In this document: positions 1 to 54,925 of the stretch, piece by piece
Position numbering within the stretch: the stretch's first letter is position 1
How the letters are laid out: each line of letters begins with the position of its first letter
Source of the DNA: a virus
Lineage: Duplodnaviria; Caudoviricetes
Length of the DNA stretch: 54,925 nucleotides
Strand: one strand, 5' to 3'
IMG/VR virus record: IMGVR_UViG_3300034107_000498
Coordinates: 1 to 54,925 of that record
Notes under the pieces: model-generated
What the model was told of the DNA's origin: nothing
What the model saw: only the letters and a program-made list of their open reading frames with translations
Database searches by the model: none
Translations under genes and position numbers: made by a program

Positions 1-2
1 TT

Positions 3-785
3 ATTACAGTTGCAAATATACAGACTTTAGTTAAACATACTGCTGAACTTGCCAAAGAGTTCGGAACAGTAATATTAGATGAAGCACACCATTGTCCTGC
101 AACAACATTTGCAGCAACAGTTGATAGTTTTCATGCTCGTTATAGGCTAGCCCTTAGCGGTACTATGATACGAAAAGACGGTAAACATATTTTATTTAAA
201 GACTACTTTGGTACAACAGTACTAAAGCCTCCAGTATCTAATACTATACCGCCTACTATCCATATGGTTAAAAGTGGAATAACACTTAAACCAAATGTTA
301 CTTGGGTAGATAAGATTACAAATCTTACCCAAGACGATAAGTACAGACAATTTATTGCAGATATAGCTAAGTTGCACGTTGCTGAAGGGCATAGTGTTTT
401 AGTTATTGCTGACCGAGTAGAATTCTTAGAGAAAGTAAAAGAGTATGTTGGTGAAACGTGTTTGTTGGTTACTGGGGGAACCAGTTTTGAAGATAGACAG
501 CAAGCCAAGGCCCAAATCCTTGCCAAAGAAAAAATGTGCATTGCTGGTAGCAGGCAAATATTTTCAGAGGGAATTTCAATCAACATCCTTAGTTGCGTAA
601 TTTTAGCAGTTCCTATGTCAAATGATAGTTTACTAGAACAAATTGCTGGTAGGATTATGCGAATGCATGACGGTAAACTAGACCCGATTATAGTAGACAT
701 TCAATTTGCTGGATACGCCGATAAAAAGCAAAATACAGATAGGTTAGGGCTTTATCTCCGCAAAGGCTGGAAAGTGTTAGCGTAG
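3..785 (+). CDS. D10: SF2 DEAH-box helicase, T5 D10-like (5' truncated)
   Basis: Frame 3 is open from the window start (ITVANIQTL..VILDEAHH, motif II; LSGT, motif III), then SEGISI and EQIAGRIMR (motif VI). Position matches T5 gene order. Confidence 0.9.
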   Translation: MTVANIQTLVKHTAELAKEFGTVILDEAHHCPATTFAATVDSFHARYRLALSGTMIRKDGKHILFKDYFGTTVLKPPVSNTIPPTIHMVKSGITLKPNVTWVDKITNLTQDDKYRQFIADIAKLHVAEGHSVLVIADRVEFLEKVKEYVGETCLLVTGGTSFEDRQQAKAQILAKEKMCIAGSRQIFSEGISINILSCVILAVPMSNDSLLEQIAGRIMRMHDGKLDPIIVDIQFAGYADKKQNTDRLGLYLRKGWKVLA

Positions 786-797
786 ATAAAATTTCAC

Positions 798-826
798 TTG
801 TCAAATGATATCTAAAATGGTATAAT
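798..826 (+). promoter_or_regulatory. sigma70-type promoter
   Basis: TTGTCA-17 bp-TATAAT with extended -10 TG. Confidence 0.75.
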
Positions 827-845
827 ATTTATTAAGTTTCAGTAT

Positions 846-1229
846 ATGACCCTTTTCTTCAACCTTGGATTGCTTGAGTCCGAAACACAATGCGACTCCG
901 TAAAACTAGTTGAAACTTTAAGATTGCATTTTATTAGAAAATCTATTCCTAAAAACAAATACAGTAAAATCAAACCGATTTTTAACTTAAAAGGTAATAG
1001 TTTTCTAATAAACCCTGCTCGATTATTTACTGATACCAGCACAGATATTGTACACAAAGCACAATACATAAGATTAGCGGGGCGTAGAAATTACGCCATA
1101 TATAAACATTACGGTTACACATATCTAGACCTATCTTTTTATTCAGATATTGACTTAAACGCAATAAAATCAAATCCGCTACTAAAAATAACAGAAAACA
1201 AAATTAACTTCAAATACGAGGAAAAATAA
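846..1229 (+). CDS. T5-like hypothetical protein between D10 and D11
   Basis: 127-aa ORF directly after a promoter, in a syntenic position. Confidence 0.7.
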   Translation: MTLFFNLGLLESETQCDSVKLVETLRLHFIRKSIPKNKYSKIKPIFNLKGNSFLINPARLFTDTSTDIVHKAQYIRLAGRRNYAIYKHYGYTYLDLSFYSDIDLNAIKSNPLLKITENKINFKYEEK

Positions 1230-1231
1230 AA

Positions 1232-1873
1232 ATGGCACTTAGTTTTAAAAATACCAAAGGTAAAGCACAATCAAACAAAGTCGAATCTTACGAATACAAA
1301 GATGGCGAAAATACAGTCCGCTTAATTGGCGGAGTTCTTCCACGATATATTTATTGGCTGAAAGGCACTAATAACAAAGATATTCCAGTTGAATGTTTGG
1401 CATTTAGTCGTGAAAAGGAAAAGTTTGATAATATTGAAAAAGATCATGTTAGCGAGTACTTTCCAGAAGCAAAATGCTCTTGGAGCTATTCTGTAAATTG
1501 TATCGACCCTAAGTCGCAGAAAGTTGTTGCTTTAAATCTCAAAAAGAAACTGTTCGAGCAAATCGTTACAGCGGCTGAAGATTTAGGAGACCCTACTGAC
1601 CATGATACAGGTTGGGATGTTGTGTTTAAGCGTGTAAAGACAGGCCCCCTGCCTTTTAATGTTGAATATACACTGCAAGTTTTGCGTTGCAAAGCCCGCC
1701 CATTAACTGACGAAGAGCGTGCTATGGCTAATGCTGCTAAGAATATTGATGAGAAATTTCCTCGTCCTACCGAAGCAGATGTAAAAGCCTTGTTGGAGAA
1801 AATTACTACCAACACTGAAGAAGACGGCGAAGCCCCTTCTTCTGAGCAAGAAGCAGTCAAAGAACTTGGTTAA
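1232..1873 (+). CDS. D11: ssDNA-binding / recombination protein, T5 D11-like
   Basis: GENTVRLIGGVLPRYIYW, LKKKLFEQI, GDPTD..TGWDVVFKRVKTGP, acidic C-terminal tail, GAGG RBS. Confidence 0.8.
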   Translation: MALSFKNTKGKAQSNKVESYEYKDGENTVRLIGGVLPRYIYWLKGTNNKDIPVECLAFSREKEKFDNIEKDHVSEYFPEAKCSWSYSVNCIDPKSQKVVALNLKKKLFEQIVTAAEDLGDPTDHDTGWDVVFKRVKTGPLPFNVEYTLQVLRCKARPLTDEERAMANAAKNIDEKFPRPTEADVKALLEKITTNTEEDGEAPSSEQEAVKELG

Positions 1874-1879
1874 AAACTT

Positions 1880-1914
1880 AAGCCCGCTAAACGAAATGCT
1901 TAGCGGGCTTTTCT
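1880..1914 (+). terminator. Rho-independent terminator
   Basis: AAGCCCGCTAA-loop-TTAGCGGGCTT followed by TTCT. Confidence 0.85.
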
Positions 1915-1929
1915 GTCTCATAAGGCAAT

Positions 1930-2886
1930 ATGAAAGTATTATTTACAGCTGACGTCCATATCAAATTGGGTCAGAAAAACGTACCTATTGAGTGGGCAAA
2001 GAATAGGTTTAATATGCTCTGGCGTCAACTAGAAGCTATTCAAGAAGAGTGTGATCTTTTTGTTATTGGTGGAGATGTTTTTGACAAACTTCCTAATATG
2101 GAAGAACTAGAGACGTATTTTGATTTAGTTAACTCTTGTAAGATTCCAACAATTATTTATGCTGGAAATCATGAGGCTGTTAAGAAAGATACAACCTTTT
2201 TAACAAACTTAAAGCAAGTTACTAACAGACTAAATCCGCAAGTAGAGATTATTGATGACTACTGCAAAATAGAAAATATGGATTTTATACCATATAATAA
2301 ATTAAAAGAATTTGAAAAGAATCCTTTTGAAATTCGTGGAAACATTTGCTTTACTCACGTTCGCGGTGAGATTCCACCCCATGTAAAGCCTGAAATGGAT
2401 TTAGAGTTATTTGCTAGCTATGACGTTGTTTTAGCAGGTGACTTGCACAGTTATGAAAACTCGCAAAAAAATATTATCTATCCTGGAAGTCCCGTTACTA
2501 CTAGCTTTCATCGGGGGAATGTGGCTACTGGTGTTGTTTTACTGGATACCGATAGTCTAGAACATGAGTGGCGCAAGCTAGAGTTGCCGCAACTTATTCG
2601 CAAAACAGTAGCCGTACACGACCCCAAACCTCAAACTGACTATGATCATACAATCTATCAAGTTGAAGGTGATATGCAAGAACTTGGCGAATTAGAAGAT
2701 TCAGATTTAATTGATCGCAAAGTAATTAAACGAGACACAGACTCAGCACTAATCCTAGACAAAGAAATGTCTATGTCAGAAGAAATTCGTGAGTATCTTG
2801 CATACATTCTAGAGTTGCCAGAAGATACTATTGAAAACGTACTAAAGGAGTTCCAAAACCATGCAGACAAAATTGAAACTGAATAG
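1930..2886 (+). CDS. D12: SbcD/Mre11-like metallophosphoesterase nuclease, T5 D12-like
   Basis: Motifs ADVH, GGDVFD, GNHE, GDLH, YPGSP. Confidence 0.92.
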   Translation: MKVLFTADVHIKLGQKNVPIEWAKNRFNMLWRQLEAIQEECDLFVIGGDVFDKLPNMEELETYFDLVNSCKIPTIIYAGNHEAVKKDTTFLTNLKQVTNRLNPQVEIIDDYCKIENMDFIPYNKLKEFEKNPFEIRGNICFTHVRGEIPPHVKPEMDLELFASYDVVLAGDLHSYENSQKNIIYPGSPVTTSFHRGNVATGVVLLDTDSLEHEWRKLELPQLIRKTVAVHDPKPQTDYDHTIYQVEGDMQELGELEDSDLIDRKVIKRDTDSALILDKEMSMSEEIREYLAYILELPEDTIENVLKEFQNHADKIETE

Positions 2887-3139
2887 AGCAGAAGTTTGGT
2901 CGCAAGAAAATTGTCCTGCCTGTCAAGAAGCTAAACGCTTACTTACTTCATATGCTATTGAATATGATGAATGTATGATTGGTATGGGCACATACACTAA
3001 AAAAGATTTAATTGAAAAAGTACCTAATGCCCGAAGCGTTCCACAAGTTTTTATTGGTGGTGAGTATATAGGCGGGTTACCAGAACTAAAAAAGAGACTA
3101 CTCGTAAATGATAACTATAAAACAACTACGATGGGCTAA
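2861..3139 (+). CDS. Glutaredoxin/NrdH-like redoxin
   Basis: CPAC active site, SVPQVF and YIGG motifs. The true start may be TTG near 2873. Confidence 0.88.
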   Translation: MQTKLKLNRAEVWSQENCPACQEAKRLLTSYAIEYDECMIGMGTYTKKDLIEKVPNARSVPQVFIGGEYIGGLPELKKRLLVNDNYKTTTMG

Positions 3140-4904
3140 TGCCTTTAGCTACGGAAAAGATAATAAGATTGATTTTATTTCAGCTCCACTTACACAATTA
3201 GTAGGGCGTAATGGGCACGGTAAAAGTTCTATTGCCCTTATTCTAGAAGAAGTATTATTTAATAAAAATTCAAAAGGTATTAAGAAAGCAGATATCCTTA
3301 ACCGACACATTAAAGATAAGTCGTATAGTATTGAACTAGACTTTAATCGAGATGATGTAGACTATACAATTAAGTCTAGTCGCGGCACTGCACAAATAGT
3401 AAAACTATTTAAAGAAGGTGTAGACATAAGTGCACATACGGCAACAGCAACATATAAAATGATCGAAGATATTTTAGGCTTCGATCATAAAAGCTTTGCA
3501 CAAATTGTTTATCAGTCAAATGCATCTAGTCTAGAGTTCTTAACTGCACCTGATACTGCTCGTAAAAAGTTTCTTATTGAAATCCTTAATTTAGGTAAGT
3601 ATACCCGTGCTGCTGAGGTATTTAAAGAAGTAAGTACCCAACTTACAAAAGATATTACAGCCGTACAATCACAAGTAAATACTGTGGCAAGCTGGTTAAA
3701 TAAATATGAGAAAACCGATTTAACACTAAAAGAAATTATTGCAAGTCCTGAGTTAAATACTGTGATAATAACAGAAGCTGCTACGCTAGATTCTAGCATA
3801 AACAGTATTGAGTCTACTAATAAAAAGATTTCTCAAAACAATACTTACAAGCAGCTACAGTCAAAGATTAAATTACTGCCAATTCCTGAAAAGCCTGAAG
3901 AAGGCGTAGAAAGCTATCAAGCAGAAGTAGCAAAACTATCTAAAACAGTTAGTGATGCTCAAGCTTTTGTTTTAAAAATGAAAGCACTACACGGAACCTG
4001 CCCTACTTGTTTATCAGATATTGACGAAGAAAAAGTAGCTGAATTAATTGAAGAAAAAACTGGAGAAGCTGAAATAGCTGCTGTAGAAACTATGAGTTAT
4101 ACTCAAAAAATAGTTCAAATTAAACAACAGAAAACAGCTTGGCAAGAAGCTCAAAAATCTCAAGAAGATTGGGAAAAGTATCATGCTTTAATTGATACAG
4201 AGTTACCAGAGATATTACTAGACAAACAAACCCTACAACAACAGTTTACAGAATTACAAAATTCAATTGCTGCTACTAAACGTAAAATTGTTGAAGCAGA
4301 GCAATATAATAAAGAAGTAACTGCACACAACACTAAAGTAGATTTAGTATCAAAACAATTGGTTGAAATGAACCAAGAACTAGAAACTTATAGTGGTAAA
4401 TTGCATGAGTTAAGCGAAAGAATGAGTATTTTAAATGTTTTAACAAAAACATTTAGTACAACAGGTTTAGTAGCCTATAAAATTGAGAGTTTAGTAAAAG
4501 ACTTAGAAGAAATTACAAATAAATATTTGGTTGATCTAAGTGATGGAAGATTTCAAATTGGTTTCAAAATTAGTGCTAGCGACAAATTAAATGTTGTTAT
4601 TACTGATAATGGAAAAGATATTGAAATACTGGCTCTTAGTGGTGGTGAGAAAGCAAGAGTTAATGTAGCTACTTTATTAGCTATTAGAAAATTAATGCAA
4701 ACATTATCCAGTTCTAGAATCAATCTATTAATACTGGATGAAACTGTGGAAACACTCGATACTGACGGAAAAGAAAAGTTAGTAGAAGTGCTACTACAAG
4801 AAGAACATTTAAATACATTCTTAGTAAGTCATGGCTTCAGCCATCCACTACTAGAAAAAATTAATGTTATTAAACGTAACAACATATCCAAAATAGAGGT
4901 ATAA
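3108..4904 (+). CDS. D13: SbcC/Rad50-like ATPase, T5 D13-like
   Basis: Walker A GRNGHGKS, CPTC zinc hook within coiled coil, LSGGE signature, Walker B LILDE. Confidence 0.95.
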   Translation: MITIKQLRWANAFSYGKDNKIDFISAPLTQLVGRNGHGKSSIALILEEVLFNKNSKGIKKADILNRHIKDKSYSIELDFNRDDVDYTIKSSRGTAQIVKLFKEGVDISAHTATATYKMIEDILGFDHKSFAQIVYQSNASSLEFLTAPDTARKKFLIEILNLGKYTRAAEVFKEVSTQLTKDITAVQSQVNTVASWLNKYEKTDLTLKEIIASPELNTVIITEAATLDSSINSIESTNKKISQNNTYKQLQSKIKLLPIPEKPEEGVESYQAEVAKLSKTVSDAQAFVLKMKALHGTCPTCLSDIDEEKVAELIEEKTGEAEIAAVETMSYTQKIVQIKQQKTAWQEAQKSQEDWEKYHALIDTELPEILLDKQTLQQQFTELQNSIAATKRKIVEAEQYNKEVTAHNTKVDLVSKQLVEMNQELETYSGKLHELSERMSILNVLTKTFSTTGLVAYKIESLVKDLEEITNKYLVDLSDGRFQIGFKISASDKLNVVITDNGKDIEILALSGGEKARVNVATLLAIRKLMQTLSSSRINLLILDETVETLDTDGKEKLVEVLLQEEHLNTFLVSHGFSHPLLEKINVIKRNNISKIEV

Positions 4905-4905
4905 T

Positions 4906-5211
4906 ATGATTTTAGAAGAAATTGACGGAGACGTAAAAGTCGTCCTTAACGGAAAAACCCTAGCAATAGGTGATACTATTGAAGATAACCAGTATCCTTT
5001 TGTTGGTGTATCAGGTAAAGGTAAAGCTGTTTTCCGAGTAGACCCTAGTTGCACTGTTGAGTGTAAAGGCGTAGAAATTATTGTTGAAACTGATTCACCT
5101 GCAGCAGTAGTTGAAAAAGTTGTTGTTAAAACAGTATCCAAAACTGTTATACCACCTGCTGAACCAACACCTGCTGAACCAACACCTGCTGAATCAGCAC
5201 CTGAGGCATAA
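4906..5211 (+). CDS. hypothetical protein with C-terminal PAEPT repeats
   Basis: 101-aa ORF with GAGGT RBS; tandem CCTGCTGAACCAACA. Confidence 0.65.
   Translation: MILEEIDGDVKVVLNGKTLAIGDTIEDNQYPFVGVSGKGKAVFRVDPSCTVECKGVEIIVETDSPAAVVEKVVVKTVSKTVIPPAEPTPAEPTPAESAPEA
5155..5193 (+). repeat. 15-bp tandem repeat (about 2.6 copies) encoding PAEPT
   Basis: cctgctgaaccaaca x2 + cctgctgaa. Confidence 0.85.
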
Positions 5212-5212
5212 T

Positions 5213-5539
5213 ATGGCAACAGAATTCCAAATTAAAATTACAGCTATAGCTACTAGTACAATCTATGATTTAGCTGGAGTAATAAAACGTGTTGACTTTG
5301 TAGTTCGTGGAACAAAAGAAAATCATGTATATGAAATACCAGAAAGCGTTAGTTTAGCAAATCCATCTCCAGATACTTTTAAAGTACTATCTAGCGTAGT
5401 TGAGGCCGATGTTATTGACTGGGTTTCTAATAATTACGATAACTTACCTAGTACAAAAGCTCACGTAGAATATATGTTAGATAAACAGATATCTCAAGGT
5501 GAGTTAATACCTACACCAATGCCTTGGACTACTGAGTAA
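5213..5539 (+). CDS. hypothetical phage protein (108 aa)
   Basis: Start reassigned to ATG 5213 (MATEFQIK), GAGG RBS; ends PTPMPWTTE; TAATG overlap with the next gene. Confidence 0.7.
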   Translation: MATEFQIKITAIATSTIYDLAGVIKRVDFVVRGTKENHVYEIPESVSLANPSPDTFKVLSSVVEADVIDWVSNNYDNLPSTKAHVEYMLDKQISQGELIPTPMPWTTE

Positions 5540-5997
5540 TGGCAGTAGATCCTAGGGCTAAAGGCGCTAGAACAGAGACCACAGTACGTGATTTGTTAAA
5601 AAAGCATACTGGTTTAGCTTGGGAAAGAGTACCTGGATCAGGTGCTCTTGACCCTAAACATCAGCTTAAGGGCGATTTATACGTTCCTGGGCGAACCAAC
5701 CTTTGGTGTGTAGAAGTTAAAGGCTATGCGGAAGATCACCTTACTTCACACTTACTAACATCCAAGACTCCGCAACTAGTAGAATTCTGGCAACAGACTA
5801 CTCGTCAAGGCACTCAAGTAAACAAAAAACCTTTGCTGATTTTTAAATTTGATCGCAGCAAAGTATTTGTTGCTTTTGATGAAATGCCTAACTCACAAAA
5901 CTATCGTTGTTTATACTATAACCACGAAGACCACGAATTCTATGCTGCATTGCTAGAAGATTGGTTAAAGTGGGAGCAACCAGTATTTGTAACTTGA
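5539..5997 (+). CDS. D14: Holliday junction resolvase-like PD-(D/E)xK nuclease, T5 D14-like
   Basis: KGARTE, RVPGSGA, GDLY, VEVK motifs; synteny. Confidence 0.88.
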   Translation: MAVDPRAKGARTETTVRDLLKKHTGLAWERVPGSGALDPKHQLKGDLYVPGRTNLWCVEVKGYAEDHLTSHLLTSKTPQLVEFWQQTTRQGTQVNKKPLLIFKFDRSKVFVAFDEMPNSQNYRCLYYNHEDHEFYAALLEDWLKWEQPVFVT

Positions 5998-6022
5998 CAA
6001 AACAACTTAACAGTGGTATAAT
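5994..6022 (+). promoter_or_regulatory. consensus sigma70 promoter
   Basis: TTGACA-17 bp-TATAAT with extended TG. Confidence 0.88.
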
Positions 6023-6044
6023 AACAGATTAACACGCAAACTAT

Positions 6045-6890
6045 ATGTCAAAAACATTCTCAAAAATTACCGAATCAAACAATACTCTGTTAGTTGTTGA
6101 CTCTCTTAATCTTGCATTTCGCTATAAACATAGTGGTGCAACAGATTTTGCAGAGGACTACTTACGCACAGTTCAAAGTCTTAAAAAATCATATAAAGCA
6201 AGTCATGTGATTATTGCTGGCGATATGGGCTCATCAAGCTATCGCAAAGCTATTTATCCTGAGTACAAACAAAATCGTAAAGATAAATTTGCGGAACAAA
6301 CAGACGCTGAAAAAGCAGCTTTTGAATTGTTCTTTGAAGACTTTACCAAAACACTAGAACATATTGCTGAAACTACTGAGTTTCCAATTTTACGCTTTCA
6401 AGGCGTTGAGGCGGATGACATTGCAGCATATATTGTATCAAAAAAATCAAAACTCCCTATTGATGATATCTGGCTAGTTAGTTCAGATAAAGACTGGGAT
6501 TTATTAGTTCAACCTAACGTATCAAGATTCTCTTATGTTACACGCAAAGAAGTTACAGTCGATAACTGGAATGACCATTATGACTTTAATCCCGAAGATT
6601 ACATTAGTATTAAGTGCCTTACTGGTGATACTGGTGATAATGTTTTTGGCGTGCCTGGCATTGGACCTAAACGAGCAGTCGGCTTGGTTAATGAATATGG
6701 CAGTACCTATGACATTATTGCAAGCATCCCTCTTTCAGGTAAATATAAATACATCCAAGCCCTAAATGAATGTAAAGATACATTAGCATTAAACTATAAA
6801 TTAATGGATTTAGTCACCTTTTGCGAAGAAGCAATCGGTACTGAAAATTGCAAACAAATTGACGAAACCTTAGAGCTATATTTAAAATGA
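6045..6890 (+). CDS. D15: 5'-3' exonuclease / flap endonuclease, T5 D15-like
   Basis: VDSLNLAFR, YKQNR, EADD, SSDKD, GDTGDNVFGVPGIGPKRA (H3TH). Confidence 0.95.
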   Translation: MSKTFSKITESNNTLLVVDSLNLAFRYKHSGATDFAEDYLRTVQSLKKSYKASHVIIAGDMGSSSYRKAIYPEYKQNRKDKFAEQTDAEKAAFELFFEDFTKTLEHIAETTEFPILRFQGVEADDIAAYIVSKKSKLPIDDIWLVSSDKDWDLLVQPNVSRFSYVTRKEVTVDNWNDHYDFNPEDYISIKCLTGDTGDNVFGVPGIGPKRAVGLVNEYGSTYDIIASIPLSGKYKYIQALNECKDTLALNYKLMDLVTFCEEAIGTENCKQIDETLELYLK

Positions 6891-7360
6891 ACGGAACAAC
6901 AACTATTTCAAACGGTACTTACAATGTAAATACCATGAGCTATACGCAACTAGAGTGTATGCTAAAGCCAGGAGCTCAGCTTCCTTATCGTGCACATCCC
7001 ACAGATGCTGGAGCAGATTTAATGAGCAACGAAGATTTGGAAATTTATCCAAACGAGCAAAAACTTGTTGATACGGGTATAGCGATTAAAATTCCACAAG
7101 GCTTCGCAGGCTTTGTGTATAATAGAAGCTCTCAAGGAAAAAAGGGAATTACTATCCCTCACAGCGTAGGCGTGATAGATAGTGGTTATCGTGACACAAT
7201 TAAAGTTTTGTTAAAAAATATCGGTGATGACCCTTATAAAATTACAACTGGTGATAGAATTGCCCAGTTGGTTATTCAGAAGGTTGAACTAGTAGGCTTT
7301 AAAGATATTTGGAACGACTCTACCCGAGGCACAGGAGGCTTCGGTTCAACAGGAACATAA
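6887..7360 (+). CDS. dut: trimeric dUTPase
   Basis: AGADL, RSS, GVIDSGYR, GDRIAQL, RGTGGFGSTG. Confidence 0.96.
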   Translation: MNGTTTISNGTYNVNTMSYTQLECMLKPGAQLPYRAHPTDAGADLMSNEDLEIYPNEQKLVDTGIAIKIPQGFAGFVYNRSSQGKKGITIPHSVGVIDSGYRDTIKVLLKNIGDDPYKITTGDRIAQLVIQKVELVGFKDIWNDSTRGTGGFGSTGT

Positions 7361-7367
7361 GGAAATC

Positions 7368-9332
7368 ATGGCATTTAGCACAAGAGCGCAAGTAATAACA
7401 CGTCGTACATATAATAGACCAACTTCAGACGACGGAAAACAATTTGAAACGTGGCAAGAAACAGTAGCCCGAGTTATTGATCACCAAGAATGGTTGTGGC
7501 AACGCGCTGCTAAGCGAGATCTAACAGATGTAGAATATTCAGAACTTTATGATCTTGAACAGCTGATGCTGGATCGTAAAGTAGCTATGAGTGGTCGTAC
7601 TCTTTGGTTAGGCGGCACTGATGTAGCTAAAACTCGTGAAGCTTCACAATTTAATTGCAGCTTTACTCATGTAGAGACTGTATATGATGTAGTAGACTGC
7701 TTATGGCTTTTACTGCAAGGATGCGGAGTAGGATTTAAACCAATTGTTGGTACTTTAAATGGTTTTTCAAAGCCGATTAAAAATATCCGTGTAGTACGTA
7801 GTACTCGCACAGCCAAAGGTGGAAATGAGCACAATACTGAAACATTTGATCAAGAAACTAAAACGTGGACTATTCAAGTTGGGGATTCTGCAGAAGCCTG
7901 GGCAAAATCTATCGGTAAGCTTATTGCTGGTAAGTACGCTGCTGATAGTCTCGTACTCGACTTTAGTCAGCTACGCCCTGCTGGGGAAAGGTTAAAAGGC
8001 TATGGATGGATTTCAAGTGGAGACACTGCTATATCAACTGCATATGTGGCTATTGCAAACATCCTTAATGGGCGCGCTGATAGTTTACTTACTAGGATGG
8101 ATATTCTCGACATTGTTAATCATCTTGGCACTATTCTTAGCAGTCGCCGTAGTGCAGAAATTGCTTTGTTCGACTATGGACAACCCGAATGGGAAGAATT
8201 TGCTGTAGCTAAAAAAGACTGGTGGTTGTACAATAACTCACACCGCCAACAATCTAACAATTCACTAGTATTTAAAGAAAAACCGCTAAAAGCTGACTTG
8301 CAAAAGATTTTTGATCTAATGCTAGAAGCAGGCGGTTCAGAACCAGGATTTATCAATGAAGTTGAAGCTCTCCGTCGCGCTCCATGGTTCAAAGGTGCAA
8401 ACCCTTGCGTGGAAATCTTACTCGGTAATAAATCATTTTGTAATCTTACCGAAACAGACATTGCTAAATTTAAAGGCGATACCGCTGGACTTCACAACGC
8501 CATCAGGCTTGCAGCTCGCGCTAACTATCGCCAAACTTGTGTAAACTTACAAGACGGGATTTTACAAGAATCTTGGCACTTAAATAACTACTTTATGCGT
8601 TTGTGCGGAGTTGGTTTAACAGGTATTGCTAAACGCCCTGATATGAATGGTTACGACTATGAGTATTTGAAGCGTACTGCAACTGGTGCTGCTATTGGCA
8701 TGGCTCAAGAACTAGATTTACCTAGTCCCAAGAATATTACTTGTGTTAAGCCTAGTGGAACATTGTCCAAGATTATGGATACCACAGAAGGAATTCACAA
8801 GCCTCTAGGAAAGTATATTTTTAATAATGTTCAATTTAGTAAATTTGACCCTATTGTTGAAGTACTGCGCGATGCTAATTATAACGTTGTTAATCACCCC
8901 ACTGATGATAGCGGTGTACTTATTACATTCCCTGTTGAGTGGATTGATGTTCCTTTCCATAAAGTTAATGGAAAAGAAGTCAACCTTGACACAGCAATCG
9001 AACAACTCGAAAAGTATAAGTTAATCCAAACTTCATGGACTCAGCAAAACACCTCAGTAACAATTAGCTATGATCCTAGTGAAGTCCCTGCAATTATTGA
9101 CTGGTTATTAGATAACTGGGATTGTTATGTAGGTGTTTCATTCATCTATCGTACTGATCCTACTAAAACAGCTAAAGATCTCGGATACTTATACTTACCA
9201 CAAGAAGTTGTGGATGAGCAAACATTCCGTAATTATGTTCAACAATTAAGCCCAGTAAGCCTAGAAAATGCCAATAGTTTTGATGAAATTATGGGCGAAG
9301 AATGTTCAACGGGAAGTTGTCCTATCCGATAA
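7368..9332 (+). CDS. nrdJ: class II (adenosylcobalamin-dependent) ribonucleotide reductase, RTPR-type
   Basis: RTYNR, SGRTLW, FNCS, GCGVGF, RRSAEIAL, NPCVEI (thiyl Cys), CNLTE, KPSGT, C-terminal CSTGSCPIR; no nrdB partner in the window. Confidence 0.92.
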   Translation: MAFSTRAQVITRRTYNRPTSDDGKQFETWQETVARVIDHQEWLWQRAAKRDLTDVEYSELYDLEQLMLDRKVAMSGRTLWLGGTDVAKTREASQFNCSFTHVETVYDVVDCLWLLLQGCGVGFKPIVGTLNGFSKPIKNIRVVRSTRTAKGGNEHNTETFDQETKTWTIQVGDSAEAWAKSIGKLIAGKYAADSLVLDFSQLRPAGERLKGYGWISSGDTAISTAYVAIANILNGRADSLLTRMDILDIVNHLGTILSSRRSAEIALFDYGQPEWEEFAVAKKDWWLYNNSHRQQSNNSLVFKEKPLKADLQKIFDLMLEAGGSEPGFINEVEALRRAPWFKGANPCVEILLGNKSFCNLTETDIAKFKGDTAGLHNAIRLAARANYRQTCVNLQDGILQESWHLNNYFMRLCGVGLTGIAKRPDMNGYDYEYLKRTATGAAIGMAQELDLPSPKNITCVKPSGTLSKIMDTTEGIHKPLGKYIFNNVQFSKFDPIVEVLRDANYNVVNHPTDDSGVLITFPVEWIDVPFHKVNGKEVNLDTAIEQLEKYKLIQTSWTQQNTSVTISYDPSEVPAIIDWLLDNWDCYVGVSFIYRTDPTKTAKDLGYLYLPQEVVDEQTFRNYVQQLSPVSLENANSFDEIMGEECSTGSCPIR

Positions 9333-9350
9333 GATAGTAAAAATCTTGTA

Positions 9351-9379
9351 TTGCAATTATTGTGCTTATGGTATATAAT
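9351..9379 (+). promoter_or_regulatory. sigma70 promoter for the endonuclease gene
   Basis: TTGCAA-17 bp-TATAAT. Confidence 0.7.
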
Positions 9380-9412
9380 ATAAGTATATTATTAAAATAG
9401 GCGCAATAATTC

Positions 9413-10120
9413 ATGATATCAGGAATATATTTATTACGATTTAAAGATGGTTCTGTGTATGTAGGACAGTCAAGAGATATATACAGAAGGTATACTACCC
9501 ACTGTAATAAACTTGAGAAGGGTACCCACTCTAACTCTAAAGTATCTTCTGCATACTCTAAGTACGGAAAGCCTGTCTTAGAAGTCCTATTAGAATGTGC
9601 TACCAGCACTTTAGATATTAATGAAAAAGAAGCAATACAAATATATGATTCTATCAATAATGGTCTAAATATTGCACCTGCTGGAGGAGAGTTTCCTATA
9701 TTAAATGGAGAATCTAACGGGTTTTCAAGGTATTCTGATAGTGAAATTATATCTGCTATGGAGTACTTAGCCAATAATTTAAACCAGCCCTTAAAAGTAT
9801 CTGCAGACATACTAGGTATTAACTATTCCACTATTAAGAATATATCAAATGGTACATCTCACAGATGGTTATCACAAAAGATTCCTGATACATATAATAA
9901 AGTACTATCTCATAAAGGCAAGCGTATAATTAATACTAGTGGTAGTAAAGGTAGATCATATACAGCTATATCACCAACAGGAATAATATACACTAATATA
10001 ACAAATATAACTACTTTTGCTAAAGAACATGGATTAAATCGTGGAGCTTTAGGTGAAGTAGTACGAGGAAATGCTCATCAACACAAAGGCTGGACCTCTA
10101 TTCCCAATCCCTTAATTTAA
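9413..10120 (+). CDS. free-standing GIY-YIG homing endonuclease with C-terminal HTH/NUMOD-like DNA-binding domains
   Basis: SGIYLL...YVGQS..RRY..H, then E and N conserved; HTH-like SADILGINYSTIKNI; C-terminal FAKEHGL...HKGW. Confidence 0.85.
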   Translation: MISGIYLLRFKDGSVYVGQSRDIYRRYTTHCNKLEKGTHSNSKVSSAYSKYGKPVLEVLLECATSTLDINEKEAIQIYDSINNGLNIAPAGGEFPILNGESNGFSRYSDSEIISAMEYLANNLNQPLKVSADILGINYSTIKNISNGTSHRWLSQKIPDTYNKVLSHKGKRIINTSGSKGRSYTAISPTGIIYTNITNITTFAKEHGLNRGALGEVVRGNAHQHKGWTSIPNPLI

Positions 10121-10128
10121 TAAAAAAT

Positions 10129-10299
10129 ATGGAACCACAAAAAGATTTTATTTTAACACTAACTTTAACTGTAGAAGAAGCAAATACAATTTTAGCGGGA
10201 CTACAAGAACTACCTGCTAAAGTTTCTAACCCACTAACTAATAAGTTAGTAAGACAAGCACAGGAACAGCTTGCCAAAGAGCAAGTACCCGAAGAGTAA
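10129..10299 (+). CDS. small hypothetical protein (56 aa, not in the ORF track)
   Basis: MEPQKDFILTLTLTVEEANTILAGLQELPAKVSNPLTNKLVRQAQEQLAKEQVPEE*, followed by a terminator. Confidence 0.75.
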   Translation: MEPQKDFILTLTLTVEEANTILAGLQELPAKVSNPLTNKLVRQAQEQLAKEQVPEE

Positions 10300-10306
10300 G
10301 CAAAAT

Positions 10307-10346
10307 AAAAGCCCCCAAGTTTAATAGCTTGGGGGCTTTTTCTTTT
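10307..10346 (+). terminator. Rho-independent terminator
   Basis: AAAAGCCCCCAAG-loop-CTTGGGGGCTTTT-TCTTTT. Confidence 0.9.
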
Positions 10347-10440
10347 GGAACAGAATTTTATAGTAACGTGCATTTTGACTCCTGTAACCAGAAAATTAAG
10401 GTTGTTGTGACATATCAATCATGTTATAATAGTTACGGTT
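10347..10440 (+). repeat. 94-bp imperfect direct repeat, copy 1, containing an extended -10 promoter
   Basis: Aligns without gaps to 10747-10840; TTGTTG-17-TATAAT (10425-10430) with TG. Confidence 0.9.
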
Positions 10441-10463
10441 AATAAACTTTAAAGGAATAAATT

Positions 10464-10718
10464 ATGAGAACATATTGGGTATATAAGTACAATAAAACGC
10501 CTGAAAGCGATACTATAGAATACAATGATGAAGCTACTATGGTTGAAAATAATCTAAGAACCATGAGACGGGCTATAGAAAGTATAGATGAAGTAATCAA
10601 CAATAAAGACAATGTACCTGAATGGGTACAGGAAAAAATTGCTGTAACTAAGTCAATGCTGGTTAGTGTATCGGAGTATATGCAATCAAAACAACGTAGT
10701 AAAAAAGAGCTATATTGA
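10464..10718 (+). CDS. hypothetical helical protein (84 aa)
   Basis: AAGGA RBS; DNVPEWVQEKIA motif; directly after promoter copy 1. Confidence 0.75.
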   Translation: MRTYWVYKYNKTPESDTIEYNDEATMVENNLRTMRRAIESIDEVINNKDNVPEWVQEKIAVTKSMLVSVSEYMQSKQRSKKELY

Positions 10719-10746
10719 TTTTATGGTTTAGTGGATTGTTATTGGC

Positions 10747-10840
10747 GGAACATAATTTCTTAGTTACTTGCATTTTAATTCCTGTAGCCAGAAAATTAAG
10801 GTTGCTGTCATATATCAAACATGCTATAATATTCACAGTT
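10747..10840 (+). repeat. 94-bp imperfect direct repeat, copy 2, containing an extended -10 promoter
   Basis: Exactly 400 bp downstream of copy 1; TTGCTG-17-TATAAT (10825-10830) with TG. Confidence 0.9.
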
Positions 10841-10901
10841 GCCAAGGTTTTGGTAACTGCGCGTGATACGCAGTATCATTTCTGCTTTAAAAGGAAGTTG
10901 T

Positions 10902-11753
10902 ATGGCAGATGAGACTGGCGTACCAGAATTAAATTCAACAAATAATGTTGGGTATGATATGAGTGCGCTTCAAACTAAAATTGATCAAGCTAATAACTAC
11001 TATTCAAAAGTTATGAGTGAGATTACAAAACTAAAGGATAAAAACATGGCAGAAATTATGACTCCCGGTATGATTATGGGTGGTAACGGTGATGGTGGTA
11101 TGGGCATTGGCGGTGGATTAATCGGTGGATTGATCTTGGGCAGTTTGCTGCGTAACAACGGAAATTTGTTGGGCGGTGACGGAGCAGGTGCAGCAGCAGG
11201 TGCAGTTCTTCGCAGTCCTCCAGAACAAGTACAAGCAAATATGAGTTTAATGGCAGCTATTGGTGCCGTTGATAAGTCAGTTGCAGTATCAACAACAGCA
11301 TTTGAAGCATCACAAGCTGCTCAAAGTTTAGGTTTAACAAATCAGTTTAACAATACTACTGCTGCTTTGTCAGCACAGTTAATGACGCTTCAAAGAGAAG
11401 TAATGGAAAACCGTTATGAACTGTCTAAAGACATTACAGCAGATGGTGCAGCAACTCGTGCTTTAATTGTATCACAATACGAAAATACATTAAACCGTCA
11501 ACTTGGTGATGCAAACGCTGAAATTATTGCATTAAAAAATCGTTCAGCGCTTGATGCAGCTACTAGCGGTATTACTCTTACAAATACCAATAACATCAAT
11601 CAGATGCAACAACAGTCACAACAACAACAACAGTACGCACATTTGGCAAACTTGATCTATGGGTTAGGTCAAAACATCACAAATGGTGCAATTAATGTTG
11701 GAAGTGGTACACTTACTGCTAACCCAGTTAACACAAATACTAGCATCCGTTAA
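10902..11753 (+). CDS. Gly-rich / hydrophobic / coiled-coil / Q,N-rich protein; second in-frame start at 11046
   Basis: AAGGAAG RBS before ATG 10902 and AAGGA before ATG 11046; GGGLIGGLILGSLL segment; ADGAATRALI; NNINQMQQQSQQQQQ. Confidence 0.8.
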   Translation: MADETGVPELNSTNNVGYDMSALQTKIDQANNYYSKVMSEITKLKDKNMAEIMTPGMIMGGNGDGGMGIGGGLIGGLILGSLLRNNGNLLGGDGAGAAAGAVLRSPPEQVQANMSLMAAIGAVDKSVAVSTTAFEASQAAQSLGLTNQFNNTTAALSAQLMTLQREVMENRYELSKDITADGAATRALIVSQYENTLNRQLGDANAEIIALKNRSALDAATSGITLTNTNNINQMQQQSQQQQQYAHLANLIYGLGQNITNGAINVGSGTLTANPVNTNTSIR

Positions 11754-11770
11754 TATTTAATGTGTTTAAT

Positions 11771-11807
11771 AAGCCCCGCAGCCACAAGTTGTGGGGCTTT
11801 TTATTTT
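11771..11807 (+). terminator. Rho-independent terminator
   Basis: AAGCCCCGCAGC-loop-GTTGTGGGGCTT-TTTATTTT. Confidence 0.85.
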
Positions 11808-11818
11808 AAGGAATAAAT

Positions 11819-12322
11819 ATGGATCAAAGACAAAGACAAAGTATGCCTTTTGGTTGGCCTATGGCTCCATTTATACCTGCCATAATGCCTGCTCCTATAG
11901 TGCCTTTTTGTCCTCCTGTGTTAGATGATTGTGACTTAGTTATTAACAGTAACATTATAGGACCTCCTGGACCTCCTGGACCTCCTGGACCTCCTGGACC
12001 TCAAGGTGAACCAGGACCCCAAGGCCCTGCTGGCAGTTTAGCAGATGTTCCTGTTACACTAATAGACGAAGCAACATATATTCCAGATTTAACAGAATAT
12101 TTTTTAGGTGTTATTTATGATGGTTCGGTTACGATTACTTTACCTGCGGGTACTCTGGGCAAAGTTTATGTTGTCAAAGATGCTGTTGGAGACGCTAACA
12201 CGAATCCGATTACTGTGGTAGCTACTGGTTCGACTATTGATAGTTTAACCAATTATGTATTAAACACAGATTGGGGATCTATTAGTTTAATTTACAACGG
12301 TATAGAATGGAACGTAGTATGA
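11819..12322 (+). CDS. collagen-like protein with Pro/Cys-rich N-terminus and beta-rich C-terminal domain
   Basis: (GPP)4-GPQ-GEP-GPQ-GPA; C-terminal TITLP..GKVYVVKD...TIDS...SLIYNGIEW; AAGGA RBS. Confidence 0.8.
   Translation: MDQRQRQSMPFGWPMAPFIPAIMPAPIVPFCPPVLDDCDLVINSNIIGPPGPPGPPGPPGPQGEPGPQGPAGSLADVPVTLIDEATYIPDLTEYFLGVIYDGSVTITLPAGTLGKVYVVKDAVGDANTNPITVVATGSTIDSLTNYVLNTDWGSISLIYNGIEWNVV
11960..12002 (+). repeat. 9-bp tandem repeat GGACCTCCT (collagen GPP)
   Basis: ggacctcct x4 + ggacctc. Confidence 0.9.
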
Positions 12323-12870
12323 GCTATAATCAACCTTTGGCTTCAACTACTGATTATGGTGCTGTAAAAGTTGGCGGTGGTTTAAGTGTTACAGATGGCG
12401 TTATTAGCGCAGGAAGTGGCTTGCTTAACTATGGGTTTTATAGCAATGGCACGCAAACGAATCCAGTTGCAAATCAAGTTAACATAGGCACATTTAGTAC
12501 TACAGGACCTAACAACGGTGTTACACTAATAGGTAATAACATTTTACGAGTAACCAATGCTGGCGTGTACACAGTGCTATTTACTACCACAATGGCAAAA
12601 ACCAGTGGCGGTACTAGCGCAATGAGTATTTGGTTACGATATAATGGAGTAGATGTACCTGGCTCGCGCCAAGACTTAGAGTTAATAAATACTTTATCAA
12701 TAATATTTACCAGTGGCAATTTTACTTTGCCAATGGCTGCTAACAGTGACTTACAGTTTTGTTGGTCTAGTGCAGATACAACAGTAAATCTCAGTGCATT
12801 ACCTGCGGCAATAAATCCTATACGACCCCCAGGTAGTAGTTTAAAAGTTACAATGACTAGAATTAGTTAA
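12319..12870 (+). CDS. BclA-CTD / C1q-TNF-like beta-sandwich protein
   Basis: Start at ATG 12319 (ATGA overlap with the upstream stop); VTNAGVYTVLF...IWLRYNGVDVPGS pattern; fold assigned by resemblance only. Confidence 0.55.
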   Translation: MSYNQPLASTTDYGAVKVGGGLSVTDGVISAGSGLLNYGFYSNGTQTNPVANQVNIGTFSTTGPNNGVTLIGNNILRVTNAGVYTVLFTTTMAKTSGGTSAMSIWLRYNGVDVPGSRQDLELINTLSIIFTSGNFTLPMAANSDLQFCWSSADTTVNLSALPAAINPIRPPGSSLKVTMTRIS

Positions 12871-12883
12871 AAAAGGAAAAATC

Positions 12884-13288
12884 ATGGCATTTAATAGCCC
12901 ATTAAGTTCAACCACTAGTTACGGAGTGGTTAAGGTTGGTAACGGTGTAAACGTAACCAACGGAGTTATTTCTGTAGTAGGAAATGGCGTAGTTAATACA
13001 ACATTAGTTAACAATGCAGCAAGCCCTTATACACTTGATAGTGCTGCTGTAACTCCCAACTATTACCTTGGTGTAGAAGGTACCGGCGCAGCAATTAGCA
13101 TATTATTAACAGCGGGTACAGAAGGCCGAGTAGTTGTAATTAAATCAGAAGCAGGACAAACCAGCGATATTACAATTACTCCTAACGGTGCAGAAACTAT
13201 TGAAAACACAGCTACTTATACAATATTAGCTGCAACAGACGGCGCAGTTACATTAATATTTAGCGGCACAAACTGGAACGCTGTATAA
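12884..13288 (+). CDS. beta-rich protein, mosaic paralog of the two upstream genes
   Basis: N-terminus NSPLSSTTSYGVVKVGNG resembles 12319 NQPLASTTDYGAVKVGGG; C-terminus GRVVVIKS...TIE...TLIFSGTNWNAV resembles the 11819 C-terminus. Confidence 0.7.
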   Translation: MAFNSPLSSTTSYGVVKVGNGVNVTNGVISVVGNGVVNTTLVNNAASPYTLDSAAVTPNYYLGVEGTGAAISILLTAGTEGRVVVIKSEAGQTSDITITPNGAETIENTATYTILAATDGAVTLIFSGTNWNAV

Positions 13289-13725
13289 TGGAAGAACTAC
13301 ACACAGCCCTTAAAAAGGCTTTTGCAACAACCTATGCGTTTTTAGTAAAAGCAGAAAATTTTCATTGGAATGTAACTGGTGTTAACTTTGTGCAATATCA
13401 CAAATTGTTTGGTGAAATTTACGACGAAGTTGAAGACGAACTAGACGATTTTGCTGAAACACTACGTGCACAAAGTATTTATGTGCACGCAAGTTTTCAA
13501 CATTTAAAAGAAATGTCTGCTGTAGAAGATACACTAGAAATTTTACCTGCAAAAGAAATGTTGCGAGTACTTTATATAGATAATGTTAAAGTACATGAAA
13601 CATTATTAACAGCATATCAGTTAGCTGAAACTTATAGAAAACCAGACTTATGTGCTTTTTTAAGTGAACGTATAGAAGAACACCGTAAACACGGTTGGAA
13701 ACTTTTTTCAAGCCTGGAACCATAA
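13288..13725 (+). CDS. dps: Dps family mini-ferritin (DNA protection during starvation)
   Basis: FHWNVTG..F..YHKLFGEIY...DDFAE.LR ferroxidase signature; C-terminal KHGW. Confidence 0.9.
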   Translation: MEELHTALKKAFATTYAFLVKAENFHWNVTGVNFVQYHKLFGEIYDEVEDELDDFAETLRAQSIYVHASFQHLKEMSAVEDTLEILPAKEMLRVLYIDNVKVHETLLTAYQLAETYRKPDLCAFLSERIEEHRKHGWKLFSSLEP

Positions 13726-13764
13726 AAAAGCCCCTATAGATTGCTCTATAGGGGCTTTTTCTTT
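13724..13764. terminator. bidirectional Rho-independent terminator between convergent units
   Basis: AAAAAAGCCCCTATAG-loop-CTATAGGGGCTTTTT. Confidence 0.9.
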
Positions 13765-14398
13765 ATGTTGGAGTATCTTCGTTGCTGTCTTCGTCATCAA
13801 CACTATCTTCATCGTGCATACTATGTAAATTACCAAATACATTTACTAGCATATCGCGATAAGGTTGCTCTACCATATGTAAATCTACTAAATATACATC
13901 TAGGTGATCAAGTCGTAATAGCTCTGCATGATACATAAATTGACCAAATGCTTCTAGTTCTTCACTAATATACTCATTTGCATAATTTTCAAGTACTTGA
14001 GCTGCTACTATACGTGCCATTTTAGGTACAATACCTTTTTCACTTAGTTTTACTAAGTGTAGTGCTTTACCTTCACGTTCTCGCATAATTTGGTTGCGTT
14101 TAGCAGTACTCCAAGAGTATCCGCCGTCTCCGCCCCATAAATCCCAAGCAACACGACCTTTGCTTGGAAAACCTTCCTCACCACTATTAAAACCAGTAGC
14201 ACGTTTGTCTACTTCGTGACGACTAAAGAATGAAAACATTCGCAGTACAGTTGAAGCTGTTAGTGGATCACGATCTTTTAGTTGATTTGCTCGTGCTAAA
14301 CCAACTAGTGTCCCGCCTGGTTTACCATCCGCTCGCCATTTAAGTGCACGACGGGCTGCACTTGCCATGCCTGATGTAGGCTTATAAGTTGTTGCCAT
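13763..14398 (-). CDS. conserved phage hypothetical protein with acidic C-terminal domain
   Basis: PTSGMASAARRALKWR, GLARANQL, RMFSFFSRHE, VAWDLWGGDGG; a motif set I recognise from aquatic phages, function unknown. Confidence 0.75.
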   Translation of the reverse strand: MATTYKPTSGMASAARRALKWRADGKPGGTLVGLARANQLKDRDPLTASTVLRMFSFFSRHEVDKRATGFNSGEEGFPSKGRVAWDLWGGDGGYSWSTAKRNQIMREREGKALHLVKLSEKGIVPKMARIVAAQVLENYANEYISEELEAFGQFMYHAELLRLDHLDVYLVDLHMVEQPYRDMLVNVFGNLHSMHDEDSVDDEDSNEDTPT

Positions 14399-14400
14399 AA

Positions 14401-15087
14401 TTAGTCTCTATAAGCTAAAATAATCTGTTTACACATTTTAGATCTGACAATATCATCATCCATGAATCTTACGACTTCAATGTCTGGGATACGATCTAGT
14501 CTGTGAATTGCATCTGATAGTCCTGAGTCAGGAATATCTGCTTGATCTACGTCGCCACTAATAATCATTTTACAGTTTTTACCAATGCGTGATAGCAGCA
14601 TTTTCATTTCTTCTTTTGTGGCATTTTGTGCTTCATCTAAGAGAACAATGCAATTGTCAAAAGTTGCACCTCGCATAAAGCCCAGTGGCTTAGGCTCAAT
14701 CGTTTTTGCTTTTAGTGCGTACTCGTAAAACCCTTTTCCAAGGCTACGAGCAAATACGTTATCAAAAGGTTCTAGATAAGGAGCATACTTCTCCTCTAGT
14801 GTACCTGGTAAAAATCCTAGCCCACGTCCTGTTTCTACGTTGGGTCTAGTCAGAATTATTTTCTGAATACGTCTATGAAAGAGTTCTCCCGCAGCATATG
14901 TTGCTGCTACATACGTCTTACCTGTTCCAGCACTTCCTACACCAAATACTATTTGATTAGATTGAATTGCTCTTAGGTATTCTGCCTGTATAAAGTTTAG
15001 GGGTTTTACGTCTGTAAATCCATACTCTACTGGGTTACGTTCCAATTGAATTACATTGTCGCGTCTTGCTCTTTTACCACTTGCCAT
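14401..15087 (-). CDS. phoH: PhoH family ATPase
   Basis: GSAGTGKT, LTRP, LGFLPG, FMRGATF, LDEAQN, GDVDQ, DIVRS. Confidence 0.95.
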   Translation of the reverse strand: MASGKRARRDNVIQLERNPVEYGFTDVKPLNFIQAEYLRAIQSNQIVFGVGSAGTGKTYVAATYAAGELFHRRIQKIILTRPNVETGRGLGFLPGTLEEKYAPYLEPFDNVFARSLGKGFYEYALKAKTIEPKPLGFMRGATFDNCIVLLDEAQNATKEEMKMLLSRIGKNCKMIISGDVDQADIPDSGLSDAIHRLDRIPDIEVVRFMDDDIVRSKMCKQIILAYRD

Positions 15088-15129
15088 AAACTTCCTTGTA
15101 AGGTTGATAAAATTGATCTGCCTATTTAT

Positions 15130-15158
15130 ATTATAGCAGACCTAGATGTGTCTGTCAA
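15130..15158 (-). promoter_or_regulatory. consensus sigma70 promoter for phoH
   Basis: Minus strand TTGACA-17 bp-TATAAT with extended TG. Confidence 0.88.
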
Positions 15159-15166
15159 ATATAAAT

Positions 15167-15394
15167 TTACTTCTTCTTAGCTTCTTCAACTTTAGTACCT
15201 TCAAGTTTTTGGTGCACTTTAATAGTTTTGCACTCTTCTTGAGGTTTGCCTGCTTTGTCTAGTACAGGCTTTCCAGCTTTATCTGTTTTTTCTTTACAGA
15301 CTTTTTTGGTTTCTGCTGTAGCATGTGCTAAATTGTTCCACGCTGGAAACGCAAAACCTGCAACCATACATACTGCCCAAAATAATTTTTTCAT
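15167..15394 (-). CDS. small secreted Lys-rich protein
   Basis: Signal peptide ending AHA; two Cys; internal DKAGKP repeat. Confidence 0.75.
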   Translation of the reverse strand: MKKLFWAVCMVAGFAFPAWNNLAHATAETKKVCKEKTDKAGKPVLDKAGKPQEECKTIKVHQKLEGTKVEEAKKK

Positions 15395-15609
15395 TTCTTT
15401 TCCTTAGTTGATGCAAACTTTTCGCTTGCTGTAAATCCTAATCCTGCAATTACAATAAACATCATAGAATCAAATAGTTTTGCGTCTATGGGATAACCAA
15501 GTATCATAGCTATAAAAGCACCAGCACATAGTAAAAAAGCTAAAAAAGTAATTACTCGTTTGCTACTAACGGCTGAGTCTTCTGATAACATAATTTTTAC
15601 GTTATCCAT
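15391..15609 (-). CDS. 2-TM membrane protein, holin candidate
   Basis: SSKR + TM1, TM2, charged C-terminus EKFASTKEKK; downstream of the endolysin. Confidence 0.55.
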   Translation of the reverse strand: MDNVKIMLSEDSAVSSKRVITFLAFLLCAGAFIAMILGYPIDAKLFDSMMFIVIAGLGFTASEKFASTKEKK

Positions 15610-16068
15610 TTAGATTTCCGGATGCGGTGCTTGTTGTGGGGCGGGCTTTCCGTTAATATAAGTAATATTAGTAACAGGAGCTGTTGAAGTTCCATTAAAA
15701 CCAGCAGTTGTTGAGAATCCTGGTGAAAAGGTAGGCTCAATCTTAACTGGATTAGCTTTGGCATAAGTATTTGAATTTTCTTGCGCTTGCTTAATCATGT
15801 CACGTTTCATGTCCATTTCTTCTTTGCTACCGCCTGCTAACATAATTCCTGACAATGTACCTGTTAAGAAGGTAGCAATCGGAATAATCATCTCAAAAAA
15901 CTTTTGATCGATTGGGCTAATAGCGTTTAGTGGCTGGGTAATAAAAATAATAGAGTACAAAACTACAAACACAATGCCAGTTAGTGTAAGCGCAAGACAA
16001 ATCCCAATAAAGAATTTTAGGCGCGCCATTAGCTGATCTTCAGTATAGATAATTGTGTTACTTTCCAC
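15610..16068 (-). CDS. 2-TM membrane protein with low-complexity C-terminal tail
   Basis: Start reassigned to GTG 16068 with AAGGAG RBS; two hydrophobic helices. Confidence 0.7.
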   Translation of the reverse strand: MESNTIIYTEDQLMARLKFFIGICLALTLTGIVFVVLYSIIFITQPLNAISPIDQKFFEMIIPIATFLTGTLSGIMLAGGSKEEMDMKRDMIKQAQENSNTYAKANPVKIEPTFSPGFSTTAGFNGTSTAPVTNITYINGKPAPQQAPHPEI

Positions 16069-16363
16069 GGGTAGCTCCTTGTGTTTGCTGAGGTGTGCAC
16101 GCAGCCACTGGTGCAACTGATTGATTAAATGTTTGAGTTTGTCCATCTTTGGGAGGTCCTAGTCTTGGATCGCGTTGGCCTTTAAAAATATGCTCTGGGC
16201 ACGTTCGGGTAACATCACAGATAGGTACTTTGCAGTAATCTTTGTCCCAATTTGTGGGATCTTGGCAAGGATATCGAAAACTGTCTTTGCCACAAAAAGC
16301 TAGAGCCACGGGTATTGATAGCAAAAGTATTGCCCATTTAAATAGTTTTAAATCGTTGTGCAT
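16058..16363 (-). CDS. small exported Cys-rich protein
   Basis: N-terminal hydrophobic segment; FRYPCQDP.NW...C..P.C....CPE. Confidence 0.7.
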   Translation of the reverse strand: MHNDLKLFKWAILLLSIPVALAFCGKDSFRYPCQDPTNWDKDYCKVPICDVTRTCPEHIFKGQRDPRLGPPKDGQTQTFNQSVAPVAACTPQQTQGATRGK

Positions 16364-16513
16364 TTATAGCCCTATTTTTCCTAATAATAAATTAACAATT
16401 TTATCTGATAGATCGTCGGGTAGAAACTTAAGAAAACCTAAGAAGTATAGTGCAACGCACCCGTATACAAATATTTTTAAGCACATATCAAAAGTTTTTT
16501 GATATTCGTTCAT
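16364..16513 (-). CDS. small membrane protein (49 aa, not in the ORF track)
   Basis: MNEYQKTFDMCLKIFVYGCVALYFLGFLKFLPDDLSDKIVNLLLGKIGL*; fills the gap exactly with an ATGA overlap. Confidence 0.7.
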   Translation of the reverse strand: MNEYQKTFDMCLKIFVYGCVALYFLGFLKFLPDDLSDKIVNLLLGKIGL

Positions 16514-17007
16514 CTGCCACACCTATTGCCTGTTTGACAATACTGCATTAGTTCGTAACCACCAATAAACATTATAAATAAAACAAAAGCAGCTCCACCA
16601 AGTATCATAGCCCATTCATTTAATTCTTCTTCTTTTTGCTTACGTGCACGTTCTTGAGCATTAAAAAGTCTTAGATCATTAGCATCATCTGCATCCATCT
16701 GTGCTTGACGATCTTTAATCTTCTGCCAAACATCAATTTTGCCTGTTTGCATAAACAACATTTTTAGTTCTTCTTCAAATGCTCTGGCTTGTTCTAGGGC
16801 CATTTCAATTTGTAGAGCAGTGCCCATGTTGTTGCCTTTGCCAGACTTCTTTGCTTCCATTAAAGCTTTAGTCGCCGTGCTTTTAGCATCAAACATTTTG
16901 CCAATCATGGGTGCTAGTGACCCTAAATCGTTAGCAACTTTCGAAGCTTTTTTGACCATAGAAATGGCCGTTTGTATCCCCGCTAGTGCGGTCATTGGAT
17001 CTATCAT
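16510..17007 (-). CDS. coiled-coil protein with C-terminal TM anchor
   Basis: MIDPMTALAG..., helical core, WAMILGGAAFVLFIMFIGGY. Confidence 0.75.
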   Translation of the reverse strand: MIDPMTALAGIQTAISMVKKASKVANDLGSLAPMIGKMFDAKSTATKALMEAKKSGKGNNMGTALQIEMALEQARAFEEELKMLFMQTGKIDVWQKIKDRQAQMDADDANDLRLFNAQERARKQKEEELNEWAMILGGAAFVLFIMFIGGYELMQYCQTGNRCGR

Positions 17008-17015
17008 AGTACCCC

Positions 17016-17153
17016 CTATCGGCGTTTTTTACGCCATTCTAAACAAATTACTTTTCTTGAATACACGTCTCCAGTCCATGCCCACCTAACACATTCATAT
17101 TCGTCAGGTTTAGCATAACTTAATGTTAATGAAATTAACCAAGCGGCAAGCAC
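17016..17153 (-). CDS. small exported peptide (45 aa, not in the ORF track)
   Basis: GTG start: MLAAWLISLTLSYAKPDEYECVRWAWTGDVYSRKVICLEWRKKRR*. Confidence 0.6.
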   Translation of the reverse strand: MLAAWLISLTLSYAKPDEYECVRWAWTGDVYSRKVICLEWRKKRR

Positions 17154-17156
17154 CGC

Positions 17157-17771
17157 TTAGGCTCCTAGTACATGCTTGGCATGTTCATAGTGTTTTTTAC
17201 GATCTTCTAATCCAATAGTACCGCCATTGATGCGTTTGGTAAGTGTTAAGATATCATCTTTATCCGCCCACTGATTTAAGTTGTTAGTTTCCCAGAACCA
17301 GCAAGCTGATTGGGCTGCACCTTCAAAAGTTTCCATATATTGAGAAGCTTCTTCAGGCGATAAGTTTATTGAGGCAGCAAACCAAAAGTAGTTATCTTTG
17401 CCAGTTAATTGAATTAATCCGCGACCGCTGTAACGATAGCCATCGCCTGTTTCAGGTCCGCCATTACCCATCCTATTAGCATAGACTAGATTGGCAATTT
17501 TTTCTGGCTTGTTTGCATACTGTTGAGCCATCTCGTCTGTGGGAAAATATTTAGGAAAAATCTTCCTAAGTGTAACTGCACGATAATTTAAGTTTTCTTT
17601 GATTGCACGAAAACCACCTGACTCATGCGCACATTGCGCTAAAAATGCTGCCATGCGCTGTGGAGTATTAATTTCGTATTCTGGTAGTAGCTGTACTAAT
17701 GCTTTGTGCCAGTACTCTATGTATGGATTTTTCTCAACAATTTGTTTTAGTTGCTGTAATGTTAATTCCAT
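17157..17771 (-). CDS. endolysin, glycoside hydrolase family 19
   Basis: FLAQCAHESGGF..ENLNY, YSGRGLIQLTGKDNY, SACWFW, TKRINGG..GLEDR. Confidence 0.93.
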   Translation of the reverse strand: MELTLQQLKQIVEKNPYIEYWHKALVQLLPEYEINTPQRMAAFLAQCAHESGGFRAIKENLNYRAVTLRKIFPKYFPTDEMAQQYANKPEKIANLVYANRMGNGGPETGDGYRYSGRGLIQLTGKDNYFWFAASINLSPEEASQYMETFEGAAQSACWFWETNNLNQWADKDDILTLTKRINGGTIGLEDRKKHYEHAKHVLGA

Positions 17772-18034
17772 TATTTAACGCTTTCATAAATGGTTTTTTG
17801 TTCACGATACCAGCGCTGCCAAGCTTCTAATTTAACAGCACACATATAGTATTCAGTATAATTAACCGTTACAATTTTTGCAACATCTGACAATTTGGCT
17901 TCTTCTTGCAATTTTTGTAAGTTAGGGCATGGCTCTTGCACTAGTGTACCTGGAGCTTGTGGAAACTTTGCAGTAACTGGAACGGTTGTGCAAGCACTTA
18001 GTAGTAAAATTATTGATATTAATAAAAACTTCAT
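17771..18034 (-). CDS. o-spanin (Rz1-like lipoprotein)
   Basis: Lipobox LLSAC, Pro-rich segment, Cys pair; adjacent to the i-spanin and endolysin. Confidence 0.82.
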   Translation of the reverse strand: MKFLLISIILLLSACTTVPVTAKFPQAPGTLVQEPCPNLQKLQEEAKLSDVAKIVTVNYTEYYMCAVKLEAWQRWYREQKTIYESVK

Positions 18035-18450
18035 TTCTTTGGTGCCTCTGCTGCACGATTATGTGTGAGTACAAATTCTTTGGGAATCACACAGTTAGCA
18101 TCAAACTTAACAACTTCACGGTCTACATACTTGATGATATCTTGACCGCGTTGCTTTATAACTTGAGTTTTAACAACAGTTTTTTCCACAATATCAGTAT
18201 TGAGATTAGCAGACTTAGCGGCCGCTTCCGCAACTTTAACTTCTAAGTCTTTGACCTTAGCTAACCAAGCGTCATTGTTGCTAATAGCACCTATCATGTA
18301 GATGCTAACAGCAACCGCTGCTATGCTTGCTGCTTGAATCAACTGTGCATTGGGTAGTAATTTAATAAACTTAGTAGCTATAAATGCTGCTATGCCTGCA
18401 AATAGTGCTAAGTAAAATATCCAGTTTGGTAAAAATTGTAAAATCCACAT
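18031..18450 (-). CDS. i-spanin (Rz-like)
   Basis: N-terminal TM helices, coiled coil, C-terminal C.IP..FV..HN. Confidence 0.8.
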   Translation of the reverse strand: MWILQFLPNWIFYLALFAGIAAFIATKFIKLLPNAQLIQAASIAAVAVSIYMIGAISNNDAWLAKVKDLEVKVAEAAAKSANLNTDIVEKTVVKTQVIKQRGQDIIKYVDREVVKFDANCVIPKEFVLTHNRAAEAPKK

Positions 18451-18495
18451 TATTTAAGCCCTCCGTAATGATACCAGTAATCTACCCATTGCTGC

Positions 18496-19182
18496 TCATA
18501 CTTCAGGAAATAATTCTTTATGTATGTAATCGTGGACTTGATCATCGTTAAATCCTAGTGTTTTCAATACTCTGGGAGTATGTGGGTTACATTTTTGTTG
18601 CTGACAGTAATAATTTTGTTTTTCTGTAAAATTATTCTGTGTTACCATATCCTCATATTTTAATGCTGGGCGATATTTTGATATGTTATCTAAGTAGTAA
18701 ATTAACGACTTCTTGGATATTTCTAATATTATACTCATTTCAAAATCAGTATTAATATTTCCAGCAGCAACCATGCGGTTTGAAAATATATTACGTGCCC
18801 ATTCAGGCAGTTCTCGTGGCTTTGCCCACGAGGTAGGTTCTACAAACTCTTGAAACCATTTGCACATTGGGTGCTCAGGGTCGCCTGTAGGTGAAAAATC
18901 TAAAAACGCTCCTGTGATCTTATTTGTTCCTGCTACAATGTCAAAGCCGTAAATTGGGGCTGCATCGTAAACGTGCGGGAATATACACAAGTGCATCATA
19001 TAAAGTTTTTTGGATTCTGACACGTCAATAACATCTAAGTTACCACGTCGGATCCAAGCACTAGAAAAATTCTTAGTGTACCAACCAGAATCGTATTCTG
19101 TTGGCAAAGGAAAAGCTCGTGCTGCAAGAATTGTTTCCAATTCTTGTGCATGAGCTTTTAGTTTACTGAATATTGTACTCAT
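18496..19182 (-). CDS. pcyX: ferredoxin-dependent bilin reductase, PcyA/PcyX-type
   Basis: MMHLCIFP, PIYGFDIVAG, AFLDFSP, RELPEWA.IFS, QNYYC.QQ..NPHT.RVL; adjacent to heme oxygenase. Confidence 0.88.
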   Translation of the reverse strand: MSTIFSKLKAHAQELETILAARAFPLPTEYDSGWYTKNFSSAWIRRGNLDVIDVSESKKLYMMHLCIFPHVYDAAPIYGFDIVAGTNKITGAFLDFSPTGDPEHPMCKWFQEFVEPTSWAKPRELPEWARNIFSNRMVAAGNINTDFEMSIILEISKKSLIYYLDNISKYRPALKYEDMVTQNNFTEKQNYYCQQQKCNPHTPRVLKTLGFNDDQVHDYIHKELFPEV

Positions 19183-19702
19183 TGGCTAACTCTGTAAATA
19201 GTTCAATAGCAAAAGCAAAACATTCGTTGGCTTCTGCAGCCATTGATATATCTAATTTTTCACGAAGTGCGGTAATTAACTCGCTGCGATTTTCAAAATC
19301 ATACATTGTAGTAGTGCCAGGAACAACACGTTTAATCATCTGACCGCCGTAAAGGTCACCCATATGACGAACATATAAGTGCGCTAGTAATTGACTATCA
19401 GTTAAATTTCGTGTGGTTATATATTGAATATATTTTTGGGTACTAGTATACGTTGTTGTTTTGCACTTTGGTAAATTTTCAAAGTCTGCTAATATTTTTT
19501 TGTTACGCTCTATTCCAGTCAAGCCACTTAAAAGGCCTCGGCTGTTAGCCACGGCCTCAAGTGTTTGATAAATTGCGTGTTGATTAAACAAAAAGTCAGC
19601 ATAAATATTTTCAGAAATATTACCGCTTAACAATAGTTTTGTAAAAGATTGTTGTTCAGCTAACACATGGTTTTCATGTGTTAGTGTTTTTAGTGTTGTC
19701 AT
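19163..19702 (-). CDS. hemO: heme oxygenase
   Basis: THENH..AE (proximal His); LAHLYVRHMGDLYGGQMIKR signature; EAN..F. Confidence 0.93.
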   Translation of the reverse strand: MTTLKTLTHENHVLAEQQSFTKLLLSGNISENIYADFLFNQHAIYQTLEAVANSRGLLSGLTGIERNKKILADFENLPKCKTTTYTSTQKYIQYITTRNLTDSQLLAHLYVRHMGDLYGGQMIKRVVPGTTTMYDFENRSELITALREKLDISMAAEANECFAFAIELFTELANEYNIQ

Positions 19703-20067
19703 TAGGTTGGTGCTTGTGGTACTACAATTTCTGCAATAGTTGTAGCTGCTGCAAAAGTTTGTGGCATATCACGTAATTGTTGACGATAAGTTGCCCACTC
19801 AGCTTTTTTAGCTGCAGTTAGTGGGCTGTCCGCTACCTGAGTCCAATCAGATTCTTGTAATAGATGTGCTCGTAAACTACGAATACCCATATCAAGTTGA
19901 GCTTTAGTAATTTCTGGCTCCGCTGGAACAGGAATGTGCTCAATCCAGCCGAGTTCAGTTAAACCAACAGTGTCTGTTAAACCTGTTCTGGCTAAAACTT
20001 GACGATAAGGAACTAAGCTTTCTATTACTACGCCATTTACTACATAGTTAAATAATACATTATCCAT
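19702..20067 (-). CDS. tail fibre assembly chaperone-like protein
   Basis: R..LLQESDWTQ..D.PL....WATYRQQLRDMP motif. Confidence 0.8.
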   Translation of the reverse strand: MDNVLFNYVVNGVVIESLVPYRQVLARTGLTDTVGLTELGWIEHIPVPAEPEITKAQLDMGIRSLRAHLLQESDWTQVADSPLTAAKKAEWATYRQQLRDMPQTFAAATTIAEIVVPQAPT

Positions 20068-20984
20068 TACATATCTCCTGTGCCAGTTGACGGAAATTTT
20101 CTACCGGTACCCCAAATAATACGAACACAGCCGCGTCCACCAACTTGTATACCGTGACCAAATGCTGAGTTGTCGCCAGGACCGCCACCGCCACCGCCGT
20201 AAAGACCGCCAGGTCTTTCGCCAGTACCATAGCTGTACCAAGGATTTTCACCCATTCTGCCGTCTTCACCACCTGATCCGCCTTTGCCGCCGTCATATGA
20301 TGTACCGGCACCTGAAGCACCTTGACCAAATGGTCCTGTACCACCACCACTAGAATAACCGTGTGTACTAGAATAGTTACCACCACCGCCAGCACCACCG
20401 CCACTGCCAGCACTTCCACCAGAGTTACCACCATTGCCAGTATATCCTCCAGCACCTCCACCAGCTTGGCTACTTGCGCCAGAACCACCGTTACCACCGC
20501 CATCACCTGTCCAAGTACCGCCACTTTTATTTGGAGAACCACCGCCTCTGACAGTAGCCGTATCAATAAAAAAGCTAGTTCCGCCAGCAGGATCAGTACC
20601 GCCTAGGTTACCACCTTTACCTACTTGAACAGTATAAGTTTTGCCCGGCTCAACTGAAATGTTGTTTTTCCAACCTAATCCACCACCACCACCACCTCCG
20701 TTACCAGACGAAGTAGCTCCACTGCTAGAAGCTCCGCCACCAATACAAACTACACATACTGAAGTAACGCCAGGCGGGCAAGTCCAAGCATAGGTACCGG
20801 CTCCAAAACCATAAAAAGCCTGGCCTACAGGTCCTGAAGGACCGCCTTCGACAGGTGGGGGTACAAAAGTAAGATTACCTTTACCATCAGTTAATAATGC
20901 TTGACCAGCAGTACCGTCTCGTAAAGGAAGTGTAAATTCAGCACCTTCTCGTCTTTGTAATTGATCTGTTACAATTTTTGTCAT
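20067..20984 (-). CDS. glycine-rich fibre tip/adhesin-like protein
   Basis: YAWTCPPGVTSVCVVCIGGG, many GGxGG repeats, C-terminal GCVRIIWG. Confidence 0.75.
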   Translation of the reverse strand: MTKIVTDQLQRREGAEFTLPLRDGTAGQALLTDGKGNLTFVPPPVEGGPSGPVGQAFYGFGAGTYAWTCPPGVTSVCVVCIGGGASSSGATSSGNGGGGGGGLGWKNNISVEPGKTYTVQVGKGGNLGGTDPAGGTSFFIDTATVRGGGSPNKSGGTWTGDGGGNGGSGASSQAGGGAGGYTGNGGNSGGSAGSGGGAGGGGNYSSTHGYSSGGGTGPFGQGASGAGTSYDGGKGGSGGEDGRMGENPWYSYGTGERPGGLYGGGGGGPGDNSAFGHGIQVGGRGCVRIIWGTGRKFPSTGTGDM

Positions 20985-21002
20985 AAATTATCCTAATAAG
21001 GT

Positions 21003-21031
21003 AAAATGAGTGGGATATAAATATCCCACTC
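21003..21031 (-). terminator. hairpin, probable weak terminator or processing site
   Basis: GAGTGGGATAT-AA-ATATCCCACTC; ATTTT follows on the minus strand. Confidence 0.55.
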
Positions 21032-21036
21032 TGTTA

Positions 21037-21435
21037 TTAGATAGACAAAACTGGAAAGACAATATCGTTTGGATAGTCTTTTTGTTTTGCGACATTATCT
21101 AAGGCTAGTCTATATTCTGAAATAGATTTTTTCTTGTCCTCAGAATAGGTATCCCATAATTCGGGACTAGTAAGTTCTTTTAGTTGTGTTTTAAGTTGAT
21201 CTAACTTACGTTCTGCTGTTCTAGATAGCTCTATTTTTTCCCACTCTTGGCGAAACTCTTTCAGTTCTTCGTCAGTTAATTCGACTATTTTATCATTAAC
21301 TAATTTAATTTTACTATGATCTTTAAAACTAGCAGGGATTTCGTAAAATCCCTGCTTGTTTTGATCACTATCATCATCAGGTAAAATATTTTGAACTTGA
21401 GTTAGTCTGCCTATTTTATCAAACTTTGCAAACAT
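21037..21435 (-). CDS. tail fibre assembly chaperone-like protein
   Basis: C-terminal YRLALDNV..Q..YP..I.FP motif. Confidence 0.65.
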   Translation of the reverse strand: MFAKFDKIGRLTQVQNILPDDDSDQNKQGFYEIPASFKDHSKIKLVNDKIVELTDEELKEFRQEWEKIELSRTAERKLDQLKTQLKELTSPELWDTYSEDKKKSISEYRLALDNVAKQKDYPNDIVFPVLSI

Positions 21436-22361
21436 TATCTATCTCCGTATTGTGTAGCACACTGAGTATAGTATATGTTTGGAGCAACACTGTTAGTAGC
21501 ATTACCAGTATTACGATTAGTACGCAATGTTTCTAACATACGCAAATCACACATTAAACTACCATCAATAAAGGTATCTAAACCAAAATAGAAGTGCGAG
21601 TCTTGGAATCTATAAGTTGTTTCATAGCAATGTGAAGTAGCAAACAATATTAACACTGTAGTGTTTGCAGGCACTGTAATAGAACATGATCCAGCAGCAA
21701 AAACAGTATCAGTAGTATAAGTATAAGGTTGACTCCACACACCTCCAACTACAGCACTATAAGCTACTCCGGATGTGGGAGTGTATAATCCAATAGCTGC
21801 TCCACCATAGCTACTATAGTCTGAACTATGATAAAAATTAAGAGTTCTAGTGACAGAAGCATTAGTTGTGTTACGAACTGGAAATAATGAAAAAGTAGCA
21901 CCAGTATAATTATTGGTAGTATTATTATCATTATACTGATTGTGTCTGTGATGACCTAAACGCTTGTTATTAGCGTAGTAAGGTTGACGTAGAATGTCTC
22001 CATTGCGGTTATAGACAAACATACGGTCGCTGGTAGCAGTAGGCATACCATCACCCATACACATATTAAAAGCTGCGCCAGTACTATTACCATCACTAAC
22101 AGTATTACCTACATAACGTGCTGAGTAAATTTGGCCTCCAGGACCATCACTGGTCCAAGAAGGTCCGCTATATGTATTAGCTTGTGCAGTGCTTGATACA
22201 ATCATACCGATTGTATTGCCTTCTATAGGAATTGGTCGAAAGCTACCGATTGATAAATTACCGCTGGCGTCACTAATTAGTCCGCCTGCGGAGGCTGTTG
22301 AAGGTAGTGTGAATGTTGAACCACCTGGTTTTTGAATTTGATCTACTATAAGTTTACCCAT
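21435..22361 (-). CDS. fibre-associated / receptor-binding-like protein
   Basis: N-terminus KLIVDQIQKPGG..FTLP resembles the 20067-20984 N-terminus KIVTDQLQ..G..FTLP; beta-rich; followed by a chaperone. Confidence 0.6.
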   Translation of the reverse strand: MGKLIVDQIQKPGGSTFTLPSTASAGGLISDASGNLSIGSFRPIPIEGNTIGMIVSSTAQANTYSGPSWTSDGPGGQIYSARYVGNTVSDGNSTGAAFNMCMGDGMPTATSDRMFVYNRNGDILRQPYYANNKRLGHHRHNQYNDNNTTNNYTGATFSLFPVRNTTNASVTRTLNFYHSSDYSSYGGAAIGLYTPTSGVAYSAVVGGVWSQPYTYTTDTVFAAGSCSITVPANTTVLILFATSHCYETTYRFQDSHFYFGLDTFIDGSLMCDLRMLETLRTNRNTGNATNSVAPNIYYTQCATQYGDR

Positions 22362-22377
22362 TTTAGGCTCCTAAAAT

Positions 22378-25300
22378 TTAAAAGAGATATGTACGAGGAA
22401 TATCAATGATATTTACAATAGATGTTGAATCTACTGTAACTGTAGCCCAGTCTGGGATACTGTACTGTTGCCTGGTACTAATAAAATTACCAGTTAAAAT
22501 TGTGTCAACTACGACACTGTTGTTAAGTTTTTGTATAGGTGTGCCACCTGGTACGTCTAATACCGTTAGGATTCCGTCTACCGAATAATTTTGTGTAATT
22601 ACGCTGTCTGTTGAAATAACGTGTACTTTGTCTGTATCTACTACAGTATTTGTATTTGCAAGTGGTGTAAATATGTTGAATATGTCTGCATCTGCAACTG
22701 TTTTTTCTACGTAAGTTCTAACTGCATACTCTGTTGGAACAGCAGTATTTGAGTTACCTGCCATCGTACCGTCGCTACTAAACTCATTAATAGTTTCACC
22801 TAGTTGAGCACCAATAGAACCCAATTTCAAACTAGTCAAACCACTCAAGTCAAACGCATTGGCATTAAGCGTAGCGCGTCCAGTTGCTTGGTCAATACGG
22901 AAGTATTCACCTACACGGAAGTTACCGTCTTGGTCAGTACTAACATAGAACACACGACCTGGGAATACTTCGTTTGTTTCATTACCTTGAGCACTAGCTT
23001 GTAGTGGCTCGTTAGGGTAATTAGTAGTAAGTGTACCACCTGTACCAATAGACAAAAAGTCATGACCAGTTAAACGAATCTGTGAATACTTGCTACGTAA
23101 TGTAACAGCCGTACCACTAGCACTACCGGAAGGTTTTTCTTGTGCTAAAATTACTGCAACTATAGAACTACTATTTACATAAGTTCCTGCTATACTTTGT
23201 ATAACATATGAATATGTGTCGCCTGCAATTTGAATACTTTGTCCAGGCTTAGGTGCTGCTGTTAATCCTGTTAACACTAACACAAAACCTTTTTGGTTTT
23301 CTAATGCACCCGCACTTACAGTACCTACACCACCATTTTGAAACTCTAGTGTATGGCCTAGTGCAAAAGTACCGCTTGTATTACGTACATACAATTTGTT
23401 TGCACTATATTGTATGTTTGTTACTGTACCAGTTGCACCGTTACTAGTAGTAAAAGTATCACCTTCATTAATTGTGCCACCTTGGTAAACAAAGTTTAAT
23501 TGTTGGCCAACCATAGTTCCAGTTACTGCGGTTTCTGAAGTTCCGAATCCTTGTGCTACTGCACCCCAAGTTCCGTAACTGTTATTACCGTTTAGTGCAC
23601 GAATAAATCCGCCACCAGTACCAATATATCCAAAGTAACAGTAATAAGTAAAGCAACTTACAATCTCAGACTTACCTTCATCTTTTACCCAATAACCAAC
23701 ACCATTATCAGAAATAATAGTGTAGCCATGGAAGATCATGGTTTTAGCACCAGTAGTATGAACAGTACCATCAATTAAAGCACCAATAGCACCTGAACCG
23801 ATAAATGAGCACTCTAACACATAGGGTGATTTAGTAGTAATTGGAGATGCTGGATTAAAAGCAACTACCACACCTTTAACTGTAGAGGTTGTAATATCAC
23901 TAGGAGTTGAGCCAGGTACCCAACCAGTCATACCTTTAAAGGTCATTTTGTTTAATATTGAACCATTGCTCAATCTAAACATTGTTGATTGACTGTTTGG
24001 TGTAACACCATCATCACTTAAACCAGTTTTTGCATGAACATTTACTGTACGCTGGTTATCTCCAACAATAGCCACATTTGGTGGAACTGTAATAGGTAAC
24101 TGCTCGTTATAAGTGCCTGTTTTAACAAAAATTGTAGAACCTTCTTCAGCCCGTTGGCAAGCATATTTAATGGTAGCAAACGGAGTAGCCATATTGCTAC
24201 CACTAGTTATTTGATCAACACCGTGAGGTGCAACATAATAAACATTTGAAGATTCGGTAGCTCCAAGCCAAGCTGCTGCGTTTCCACTAGCTGCTACGGT
24301 TAAACTTCTACCTACTTTATTATCACCTGCATTAAGTGGTGCCGAATTATAATCGTTATTTAAAAGATCATAATATAAAACGTCACCTAAATTAGTACCT
24401 GGTATAGTTTGTAATTGACCAGAGTTATTTACAACCGATACGCCTAAAAACTTGTAGTTTTGATAAGGCATTCCGTATGTTTTAATTTCTTCTAGTTCTT
24501 TTTTAGCGTATTGAAAAGCTTCGCGTACAGTATTAAATAAATATGCACTAGGAATTTTTATTACTTTGTCGACACTAGATACTGCGGCAAAATAAGTATT
24601 TGTAAACTTCCCTGCAGGAATATTATTTAGATCATATCCAGTCCCAACATTAACGTATCCATTATATTGTGGAACAGGTGTAAGTGTTGTAGTTGCCGCA
24701 AATCCTGTAGCACCACCAGTATCAGTTGCAATAATATTTGCATAACTATAGTGACGACCACCATTAGTAACTGTAACACCTAAAATACCGCTAGGTGTAG
24801 CACTAACTGTAAAAGCTGCTTCTGTACCTGGAGTAGTACTATTTACTGTTACGGTAGCAAAAGTATAATTAGTACCTGCGTTTACTAATGTAATGCTTTC
24901 AATTGTATTACCAGCACTACGTGTAAGAGTTGCTGTACCGGCAACACTATACTGATTACCTACAATTGATACCGTAGGAGTAGTAGTATAATTTTTACCG
25001 CGATTTGTAACTGTTATAGCTCCAATTGGATAACCACTTAGAATTGGATTAGCTGTAGCACCAGTACCCCCGCCACCAGTAATTGTCATGGTAGCAAAAG
25101 TATATCCGTGACCAGGATTAGTAATAACAATGTCTGTTACACCACCCGCAGTAATTTGAGCAATAGCGGTAGCTTCGTGACCGTCACCATTAATAGTTAC
25201 AGTTGGAATACTTGTATAGCCACTGCCAACAGCAGTAATTGCATAACTTTCAATAACACTTTTACGAGTATGTACAGTTGCTGCTGCACCAGTACCGTCA

Positions 25301-28300
25301 CCAGTAATTGTTACTGTTGCAAAAGTATAGCCGCTACCAGGAGTAACTAAGTTAATATCAGTTATGGCACCAGCAACAATAGTTACTGTTGCTTGAGCAC
25401 CAGTACCATCACCACCAATTGTAGCTTGAGCAGTAGTATATCCGCTACCTAAACTATCCATGTGTACTGCCGCAATTGGTGTACCTAAATTAAGAGTAAC
25501 TGCAAGAGTACCGCCTGTACCGCCTCCACCAACTACTGTTGCAGTAGGTGCTGTTGTATAACGCGAGCCTGGGTTTGTGAGTTCAATTGATTGAAGATTT
25601 TTACCTGGTGGTACAACAATAGAGGCTGTACCTCCTGTACCATCACCGACTAATGTAACTGTTGAATCATTGGCGTAATTAAATCCGCCATTATTAAGTG
25701 CAATAGATTGTAGCGCAGCACCTGCCAAAATGGGGGTTACTGTAGCACCTTGACCATCGCCTTGAACACTTAAACTAGTTGATAGTCCGCTGTATCCACT
25801 GCCTTGGCTAGTAACTGTAACACTACTTAAAACACCTAATTTATATGTTAAGGAATTATCATTATTATCAGCAAGTTTCCAATCAGTAGCATCACGTACT
25901 AAGAACTTATTAGAAGTCTTTACAGGACTAGTAATAGTTAGATCAGCATCACGTAATTCACCAGCTTTTGTACTTACATAAGTACCAGAACCTACTGTTC
26001 CAGAATTAACACCATAACCACTTACTAGCTTAATACCTTCGGCCCGCTTAATATAAACTAAAGAAGCTCCGTCAATGGAAATACCATGACGTTGATCTTC
26101 TACAGATATAGCGCGATTATTACGACTAGTTCCACGAACAGCAGCAACTTGTGCTTTATTGCCTAAATCTTCGTCTGTACGTGTTGTGCCATTTGTTAAT
26201 GAAGCACCGCTAAAGTAAAAATATCTATAACCATCAATACTTGATAGTGTGCTAGTTATTAGCGTTGTTTTTTCGTAACGTACACCACTAATCCAGTATA
26301 TAAACTTTGTTTGTCCACTTACAGGATAAATAGCAAGAGTTTTAGCTATTGCAGCAGTCTCGTAAGGTGTACCAGTAGCAAACTTTGAATCTTCACGAAC
26401 AGTAATAGCACCGTTCTTATCGATTGAGTAAACACGAGTACCGTTATCACTAAATTCAATATTTCCGCGAGTATCTGGATGTTGGTTATCAAAACCAGTA
26501 GGGTCATCCGTTGTATTTGTAACTGTTGAGCCACTTAAAACATCTAGTACTCCATCAATAACTGCATTGTTATTGATATTGGTTGTACCAGTTGCAGAAC
26601 CAATCTGAATGTCAGTTGCGGCACCTGCAATGTTAACTGTTGTAGCAGTTGTATTTAGTAAATTGAAAGTTGTTAGGTTAGTGGTAATATCACCACCTTT
26701 AACCTGTACATCACCATCAACTACTAAGTTATTTTTAACTGTAGTATTACCAGTTGTGGCACCAATATTAACTGCAGTAGCTGCACCAGCTAAATTAACA
26801 GTAGTAACTGTTGTATTTGCTAAATTAAATGTAGTTCCAGAAACGGTTAAATCACCGCCGTCAACGTTAAGGTCGCCATCAACGTCTAAAGTGCCTGAAA
26901 CACGAGTGTTACCTAGTGTAGAAGTACCGTCAGTTGTAAGGGTTGTGCCGTTTGTAAGATTTAAGCTACCACCATTAATATTAATGGTTGCACCATTTTG
27001 AGCAGTATAAGTAGCAGTAACACCACTAGCAACTATTGGTCCAGTAACTGTACCACCACTTGTACGATTTAGAAATAAGTCTGCATAAGCTTTAGTAGCT
27101 GCATGTAGTGGATCTGTTGGAGCTGCAAATAAGGTAAGCATACCCAACATTGCATCGCCGTCTTTAGACAAGAAGCCTTCAGCACCAGTAGCAAAACTAC
27201 TCCAGTCTGTATTTGTTCCACCAGCTGGATTACTTCCACCAAGACTATCTACGTTTGCAATGAATGAACTAGCACCTGCCTTAACAACGTCATCTTTGTA
27301 GTACTGTGTAGTACTAGCCCAAGGGCCCATCCAACGAATGCCGCTGTTAAACTTTTGCCATCTATTAGCAGCTAAGTCCGTAGCAAATACTGTGGAAGCG
27401 TGTGGAAGAATCGAAATATAAGTATTACCACCGTAGGTAACAACTTCATCTGTTGCGTACTGTGTAGTAGTAGACCAAGGTCCACTAACTTTAAATCCTG
27501 CAACAATTTTGTCCCAAGTAGCAGTAACAGTAGGGTTAACGTTTTGGTTATCTGATTTTGCGCGATATAGTGAACCACCATACCCAATAACTTCATTAAT
27601 TTTATAAGAAGTAGCGCTAGACCAAACACCTTGATAGGAGAATCCTGAACTATATACTTGCCACTTAGTAGCATCAGTAGGTAAGTTCCCCGTTGTTACT
27701 TCAAGTGCAATATAAACGTTGCCACCATAGCTAACAATATCGCCCTGAAAATATCCAGTAGCATTAACATAGTTACCTTTGTAACTATTACCTGCTGTTA
27801 ATAATTCCCAGTTTGCGGCAACTGTTGGTAGCGTGTTAGACTGTGTTAATTTGCTACGATAAATGTTATTGCCATATACAACAATATCGTTTACATAGTA
27901 TTCAGTTACAGCATTGAAATTACCATTAAATTTAATACCACCTACATAGAGTTCCCAGAAACCAGTGTTACTAGGAGCATTGTTAGTAGTTTCAACTTTA
28001 GCACGGTAAATATTAGCACCGTATGCAACCAAGTCATTTGGTTTGTATGCAGTAGCTTCATTGTAAATACCACTAGGGCTAACGCCTTCTACAAATTTAT
28101 CCCAATAAGTGGTATTTGTAGGTAAGTTATTTGTTCCGTCTTGTTTAGCAACAAAGATAGATCCCCCATACTTAACAACGTCATTCTTTTGATAAGAAGT
28201 AGATGCTGAGTAAGTACCTTCATACTGAATACCATCTAAAAATCTAGACCAGTAAGTAGCATTAGGAGGAGTAATATTTACAGAATCTTTAACAGCAACA

Positions 28301-28563
28301 TACACTACGCCACCGTGCGCAACGCCATCGCCAATTTTATAATTACCGCTTGTGCTAAAGACACCAGTAAAGTTAAAACCCTCTACCATCAAAGCCCAGT
28401 ACGCAGTGTCTGTTGGCAATACGCCAGCTGTTTTTAATGCAAATGTATAAACGTATACATTTCCACCATACTTAACAATATCGTTAGATTCGTAAGTAGT
28501 GGCGTTGCTCCACTGTCCAGCAAAGTGGAAGCGTAATTTTCCTAGATCAATTAGTTGACTCAT
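22378..28563 (-). CDS. 2061-aa modular virion fibre/adhesin with CBM5/12-like repeats, GSGYT repeats and a pectin-lyase-like region
   Basis: About 9 repeats of W...T.Y..ND.V.YGG..Y....W; HAATKAYAD; about 10 (N/T)PGSGYT-like repeats; VYYVA..G...PFATIKYA..IFVKTGTY. Confidence 0.8.
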   Translation of the reverse strand: MSQLIDLGKLRFHFAGQWSNATTYESNDIVKYGGNVYVYTFALKTAGVLPTDTAYWALMVEGFNFTGVFSTSGNYKIGDGVAHGGVVYVAVKDSVNITPPNATYWSRFLDGIQYEGTYSASTSYQKNDVVKYGGSIFVAKQDGTNNLPTNTTYWDKFVEGVSPSGIYNEATAYKPNDLVAYGANIYRAKVETTNNAPSNTGFWELYVGGIKFNGNFNAVTEYYVNDIVVYGNNIYRSKLTQSNTLPTVAANWELLTAGNSYKGNYVNATGYFQGDIVSYGGNVYIALEVTTGNLPTDATKWQVYSSGFSYQGVWSSATSYKINEVIGYGGSLYRAKSDNQNVNPTVTATWDKIVAGFKVSGPWSTTTQYATDEVVTYGGNTYISILPHASTVFATDLAANRWQKFNSGIRWMGPWASTTQYYKDDVVKAGASSFIANVDSLGGSNPAGGTNTDWSSFATGAEGFLSKDGDAMLGMLTLFAAPTDPLHAATKAYADLFLNRTSGGTVTGPIVASGVTATYTAQNGATININGGSLNLTNGTTLTTDGTSTLGNTRVSGTLDVDGDLNVDGGDLTVSGTTFNLANTTVTTVNLAGAATAVNIGATTGNTTVKNNLVVDGDVQVKGGDITTNLTTFNLLNTTATTVNIAGAATDIQIGSATGTTNINNNAVIDGVLDVLSGSTVTNTTDDPTGFDNQHPDTRGNIEFSDNGTRVYSIDKNGAITVREDSKFATGTPYETAAIAKTLAIYPVSGQTKFIYWISGVRYEKTTLITSTLSSIDGYRYFYFSGASLTNGTTRTDEDLGNKAQVAAVRGTSRNNRAISVEDQRHGISIDGASLVYIKRAEGIKLVSGYGVNSGTVGSGTYVSTKAGELRDADLTITSPVKTSNKFLVRDATDWKLADNNDNSLTYKLGVLSSVTVTSQGSGYSGLSTSLSVQGDGQGATVTPILAGAALQSIALNNGGFNYANDSTVTLVGDGTGGTASIVVPPGKNLQSIELTNPGSRYTTAPTATVVGGGGTGGTLAVTLNLGTPIAAVHMDSLGSGYTTAQATIGGDGTGAQATVTIVAGAITDINLVTPGSGYTFATVTITGDGTGAAATVHTRKSVIESYAITAVGSGYTSIPTVTINGDGHEATAIAQITAGGVTDIVITNPGHGYTFATMTITGGGGTGATANPILSGYPIGAITVTNRGKNYTTTPTVSIVGNQYSVAGTATLTRSAGNTIESITLVNAGTNYTFATVTVNSTTPGTEAAFTVSATPSGILGVTVTNGGRHYSYANIIATDTGGATGFAATTTLTPVPQYNGYVNVGTGYDLNNIPAGKFTNTYFAAVSSVDKVIKIPSAYLFNTVREAFQYAKKELEEIKTYGMPYQNYKFLGVSVVNNSGQLQTIPGTNLGDVLYYDLLNNDYNSAPLNAGDNKVGRSLTVAASGNAAAWLGATESSNVYYVAPHGVDQITSGSNMATPFATIKYACQRAEEGSTIFVKTGTYNEQLPITVPPNVAIVGDNQRTVNVHAKTGLSDDGVTPNSQSTMFRLSNGSILNKMTFKGMTGWVPGSTPSDITTSTVKGVVVAFNPASPITTKSPYVLECSFIGSGAIGALIDGTVHTTGAKTMIFHGYTIISDNGVGYWVKDEGKSEIVSCFTYYCYFGYIGTGGGFIRALNGNNSYGTWGAVAQGFGTSETAVTGTMVGQQLNFVYQGGTINEGDTFTTSNGATGTVTNIQYSANKLYVRNTSGTFALGHTLEFQNGGVGTVSAGALENQKGFVLVLTGLTAAPKPGQSIQIAGDTYSYVIQSIAGTYVNSSSIVAVILAQEKPSGSASGTAVTLRSKYSQIRLTGHDFLSIGTGGTLTTNYPNEPLQASAQGNETNEVFPGRVFYVSTDQDGNFRVGEYFRIDQATGRATLNANAFDLSGLTSLKLGSIGAQLGETINEFSSDGTMAGNSNTAVPTEYAVRTYVEKTVADADIFNIFTPLANTNTVVDTDKVHVISTDSVITQNYSVDGILTVLDVPGGTPIQKLNNSVVVDTILTGNFISTRQQYSIPDWATVTVDSTSIVNIIDIPRTYLF

Positions 28564-28564
28564 A

Positions 28565-28795
28565 TTATATTAGCCTCATAAGTAAGTGTCCTTTGTTACC
28601 CCATTCAAACTGAATAGTATCTTTTGACCAAACCCACTGTTTGTAATCATACTTATCAATCACGCCTTCTTCAGGCATTGAGACTGGAGTGTCCCCGTCT
28701 AAAACTTCTACATTCAAATTGCCTGTGTCAGGGTCTAGACGAAACCCGTAGAACACCTTATCGGCTAAATCTGTGCCATCATAAAATCCACCCAT
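28565..28795 (-). CDS. small acidic virion-associated hypothetical protein
   Basis: 76-aa ORF tightly packed in the fibre island. Confidence 0.65.
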   Translation of the reverse strand: MGGFYDGTDLADKVFYGFRLDPDTGNLNVEVLDGDTPVSMPEEGVIDKYDYKQWVWSKDTIQFEWGNKGHLLMRLI

Positions 28796-29115
28796 TATGA
28801 GACTCCTTGTAATATCGAGAAGACTGCATCAATGCTAGAATCTACCTTAGCAGAGATAACTAATTTATCTCCTGTGGCAAGAACTAACTTATTACCTTTT
28901 GATAATTCGTACGGATCGCCTGCATCTATTCTTTTGTCTTTGTGGATGTAGGTGTCTTCCGATCCCCTACGAATTTTTAATGTAAAAGGTATAGTAGTAC
29001 TCTTTAAGTTTGAAATACTACCACCAATTATAATACATTTTTCTGGTGCTGTAAAACTAATTACTTCGGTAGTTCCGACGGCACGTGATATTGCGTTTAC
29101 AAATACTGTTGCCAT
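28795..29115 (-). CDS. small beta-rich virion-associated protein
   Basis: KLVLATGDKL motif; tightly packed in the fibre island. Confidence 0.65.
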   Translation of the reverse strand: MATVFVNAISRAVGTTEVISFTAPEKCIIIGGSISNLKSTTIPFTLKIRRGSEDTYIHKDKRIDAGDPYELSKGNKLVLATGDKLVISAKVDSSIDAVFSILQGVS

Positions 29116-29118
29116 ATG

Positions 29119-29349
29119 TTACCCCAATGCAATTGCCATAATAATAGCTTTTTCTGTTGCAATTGACTGAATCAATGCATCACTAGCCCCACCGCCAGAG
29201 CCTAAAGCTCCAATGGTTCCGTCCGCCTTTTTATAGTACATAGTGCCGTCGTAGTCGTTTATAGCTACTTCGCCAAACTGTAAATTTTCGGGTAAGGGAA
29301 TTTTGCCAGGGACTGAGCTTCGTTTAAATTTAATTACTGCGTCTGTCAT
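29119..29349 (-). CDS. small fibre-associated protein
   Basis: N-terminal KFKRSS..GK.P....GEVAIN..DG; C-terminal AIIMAIALG; GGGAG RBS. Confidence 0.65.
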   Translation of the reverse strand: MTDAVIKFKRSSVPGKIPLPENLQFGEVAINDYDGTMYYKKADGTIGALGSGGGASDALIQSIATEKAIIMAIALG

Positions 29350-29367
29350 GCTAGCTCCCTTTTAAAA

Positions 29368-30699
29368 TTAATAGCTTCCGCCATCAACTTGCACAAGTTC
29401 TACTAATCCATCAGTAACTGTAAACTGTGTAGTAAGAAACTTAGACAAACCTTTGATTAGTGTAGTAGCTGTTGGAATAACTGTTTGTGAAACTGCGGTT
29501 ACTAAACCTTTAGCATTTATTGTTAGCGTAGGAACAGTAACGGAATCACCAAAAGTACCAACATTAGTATTAACAGTTGCTAGTGTAAGAGCTGCTGAAA
29601 CTGCTGCACTTCCATCAACGCTTGTTAATGTAGCTGTTGCATCACCTGTTAAGCTCAAGTCGCGAGCTGTTTTCCATTTGGTAGTTGTTGAAGAATTACC
29701 AACTAATTCAGCGTAAACATTTGTTACTGTTAAGTCTTTGTTTAAAACCCAGTGATCATCACCGCTGTTATATAAAATAGTTGCTGGAACTGTAGGTCCC
29801 CGAACTGTGATACCACCACCATCTGCCATTGCAGCTGAAGTAGCATCTTTTGCTAATTCAATGTTCTTATCACCAATCGCAACAGTAGTTGAGTTAACTG
29901 TAGTAACAGTACCAAGTACTGTTAAGTTACCTGTAATCGAAGCATTACCGTCAATATTAATACTAGTAGCAGTAATATCATTAGAGTATAGTACTCCGTT
30001 GACTGTTACATCATTAAACGTAACATTTGAAGTAAGCCCAAGTGCTTGTGGTAAACTAATTGTAACTGTGTTGTCAGTAACAGCAGTTAGAACACCCGTT
30101 CCACCAGTAATTGTAAGAGTATCTGTTAATAAGCTAACTGTATCTGTACCACTGTTACCAGCAATTGAAAGATTAGTTGCAACACTTACAGTACCTGCAG
30201 CAGTTAATCTGCCTTTTGTATCTACTGTAAAAGTAGGAATATCTGTTGCTGAACCATAACTACCAGCAGTTACTGCAGTATTTGCTAGTGTTAGAGCTGC
30301 AGATACATTTGCGGAACCATCAATTGCTGATAGTGTAGCAGTTGCATCGCCTGTTAGTGATAAATTACGAGCATTTAACCATTTGGTAGTAGTATCTGCA
30401 TTACCAATTAAATCTGCAGTAACGCGACGTGCTGTAAAATCACCGTTTGAATCGCGTTTTACTAATGTACCTATTGTGTTTAGATTGGTAGCTGCATCAA
30501 CCATGTCGGTATAGCGCTTACCACCAATAATAATGTGATTTACTGCATTTCCTGCAGTTTCAAGTCCTAGACCAATATAAAGTCGGTCACCACCATTTGA
30601 TCCATTATCGGTTAAGCCAGAGTAGGCTAATTCACCTGCGCCTAGTACCCCAGGATTACCTGACGTTTCACTGCGCTTAATTCTTAAAATAGAAGCCAT
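29368..30699 (-). CDS. fibre protein with internal duplication
   Basis: IKRS....P..L..GELAYS N-terminus; two copies of TTKW..AR.LSLTGDATATL...DGSA.VSAALTLA; C-terminal DGGSY. Confidence 0.75.
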   Translation of the reverse strand: MASILRIKRSETSGNPGVLGAGELAYSGLTDNGSNGGDRLYIGLGLETAGNAVNHIIIGGKRYTDMVDAATNLNTIGTLVKRDSNGDFTARRVTADLIGNADTTTKWLNARNLSLTGDATATLSAIDGSANVSAALTLANTAVTAGSYGSATDIPTFTVDTKGRLTAAGTVSVATNLSIAGNSGTDTVSLLTDTLTITGGTGVLTAVTDNTVTISLPQALGLTSNVTFNDVTVNGVLYSNDITATSINIDGNASITGNLTVLGTVTTVNSTTVAIGDKNIELAKDATSAAMADGGGITVRGPTVPATILYNSGDDHWVLNKDLTVTNVYAELVGNSSTTTKWKTARDLSLTGDATATLTSVDGSAAVSAALTLATVNTNVGTFGDSVTVPTLTINAKGLVTAVSQTVIPTATTLIKGLSKFLTTQFTVTDGLVELVQVDGGSY

Positions 30700-30710
30700 A
30701 GCTTAATCCT

Positions 30711-30980
30711 TTAAAATTGACCAGCTTCAAAAATTTGCTTGTCTAGCAAATTAGTAGCTTTCCACATATTTGTTGCTGTGTTATAAATTAACACTCCACC
30801 GTCTTGTAGTTGACTAAGGTCTACATCTCCTGAAGCTGCTATTGAGTTAACGGCAGGCGGAGGCATCATACCACTAGTAATAATTCTAGCAGGCTTATCG
30901 TCTGTGACAACACGATTTACTAGTTGTTCTTGAACTACACTAGTATTGTTACTTTGTGTTACAATTACTTCAGTTGTCAT
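30711..30980 (-). CDS. small fibre-associated protein
   Basis: DVD....DG.VLIYN.....W motif; GAGG RBS. Confidence 0.6.
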   Translation of the reverse strand: MTTEVIVTQSNNTSVVQEQLVNRVVTDDKPARIITSGMMPPPAVNSIAASGDVDLSQLQDGGVLIYNTATNMWKATNLLDKQIFEAGQF

Positions 30981-31573
30981 CGTGTAACCTCTTGAACTAA
31001 GGTAAGATTTCCATAAATAAACGGAATTACATTGAAACCATTATATAGTTCTAAACTGTAAACTGCTGTTGAAAAAGTAAAAGCTTGTGTTATATTTGCT
31101 AATAACGTAATCTGTATTGTTTTGTTTACATTGTCCAAAACAATTTGTAAATTCTGCGTTGTTGCTTCGTGAATAACTGTAGGACTATCTATTGCTTCAC
31201 GAATTTGCATACGTGCAGCATAACCTGTTAATGGAACTGGTTGATTAAACTCTACTACACCACCGCTTGTATATGCGGTATATGCCAAACTATTTACTTG
31301 ATTTATTTCTACAGTAGTAGTAGTGGGTGTAAGAGTAGATAAGTAATAGGCATCGTCGCCTACGGAATTAATTTCTTTCATACCTGCCGCACCAACTACA
31401 CGAAATCTCCAGCCTACTGGCAGATTGTGAGGTGTGGTAGTAGTAACTACGCAAGGGGCTGCTTTTGCAATAGACGAAATTGGTACATAAACTTTTGTTT
31501 CTGATTCCCAACGAAATGTCTCTTGAAAAGTGCTGCCTTGATAGATTTTATAGTTAATTTTTGCTGGTTGCAT
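30977..31573 (-). CDS. fibre-anchoring/adaptor-like virion protein
   Basis: IYQGSTF, LTGYAARMQIR, AVYSLEL, C-terminal EVTR; internal ISSI.KA.P.VVTT..PH.L..G insert. Confidence 0.6.
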   Translation of the reverse strand: MQPAKINYKIYQGSTFQETFRWESETKVYVPISSIAKAAPCVVTTTTPHNLPVGWRFRVVGAAGMKEINSVGDDAYYLSTLTPTTTTVEINQVNSLAYTAYTSGGVVEFNQPVPLTGYAARMQIREAIDSPTVIHEATTQNLQIVLDNVNKTIQITLLANITQAFTFSTAVYSLELYNGFNVIPFIYGNLTLVQEVTR

Positions 31574-31929
31574 TAGCCCACCTTAACCTTTTTAGCTGCT
31601 GCTATAGTAGCCGATATTCGGAACTTATTAACTTCTTCGGTTAGTGCAACAACTTCTGTTTGTAGTTGCTGATTCTCAATGCACAACTGTGCTAGTTGAG
31701 TATTAAGTAAAATCATTTCTTGTTGTAAGCGATTTAACTCAGTTGCAAGTAAGCCATTCTGTTGGCTCATACGCTCTAGTTCTGTGTGCATTAAAGTAAT
31801 CACACTAGTTTCCGCATGGGTACTTTTCCAGTCTTTTAGCAGTTTCTGTATTCCAACTGAGAAAGCAACAACTGCTAACGCAACTAGTGAAACTGTCTGA
31901 ATGAGGCTGTGGTTATCTATCTCTACCAT
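31573..31929 (-). CDS. N-terminal TM + coiled-coil protein (holin/antiholin-like candidate)
   Basis: TVSLVALAVVAFSVGI followed by heptad repeats; GGGAG RBS. Confidence 0.6.
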   Translation of the reverse strand: MVEIDNHSLIQTVSLVALAVVAFSVGIQKLLKDWKSTHAETSVITLMHTELERMSQQNGLLATELNRLQQEMILLNTQLAQLCIENQQLQTEVVALTEEVNKFRISATIAAAKKVKVG

Positions 31930-32052
31930 AATCAGATCTCCTTATTAGCAGTGGTTGTATATTTAATTATAATCCAAACGGCAAGTTTGCCCTTTACATC
32001 TAGTTAAAAGCTTGTCAAGAAAAAATATTGAAACGTTCTGACATTTTGGTAT

Positions 32053-32081
32053 ATTATACCACAAGGGCGCATAGTTGTCAA
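32053..32081 (-). promoter_or_regulatory. consensus sigma70 promoter for the fibre-bilin-lysis unit
   Basis: Minus strand TTGACA-17 bp-TATAAT with extended TG. Confidence 0.88.
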
Positions 32082-32084
32082 TGC

Positions 32085-32122
32085 AAAAAAATACCCTGCC
32101 CATATAATGGACAGGGTATTTT
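32085..32122 (-). terminator. Rho-independent terminator
   Basis: Minus strand AAAATACCCTG-(stem/loop)-CAGGGTATTTTTTT. Confidence 0.85.
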
Positions 32123-32134
32123 GGTTACGACAGT

Positions 32135-32956
32135 TTAGGCACTATACCTAAATGTAGTATTAATAGCCCCAGAAGGCGTAAGCGGATAAGGCACACTACT
32201 AGGAGTAGCTCTTAATGTAATATTTACATAAGGGCCGCTTCCGTTTGTAACTCCAGAAAACGCACTAGGATTACTTGAAGTTGATCCTACTCCAATAGTC
32301 GCACTTGGTACTGAGAAAGCTACACCGTTTTCTACAACTACACCAGTAAAGGTATAGGTAGTCGACACAGTTGCGGGTCTATTAAGTGTTACCAGTACAA
32401 AGACGCTAATTGGTCCTGCTGCTCCACTGTTACTATATCCAATACTCCATGTAGCTGAAGAAGGTGGAACTGGTGCCACATAACCACAACTTGGACTATT
32501 AGAAGTATCTTCATTATAACTACCGCCGCTACCATTAGCTCTTGTAACTCGATAAGTATATGGTGCACTACCATAAGAAACGCAACCTTGGCTTAGAATA
32601 GTTCCAGCTGCTGGATAAGCTACATAACCACAACTTGTACTATTATTAGTATCTTCATTATAACTACCACCACTACCATCAGCTCTAGTAACTCGATAAG
32701 TATAAGGCGCTGTACCATAAGAAACGCAACCTTGACTTAGGATAGTTCCAGCTGTTGGATACGTAATTCCTTGAGTTGCACCTCTAAAAGTACTTAAACT
32801 AATTGCTCCAGAAGCAGCAATTGTACCATTAGGCATAGTAGTATTAGTTTTAACATAAGTACCGCCTCGGTAATATTCACTGAGATTGATGGGATTACTC
32901 CCACCAAACTCTGTTTGAATAGCCGAGAAAGAAAGGTTAGTTGTTGGTAGAGTCAT
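32135..32956 (-). CDS. fibre tip adhesin-like protein with 48-aa duplication
   Basis: N-terminus LSFSAIQTEFGGSNPINLSEYYRGG; two copies of YP.AGTILSQGCVSYG.APYTYRVTRA.GSGGSYNEDT.NS.SCGYVA. Confidence 0.7.
   Translation of the reverse strand: MTLPTTNLSFSAIQTEFGGSNPINLSEYYRGGTYVKTNTTMPNGTIAASGAISLSTFRGATQGITYPTAGTILSQGCVSYGTAPYTYRVTRADGSGGSYNEDTNNSTSCGYVAYPAAGTILSQGCVSYGSAPYTYRVTRANGSGGSYNEDTSNSPSCGYVAPVPPSSATWSIGYSNSGAAGPISVFVLVTLNRPATVSTTYTFTGVVVENGVAFSVPSATIGVGSTSSNPSAFSGVTNGSGPYVNITLRATPSSVPYPLTPSGAINTTFRYSA
32478..32761. repeat. tandem duplication with a 144-bp unit
   Basis: 32478-32617 resembles 32622-32761. Confidence 0.9.
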
Positions 32957-35900
32957 ACTTATCCTCTAAGGTTTTAAGTCGTGTATTTAGCTCACGATTC
33001 TGTTCCCATAGTATAGCAATAATATTTAAGTATTTTAATGATAATATGCCAGTATCACCTTCACTAACAATATCTGGATAATGTTTTTGGAACTCTTGAG
33101 CAATAAAGCCCATTCCCTTATCGCCAGTATCTGTACGAGTATAAGTTACACCATATATATCTTCCGAACCTTTAAAAGCACTGCTAATTGGTTTAATATT
33201 AGTTTTTAGCTTTTTATCAGAATATGCTGTAATCTCTCCACTTGCAGTAATTGAACCAGTAACAGTAAGTGATCCTGTTGACATAGCGGAACTTGTTGAA
33301 GCACCTCTACTTGTTACAGTTGCTAAAGTATCTGCTTCTGTAAATGTTGGAGTAGCCCATTGCCCGTCTCCACGTAAGAAAGTTGTACTATTAGCAGTTC
33401 CACCAACATCCCCTAATCCAGCTCTAGTCTCGGCCATAGTAGCCCAAGTTCTAGCACCATTAAACGTAGCTAAAATTCTACTTCCTGTTGCTCCTACATT
33501 ACTTGCTAAAGCTGTATTATTGAGTTCTGAGAATGTAGTTAAACTACTTACATAAGCTAAAGCACCTAAGCCTAAAGTACTTTGTAGGGCTGCAGCTGTT
33601 GGTGCAGCTAAGGTTAAGTTTCCTGTTGTTGTAACACTGCCACTTAAACTAAATCCTAATCCGCTCCCTGTACCGCCGACACTAGTTACTGCAGTAGTAA
33701 TGTAACCTGCTCCATTTGTTAACTGATTATTGTTGGTTACATTAGTTGCCCCCGCAGCAATACCGTCTAGCTTAGTAGCATAAGTACCAGTCATGTAGCC
33801 ATTTACACCTGAACTAGCAGCTGCCATACTAATAACACCGCTAACATAACTTAATGGTGCAGTTGCGCTAATACTACCTAAAGTAATAAAGCTTGCTCCA
33901 TTTGTTAACTGATTAGTGTTAGTTACGTTAGTTGCACCAGCAGCAATGCCGTCTAGCTTAGTAGCATAAGTACCAGTCATGTAACCGTTTACGCCAGAAC
34001 TAGCAGCTGCCATACTAATTGTTACAGCTCCTGTTGAAGCTGAAGCGCTAATAGGTGCAGTACCTGCTATTGAAGTAACTACTAATCCTACTGGTGAGGC
34101 CCAAGTACCATCATTACGTAAAAAGGTAGCTGTTGAACCTGCTGGAGCATCAATACCTGCAGTACCCCAATAAAACTTACCCCAGCTAGCTAAGCTAGTT
34201 CCTAGGTTCATTTTAGTACCGCTAGTAGCATTACCACTAAAGCTAGGCGCTGAATCAAAATTAGTAGTAACTAATACTCCGGCAGTATACGCACCTGTAC
34301 TGTTATTAAAACCACTGGCAATACCTACGGCACTACCTTTACTAGTCATACCAGGAGCAGTTATTCCTGGAAGATTATAGCTTAAACGTAAATCAGTTGC
34401 ACCACTTTGATTAAGATATAAACCGTTGTCGCTATAAGTTAAGTAAGTAGTACCGCTAACAGTGCTGCCTGTAGCAGAGTAATAAGTTAATTCGTTAGTA
34501 TTACCAGCATTTACATTACCAGTGTTAACAGTAGCACCAGCAGCAATACCGTTTAATTTACTAACATAAGTACTGGTCATGTAACCATCTACACTAGATG
34601 TGGCGGCTGCCATGCTAATTGTTACTGCTCCAGATGTAGTAGATGCACTAACTGGAGCTGTTCCTGTAACAGAAACTAAGCCTCCTGCTGGAGCTATCCA
34701 AGTACCATCGTTTCTTAAGAATTTAGTAGTATCTCCACTAGGGGCAGCGATACCTGTAGTAACCGTACCCCAATAGAATTTGTCCCAAGTAGCAATACTA
34801 GTACCTAAATTCATTTTAGTACCGCCAGTAGCGTTACCACTAAAGCTAGGTGCTGAATCATAGCTATTGGTAACTAATACTCCGGCAGTATACGCACCTG
34901 TACTGTTATTAAAACCACTAGCAATACCTACAGCACTACCTTTACTAGTCATACCAGGAGCAGTTATTCCTGGAAGATTATAGCTTAAACGTAAATCAGT
35001 TACGCCACTTTGATTAAGATATAAACCGTTGTCGCTATAAGTTAAATACTCAGCACCGCTTAAATTAGCTTTAGTTCCTGCAATAGAGTAAAAGGGTATC
35101 TTGTACTGTGCAGCAGCTTCAATATACTTGTTACCAGTAAGATCTTTAAGGTCTGGAACACGTAAAGCAGTTTCAAACTGATTTTCATCTCCAGTAACAT
35201 AAGCGTCTACAACACTATCGAAACTACAGCCTAATAATTGTACTTTAGTGTTATAGTTTGAAATAGTCATACGACTAGAGCTAGGACTATATCCACCTAA
35301 ACCTTTGAATCCGCAGCCACTGATAACATTGTTGTAACTATCTGCAGGAGTTGAAGCGTAAAGTAAAACACTGTATGTTGGGTAAGCACTACCTACTCGT
35401 ACAAAACTGCAACCATTAATATTATTTGTTACACCTGGCTTTGCAGAATTACTCTCAATCCACAAGTCAGCAATTCCCGAATTAACTTCAAAATAAACGC
35501 CATCAAGTGAAATACCAACAGCACTTTCTATTGCAGTAGATCCACTTGGTTCGCTTATCTTTAAACCCCAGTTTGAAGTACTACCTGGTGTAGTACCATT
35601 GCCTTCAATAGCCCCGCCCTGCATAGTAAATACACCCGGGCCAAGTACCCATCCACCAAATAAGGAATTAGCCCCTATTTCACAATTTAACATTGTAATA
35701 GCGTTTGGACTACTTGCGTAACTTCCACCAGTTATGCGTTCAATTAAAAAGCCGCGCTGATTAAAGCGAAAAGCACAAGCACTAAACGTAGAACTTAAAA
35801 AGTTAGCTCCATAAAACCCGTAAGCCCAGCCTGTAAAGTGACATGCCTCTACATATACATAAGCCCCATTAGTTATACTTAAACCTTGTCCTGACTGCGA

Positions 35901-38108
35901 GCCTACAAATTGAAGGTCAGAAATATGTGAGTACAAATTAGGATTTATAGGACTGCCTGTATATCCTGTAATAGTTAAACCATTACCTGTACCCGTTTGA
36001 CGAATTAAACTTGCGCCAATGCCGTCTCCAGCAAAATGAACCCTATAAATTGGATCATTTCCTGCAATAGCAGTATACGTTAAACTAGATGTAATAACAT
36101 ATACTCCGCGAGGAAAGTAAACTGTTCCACCAGTAGTTCTTGCCATGTTAATAGTAGCTTGAATTGCTGCAGTGTCGTCAGTGCTATTGTCGCCTTTAGC
36201 ACCATAATCACGAACACTGTAGCGAAGATCTACATAACCACCAGAACCTGCAACAGTTCCCCACGATCCATCTCCGCGTAGTACTTTTGTAATCTCGTTT
36301 GGAAAAGGTGTAAGACGTACTTTGGTATTACTAGTAGTATAAGTAGGTGCAGTACCGTTTACAAAGCTACCAGTAAATGTGCCAATAGAACCTGAATTAG
36401 TTCCAGAAATTACTCCTACTGTTGGCTTTGTAAGAATAAAGCTACCAGAAGCAAACGTTCCAGTACTTGAAACTTGCCACGTGTTATTTATTCCAGCAGC
36501 AATAGCACTAACAAATAACGGTAATTCATTGAAAGTTTCAAAATCATACTCTAGTTGAAAACTATACGAAACACCTTCTAATGTAAATGAATATAAAAGA
36601 GGTCCAACAACAGTATTTAAATTCGTAAAGTTAACTGTAATCTTTGCCTGTGTACCGCTTCCGGTAAGTATAGCTTGAGTTGTTGGAAAGTCTATTCCAC
36701 GAAAATAAGCAATACCAGATTTACTACCTGCAGCTCCGCTAGTGTTTGTAACTGCATCAATTGCATAACCATCACCAGTACCACCTACAGAAATAGCAGA
36801 GCCTGTGCTAGTGCCTGTATTTACTGCAATAATATTTCCAGTATGGTTTGGAGTATTTACATCTATTTGAAATGCATTATCTGGATTACTAGTACCTGTT
36901 AAGTAACCATAAAATAATCGTCCACCACCATTAGATACTGAAGATAATGCATTGGCTTTACCTAAAGTATTGCTTAAGATGTTAGAACCAACGTTAGCGC
37001 TGCTTTCGATCCAAACAGGATTTATAACGTTTGAATTAGAACTAATGCCAATAACGGCGGTATCTTGTGTAGTTCCGCCTGAGCCACCTAGTGTTAGAAA
37101 CCTAATGTTATTGCTAGAAAAAGCTTCTAATCTATTAGTACCTATAGGAGGCGTACTTACTGTTCCAGGTGTAACAACCTTATTGATCTCAATGCGTTGA
37201 GCAGCAATATCGCCAGTAATAAGACTACCGCGTGCTGTAACATTGTTAAAGAAAGCATTACCAGTATTACGCTGAATTTGCCAACCCAAGGTGTTAGCGT
37301 TGTAGTTATCACTTTGAATAGTAGTAGGAAAGCCTTGTGTTAAGTAAGGCGTACCCCATGTTGTCTTATCTGAAGGAGTATTAAAAATACCATCTACTGC
37401 CCAAAGACTTTCGCCTGCAGCAGGCGTAGTAATAGTTCCCGACCAACCAGATGGGTAACTAGTACTTCCTGTAGTTTGACTATTTAGTTCGCTAATTGTT
37501 GGTGCAGCTAGCTGTTGACTCTGAGTTTTATAAACGATACGAGCACTGTCCCCGCGAACTCCGCCTTCACCTTCAATACGAATAGGTATTTGCCAAGTAA
37601 ATAAGGTTGCAGTACTAGCTTTTGAACCAACGCTAGCCCAAATAGCATCTGTGCCAACAGGCACAGATTCTACATCAGGATACCAACCACCAGGCGTACT
37701 AGCACTAGGGTCAGGAGTAGCAGGCTGAACAGCCCCTCGCTTAAATACTATTGAAACACTACTGCCTGCGGCTCCTGTTACAGGAGATGCAAAGGCAGGT
37801 GTTGGTGATAGAATACTATATTGAGATTCTTCAATAGCACTGATAAAAGCATACTTTACATAGTATGTTGTACCTGCTACCAACGGAGTTGGTGTAGGAG
37901 TGCCATTGGGTATAGACGATATAATAATAGACAGACCACTAGCATCAAATACTAGGTTACTATCTGATGGTGTAAAGCCTGATGTAGTAGAACACCATAC
38001 TTTTACTTTGACTAAGTCATCCCTAATATCATAGGTTCTTAGACTATCATAAGGAGTATCTAATTTTAATATTAGAGAATTTACACCTGCGGATAAGCTT
38101 GCTGCCAT
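32937..38108 (-). CDS. long tail fibre with pectate-lyase-like beta-helix and C-terminal intramolecular chaperone (peptidase S74-like)
   Basis: SVRDYGAKGD..DDTAAIQ...VYFPRGVY; SDKKLKTNIKPI..GFIAQE..coiled coil; IQSDNY....GWQI.R.TG.A.FNNV. Confidence 0.88.
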   Translation of the reverse strand: MAASLSAGVNSLILKLDTPYDSLRTYDIRDDLVKVKVWCSTTSGFTPSDSNLVFDASGLSIIISSIPNGTPTPTPLVAGTTYYVKYAFISAIEESQYSILSPTPAFASPVTGAAGSSVSIVFKRGAVQPATPDPSASTPGGWYPDVESVPVGTDAIWASVGSKASTATLFTWQIPIRIEGEGGVRGDSARIVYKTQSQQLAAPTISELNSQTTGSTSYPSGWSGTITTPAAGESLWAVDGIFNTPSDKTTWGTPYLTQGFPTTIQSDNYNANTLGWQIQRNTGNAFFNNVTARGSLITGDIAAQRIEINKVVTPGTVSTPPIGTNRLEAFSSNNIRFLTLGGSGGTTQDTAVIGISSNSNVINPVWIESSANVGSNILSNTLGKANALSSVSNGGGRLFYGYLTGTSNPDNAFQIDVNTPNHTGNIIAVNTGTSTGSAISVGGTGDGYAIDAVTNTSGAAGSKSGIAYFRGIDFPTTQAILTGSGTQAKITVNFTNLNTVVGPLLYSFTLEGVSYSFQLEYDFETFNELPLFVSAIAAGINNTWQVSSTGTFASGSFILTKPTVGVISGTNSGSIGTFTGSFVNGTAPTYTTSNTKVRLTPFPNEITKVLRGDGSWGTVAGSGGYVDLRYSVRDYGAKGDNSTDDTAAIQATINMARTTGGTVYFPRGVYVITSSLTYTAIAGNDPIYRVHFAGDGIGASLIRQTGTGNGLTITGYTGSPINPNLYSHISDLQFVGSQSGQGLSITNGAYVYVEACHFTGWAYGFYGANFLSSTFSACAFRFNQRGFLIERITGGSYASSPNAITMLNCEIGANSLFGGWVLGPGVFTMQGGAIEGNGTTPGSTSNWGLKISEPSGSTAIESAVGISLDGVYFEVNSGIADLWIESNSAKPGVTNNINGCSFVRVGSAYPTYSVLLYASTPADSYNNVISGCGFKGLGGYSPSSSRMTISNYNTKVQLLGCSFDSVVDAYVTGDENQFETALRVPDLKDLTGNKYIEAAAQYKIPFYSIAGTKANLSGAEYLTYSDNGLYLNQSGVTDLRLSYNLPGITAPGMTSKGSAVGIASGFNNSTGAYTAGVLVTNSYDSAPSFSGNATGGTKMNLGTSIATWDKFYWGTVTTGIAAPSGDTTKFLRNDGTWIAPAGGLVSVTGTAPVSASTTSGAVTISMAAATSSVDGYMTSTYVSKLNGIAAGATVNTGNVNAGNTNELTYYSATGSTVSGTTYLTYSDNGLYLNQSGATDLRLSYNLPGITAPGMTSKGSAVGIASGFNNSTGAYTAGVLVTTNFDSAPSFSGNATSGTKMNLGTSLASWGKFYWGTAGIDAPAGSTATFLRNDGTWASPVGLVVTSIAGTAPISASASTGAVTISMAAASSGVNGYMTGTYATKLDGIAAGATNVTNTNQLTNGASFITLGSISATAPLSYVSGVISMAAASSGVNGYMTGTYATKLDGIAAGATNVTNNNQLTNGAGYITTAVTSVGGTGSGLGFSLSGSVTTTGNLTLAAPTAAALQSTLGLGALAYVSSLTTFSELNNTALASNVGATGSRILATFNGARTWATMAETRAGLGDVGGTANSTTFLRGDGQWATPTFTEADTLATVTSRGASTSSAMSTGSLTVTGSITASGEITAYSDKKLKTNIKPISSAFKGSEDIYGVTYTRTDTGDKGMGFIAQEFQKHYPDIVSEGDTGILSLKYLNIIAILWEQNRELNTRLKTLEDKYDSTNN
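33709..34019. repeat. intragenic direct repeat (about 125 bp, offset 186)
   Basis: 33709-33833 resembles 33895-34019 (ISMAAASSGVNGYMTGTYATKLDGIAAGATNVTN.NQLTNGA). Confidence 0.88.
34209..35045. repeat. intragenic near-identical direct repeat (about 234 bp, offset 603)
   Basis: 34209-34442 resembles 34812-35045 (LTYSDNGLYLNQSG.TDLRLSYNLPGITAPGMTSKGSAVGIASGFNNSTGAYTAGVLVT). Confidence 0.92.
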
Positions 38109-38117
38109 ATTTATCCC

Positions 38118-41100
38118 TTAAACAATTGTTTTAATTTTTATGTAATTATAAGTAATGCCGCCTGCTACAGTTGTACCGTAGCTACTTGTATCACTATAAT
38201 TACCGAGTTTATCTACAACTCTGCAAGCTACTCGATAAGTTACTCCAGTATCTGATATTCGATGTTCAGTCAAAGTCACAGGTACGTCAAGTAAATTTAA
38301 TCTGCCTTGCCCATTATTTATTACTTCTGGAATAATAGGTGTAGTGTCCCATAAATCCGTAGTGCCACTATCTTTATATAATCTGTATGCATATCCGGCA
38401 ATTTCTGCAGAAGTAGCAACTATTGTAGGATCTGCCACAATATATGTATTTTCTAAATCTAATGCAATTGCTGGCGGAGTTTGGAAGTTTCTGTTCTTGC
38501 CATCGTTATTGAAAGCAAAATCTTGTGACCAAGGGCCACAAATTGTACGATCAGCATTTGTATATCTGGCTCGTACTTTATAGTTTTTATCAGAAATTAA
38601 ATTAACAAATTCAAAAGTGCTGTTATTTTTATCAATCTCATATAACGTACCAGGATTAGTATCCCAAGCAGACACATCACCATCAACTATATCAAACTGT
38701 ACTTTAGAGGCAACAGCTGGTAAATCTTGCGGATTTGTAAATGCTACAATAGCTTTATTTTGATAGTTTCCGTTAGCAAGTTGATTACTTTGAGCACTTG
38801 TACTATTAATACTGGTAATAATAGGTGATTTTGTAATTGTAGTTTTAACAATAGCAATATTACTAAGTGACATTTTTGGATTAAATGTCAACAAGTCTGT
38901 TAAGTCTGCTGTATATATTTCTGGAGAGTAGTCTACTAGCGTTAATCTTGCACTATACTCATTGCTAGGCTCAATGGCAGTAACAATACATTCTTGCGTA
39001 CTAACATTTGCTAAACCTATCATAAATAAGTTATCGGTTTTTACTCCATCAGCACTGAATATTTCAGGTACTGTAATTGTAGAAGTATATCCAGTAGTTC
39101 CGGTATATAAAAAGTTTCTAGTAATACTACCAGTGCCCGAAGTACTAGTTATATTATTTGTACGAATAAGAATACTATAGTTAGTGTTGTTAATTAAACC
39201 TACTGGTTCTGTCAATGTTAAAGTAGTACCTGTTACTACATCACCAACTCCAGGACCTAATCTTCCACTACCAATACCCCACTGAGGCACGCTGTGGCTG
39301 ATCTTTACCTTATCTCCACGAGTACATACTAAATGTTCAAAATCTACATTAATTGTGTAAACTTCTGGTCGTAATTTTAACTGAGCAAAATGCCATCTTG
39401 CTAAACGCGTAGCTTGATCTGCGTTTGTAACTCCAGGTAAGTTTAGTTGTTCAAACAATGTAGCACCTATTTTACCGCCTTCTGTTGCTGGCCCATATCC
39501 ATAGTTATGCACAATAATTTCATTAGTTTGATAAGCTAAATCTTCGTCACTAATGGTAATACGAAAAGCGTGTGGTAATACTGGTAAAATTTTAGTAGCT
39601 TCAAAGCCCCAGCTATTGTGTTCAGTAAAATGCTGAACTGTATGTGTACGTTCTGCATCGATTACAACACCCCATTTACCATCAATGTAAGTAGGACTAG
39701 CTTTACCTGCTGCACAAATATCTCGTAGCGTATCCATAACACTTTGTGTACTACTTAAAACACTGTTATAAGTAAATTTAGGTGCATAAGTTACTGTTCC
39801 AGTACCTGGTTGGCCTCCAGTAACTTTTACTTCAAATGAATTACCTACATTATAAATAGCTCCTGTAGTTCCGGCTAAAATGTTCCAGGATGCTTGTGTA
39901 GTTGTACCTAGACTTTTAATAGTATAATACCGGCCTTTTTGCATACTGGGTGTAGCTACAGTTTGTGCTACAGGATTGCAGAAGTTATGCCAAGCAGTTA
40001 AACTAGGAATATCTAATTCTGAAGGAGTAACTCTGAAAGCATTTGCAGGATGCATTAACACATAAGCAAATAAACTAGCAGGATTATTAGTTTCGCGCAA
40101 ATTTTCCCAACTACCAGCGGTTCTATCATAGTCCCAAGTAATTGTTTGTACTAGTGCATTTATACCATCAATCTGTCCGTTTACTTTATTACTGCTTTGG
40201 ACTCGTATTCCTGTTTTTGCCAAATAAGTACCAGGAGGATTTACCATAGGCAGTTTTTGGCTATCGTATGCTGTAACGTTTGATAATATAGCTTTATGGA
40301 ATTTCTTTTGATCAACTTCATCTTCGGTTTCGTCTGAATTTGTACGACGAACACGTACTTGATACCTACCTCTTGGTAAATTTTCTACAGAGTGTACCCA
40401 GTTAAATGCGTCTTTGCGTCTTTCAAACCACGCACCAGTACCAAAAGTAAGAATAGTGTTTTGACTAGGCTGTATGTTAACGCCATTATTAGCTGTATAG
40501 GTAATCAGAGCACCAATACCCTTATCGTTGGCTTGATTGTTAACACCGCTTAAAGTAATGCTATGAAAACCTGCTGTTAGTTTGATTAAGCCTTGTATTG
40601 CGGCAATTGTATTCTTTTCTCCAGATTTAGGAATCTGTACCGCACGTATACCATCAATTAAAATTTCGCCTTGATCATCACATGCAGCAGTTACTTCGTA
40701 ATAGCCTGTGTATGGAAAGTAAAATGATGGTACAGTATATAACCAACTACCTCCATAGGCAGTAGGATTTTCAGCAGTTGCAGCAGGAGTTGTATCTGTA
40801 GTACCCCAGATACCGTGGTCAATTAAAAATGGACTCCACTTTCCGCCACTGCTTTTTCTATCTATTCCTGCTATTCCAAATAAAGTTTTAGTGCTCCACA
40901 CTTCTACAGTAGTAGCTGTTAAATCAACACCGCTAGCATCAGCATAAACTCTGCCAGATGTTATTTTTACAGTTTTGATTGCAGACGTATCCCATTGAAT
41001 ATCCATTCCACTACCAGTAGATTCTAGTGTTTCAATTACTGAATACTGTAAGCCTGTTTTCCCGCTATAAGCGTCTACGGGTTGTGTTGTACCCACTGAT

Positions 41101-42860
41101 GTAATAGTTCCATTTGTTGTTTGGTATACTTCGTATAGTGGTAGGTATCCAGGAGCTATCTGTGGTCTGTACGTTTTTGTACCGGATGTGCCTACAAGCG
41201 AAGCATAGCTGGTTTTAGCATATTCTGCTTGTATTTCTAGGTTAGCATCTTGTCCTAGAGTTTCGGTAGCTGCTCCATCAAATCTGGCTATGCCACCGCT
41301 AGGCGATAAACAAAAGGTAGTATATCTATATAAGCCAATCTCCATACCACCAGGAGGCACCATTGTAAATAATTGAAATGCCTGGGTATCGTCAGCCTTA
41401 AAACTATAAACATTTACTGACGAGCTGGTATCTTCCTCAGCCCACTCAGTTGCTTGATACTGTCGCATTTGAATTTCTATACCGCAGGTGGTAACACCAA
41501 TGTTACCATTTTTAGTATTGATCTTACGCATACCTTCTGGAAAAGATAATACAATATCAATAGCGTCTGCGCTTTGAGTTAAATTAACTTGCTGCCATTT
41601 TCTTGTGCCTGGATGAGTAGCAGTTACATTGGTAGCGTTATTTGTTAGTTCTAAATTTAGGGGTCGTTGTTCAACGTCACGACCATATTGATTGTTAAAA
41701 GTTCCACTTATGCCGCCTGTTGCACCAAGCACATAGTCACGGGCAAAACCTTCTATTGTAATAGGTCTTGGTACAGATACTGGCTCTCCATAGTAAAAGT
41801 CCTCTATGGGCTTTGAACCAATATTAACGTCTTTGATTGCAAGCGGGCCAAATCCCCATACTACAACACTGTTTAAAATGTTTGTTTCTGTTAGTGATTC
41901 TATGTAAGGAGTAGCACCTAACATTCCTGAAAAGCGTACTTTTCCTAGTACTACGGGTATAGCATTAAACTGACTAGCTTGATTAGCTTGTCCGTTAAGT
42001 AAATTCATGGCATTTGCACTGCCAGGATCATTTGTTCTGGGTGGGCGAATAGGCGCAATAACGTTTTGTAAAACCATGCTTCCTACTTGAATAGCTATGG
42101 TTCCTGCTACAACTGCGGCATTGCCTGCTAATGCTCCACCACTAATAAAACTACCAACATCTGCGGGTACACCAGTAGTAGCAGTAATTGCAATTGCTGC
42201 AAGTGTTATTAGTAGTCGTTTGGTTGACGTACCTTCGGCCACACTTTTATAGGCTATTTCTTGGCCAGCTTGTACCACAGTAGTCGACCAGTTAGCTTTA
42301 GGTACAATTACCCCATCTAACATAATTACTATTTTACTAACTATTTCACCGCTTACTGTATACTTGGATTTTACAAAATCAACAAAGTCCTGGACAGTAG
42401 TACCAGCTACAGTCCAGTCGCGATATACACTAAGCCTTAGTGGGTGTGGAATTCCTACTGCTTGTACTTGTGCTTGTGGAGCATGCTTATAAAAAGCAAC
42501 AAAACGGTTTTTCCACTTTAAGTTATTTAGTGATTCAATTACTGAATCACTGCCACTACGACAGTGTAAAAAGTTATTGTTGCCTACAAACACACCCACG
42601 TGCATAGGCTCACCAAGCATATTGAAAAGACACAAGTCTCCAATATCTGGCGTACTATTCTCTTCCCAGTTATCTTTGTATAACTCTACTACTTGTAAAA
42701 TACGTGCGTCAGTTCCGCCTGAGTATTCTTCACTGTAGCTAGGTAAATCTATGTTGTATTCTTGCTTGTAGAATAAGCGAGCTAATCCCCAGCAGTCAAC
42801 TCCAGATTCAGTTCTGCCATTGTCTAAATATCGTAATCCAATATATTTATCATAATTCAT
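38118..42860 (-). CDS. tail tip / central fibre (lambda gpJ-like) fused to an N-terminal NlpC/P60 domain
   Basis: GVDCWGL...MHVGV..FLH (NlpC/P60); IPVVLGK, YQVRVRR, NNPA, tip-attachment and FN3-like segments. Confidence 0.88.
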   Translation of the reverse strand: MNYDKYIGLRYLDNGRTESGVDCWGLARLFYKQEYNIDLPSYSEEYSGGTDARILQVVELYKDNWEENSTPDIGDLCLFNMLGEPMHVGVFVGNNNFLHCRSGSDSVIESLNNLKWKNRFVAFYKHAPQAQVQAVGIPHPLRLSVYRDWTVAGTTVQDFVDFVKSKYTVSGEIVSKIVIMLDGVIVPKANWSTTVVQAGQEIAYKSVAEGTSTKRLLITLAAIAITATTGVPADVGSFISGGALAGNAAVVAGTIAIQVGSMVLQNVIAPIRPPRTNDPGSANAMNLLNGQANQASQFNAIPVVLGKVRFSGMLGATPYIESLTETNILNSVVVWGFGPLAIKDVNIGSKPIEDFYYGEPVSVPRPITIEGFARDYVLGATGGISGTFNNQYGRDVEQRPLNLELTNNATNVTATHPGTRKWQQVNLTQSADAIDIVLSFPEGMRKINTKNGNIGVTTCGIEIQMRQYQATEWAEEDTSSSVNVYSFKADDTQAFQLFTMVPPGGMEIGLYRYTTFCLSPSGGIARFDGAATETLGQDANLEIQAEYAKTSYASLVGTSGTKTYRPQIAPGYLPLYEVYQTTNGTITSVGTTQPVDAYSGKTGLQYSVIETLESTGSGMDIQWDTSAIKTVKITSGRVYADASGVDLTATTVEVWSTKTLFGIAGIDRKSSGGKWSPFLIDHGIWGTTDTTPAATAENPTAYGGSWLYTVPSFYFPYTGYYEVTAACDDQGEILIDGIRAVQIPKSGEKNTIAAIQGLIKLTAGFHSITLSGVNNQANDKGIGALITYTANNGVNIQPSQNTILTFGTGAWFERRKDAFNWVHSVENLPRGRYQVRVRRTNSDETEDEVDQKKFHKAILSNVTAYDSQKLPMVNPPGTYLAKTGIRVQSSNKVNGQIDGINALVQTITWDYDRTAGSWENLRETNNPASLFAYVLMHPANAFRVTPSELDIPSLTAWHNFCNPVAQTVATPSMQKGRYYTIKSLGTTTQASWNILAGTTGAIYNVGNSFEVKVTGGQPGTGTVTYAPKFTYNSVLSSTQSVMDTLRDICAAGKASPTYIDGKWGVVIDAERTHTVQHFTEHNSWGFEATKILPVLPHAFRITISDEDLAYQTNEIIVHNYGYGPATEGGKIGATLFEQLNLPGVTNADQATRLARWHFAQLKLRPEVYTINVDFEHLVCTRGDKVKISHSVPQWGIGSGRLGPGVGDVVTGTTLTLTEPVGLINNTNYSILIRTNNITSTSGTGSITRNFLYTGTTGYTSTITVPEIFSADGVKTDNLFMIGLANVSTQECIVTAIEPSNEYSARLTLVDYSPEIYTADLTDLLTFNPKMSLSNIAIVKTTITKSPIITSINSTSAQSNQLANGNYQNKAIVAFTNPQDLPAVASKVQFDIVDGDVSAWDTNPGTLYEIDKNNSTFEFVNLISDKNYKVRARYTNADRTICGPWSQDFAFNNDGKNRNFQTPPAIALDLENTYIVADPTIVATSAEIAGYAYRLYKDSGTTDLWDTTPIIPEVINNGQGRLNLLDVPVTLTEHRISDTGVTYRVACRVVDKLGNYSDTSSYGTTVAGGITYNYIKIKTIV

Positions 42861-43402
42861 TAAAATAGTCCTGGAAAATAGTTAGGTGTAAAACTAAAAC
42901 TAGGGAATGGCTCAGTATTATAATTAACCATACTTAAGTTTAAGGTAACGCTTTCAGCATTATAGCTTGCTGTTGTAATATAAAAGTTCTGTAGTGTTGC
43001 CTCTACATAATCTAAATTACTAGAAACTACTAGTTCTATTAAAACTTTTGTTCGTGACATTAAGTGACTACGAATAACAGTAATTGTTTCTGGTGTAACA
43101 AAGTTTAGTGAAATTGAGCAATCACCCATACCGCTGTCATTTTCATTAGGCAAGTTTAGAGTCATCGGCAAAAACACATATTCATTAGATCGGCTTACTA
43201 CTCCGTAAACTACTTCGTCATCTGTTGTAGAAGATAGTCTTTGAGTATAGTTATCACTTAGTCTAATAGGAGTTGTTGGGGCCGTAGGGCTAGTATTACC
43301 GTTTGGATCATAAATTGTCAGCAACATTATAAGCTGTTCATCTGTTTCAGACGAAAACATAGCTTTAATTGCTTGTGGTGATAGTCTACTTAGTCTACTC
43401 AT
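42860..43402 (-). CDS. minor tail tip protein (DUF1833-like)
   Basis: IRLSDN...VVSR..EYVFLPM.L.LP; C-terminal EPFP...FTP..FPGLF. Confidence 0.7.
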   Translation of the reverse strand: MSRLSRLSPQAIKAMFSSETDEQLIMLLTIYDPNGNTSPTAPTTPIRLSDNYTQRLSSTTDDEVVYGVVSRSNEYVFLPMTLNLPNENDSGMGDCSISLNFVTPETITVIRSHLMSRTKVLIELVVSSNLDYVEATLQNFYITTASYNAESVTLNLSMVNYNTEPFPSFSFTPNYFPGLF

Positions 43403-43767
43403 TATGGTAATATTTCAAACTTTAGGGAGGTATTCCAGTAACCTGGTGCTAGGTATTGTAATTTAAAAAACTCACCGTCACTACCAGGAACTATACGTAC
43501 TTCTACATTTGTAGAGGTACGTGGATGTGGAAAAGTAAATCGCTTAACACCTAGCAAAGTGTCTTCTATAAAAGTTTCTAATGTTGCGCACTGTGCAGTT
43601 GTCATAATAAAGGATAAATCCATTGTATTAACGCGAGTACCTTTACGACGCATTTTTGCAGGACCAGAGTCCGGGTTTGAACGTATAATGTTCAAACCCA
43701 AAGACTCTGAGAATCCTTTTTGTGGTACTTGTGGTAGTGCTTGTGCAGACCATGCTGGAATAGGCAT
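43402..43767 (-). CDS. distal/minor tail protein
   Basis: IRS..DSGPAKMRR, F....L.GV.RF.FPHP; directly after the tape measure gene. Confidence 0.75.
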   Translation of the reverse strand: MPIPAWSAQALPQVPQKGFSESLGLNIIRSNPDSGPAKMRRKGTRVNTMDLSFIMTTAQCATLETFIEDTLLGVKRFTFPHPRTSTNVEVRIVPGSDGEFFKLQYLAPGYWNTSLKFEILP

Positions 43768-43769
43768 AC

Positions 43770-46700
43770 TTATCTCCTTGCTAATGCAGGTCTGCTATTA
43801 AAACTACCTGCTAGTGATTGTTGAACTGAGCTTCCTGGTCGGGCTACTTCACTTGCAACCATATCACCAATAATAACTTCAATCTTACGATTTCCACGTG
43901 AGTCAGTAGTTTCCTTAGTAGTAGCTTGCTGATTACCATAGTTGTTAACAACTACATCAACACTACCACCTCCACCGCCTGCACGAACTCCAAGGTTGCC
44001 GTTGCTATCACGCTTTAGGGGCATAATAGCTTCAGGACCTGCTTCACCCATTAAGCCTGCACCTTGTGCAAATTTAAATAGAGTTGGAGAATTTACTACG
44101 GAATTAGTAAACATTCCACCCTTGGCAAAAGTTTTTAATCCTATATCAAACGCACCACCTTTGGCAAAACTAGGCCCTGTAGTAGTTACAGAACCTCCAG
44201 CTAAGTCCTGGGCTCTAAATCCATTGGCAGTAATTGGGCCAACGCCAAATCCAAACACACTTCCGATTAAATTCATTAACGCTGGTCTAGCTGCTGCATA
44301 TAATGCTACTGACTGTTGCTGTAACTCATAACGAATTAAACCTTCAATCATGCCATCAATTAAACTTTTAAAATTTAACTTTCCAGTCTTTGTAAATTCA
44401 ATTAGTGCATTACCCATTTCATCAAAACTATTTTTAAATACTTCTCCGTAAGCTAGTTGACGATCTGTTAGAGATTGTGTTAACTCAAGAGCTCTTTTAC
44501 GGCCATCATTAGTTATTGCTAAAGCGGATCTTTGTGACTCAAAATTAGATAGTGCTGCTGCTTTTTCTTTTTCTATTTCTGAAGTATCTTTACCTGCTGC
44601 GGCTAATTTTAATATTCTATTTTCAATTTCTGCTAAAACAGTTGATTTTTCTTTTTGCAAAGCTATTTCTGATTGAAGTATAGTATTATTTAAAGTAGAA
44701 TACTCAAGAGTCTTTCTTTGAGTTTCTGCTTGTTCACCGTAAATCATGCCTAGTGAAGACCTAGCATTAAATAACTCTTGTTCTGCACCAAGTTGAGCAG
44801 CAGTCATTTTTAAAGCGTTTTCTTGTGCTTGAGAGTCAATATCTCTACCAAGCTTTTCTTTTGCAAAGCGTAAATCAATTATTTTGAATTGATCCTGTAG
44901 CCCTTTATTGTCTTTTTCTTTTTCTTGGCGCTGTTCAACGAAATTTAATAACTTTCGTTGTTTGTCAAATTCTATAAAATTTTGGTCAGCTGCTGCATCT
45001 GCAAGAGCAGTTTTTCCTGCAGCTATTTCAAGTAAATACTTACTTTCTGCGCTTAAATTTTCTAATCTTTGAACATCTTTTAAACCTTGCTCTGTAAGAG
45101 AGTTGGTAATGCCGCCAAGAATATTTAAACGAGCTAATTCTTGTTGTCTAATGGAATCTTGGGCCCCTTCCATCTTTTGTAAGTCAGACAATTGCCCTGC
45201 TCGTTTTGCGCGATCAGTTTCTATCCTACCACCAGCCATTTCGCCTTGGACGCCAGTAGCAGCAGCTTGTTGAGTAGCTATTTGCCTGTTAACTGTACCC
45301 ATTTTTAGCTTTAAAGTTGATTCTTTTAAGCTACCATCATTTTGAAGAGGTATATTTACAAAACCACGGCCCTTGCTTTCTTCTAAAGCTTTCTTGAAAA
45401 TTACTGCTGCTCCATACAATTCAGCTGCTTGTTGCTCTTCGCCAGGCTTAGCGGTATTAAAGGCAGTTAGCGCAGTAGATTCATCAATAGATGCTCGTAA
45501 CAATTCTTGACTCTTAATTAAATCAATATTTGTATTAATTGCATTTAATTGAATTTGCAATTCTCGTTGCTTTAGTCTACCTTGTTCAATTGCTGCTTGT
45601 TCACCAGTTAAACTACCGGCTCGTGCTTTATCAATCGTTAATGCGGCTTTTGCTGCTGCTTGTCCTAGTGCTACGTTGATAAGTTCTTTACTTTTCTCAA
45701 AAGCTTTGTCAGCCCCTCTGCTAAACAAGTCTGCAGCCTGCGTAAATACACTAGTTGACAGTCCTGTTTGTTGACGGCTTGCCATGCCACGAGATTCTCT
45801 ATTTACGTCTAAGCTAGCTTGTAGAGCCTTAATTTTATTTGCAACCTCAGGATTTGTAAGACGATCGGGAGCGTTATTATAAAACTCTAGTTGCTTTTTT
45901 AGCTTTAGATCTTCGCGATCTAATTGATTAATAGAGTTTTTATATGTGTTATATGCTTCGAAAGTCAGTTTAAACTGATCTCGCATACCTACAAATTCAT
46001 TTACAAAGTCTTGTCCAAATAAGCGAAATTTTTCAGGATTTTTAGTTAAGTCATCAAATGCAGCATTAATTTCATTTATGCCTCCGCTTGTAACTTTTAA
46101 CATTGCACTACTTACGTCATTAAGTGATTCACCTAATTTAAATAAAGGATTATTGTTTGCAGTAGACTGAATAAATTCCTGATATGCTTTATTGCTAATT
46201 TCTGTACTAGATTTAAAATTTTGTAAATTAGAGCTACTGTTTCCAATTATAGAACTTAATTTTTTCTGGGCATCGCTATACTTCTTAATAACTGGGTCGC
46301 CTTTTTCAAATGCTTTTGTTACACTTGTAATATCAAGGCTTTCTACACCTAAGGCTTGTTTGAGAATAGCTTCGGCTTCGTCTTTTTTGCCCATTTCGGC
46401 AAATACTTGTAAAGAGTCCTGTACTGTAGTATTTAAGCTTTTTGCTAAATTTTTACTTAAGCCGCCGCCAAAAAATGTGGCTATATTGTCTTTTACTTTG
46501 TCATAAGGACTAGTCTGCATTGCTCTGTCAAGCTTTTTAGCAGCGTCAATAGCAGTCTCTACAGAATTTGAAACTTCTAACTGAGCATTTGATAAAGCTA
46601 AGATGCCTTGTATAGTACCTGAGGCAAATGGAGTTTTATTTAATACATCAAAAGTTCTAACAAGATTTTTACTAGCATCAGTTACCCCATCAATTGATTT

Positions 46701-48485
46701 TGAAAATGCTTCAGCTTGGTCTCCTGTATTTGACAAAGCTGAATCAAGTAAACTAATAGCCTGAACTACAACACCTGCTACGATTCCGTAAATGCCAAAA
46801 GCATTTATTAAAGAACCTAACTTTTGGCCGACAATACCAATTACACCTGCAACACGAGTATACCCCGCTTGAAGTCTATTCATTTTACCTGTCGTCTCTA
46901 TTACTGCCTTACCTTCTTCATCATAACGAGTAATTACTTTTAACTTTCCTTCGCGGGCAAGAGCAATTTGTTCATTTAATTTAGCGTATGCAGCTCTAGA
47001 GCCGTATATGGCTTGAGTTTCTGCAGCTGTAGACCTAATACTTTCGCCAGCTAATTTATTTAGTGTGCGTCTATTTATAATGTCATTAGAACCTGGTGTA
47101 GTAAATCCTGGTTCTGTGCCACTAATAACATTTTGAGAAGTTGTTTCAAATGCTGTTGCGGCTCCTGCACGTATTGCTTTTAGCTTTCCAAGGTGTAACG
47201 TAAGCGCTTGTGCTTCGGCGTCGTTTCTGCCTTTTAAATATCGTGCACGATTTTCTAAAGATTTAATTTCTTCGGGCGTAATAGCAAACGGATCTTTACC
47301 TGCTAATGCTGCAAAATCTTTTCGACCTTTGGAAAAACCTTTAGCAGACTTTTCTAATTCAGCAATTTTATCTAATGTAGGTTTTTGTCTTTTATATGCC
47401 TCGGCAGCAGCTGCACCTGCGCTATCGGCTAGTGCACCTAATTTTTCTTGTTGGTCACTATATATTTGGGTAAAAACCATTCGGCTATCATTTGCCGCAT
47501 TTTTTAAATTCTGACGATACTGACCTAATGCAGGTATAGCGCTTTTAAGTATTGACGCCCCAATTGCTGCAATAACTGCTAACAAGGCGGTAGGATTTTG
47601 TGTTAGTACATTAACTAACGGACTTAATACCTTGTTTACTATTTCTAAAGCACCTTGACCTAAGTTTTGTAGACTGGCTAACAACCTATCATAAGGATTT
47701 GCACTTACATCAATAGCACTAAACTTATCTAAGCCTTCTTTTAATACTGCTGTAGCAAAAGCCTGACGTCTTTCAAAATCACTTAAACTACCTGCTGTTT
47801 TTCCTATGCTTCGTGCATAGTCTTGTGTAGCTTTTTCAATTTTTGTAAATAAGCCCAGTTCGTCTAACAGTTCAGGCTCTAACTTACTAATACCACGTGT
47901 TAAACGGCTAATAGCGTCTGGCATAGCAACACCTAATGCTTTGGAAGCTTTATTTGCTACTTGGCCTAGTTGTTCCATTTGCTTTGACGACAGTCCAGCA
48001 GCAGTACCTTTAGTAGTAGCTTCAATAGATTCACGCATACTAATAGCGCCATCAGTGACTTCTACTAGTCTTTTAGCAATTGTACCAAGAGATTGTCCAG
48101 TAACGGCACCTAACTGATCCATACCTTTGATCATGTTAGTAGTATCTGCTGCGTTACTTAATGCGCGAAATGCGGCACCAGCCGCAAATACATTAGCTGC
48201 ATAAGTAGCATATAAGCGTACTAATCCATCAAGCCCTCGAGCTTGATTTGCAAAATCTCGGCCAGATGCACCCGTTGCCCCGGCACTACCCCTGGCAACA
48301 TCATATTCGTTGCCACCCATCATGGCGTTTTTCCAACCGCCTTTACCTTTACCAGCAGGTCTATTCATATCCTTTTGAAGTGAATCAAAAGTTCCTTTGA
48401 ACGCCTTTAAATCCTTATGACTGGCATTAATAGTGCCAAGGTCGGATAGTTTAATATATAATACAGCGGTATCATTATTAGCCAT
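43770..48485 (-). CDS. tail tape measure protein
   Basis: 1571-aa Ala-rich helical protein; T5 pb2-like GRDFANQARGL..LV..YAT.AAN, KLEPELLDELG; C-terminal FAKGG..MGEAGPEAIMPL. Confidence 0.93.
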   Translation of the reverse strand: MANNDTAVLYIKLSDLGTINASHKDLKAFKGTFDSLQKDMNRPAGKGKGGWKNAMMGGNEYDVARGSAGATGASGRDFANQARGLDGLVRLYATYAANVFAAGAAFRALSNAADTTNMIKGMDQLGAVTGQSLGTIAKRLVEVTDGAISMRESIEATTKGTAAGLSSKQMEQLGQVANKASKALGVAMPDAISRLTRGISKLEPELLDELGLFTKIEKATQDYARSIGKTAGSLSDFERRQAFATAVLKEGLDKFSAIDVSANPYDRLLASLQNLGQGALEIVNKVLSPLVNVLTQNPTALLAVIAAIGASILKSAIPALGQYRQNLKNAANDSRMVFTQIYSDQQEKLGALADSAGAAAAEAYKRQKPTLDKIAELEKSAKGFSKGRKDFAALAGKDPFAITPEEIKSLENRARYLKGRNDAEAQALTLHLGKLKAIRAGAATAFETTSQNVISGTEPGFTTPGSNDIINRRTLNKLAGESIRSTAAETQAIYGSRAAYAKLNEQIALAREGKLKVITRYDEEGKAVIETTGKMNRLQAGYTRVAGVIGIVGQKLGSLINAFGIYGIVAGVVVQAISLLDSALSNTGDQAEAFSKSIDGVTDASKNLVRTFDVLNKTPFASGTIQGILALSNAQLEVSNSVETAIDAAKKLDRAMQTSPYDKVKDNIATFFGGGLSKNLAKSLNTTVQDSLQVFAEMGKKDEAEAILKQALGVESLDITSVTKAFEKGDPVIKKYSDAQKKLSSIIGNSSSNLQNFKSSTEISNKAYQEFIQSTANNNPLFKLGESLNDVSSAMLKVTSGGINEINAAFDDLTKNPEKFRLFGQDFVNEFVGMRDQFKLTFEAYNTYKNSINQLDREDLKLKKQLEFYNNAPDRLTNPEVANKIKALQASLDVNRESRGMASRQQTGLSTSVFTQAADLFSRGADKAFEKSKELINVALGQAAAKAALTIDKARAGSLTGEQAAIEQGRLKQRELQIQLNAINTNIDLIKSQELLRASIDESTALTAFNTAKPGEEQQAAELYGAAVIFKKALEESKGRGFVNIPLQNDGSLKESTLKLKMGTVNRQIATQQAAATGVQGEMAGGRIETDRAKRAGQLSDLQKMEGAQDSIRQQELARLNILGGITNSLTEQGLKDVQRLENLSAESKYLLEIAAGKTALADAAADQNFIEFDKQRKLLNFVEQRQEKEKDNKGLQDQFKIIDLRFAKEKLGRDIDSQAQENALKMTAAQLGAEQELFNARSSLGMIYGEQAETQRKTLEYSTLNNTILQSEIALQKEKSTVLAEIENRILKLAAAGKDTSEIEKEKAAALSNFESQRSALAITNDGRKRALELTQSLTDRQLAYGEVFKNSFDEMGNALIEFTKTGKLNFKSLIDGMIEGLIRYELQQQSVALYAAARPALMNLIGSVFGFGVGPITANGFRAQDLAGGSVTTTGPSFAKGGAFDIGLKTFAKGGMFTNSVVNSPTLFKFAQGAGLMGEAGPEAIMPLKRDSNGNLGVRAGGGGGSVDVVVNNYGNQQATTKETTDSRGNRKIEVIIGDMVASEVARPGSSVQQSLAGSFNSRPALARR

Positions 48486-48538
48486 GCATACTCCTATTCG
48501 TATATTATCAAAATTTTTTGATAATTTAACTAGAGACC

Positions 48539-48567
48539 ATTATAACATGTGAGCACTCTTTTGTCAA
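48539..48567 (-). promoter_or_regulatory. consensus sigma70 promoter for tape measure and tail tip genes
   Basis: Minus strand TTGACA-17 bp-TATAAT with extended TG. Confidence 0.88.
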
Positions 48568-48586
48568 ACCAAAAAATTTTTAACGC

Positions 48587-48618
48587 AAAAAAGCCCGCTA
48601 ATTTTTAGCTAGCGGGCT
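48587..48618 (-). terminator. Rho-independent terminator
   Basis: Minus strand AGCCCGCTA-loop-TAGCGGGCT-TTTTT. Confidence 0.85.
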
Positions 48619-48997
48619 CTTGCATCTTTTTCTTATTATTGATTTCTTCTGATCTTACATTGTCAATTATGCGTATAAGCATAATTACAAGTTTATGTTC
48701 AGAAACATCAATCTCTGTTGCTTCTAAAATGTCTTTAACACCTATTAAGGATTTACCTAAGTAACTGCCACTCATGGTATCCCATTCGTCACGGAGCATT
48801 TTATAGGCGTTAAACGCCTGTTGTACTTCTAGCGGAAAGTCTTCGAAATCAACTGGAATCTCGGACTCTAGTGGTTCGTTACCTAACTCTTCACACATTT
48901 CAAAATATGCGTCTTTGGTCATGCCAACACTCATATTTTGGAAATAATTGACCAACTGCCCGTTTACTTGCTGGAGTTGGTCGTCGAAAAGTTTCCC
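48605..48997 (-). CDS. tail assembly chaperone gpGT-like C-terminal part, reached by -1 frameshift
   Basis: The -1 frame from GGGAAAC reads KLFDDQLQQVNGQLVNYFQNM..., continuous with ORF 48605-48955. Confidence 0.85.
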   Translation of the reverse strand, partial: GKLFDDQLQQVNGQLVNYFQNMSVGMTKDAYFEMCEELGNEPLESEIPVDFEDFPLEVQQAFNAYKMLRDEWDTMSGSYLGKSLIGVKDILEATEIDVSEHKLVIMLIRIIDNVRSEEINNKKKMQEPAS

Positions 48998-49383
48998 AAG
49001 TCTGACACCTGTTCACTAATAAATGCGTCAAAGTTACTTGAGTTTTTCATTAAGTAAAGCGCATTTTCAGCTGTGTATCCTAGTTCTGATTCAAGGTCTT
49101 TGCCAGTTAAATCTACTGGAGCTAGTTGCTCAAGATAAGATAACTTAAATCCTGACCAGCCTTTTACAGCTGCTTCAACATAAAGTTGTAAAAATAAGTC
49201 TTCATTGAATTCTTCTGAGGCTTGGCGATTTTTAAAACTAGTTTTGGTAGACTTCTTACGAATCGACAAAAGCGTTTCGCGAGATAAAAATGCCAAATCA
49301 ACTAGAAAACCAGGCATTCCAGGGTATTCAACCTGAACTGATTTAGAAGGAACTAACAGTGTTTTTAAAGAGAGAGTAGTCAT
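48964..49383 (-). CDS. tail assembly chaperone gpG-like
   Basis: Between the tail tube and tape measure genes; VKGWSG motif; ends DLGNF at the slippery site. Confidence 0.85.
   Translation of the reverse strand: MTTLSLKTLLVPSKSVQVEYPGMPGFLVDLAFLSRETLLSIRKKSTKTSFKNRQASEEFNEDLFLQLYVEAAVKGWSGFKLSYLEQLAPVDLTGKDLESELGYTAENALYLMKNSSNFDAFISEQVSDLGNFSTTNSSK
48991..48997 (-). other. programmed -1 ribosomal frameshift slippery site G-GGA-AAC
   Basis: X XXY YYZ heptamer in the correct phase (TTG GGA AAC) near the end of the chaperone gene. Confidence 0.85.
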
Positions 49384-49401
49384 TTTATAATAATGTTTTT
49401 G

Positions 49402-49433
49402 AAAAAGAGAGACTGGAGATCAACCCAGTCTCT
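49402..49433 (-). terminator. Rho-independent terminator after the tail tube gene
   Basis: Minus strand AGAGACTGG-loop-CCAGTCTCT-CTTTTT. Confidence 0.8.
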
Positions 49434-49452
49434 GTGAAAATGCAGCTATTAA

Positions 49453-50643
49453 TTAAACGGCTGCGTAATACTTAAGTGTAACTTCGTTCTTAGCTTCAAG
49501 ATCGTATGCACCACCAGCAACACCGCTTGTAGAACCTTGAGCGGTCATAGTAATTGAAGTAGCAATAATCTGTTCAGAAGTAATTGCAGGAATAGTCAAC
49601 TGAGTAGTTGGCATAGCAATTTCAAAACGTGTATCGTTGTTACCGCCTACTTTGATTATAGCTTCAAACTTATTGGCTGTACTGCTTGAGCTAGCTGCTA
49701 ACATATCTTTTAGCAATTCTGCACTAGTACCAGAGCCTGTTTTCAAGTATGCTGTAACGTTAGCAGTAACAGAACGAGTACCTGTAAAATAAGTAATTGG
49801 AGTATTAACAACACCTAAGTTTGCAGGTGTTAAATATGTTAAGTTATTACTAATTGTAATATTACCGCCAGTAATAGCAACATTTCCGTAACTTGTAGCA
49901 GTCAATCCGCCAAAAGTAGAAGAAGCCAATGTCATTGTAGACAACTTGTTAGCAATGTAACGTGCAGATGTATCTTTTAACTTGAAATCATTAGGAGCAG
50001 TAAAACCACCGCCTGTAACAGAACCTGCGCCTGAGATTGTTATAGTTGTTGCAAGCTGACGCATTACAGTGCCTTTTCCAGCCCATGCAATAGCAGCAAT
50101 AGCATCTAAACCAAAATCAATAGTTGCTGAATCAATAGCGCAGTTGTCGATTACATAAGTAACGTCTTCAAACTGAATAATCAAACCAAAAGCTTGTAAT
50201 TGGTGTGCATTTGAGTTTGCAAAACTAACTGTTGAAAAAGGAATTGTTGAAGGTGCAACACCTGCAGTTTGTGTCCAACCATTACCAGTAACACTAGACA
50301 TAGAGTTCCACATTACATATTCTTCAGCATCGATTACATCGTCTGCATCAGGACCTGTTGTAATAGTAGCACCTTCGGTGTACTTGGGGCGAATATAGGT
50401 AGAAAAACTCCAATCTACTGGCTCTAACGAAGTATTAAAACTACGCTGACCACGAGTAGGTGCAGCACCTGCTTCGTTAACAGTAACTGTTTCTTGACCT
50501 GTGTTTTGTGAAAAAGAGAAACCGTCCAAAACTTGGAGTTCTCGTGTTGTTGCGATAGTGTGACCACTTGTGTCCACCTGTCCTGAACTATTCAATTTAG
50601 TCGTGTAAAAAACTCGACTATTACGTAGTAAATTTAATGCCAT
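49453..50643 (-). CDS. major tail tube protein, T5 pb6-like
   Basis: LNLLRNSRVF, QVLDGFSFSQ, EAG..P.RG...FN.SL.PV.WSFSTYIRP, YLTP..LG.VN.P. Confidence 0.9.
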   Translation of the reverse strand: MALNLLRNSRVFYTTKLNSSGQVDTSGHTIATTRELQVLDGFSFSQNTGQETVTVNEAGAAPTRGQRSFNTSLEPVDWSFSTYIRPKYTEGATITTGPDADDVIDAEEYVMWNSMSSVTGNGWTQTAGVAPSTIPFSTVSFANSNAHQLQAFGLIIQFEDVTYVIDNCAIDSATIDFGLDAIAAIAWAGKGTVMRQLATTITISGAGSVTGGGFTAPNDFKLKDTSARYIANKLSTMTLASSTFGGLTATSYGNVAITGGNITISNNLTYLTPANLGVVNTPITYFTGTRSVTANVTAYLKTGSGTSAELLKDMLAASSSSTANKFEAIIKVGGNNDTRFEIAMPTTQLTIPAITSEQIIATSITMTAQGSTSGVAGGAYDLEAKNEVTLKYYAAV

Positions 50644-50726
50644 ACTCTTTCCTTTGTGATTTTTGGAAGTATTTAAGCACCTTAACTAGATATTTATCTG
50701 TTGCTATGCTTGCGTAAGTCCGAGAG

Positions 50727-51167
50727 TTATACCAATGCGTAGCGCACTTGTACGTTGATTTCACCGACACCATAAGGAGCTAGTAGCCCTTCATCGGTAG
50801 TTATTGACTGAATTAAAATTTCAGTTGTTGATAAATTATTAGTAGTATCGTATACTAATACACGGTTATCATGAATTACTTTTTCTAGGTCGTCAAGTAA
50901 ATCTTCTAACTGTTGTTGCGCTTCGCTTTCACTGCGAACATATACCTTGATGCTTACATTTAAAAATCCCCATGTAAAATCAGCAGGCATATATTCTCTG
51001 ATCTCTGTGCCTGCGGTAAGATACACGCAAGGGAAATCTTGTACTTCGTCCCAAAATTTAAGTTTGGGATAGCTATTATCAAATAAATTAGTTTTGAAAC
51101 TACCAGTACCATCAATTATTTTAAACTTTTCAGCTAAGGCTTTTACAACGCTTATTCTTCTTGTCAT
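50727..51167 (-). CDS. tail terminator protein, T5 p142-like
   Basis: LKFWDEVQDFP, ITTDEGLLAPYGVGE. Confidence 0.85.
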   Translation of the reverse strand: MTRRISVVKALAEKFKIIDGTGSFKTNLFDNSYPKLKFWDEVQDFPCVYLTAGTEIREYMPADFTWGFLNVSIKVYVRSESEAQQQLEDLLDDLEKVIHDNRVLVYDTTNNLSTTEILIQSITTDEGLLAPYGVGEINVQVRYALV

Positions 51168-52636
51168 AATGCTACCGCCCTTAATTTATTACTTACTACT
51201 TGTTCTGCAATCTGTCTAATTGATTTAGAGATTAGTAATTTAGGGTCTCTGCTACTAGGTGCTGATTGACGACCTCCGGCACTAAATGTTGCATACGGAT
51301 TTTTCATATAAGAATAAAAGGCACTAATCATTCCTTCTCTGCTGGTACTTAAATACTCTACATTGACAGTACTAGCAAATCTACCTGTACGGTAATTTAA
51401 AACATTACGGCTTGAGCCATCTCCCATATTTGCACTAATTACATCTTGAAGTTGTGTATTTATTAACGCTAATAGATTAGGTACAGTTTCTGTTATTTGT
51501 GGCATTTCTCTGATTTTATTAAAATCAGATTTTGTGGCTTGTACTTTACTCTTTAATTTTTTAAGAGTCTGTATTTTAGTCTTATTACTTTTTGGTTTAT
51601 TTATCTGAGTAGTTTTTTTACCAATAAGTTTTGGAGATTGTTTGTACTGTTTAGTATCTAGTTTACTACCAGTAAGAATATTTAACATATCTTTTACAAC
51701 TAGATCTTTAAAACTAGACGAGCCTTTAGTATTTATTAGTGCCTTGCCTAGTGTTGGTGATTTAGTTAAAATATCTGTTATATCTTTAGTGTTAACTGCA
51801 AATAATTTTCTTAACTCATCTAGTATGGGGGACGTTTGATCACGACCAGACCCTTGATTTTTAACAGCACATTGTATTTCTACAAGATACTTACTGCTAG
51901 ACTTTATATATCCTGCATAAAATTCTTGATTAACAGCGTTAGGTAAATTAGCAGTATTTAAATCATCTGCTTCCAACTTAGCAATATATTGATCTAATAC
52001 GTTAACTAAAGCAGTACGTTCTTTTTTAGATAAAGAATCTGCTTTATCTAAGTTATTTCTAAATTCTTTAGTTAGATTAGTGGCGATGCCTATGACATGG
52101 CCTTTATTAAAATAGTACCCAAAAGAAGCTCTACGTTTACCTTCTGCTTCAATCTTATCTATTTCAATTTGTTTGGCCTTCCCTTTTAAATCAGAGCGCT
52201 TATTGAGTTCTGCTATTTCACCAGTAATATATTTTTCTTCGGCTTTACGATAGGCTTCTTGTACTAGGTAGTCATGTTCAAAAACATCTACTAATCTGGA
52301 GCTAATAGTATCGAAACCTATTGATTTAAATACTACAGCCTTACTATTATTAATAGTAGTAAAAGTTCCTTCTAGTTTACTTGCACCACCGCTACCGCCT
52401 TGTGCTATAGTATATAATAGAACGTCTGCTTCATGCCCATCCATTTGCTTACCAGTAATGGTTTTGTACATATTCATTACAGTATCTTTTGTAAGATAAA
52501 AGTCAGTTTTTCCAGAAACCTGCTGGGTTGCACGCAAACTTTTTGCTGAGTTAGTAATAATATTTTTATCTAGCTTTTCCAACCAGCTTTTATAAATTTG
52601 ACTTTGTATAGTTTTACTAAAGTCTGCTATACTCAT
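51164..52636 (-). CDS. tail completion protein, T5 p143-like C-terminus with a long N-terminal region
   Basis: C-terminal LNYRTGRFA..V, YSYMKNPYATF, RDPKLLISKSIR; synteny. Confidence 0.7.
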   Translation of the reverse strand: MSIADFSKTIQSQIYKSWLEKLDKNIITNSAKSLRATQQVSGKTDFYLTKDTVMNMYKTITGKQMDGHEADVLLYTIAQGGSGGASKLEGTFTTINNSKAVVFKSIGFDTISSRLVDVFEHDYLVQEAYRKAEEKYITGEIAELNKRSDLKGKAKQIEIDKIEAEGKRRASFGYYFNKGHVIGIATNLTKEFRNNLDKADSLSKKERTALVNVLDQYIAKLEADDLNTANLPNAVNQEFYAGYIKSSSKYLVEIQCAVKNQGSGRDQTSPILDELRKLFAVNTKDITDILTKSPTLGKALINTKGSSSFKDLVVKDMLNILTGSKLDTKQYKQSPKLIGKKTTQINKPKSNKTKIQTLKKLKSKVQATKSDFNKIREMPQITETVPNLLALINTQLQDVISANMGDGSSRNVLNYRTGRFASTVNVEYLSTSREGMISAFYSYMKNPYATFSAGGRQSAPSSRDPKLLISKSIRQIAEQVVSNKLRAVAL

Positions 52637-53199
52637 GTAAAATCCGCCATATATTGATCTAACACACGTTTGATCGCTGCGGGGAAGTTACTGGAAGCAA
52701 CATAATTAATCTGTGTAGTATTTGGATTTAAGTCACGAGTACTGTGTACAGCACCGTTATTTCGTGAGTAGTATTCTACTAAATCTAATACTGCTAATTT
52801 TAAGTCTGAAGGAATTACTTCATAGCCTGCAAAATAAACTACTTTGTATCCGTTAATTTGTTCTGGAAAGCCGGTTGGACTTAAACTAAGTACATAATCA
52901 TCACGTGCTACGTAGTCCGTAAACTTTACTAAATTAGTGTATGTCTTACCGTAGTCAGCACTATAAGCAACTGAGTTAACTGTAACTACTGGAGTTTCTT
53001 TTAAAATAATCTGTTTGAAGCCACCATCAAACACTTCTGTTTTGGCCTCGTCGTAAAAATCAATGAAAGTACGACGGCAATATGTTTTTACTAAATCGCT
53101 AACTTTGGGTATTAAGAAATCAATTTCTATATCAGAGTTTGTACTGTTAATTCCCATGTAAGCTTTGTATTCTGCTTTTGTTACTAAATTTGTTGCCAT
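52633..53199 (-). CDS. head-tail connector / head completion protein, T5 p144-like
   Basis: Start reassigned to ATG 53199 (MATNLV) with GAGG RBS; VSDLVKTYC.R.F, Y.AGY..IP.DLKLA, FP..IKRVLD.Y. Confidence 0.85.
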   Translation of the reverse strand: MATNLVTKAEYKAYMGINSTNSDIEIDFLIPKVSDLVKTYCRRTFIDFYDEAKTEVFDGGFKQIILKETPVVTVNSVAYSADYGKTYTNLVKFTDYVARDDYVLSLSPTGFPEQINGYKVVYFAGYEVIPSDLKLAVLDLVEYYSRNNGAVHSTRDLNPNTTQINYVASSNFPAAIKRVLDQYMADFT

Positions 53200-53240
53200 A
53201 AATACCTCGCTTGTTTTATAAAGGCACATAATACCTTTAT

Positions 53241-53266
53241 AAAACAAGACCCCGAAGGGTCTTGTT
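53241..53266 (-). terminator. C(UUCG)G terminator after the capsid gene
   Basis: Minus strand AACAAGACCC-TTCG-GGGTCTTGTT-TT. Confidence 0.8.
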
Positions 53267-53284
53267 AACAATTACACTAGCAGA

Positions 53285-54637
53285 TCAGGTTGCTGTGTAC
53301 TTGTGTGCTGTAACAGCGTTACCTAAGTTAGTGGTAACACGTGTCATACCGGTACGGAGGCTAGCCACCATAACGCGACGCTGTGTTTCAACTAATTCTT
53401 GGGTATCAATGCGGAGACCGCGCTGGTTACCAACGATAAAGTTGCCTGGGTTAACAGCAATAGCTCCTGCAACACCAGTACCTGGGGAAGCGAACTCTGC
53501 AGAAACCAACACGGGGCTTCCACCGATTTGACCGATTTGACCGGTTAACAGTGTAGCTTGTGAGCCAACTTGATTCATTGTTTGGAAGGTTGTGTCTTCC
53601 AGCAATTGGTAATATGTATCAGTATTAATGATATAAATTACTTCAGCTGGGTCGAGACCCCAAGCACCCAAACCTTGACGCAATGTGCGCAATTTAGCAA
53701 CGTTCATACCAGCAACAACAGTGTTACCAGTGGCAGTTGTGTTAGAAGCCCAGATTGACAATCCTTTAACAGGATCAGAACCGGAACCAGCACCTAACAA
53801 GAAAGCCTTGTCAACGGCGCGAGCAACACGACGAACCATACCATCACGGATGATTGGCATCAAAGCCAACAAAGAATCTTCTTCTTCTTCGTATGCTGTA
53901 TACTCGTTTGTGGCAAGTTTATAAGCATTCAAAGTGATTTCTTTGAGAGCGTGAGTAGCAGTTGCACCAGCGGAACCACCAGCTGCACCAAGGGTAGCAG
54001 GAACGGCGCCAAACTCAGCGTTAGTAACCCAAGTAGCAGTACCTGCTTCTGGATTCACTGGGATTGTCATCACGTTGGTTTGCATAGCGATGTTGCGGAA
54101 AATAGGAGCAACAACTAAGCGACGACGAACTTCAGACTCAAGGTTCAAAGAAACTTCTTGTTCCCATGTAGCTGAAGGCACGTGAGCACCGTATTTTTGC
54201 ACTAAATCGCGGCCAAGACGTGTACCGTCGATTGACTTGCCAGCCATTTTAGCTAAGAAAACTGCCTTTTCTTTGTCACCATAAGACATACCGTCTTTGG
54301 CTTCTTGGAAAGACATTTTTGATTTTGTGATTGCTTCGATTTCTGAAGCTTTTTCTTTCAAAGAAGCCTCTAAACCAGCGATAACTGATTTGCTTGACTC
54401 TTCAGCAGTAGCTAAACGCTTCTCAACTTCGGCCATCAAGCGCTCAGCACCTGTGTCACCAGTAGAGATAGAAGCAACAGCGGCTTTAACGCGTGCATCT
54501 AATTCGGCTTCTGATTTGTCAGCAGCGGCTTTTTCGGCCAATGCTTTTGCCTGTGTATCGGCGATGGCTTTAGCAGTGAGCTCAGCCGCTTTGTTAGCTG
54601 CATCAGCCAACATTTGTTCTAATTGTTTAGGATCCAT
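53285..54637 (-). CDS. major capsid protein, HK97 fold with N-terminal coiled-coil delta domain, T5 pb8-like
   Basis: Internal start MDPKQ with AAGGA RBS, 450 aa; coiled-coil N-terminus; IPVNPEAG.ATWV, AYKLA...EEEEDS...L.PIIRD.M, GQIG.I.G.PV.VS. Confidence 0.92.
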   Translation of the reverse strand: MDPKQLEQMLADAANKAAELTAKAIADTQAKALAEKAAADKSEAELDARVKAAVASISTGDTGAERLMAEVEKRLATAEESSKSVIAGLEASLKEKASEIEAITKSKMSFQEAKDGMSYGDKEKAVFLAKMAGKSIDGTRLGRDLVQKYGAHVPSATWEQEVSLNLESEVRRRLVVAPIFRNIAMQTNVMTIPVNPEAGTATWVTNAEFGAVPATLGAAGGSAGATATHALKEITLNAYKLATNEYTAYEEEEDSLLALMPIIRDGMVRRVARAVDKAFLLGAGSGSDPVKGLSIWASNTTATGNTVVAGMNVAKLRTLRQGLGAWGLDPAEVIYIINTDTYYQLLEDTTFQTMNQVGSQATLLTGQIGQIGGSPVLVSAEFASPGTGVAGAIAVNPGNFIVGNQRGLRIDTQELVETQRRVMVASLRTGMTRVTTNLGNAVTAHKYTAT

Positions 54638-54925
54638 TTCCCATTCCTTTTTAATTTCGCCGATTGCTTCCGTTGAGGATTCTAGCCCTTTAGCTGAATC
54701 GCTGTCGGGTGCAAACTGCATTTTGAAAGATTTAAATTCTTCGGCTGTATCAAACGCCTTAGAAAGACTAAATAGTGTATTTTGATTAGCTGGTACTGAC
54801 ACTACTGAAATTTCGTGCAGTTCTAGCTCTTTTACCACAAACAACTCTTTGGCTGCATCATATTCCGCATCTACGATTCGGAAGCCGATACTAAATGCCG
54901 TTAAGATGCCATCTTTTACAAGATT
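54638..54925 (-). CDS. HK97-type prohead protease C-terminal part (5' truncated), in frame with the capsid and without a stop
   Basis: Reads NLVKDGILTAFSIGFR...ELHEISVVSVPANQ from the window edge and continues into the capsid ORF. Confidence 0.88.

Follow-up and report, generated by a model that had tools for sequence, protein, structure and literature searches.

A mobile, hypervariable gene cassette of a large siphovirus-type phage may encode accessory fibres, with an optional, auxiliary Dps gene

What does a phage gain from a cluster of genes that places collagen-like and C1q-like proteins beside a Dps mini-ferritin? The cluster lies in a 54,925-nucleotide stretch of viral DNA (IMG/VR record IMGVR_UViG_3300034107_000498, positions 1 to 54,925; hereafter the window), which belongs to a large siphovirus-type phage. 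A preliminary description of the locus proposed that its Gly-rich, collagen, BclA-like, paralogous and Dps proteins form an exosporium-like matrix or shell that shields phage DNA, virions or the infected cell in starvation or oxidative stress. We lean instead towards a mobile, hypervariable accessory fibre/adhesin cassette in which Dps is an optional auxiliary gene.

All of the open reading frames in that description were found in the sequence (Table 1), as were the ATGA overlap of the collagen and C1q-like genes (12319-12322) and the TAATG overlap of the 134-aa and Dps genes (13286-13290). The cassette is indeed encoded opposite to the virion genes, but the replication/nucleotide-metabolism arm directly upstream lies on the same strand as the cassette, so this orientation is not cassette-specific. 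Both flanking terminators were present: the first closes the upstream + strand genes (RNR, a GIY-YIG endonuclease and a 56-aa ORF) and the last marks the convergence with the - strand arm (a 211-aa gene and PhoH). A third, internal hairpin was missing from the earlier list. Because the next RBS and ATG come within 20 nt of it, the genes beyond are presumably transcribed by read-through, and the hairpin may attenuate their expression. Across the window, the terminator scan returned 10 sites compared to 3.5 +/- 1.5 in shuffled sequence.

Table 1. Coordinates of genes and transcription signals of the cassette in the window.
Feature	Position	Strand	Basis or detail
Intrinsic-terminator-like hairpin, bidirectional	10307-10340	.	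15-pair stem, 7 GC pairs, T-run; - strand scored too
Promoter/regulatory element copy 1, 94 nt, 5' of 84-aa gene	10347-10440	+	extended -10 TGTTATAAT at 3' end
84-aa ORF	10464-10718	+	ORF call
Promoter/regulatory element copy 2, 94 nt, 5' of 283-aa gene	10747-10840	+	83% identity with copy 1
5'-UTR hairpin of 283-aa gene, conserved, 10 pairs	10836-10859	+	10833-10905: MFE -20.8 kcal/mol, z -2.44
283-aa ORF (296 aa from alternative start)	10902-11753 (10863-11753)	+	ORF call
Internal terminator-like hairpin, gap between 283-aa and collagen genes	11771-11799	+	hairpin scan
Collagen-family ORF, 167 aa	11819-12322	+	ORF call
C1q-like ORF, 183 aa (187 aa from 12307)	12319-12870 (12307-12870)	+	ORF call
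Mosaic-paralog ORF, 134 aa	12884-13288	+	ORF call
Dps ORF, 145 aa	13288-13725	+	ORF call
Terminator-like hairpin	13725-13760	+	16-pair stem, arms 100% complementary

The duplicated promoters of the preliminary description correspond to a 94-nt element that has just two copies within the window; for the second motif used to count them, 0 of 100 shuffles gave two matches. Its 3' end is a sigma-70-like extended -10 (TGnTATAAT), from which transcription would begin. The conserved blocks are GGAAYATAATTT, AGTAAC.TGCATTT and TCCTGTA.CC, with TATAAT invariant among 23 distinct copies. The element is kept in relatives (37 nhmmer hits, both window copies included). Because the tape-measure gene, too, has a strong sigma-70 consensus promoter in front of it, promoter type cannot tell early from late genes. 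Within the 5'-UTR of the 283-aa gene falls a GTG at 10863, and the RBS AAGGAAG sits before the ATG at 10902. The cassette is the self-contained unit it had been taken for: it brings a conserved promoter element and terminators of its own, and three relatives (L020, L055 and L057) carry it inverted between the two arms of the genome.

The C1q/TNF-like fold suggested for the 183-aa protein was confirmed by structural modelling. An N-terminal fibre-type motif of ~30 residues (STT.YG..KVG.GL.V..GVIS) is followed by a predicted C1q/TNF/BclA-CTD-like jelly-roll (residues 31-183; model pLDDT 82). The model matched EDA-A1, BclA (1wck, Z 16.3) and F-BclA (9h38, Z 16.3) at Z 16.3-16.4 with a Foldseek E of 1e-7, and ExsFA at Z 15.4. 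Identity to BclA is 12-19%, and there was no sequence-level match to Pfam C1q or any solved structure. The same jelly-roll forms receptor-binding tips of phages, with Z scores of 10.8-15.5: the cyanophage A4 tail complex (9k09, 15.5), the short tail fibre CBD of cyanophage A-1(L) (8ke9, 14.8), the RBP of lactococcal phage 1358 (4l92, 12.0), PRD1 P5 (1yq8, 11.4) and the TM4 gp23 RBD (9n6a, 10.8). Unlike these tips, the cassette head is a stand-alone 183-aa protein with only the short fibre motif and is encoded outside the virion block. Its best BFVD matches were proteins of up to 1485 aa (E 1e-15 to 1e-18), several of them named collagen-repeat, lambda Stf-repeat, S74 or YadA-head. In phiAC-1, a C1q-like domain ends a 349-aa protein whose gene directly follows the capsid gene, and C1q domains are catalogued as heads of eCIS tail fibres (PMC12923769).

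The neighbouring collagen-family protein has a Q-rich and then Pro/Phe-rich N-terminus, a D.DL.IN motif, nine GXY repeats and an XD1-like (T4 gp9/gp10-like) beta-sandwich at its C-terminus. It had been called a Pro/Cys-rich collagen protein; the proline content (25 of 167 residues) and the repeats bear this out, but it has only two cysteines, and across the 37 relatives examined the N-termini hold 0 to 3 Cys each, with no conservation. The 134-aa protein is, as proposed, a mosaic paralog: its N-terminal motif resembles that of the C1q-like protein (52% over 46 aa) and its XD1-like C-terminus that of the collagen-family protein (37% over 89 aa). Its model (pLDDT 73) matched CBA120 TSP4 residues 75-175 (Z 11.5), the C-terminus of the Solidus tailspike (11.1), a KP1 baseplate protein (10.7) and the capsid-spike knob of Pa223 gp52 (9.6), with the next unrelated match at 4.5; Foldseek also found T4 gp9. 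For the TSP4 XD1 domain, PMC8825819 lists the same set of structural matches, and weak Pfam matches to T4_gp9_10_N and Phage_depo_C agree with XD1-like C-termini. This beta-sandwich, which covers the C-terminal ~95 residues of the 134-aa and 167-aa proteins (Z 9.6-11.5), lies inside large baseplate-attached proteins in TSP4, gp9 and gp10, whereas in the cassette it ends proteins of 130-210 aa. The XD1-like sequence family is nearly limited to small proteins; only two longer homologs were found.

Every fold recognised in the fibre-type proteins is one that phages use in tail-fibre tips, in tailspike anchors or in a capsid spike. Known phage proteins offer parallels. Pa223 gp52 (bioRxiv 10.1101/2025.06.11.659172) is comparable: a small trimeric accessory spike on the capsid that evolves fast and varies more than the tail fibres. 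Prophage collagen-like proteins are trimeric side-tail proteins (PMC3368898); among them, EPclA/B of E. coli O157:H7 have a collagen triple-helix stalk with trimerisation domains on either side, and an unusual low-complexity coiled coil nearly devoid of Leu, Val and Ile, reminiscent of the Ala/Gln/Asn-rich part of the 283-aa protein. EPclA differs in having all domains on one chain encoded in the tail region, and resembles the cassette proteins in architecture, not by any demonstrated sequence homology. The cassette proteins may trimerise and build short fibres on the capsid or tail that help reversible adsorption or widen host recognition, with the 283-aa protein as a possible base or assembly partner.

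Several observations count against this fibre reading. The cassette lies outside the structural block, and the window has other genes for tail fibres already, with products of 2061 and 1723 aa, as well as for a J-like protein of 1580 aa and for chaperones of fibre assembly. At 134-183 aa, the fibre-type proteins of the cassette are unusually small. The 283-aa protein, with its near-transmembrane Gly-zipper, has no recognisable virion-protein homology and matched no PHROG structural family, and its homolog in Acinetobacter phage At2 is encoded directly upstream of endolysin and spanin genes.

These features would fit a non-virion system in which the 283-aa protein inserts into the host membrane through its Gly-zipper and arranges the collagen and C1q-like proteins in or at the infected-cell envelope. 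Such a system, expressed from a promoter of host type and independent of the late virion genes, might exclude superinfecting phages, aggregate cells or remodel the envelope. The hydrophobic Gly-rich segment (residues 65-83, KD19 1.58) is invariant across the family, phage At2 included; the promoter is sigma-70-like; the cassette always sits outside virion modules; and lysis genes are close by in L020 and L057 as well as At2. We nevertheless consider this system unlikely. For a membrane helix, the hydrophobicity of the segment is only borderline, and the fibre proteins begin not with a classical signal peptide but with either a Q-rich and then Pro/Phe-rich stretch or the beta-fibre motif. The nearest phage parallels of the recognised folds are virion fibres and spikes, and the tape-measure promoter is of the same type. 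Elsewhere, the 283-aa protein has an N-terminal helical extension that is variable or missing in relatives, a predicted helical Ala/Gln/Asn-rich region plus a Q-run, and an invariant C-terminus (AINVGSGT..NT..IR). The family is large (2090 proteins at E<=0.001; 402 clusters at 50% identity), yet this conserved partner, oddly, matches no Pfam family or solved structure. The 84-aa protein had no match in Pfam, PHROG, NCBIfam or PADLOC; only part of the relatives encode it, and wherever they do, a separate copy of the 94-nt element accompanies the gene.

We next turned to the linkage of these genes among 57 viral loci encoding the 283-aa family; 51 were assessable and 47 had enough downstream sequence, and many of the 57 are near-identical copies, such that the counts overstate independent observations. 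A collagen-family gene with an XD1-like C-terminus lay 3' of the 283-aa gene in 51 of 51. Counting recognised ORFs of at least 90 aa, it came first in 43, second after Dps in five and as a GXY-poor variant in three; Dps or an unrecognised small ORF intervenes in some loci. These two genes, the Gly-zipper/Q-rich protein and the collagen stalk with its XD1-like end, are the constant core, and in eight loci the pair alone is the minimal cassette. To it, one to four small genes are added and swapped among relatives, with one N-terminal motif and differing distal heads: C1q-like, XD1-like or, in two 366-372-aa proteins of L015, an ice-binding-like beta-helix (Pfam Ice_binding, E 8e-31 and 3e-28). 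Cassette proteins are 29-93% identical to those of relatives, compared to 85-99% for RNR and 66-99% for PhoH in the flanks. In the other lineages examined, the cassette is again separate from the virion genes, and its neighbours are endonuclease, methyltransferase, phosphoesterase and sigma-factor-like genes.

Such variable content, the position where two genome arms converge, the inversions and a nearby homing endonuclease would also be expected if a recombination hot spot at the arm junction had gathered unrelated accessory genes (fibre fragments, Dps, PhoH) without joint function. We judge this very improbable: the core pair travels as one into unrelated phage backbones, the genes share regulatory elements and overlapping stop and start codons, and modules are shared among the cassette proteins.

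The last gene does encode Dps, as had been stated. The protein exceeds the PF00210 cut-off (52.3 versus 24.5 bits), matches mini-ferritins over its full length (PDB 8ff9, E 1.5e-15; also 1n1q) and places H26, H38, D53 and E57 at the ferroxidase ligand positions of solved Dps proteins; judged by its sequence, it is a functional-looking ferroxidase mini-ferritin. It differs from known Dps proteins in being phage-encoded, in scoring 32.9 bits against the NCBIfam equivalog (cut-off 114) and in its lack of an N-terminal Lys-rich tail, the DNA-binding element of E. coli Dps. Dps occurs in 15 of 47 loci, at two positions and in two lineages 40-49% identical to each other (67-100% within the group at the last position), and was recruited twice into the operon.

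The protective coat is the least probable of the readings. In its favour are the BclA/ExsF-type fold, the adjacent collagen repeats, the G- and Q/N-rich composition of the 283-aa protein, which may be of a self-associating kind, the double recruitment and translational coupling of Dps, and the adjacent PhoH, another starvation-associated gene. The Gly-rich, BclA-like and ferritin-like neighbourhood mentioned in the preliminary description does recur, with both a C1q-like gene and Dps in 9 of 47 loci, but conserved linkage was limited to the core pair, which persists without Dps (absent from 32 of 47) or the C1q-like gene (present in 20, absent from 27). Collagen and head, on one polypeptide in BclA, are here on separate chains, and what the collagen protein has at its C-terminus is an XD1-like domain. 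No exosporium basal-layer, targeting or anchoring parts were identified, the context is that of a phage, and nothing points to a spore-forming host. The jelly-roll is widespread at fibre tips, and the head swap to a beta-helix suits ligand recognition more than a uniform coat. The missing Lys-rich tail of this Dps also speaks against the coat.

Within the favoured fibre/adhesin cassette, Dps would be an optional auxiliary gene inserted beside PhoH, most likely curbing iron and peroxide damage in the infected cell rather than acting as a structural partner of the fibres. Two features remain odd: the consistent placement of the cassette away from the virion genes, and the double recruitment of Dps. 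In the window's own lineage, Dps is the sole recognised non-fibre gene of the cassette, and because it was recruited at two positions and is tightly packed with its neighbours in every relative that carries it, a functional tie to the fibres may exist.

Both arms of the genome converge on the cassette, and their gene set (see table) argues for a large siphovirus-type phage, presumably one resembling T5-like phages. CheckV placed the completeness of this 54,925-base IMG/VR virus record at 51%. The GIY-YIG homing endonuclease gene has homologs in only two related loci (L029 and L036) and lies between the ribonucleotide reductase (RNR) gene and the cassette only in L036; in most other relatives, the 56-aa ORF directly follows RNR. 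The endonuclease looks like a recent mobile insertion.

Coordinates of the features discussed, counted from the start of the record; L-numbers denote related viral loci that encode a homolog of the 283-aa protein
Feature	Coordinates	Strand	Remarks
Replication arm	1 to 13.7 kb	+	helicase, SSB, SbcCD-like nuclease, RusA, exonuclease, dUTPase, ribonucleotide reductase; ends with GIY-YIG homing endonuclease, then cassette
GIY-YIG homing endonuclease	9413-10120	+	between ribonucleotide reductase and 56-aa ORF
Strong terminator-like hairpin	10307-10340		bounds cassette
94-nt direct repeat, first copy	10347-10440
84-aa protein	10464-10718	+
94-nt direct repeat, second copy	10747-10840
5' UTR hairpins, 283-aa gene	10836-10859; 10856-10874		both conserved; between promoter and ribosome-binding site
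283-aa protein	10902-11753	+	core pair
Third terminator-like hairpin	11771-11799		immediately 3' of 283-aa gene
167-aa collagen protein	11819-12322	+	core pair
9-nt DNA repeat	11951-12031		encodes GXY repeats
ATGA overlap	12319-12322
183-aa C1q-like protein	12319-12870	+
134-aa mosaic paralog	12884-13288	+
TAATG overlap	13286-13290
145-aa Dps	13288-13725	+
Strong terminator-like hairpin	13725-13760		bounds cassette
Virion/lysis arm	from 13.8 kb	-	211-aa gene, PhoH, endolysin; two fibre-assembly chaperones; tail-fibre proteins of 2061 and 1723 aa; 1580-aa J-like protein; 1571-aa tape measure; then major tail protein and major capsid protein
PhoH	14401-15087	-
Endolysin	17157-17771	-
Ferredoxin-oxidoreductase-like protein	18496-19182	-	PHROG 7278, E 6e-21
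Composition anomaly	20001-21000		GC 0.484 vs ~0.38 elsewhere; GC skew -0.28; covers the 305-aa ORF
305-aa protein	20067-20984	-	PHROG 4474 (unknown function); flanked by fibre-assembly chaperone genes
Terminator, then consensus sigma-70 promoter	48480-48625	-	TTGACA, 17 nt, TGnTATAAT; immediately upstream of tape-measure gene
Two Ice_binding proteins	L015:9102-11322
Sigma-factor-like genes	L042:7054-7779; L059:7124-7792		directly upstream of cassette
Peptidase_C1 protease genes	L042:11820-12548; L059:11298-12071		close cassette

All six ORFs claimed in the preliminary description were present as described, the two overlaps could be read directly in the sequence, and the proposed bounding terminators corresponded to strong terminator-like hairpins (10 sites in the terminator scan vs 3.5 +/- 1.5 in shuffles). 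The ribosome-binding site and ATG of the collagen gene lie at most 20 nt past the third hairpin, and therefore read-through probably expresses the four distal genes; we infer that this hairpin is an attenuation site. The duplicated promoters were borne out as a 94-nt direct repeat, 83% identical between its copies, with TGnTATAAT at the 3' end. With the window and related loci taken together, nhmmer located 37 copies, preceding the 84-aa and the 283-aa genes, and among 23 distinct sequences TATAAT and several upstream blocks were invariant or nearly so. Rfam gave only sub-threshold terminator-like matches across 10250-13850, indicating that the element corresponds to no known RNA family. A shared late promoter was ruled out, as the window holds only two copies, and the tape-measure promoter was rejected as a further instance because it has only the -10 region in common with the element. 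The 5' UTR of the 283-aa gene contains a conserved 10-pair hairpin (z -2.4), and its two conserved hairpins may have a role in regulation or RNA stability. Since GTG 10863 falls inside a 5' UTR hairpin, we take ATG 10902, preceded by the ribosome-binding site AAGGAAG, as the true start.

Our survey covered 57 distinct viral loci in which the 283-aa protein has a homolog, annotated by HMMs from our own alignments; six end too early to assess. A collagen-family gene followed the 283-aa gene in all 51 assessable loci. Counting ORFs of at least 90 aa, it came first in 43, second after Dps in five, and as a GXY-poor variant in three; a shorter unrecognised ORF lies between the two genes in at least L010 and L042. 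Of the 51 loci, 49 carried one or more genes with at least five GXY repeats, and the core pair stood alone in eight loci. The conserved linkage of Dps and BclA-like genes envisaged in the preliminary description did not hold: in the 47 loci where 2.5 kb or more of downstream sequence was available, a C1q-like gene occurred in 20, Dps in 15 and both in nine, compared with 51/51 for the core pair. All of these are counts of contigs rather than of independent events, because near-duplicates are common among the loci (L038-L041 and L016/L018/L019, for example).

The cassette turns over faster than its surroundings. Across relatives, RNR is 85-99% and PhoH 66-99% identical, whereas cassette proteins range from 29 to 93%. 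L020, L055 and L057 carry the entire cassette in inverted orientation between the two arms, co-directional with PhoH and endolysin and convergent on RNR. In about 12 loci, none of the flanking ORFs had a counterpart among the window genes that lie outside the cassette; in five of these that we sampled (L027, L031, L038, L042 and L059) the flanks carry endonuclease, methyltransferase and phosphoesterase genes. L042 and L059, two unrelated phage backbones (one contig of 233 kb), both have a sigma-factor-like gene directly upstream of the cassette and a papain-family cysteine protease gene closing it. In the window and in the other lineages examined, the cassette lies outside the structural gene block.

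The 183-aa protein had no match to C1q/TNF or any other Pfam family at E<=0.1 and none in the PDB by sequence at E<=1. An AF2 monomer model (pLDDT 82, 19 homologs in the alignment) gave a compact jelly-roll, and the preliminary assignment of a BclA-CTD/C1q fold proved correct: Foldseek returned F-BclA, BclA, BxpB/ExsFA and 4-1BBL at ~1e-7, and VIA-align placed EDA-A1, BclA and F-BclA at Z 16.3-16.4 (rmsd 2.3-2.4 A over 128-135 residues) and C1q heads at Z 13-15. Solved phage receptor-binding tips also aligned, including those of cyanophage A4 (15.5), the A-1(L) short tail fibre (14.8), the phage 1358 RBP (12.0), PRD1 P5 (11.4) and TM4 gp23 (10.8). Among predicted viral structures, the best matches lay within proteins as long as 1485 aa, whose names in several cases refer to collagen-repeat, Stf-repeat, S74 or YadA-head elements. 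As modelled, the C1q/TNF-type jelly-roll of this protein is a common phage fibre head. In phage phiAC-1, a C1q-like domain ends the protein encoded immediately after the capsid gene.

In BclA, the GXY stalk and C1q-like head share one polypeptide; by contrast, the 183-aa protein lacks a GXY run, and the repeats sit on the preceding 167-aa protein, whose end, unlike BclA, is an XD1-like domain, a beta-sandwich of the type found in T4 gp9/gp10 and CBA120 TSP4. We recognised no ExsF/BxpB-like gene beyond the fold likeness of the same C1q-like head. The Pro-rich 167-aa protein has nine uninterrupted GXY repeats (residues 48-74), scoring just under the Pfam Collagen cut-off (23.2 vs 27.2 bits), and weak PHROG tail-fibre matches in the cassette were confined to this repeat. 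Its N-terminus is Q-rich, then Pro/Phe-rich, with a conserved D.DL.IN motif at its end; the N-termini compared had no conserved Cys.

The 134-aa paralog is a mosaic, its first 46 residues 52% identical to the N-terminus of the C1q-like protein and its last 89 residues 37% identical to the collagen protein C-terminus. Its model (pLDDT 73) aligned with CBA120 TSP4 (7rej 75-175) at VIA Z 11.5 (rmsd 2.7 A, 95 residues), followed by the Solidus tailspike C-terminus (11.1), the KP1 baseplate protein (10.7), the Pa223 capsid-spike knob (9.6), CpaA (8.7) and StcE (7.2), with the next match at 4.5. Foldseek added 7rfo at 4e-4 and T4 gp9 (1qex) at 5e-3. PMC8825819 reports the same match set for the XD1 domain of TSP4. 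By sequence, Pfam T4_gp9_10_N reached 15.2 bits on the 167-aa protein, below the cut-off of 25, and a search for longer proteins with the XD1-like sequence family found only two, both unnamed. In L015, two proteins of 366-372 aa join the N-terminal motif of the C1q-like protein to Pfam Ice_binding, a DUF3494-type beta-helix (E 8e-31 and 3e-28).

We next consider the 283-aa protein. A word-indexed search yielded at least 2090 family members at E<=0.001 among 8000 scored candidates, and an exhaustive profile search gave 402 clusters at 50% identity. None of the 120 matches listed carried a Pfam domain or a name other than 'hypothetical protein', and 10 longer members had nothing above the Pfam cut-off. 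For the window protein itself, Pfam returned only a sub-threshold CggR_N, PHROGs, NCBIfam and PADLOC nothing, phmmer and profile searches of the PDB chance-level rows (E>=0.15), and the ESM Atlas unnamed viral clusters with neither a named match nor a model. The conserved core starts with a Gly-zipper hydrophobic segment (GGGLIGGLILGSLL; KD19 1.58) followed by an Ala/Gln/Asn-rich region, a Q-run and an invariant C-terminal AINVGSGT..NT..IR; N-terminal extensions are variable or missing. A predicted complex of residues 49-283 with collagen protein residues 1-75, three copies of each, scored 0.00 against a mark of 0.32, a value that is uninformative either way on binding. Megablast of the cassette matched no GenBank phage, and tblastn of the 283-aa protein matched one cultured phage, Acinetobacter phage At2 (45% covered), where the homolog is flanked by a 1348-aa tail protein and endolysin/Rz genes; the 84-aa protein and its 95-aa neighbour in At2 show no similarity. 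A scan of bacterial and archaeal genomes, weak evidence of absence because it was limited to exact peptide patterns, gave a single match, on a 20-kb contig (L064) binned in a GTDB MAG of an uncultured Aquiluna sp. This contig, 41% GC over the 12-kb stretch examined, encodes the homolog followed by a 182-aa collagen-repeat protein, and may derive from a phage and have been binned with the MAG. With no Pfam domain, solved structure or name, the 283-aa family represents a sizeable piece of phage dark matter, for which a firm genomic partner and a testable role are now available.

The last cassette gene matched Pfam Ferritin (PF00210; 52.3 bits vs a cut-off of 24.5), PHROG 3636 and 45 solved Dps-family sequences in the PDB (best 1.5e-15). 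H26, H38, D53 and E57 align with the ferroxidase positions of 8ff9, 5lbh and 1n1q, and we take them to be the ferroxidase ligands known from Listeria and E. coli Dps. The protein starts six residues before the first aligned helix and has neither an N-terminal extension nor a Lys-rich tail. Across the loci, Dps occupied two sites: in five it directly follows the 283-aa gene, and in 10 it closes the cassette. The two sets shared 40-49% identity, compared with 67-100% within the end set. In the window's lineage, Dps is the only recognised non-fibre gene inside the cassette, and it entered twice. Iron-binding fibres with HxH motifs were rejected as a link to Dps, as His is absent from the collagen protein, the C1q-like protein and the mosaic paralog.

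Collectively, these data are best fitted by a hypervariable fibre/adhesin cassette, because its proteins bring together elements of trimer-forming fibres (collagen stalk, beta-fibre N-terminal motif, XD1 sandwich and TNF/C1q head), different heads swap on a common N-terminal motif, and turnover is fast between conserved flanks. Parallels appear in reports on prophage collagen-like side-tail proteins (PMC3368898), eCIS tail fibres with C1q heads (PMC12923769) and the small, fast-evolving Pa223 capsid spike (bioRxiv 10.1101/2025.06.11.659172). The cassette proteins would be accessory fibres on the particle (we infer both trimerisation and virion location), the 283-aa protein would act as a base or assembly partner, and Dps would be an optional auxiliary gene beside PhoH. 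However, the cassette's position outside the virion gene block and the large fibres and chaperones already encoded by this phage argue against fibres. So do the near-transmembrane segment of the 283-aa protein and its lysis-gene neighbours in At2. A membrane or cell-surface role of the cassette strikes us as unlikely.

The acquisition of Dps, a non-fibre gene, also counts against fibres, and the core pair could instead form a mobile phage module, previously undescribed, whose product is a non-canonical structure with a real tie to Dps, a possibility that we hold to be rather improbable. Such a structure may consist of collagen fibres anchored by a membrane-active or self-associating 283-aa base protein, made apart from the virion block under its own conserved regulatory element and carrying exchangeable C1q-like, XD1-like or ice-binding-like heads. 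The twofold recruitment of Dps into the operon, and that of a papain-like protease in other lineages, may then reflect a functional tie rather than hitch-hiking, for instance loading the assembly with iron or giving it redox protection. The exosporium-like coat of the preliminary description is very improbable, as linkage of Dps and BclA-like genes is not conserved and the BclA architecture is missing.

We classify the cassette as modular phage fibre genes around an uncharacterised, very widespread core pair. If these are accessory adhesion fibres, they would provide a compact natural case of plug-and-play head swapping, with one docking motif and at least three head folds, and would help to predict and explain how environmental phages recognise their hosts. 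With more than 2000 core-protein homologs, the cassette is abundant among uncultured phages. The optional Dps, acquired twice, is a candidate auxiliary gene that could manage iron and peroxide while the phage infects its host. Two other auxiliary-type genes, encoding PhoH and the ferredoxin-oxidoreductase-like protein, lie near the cassette.
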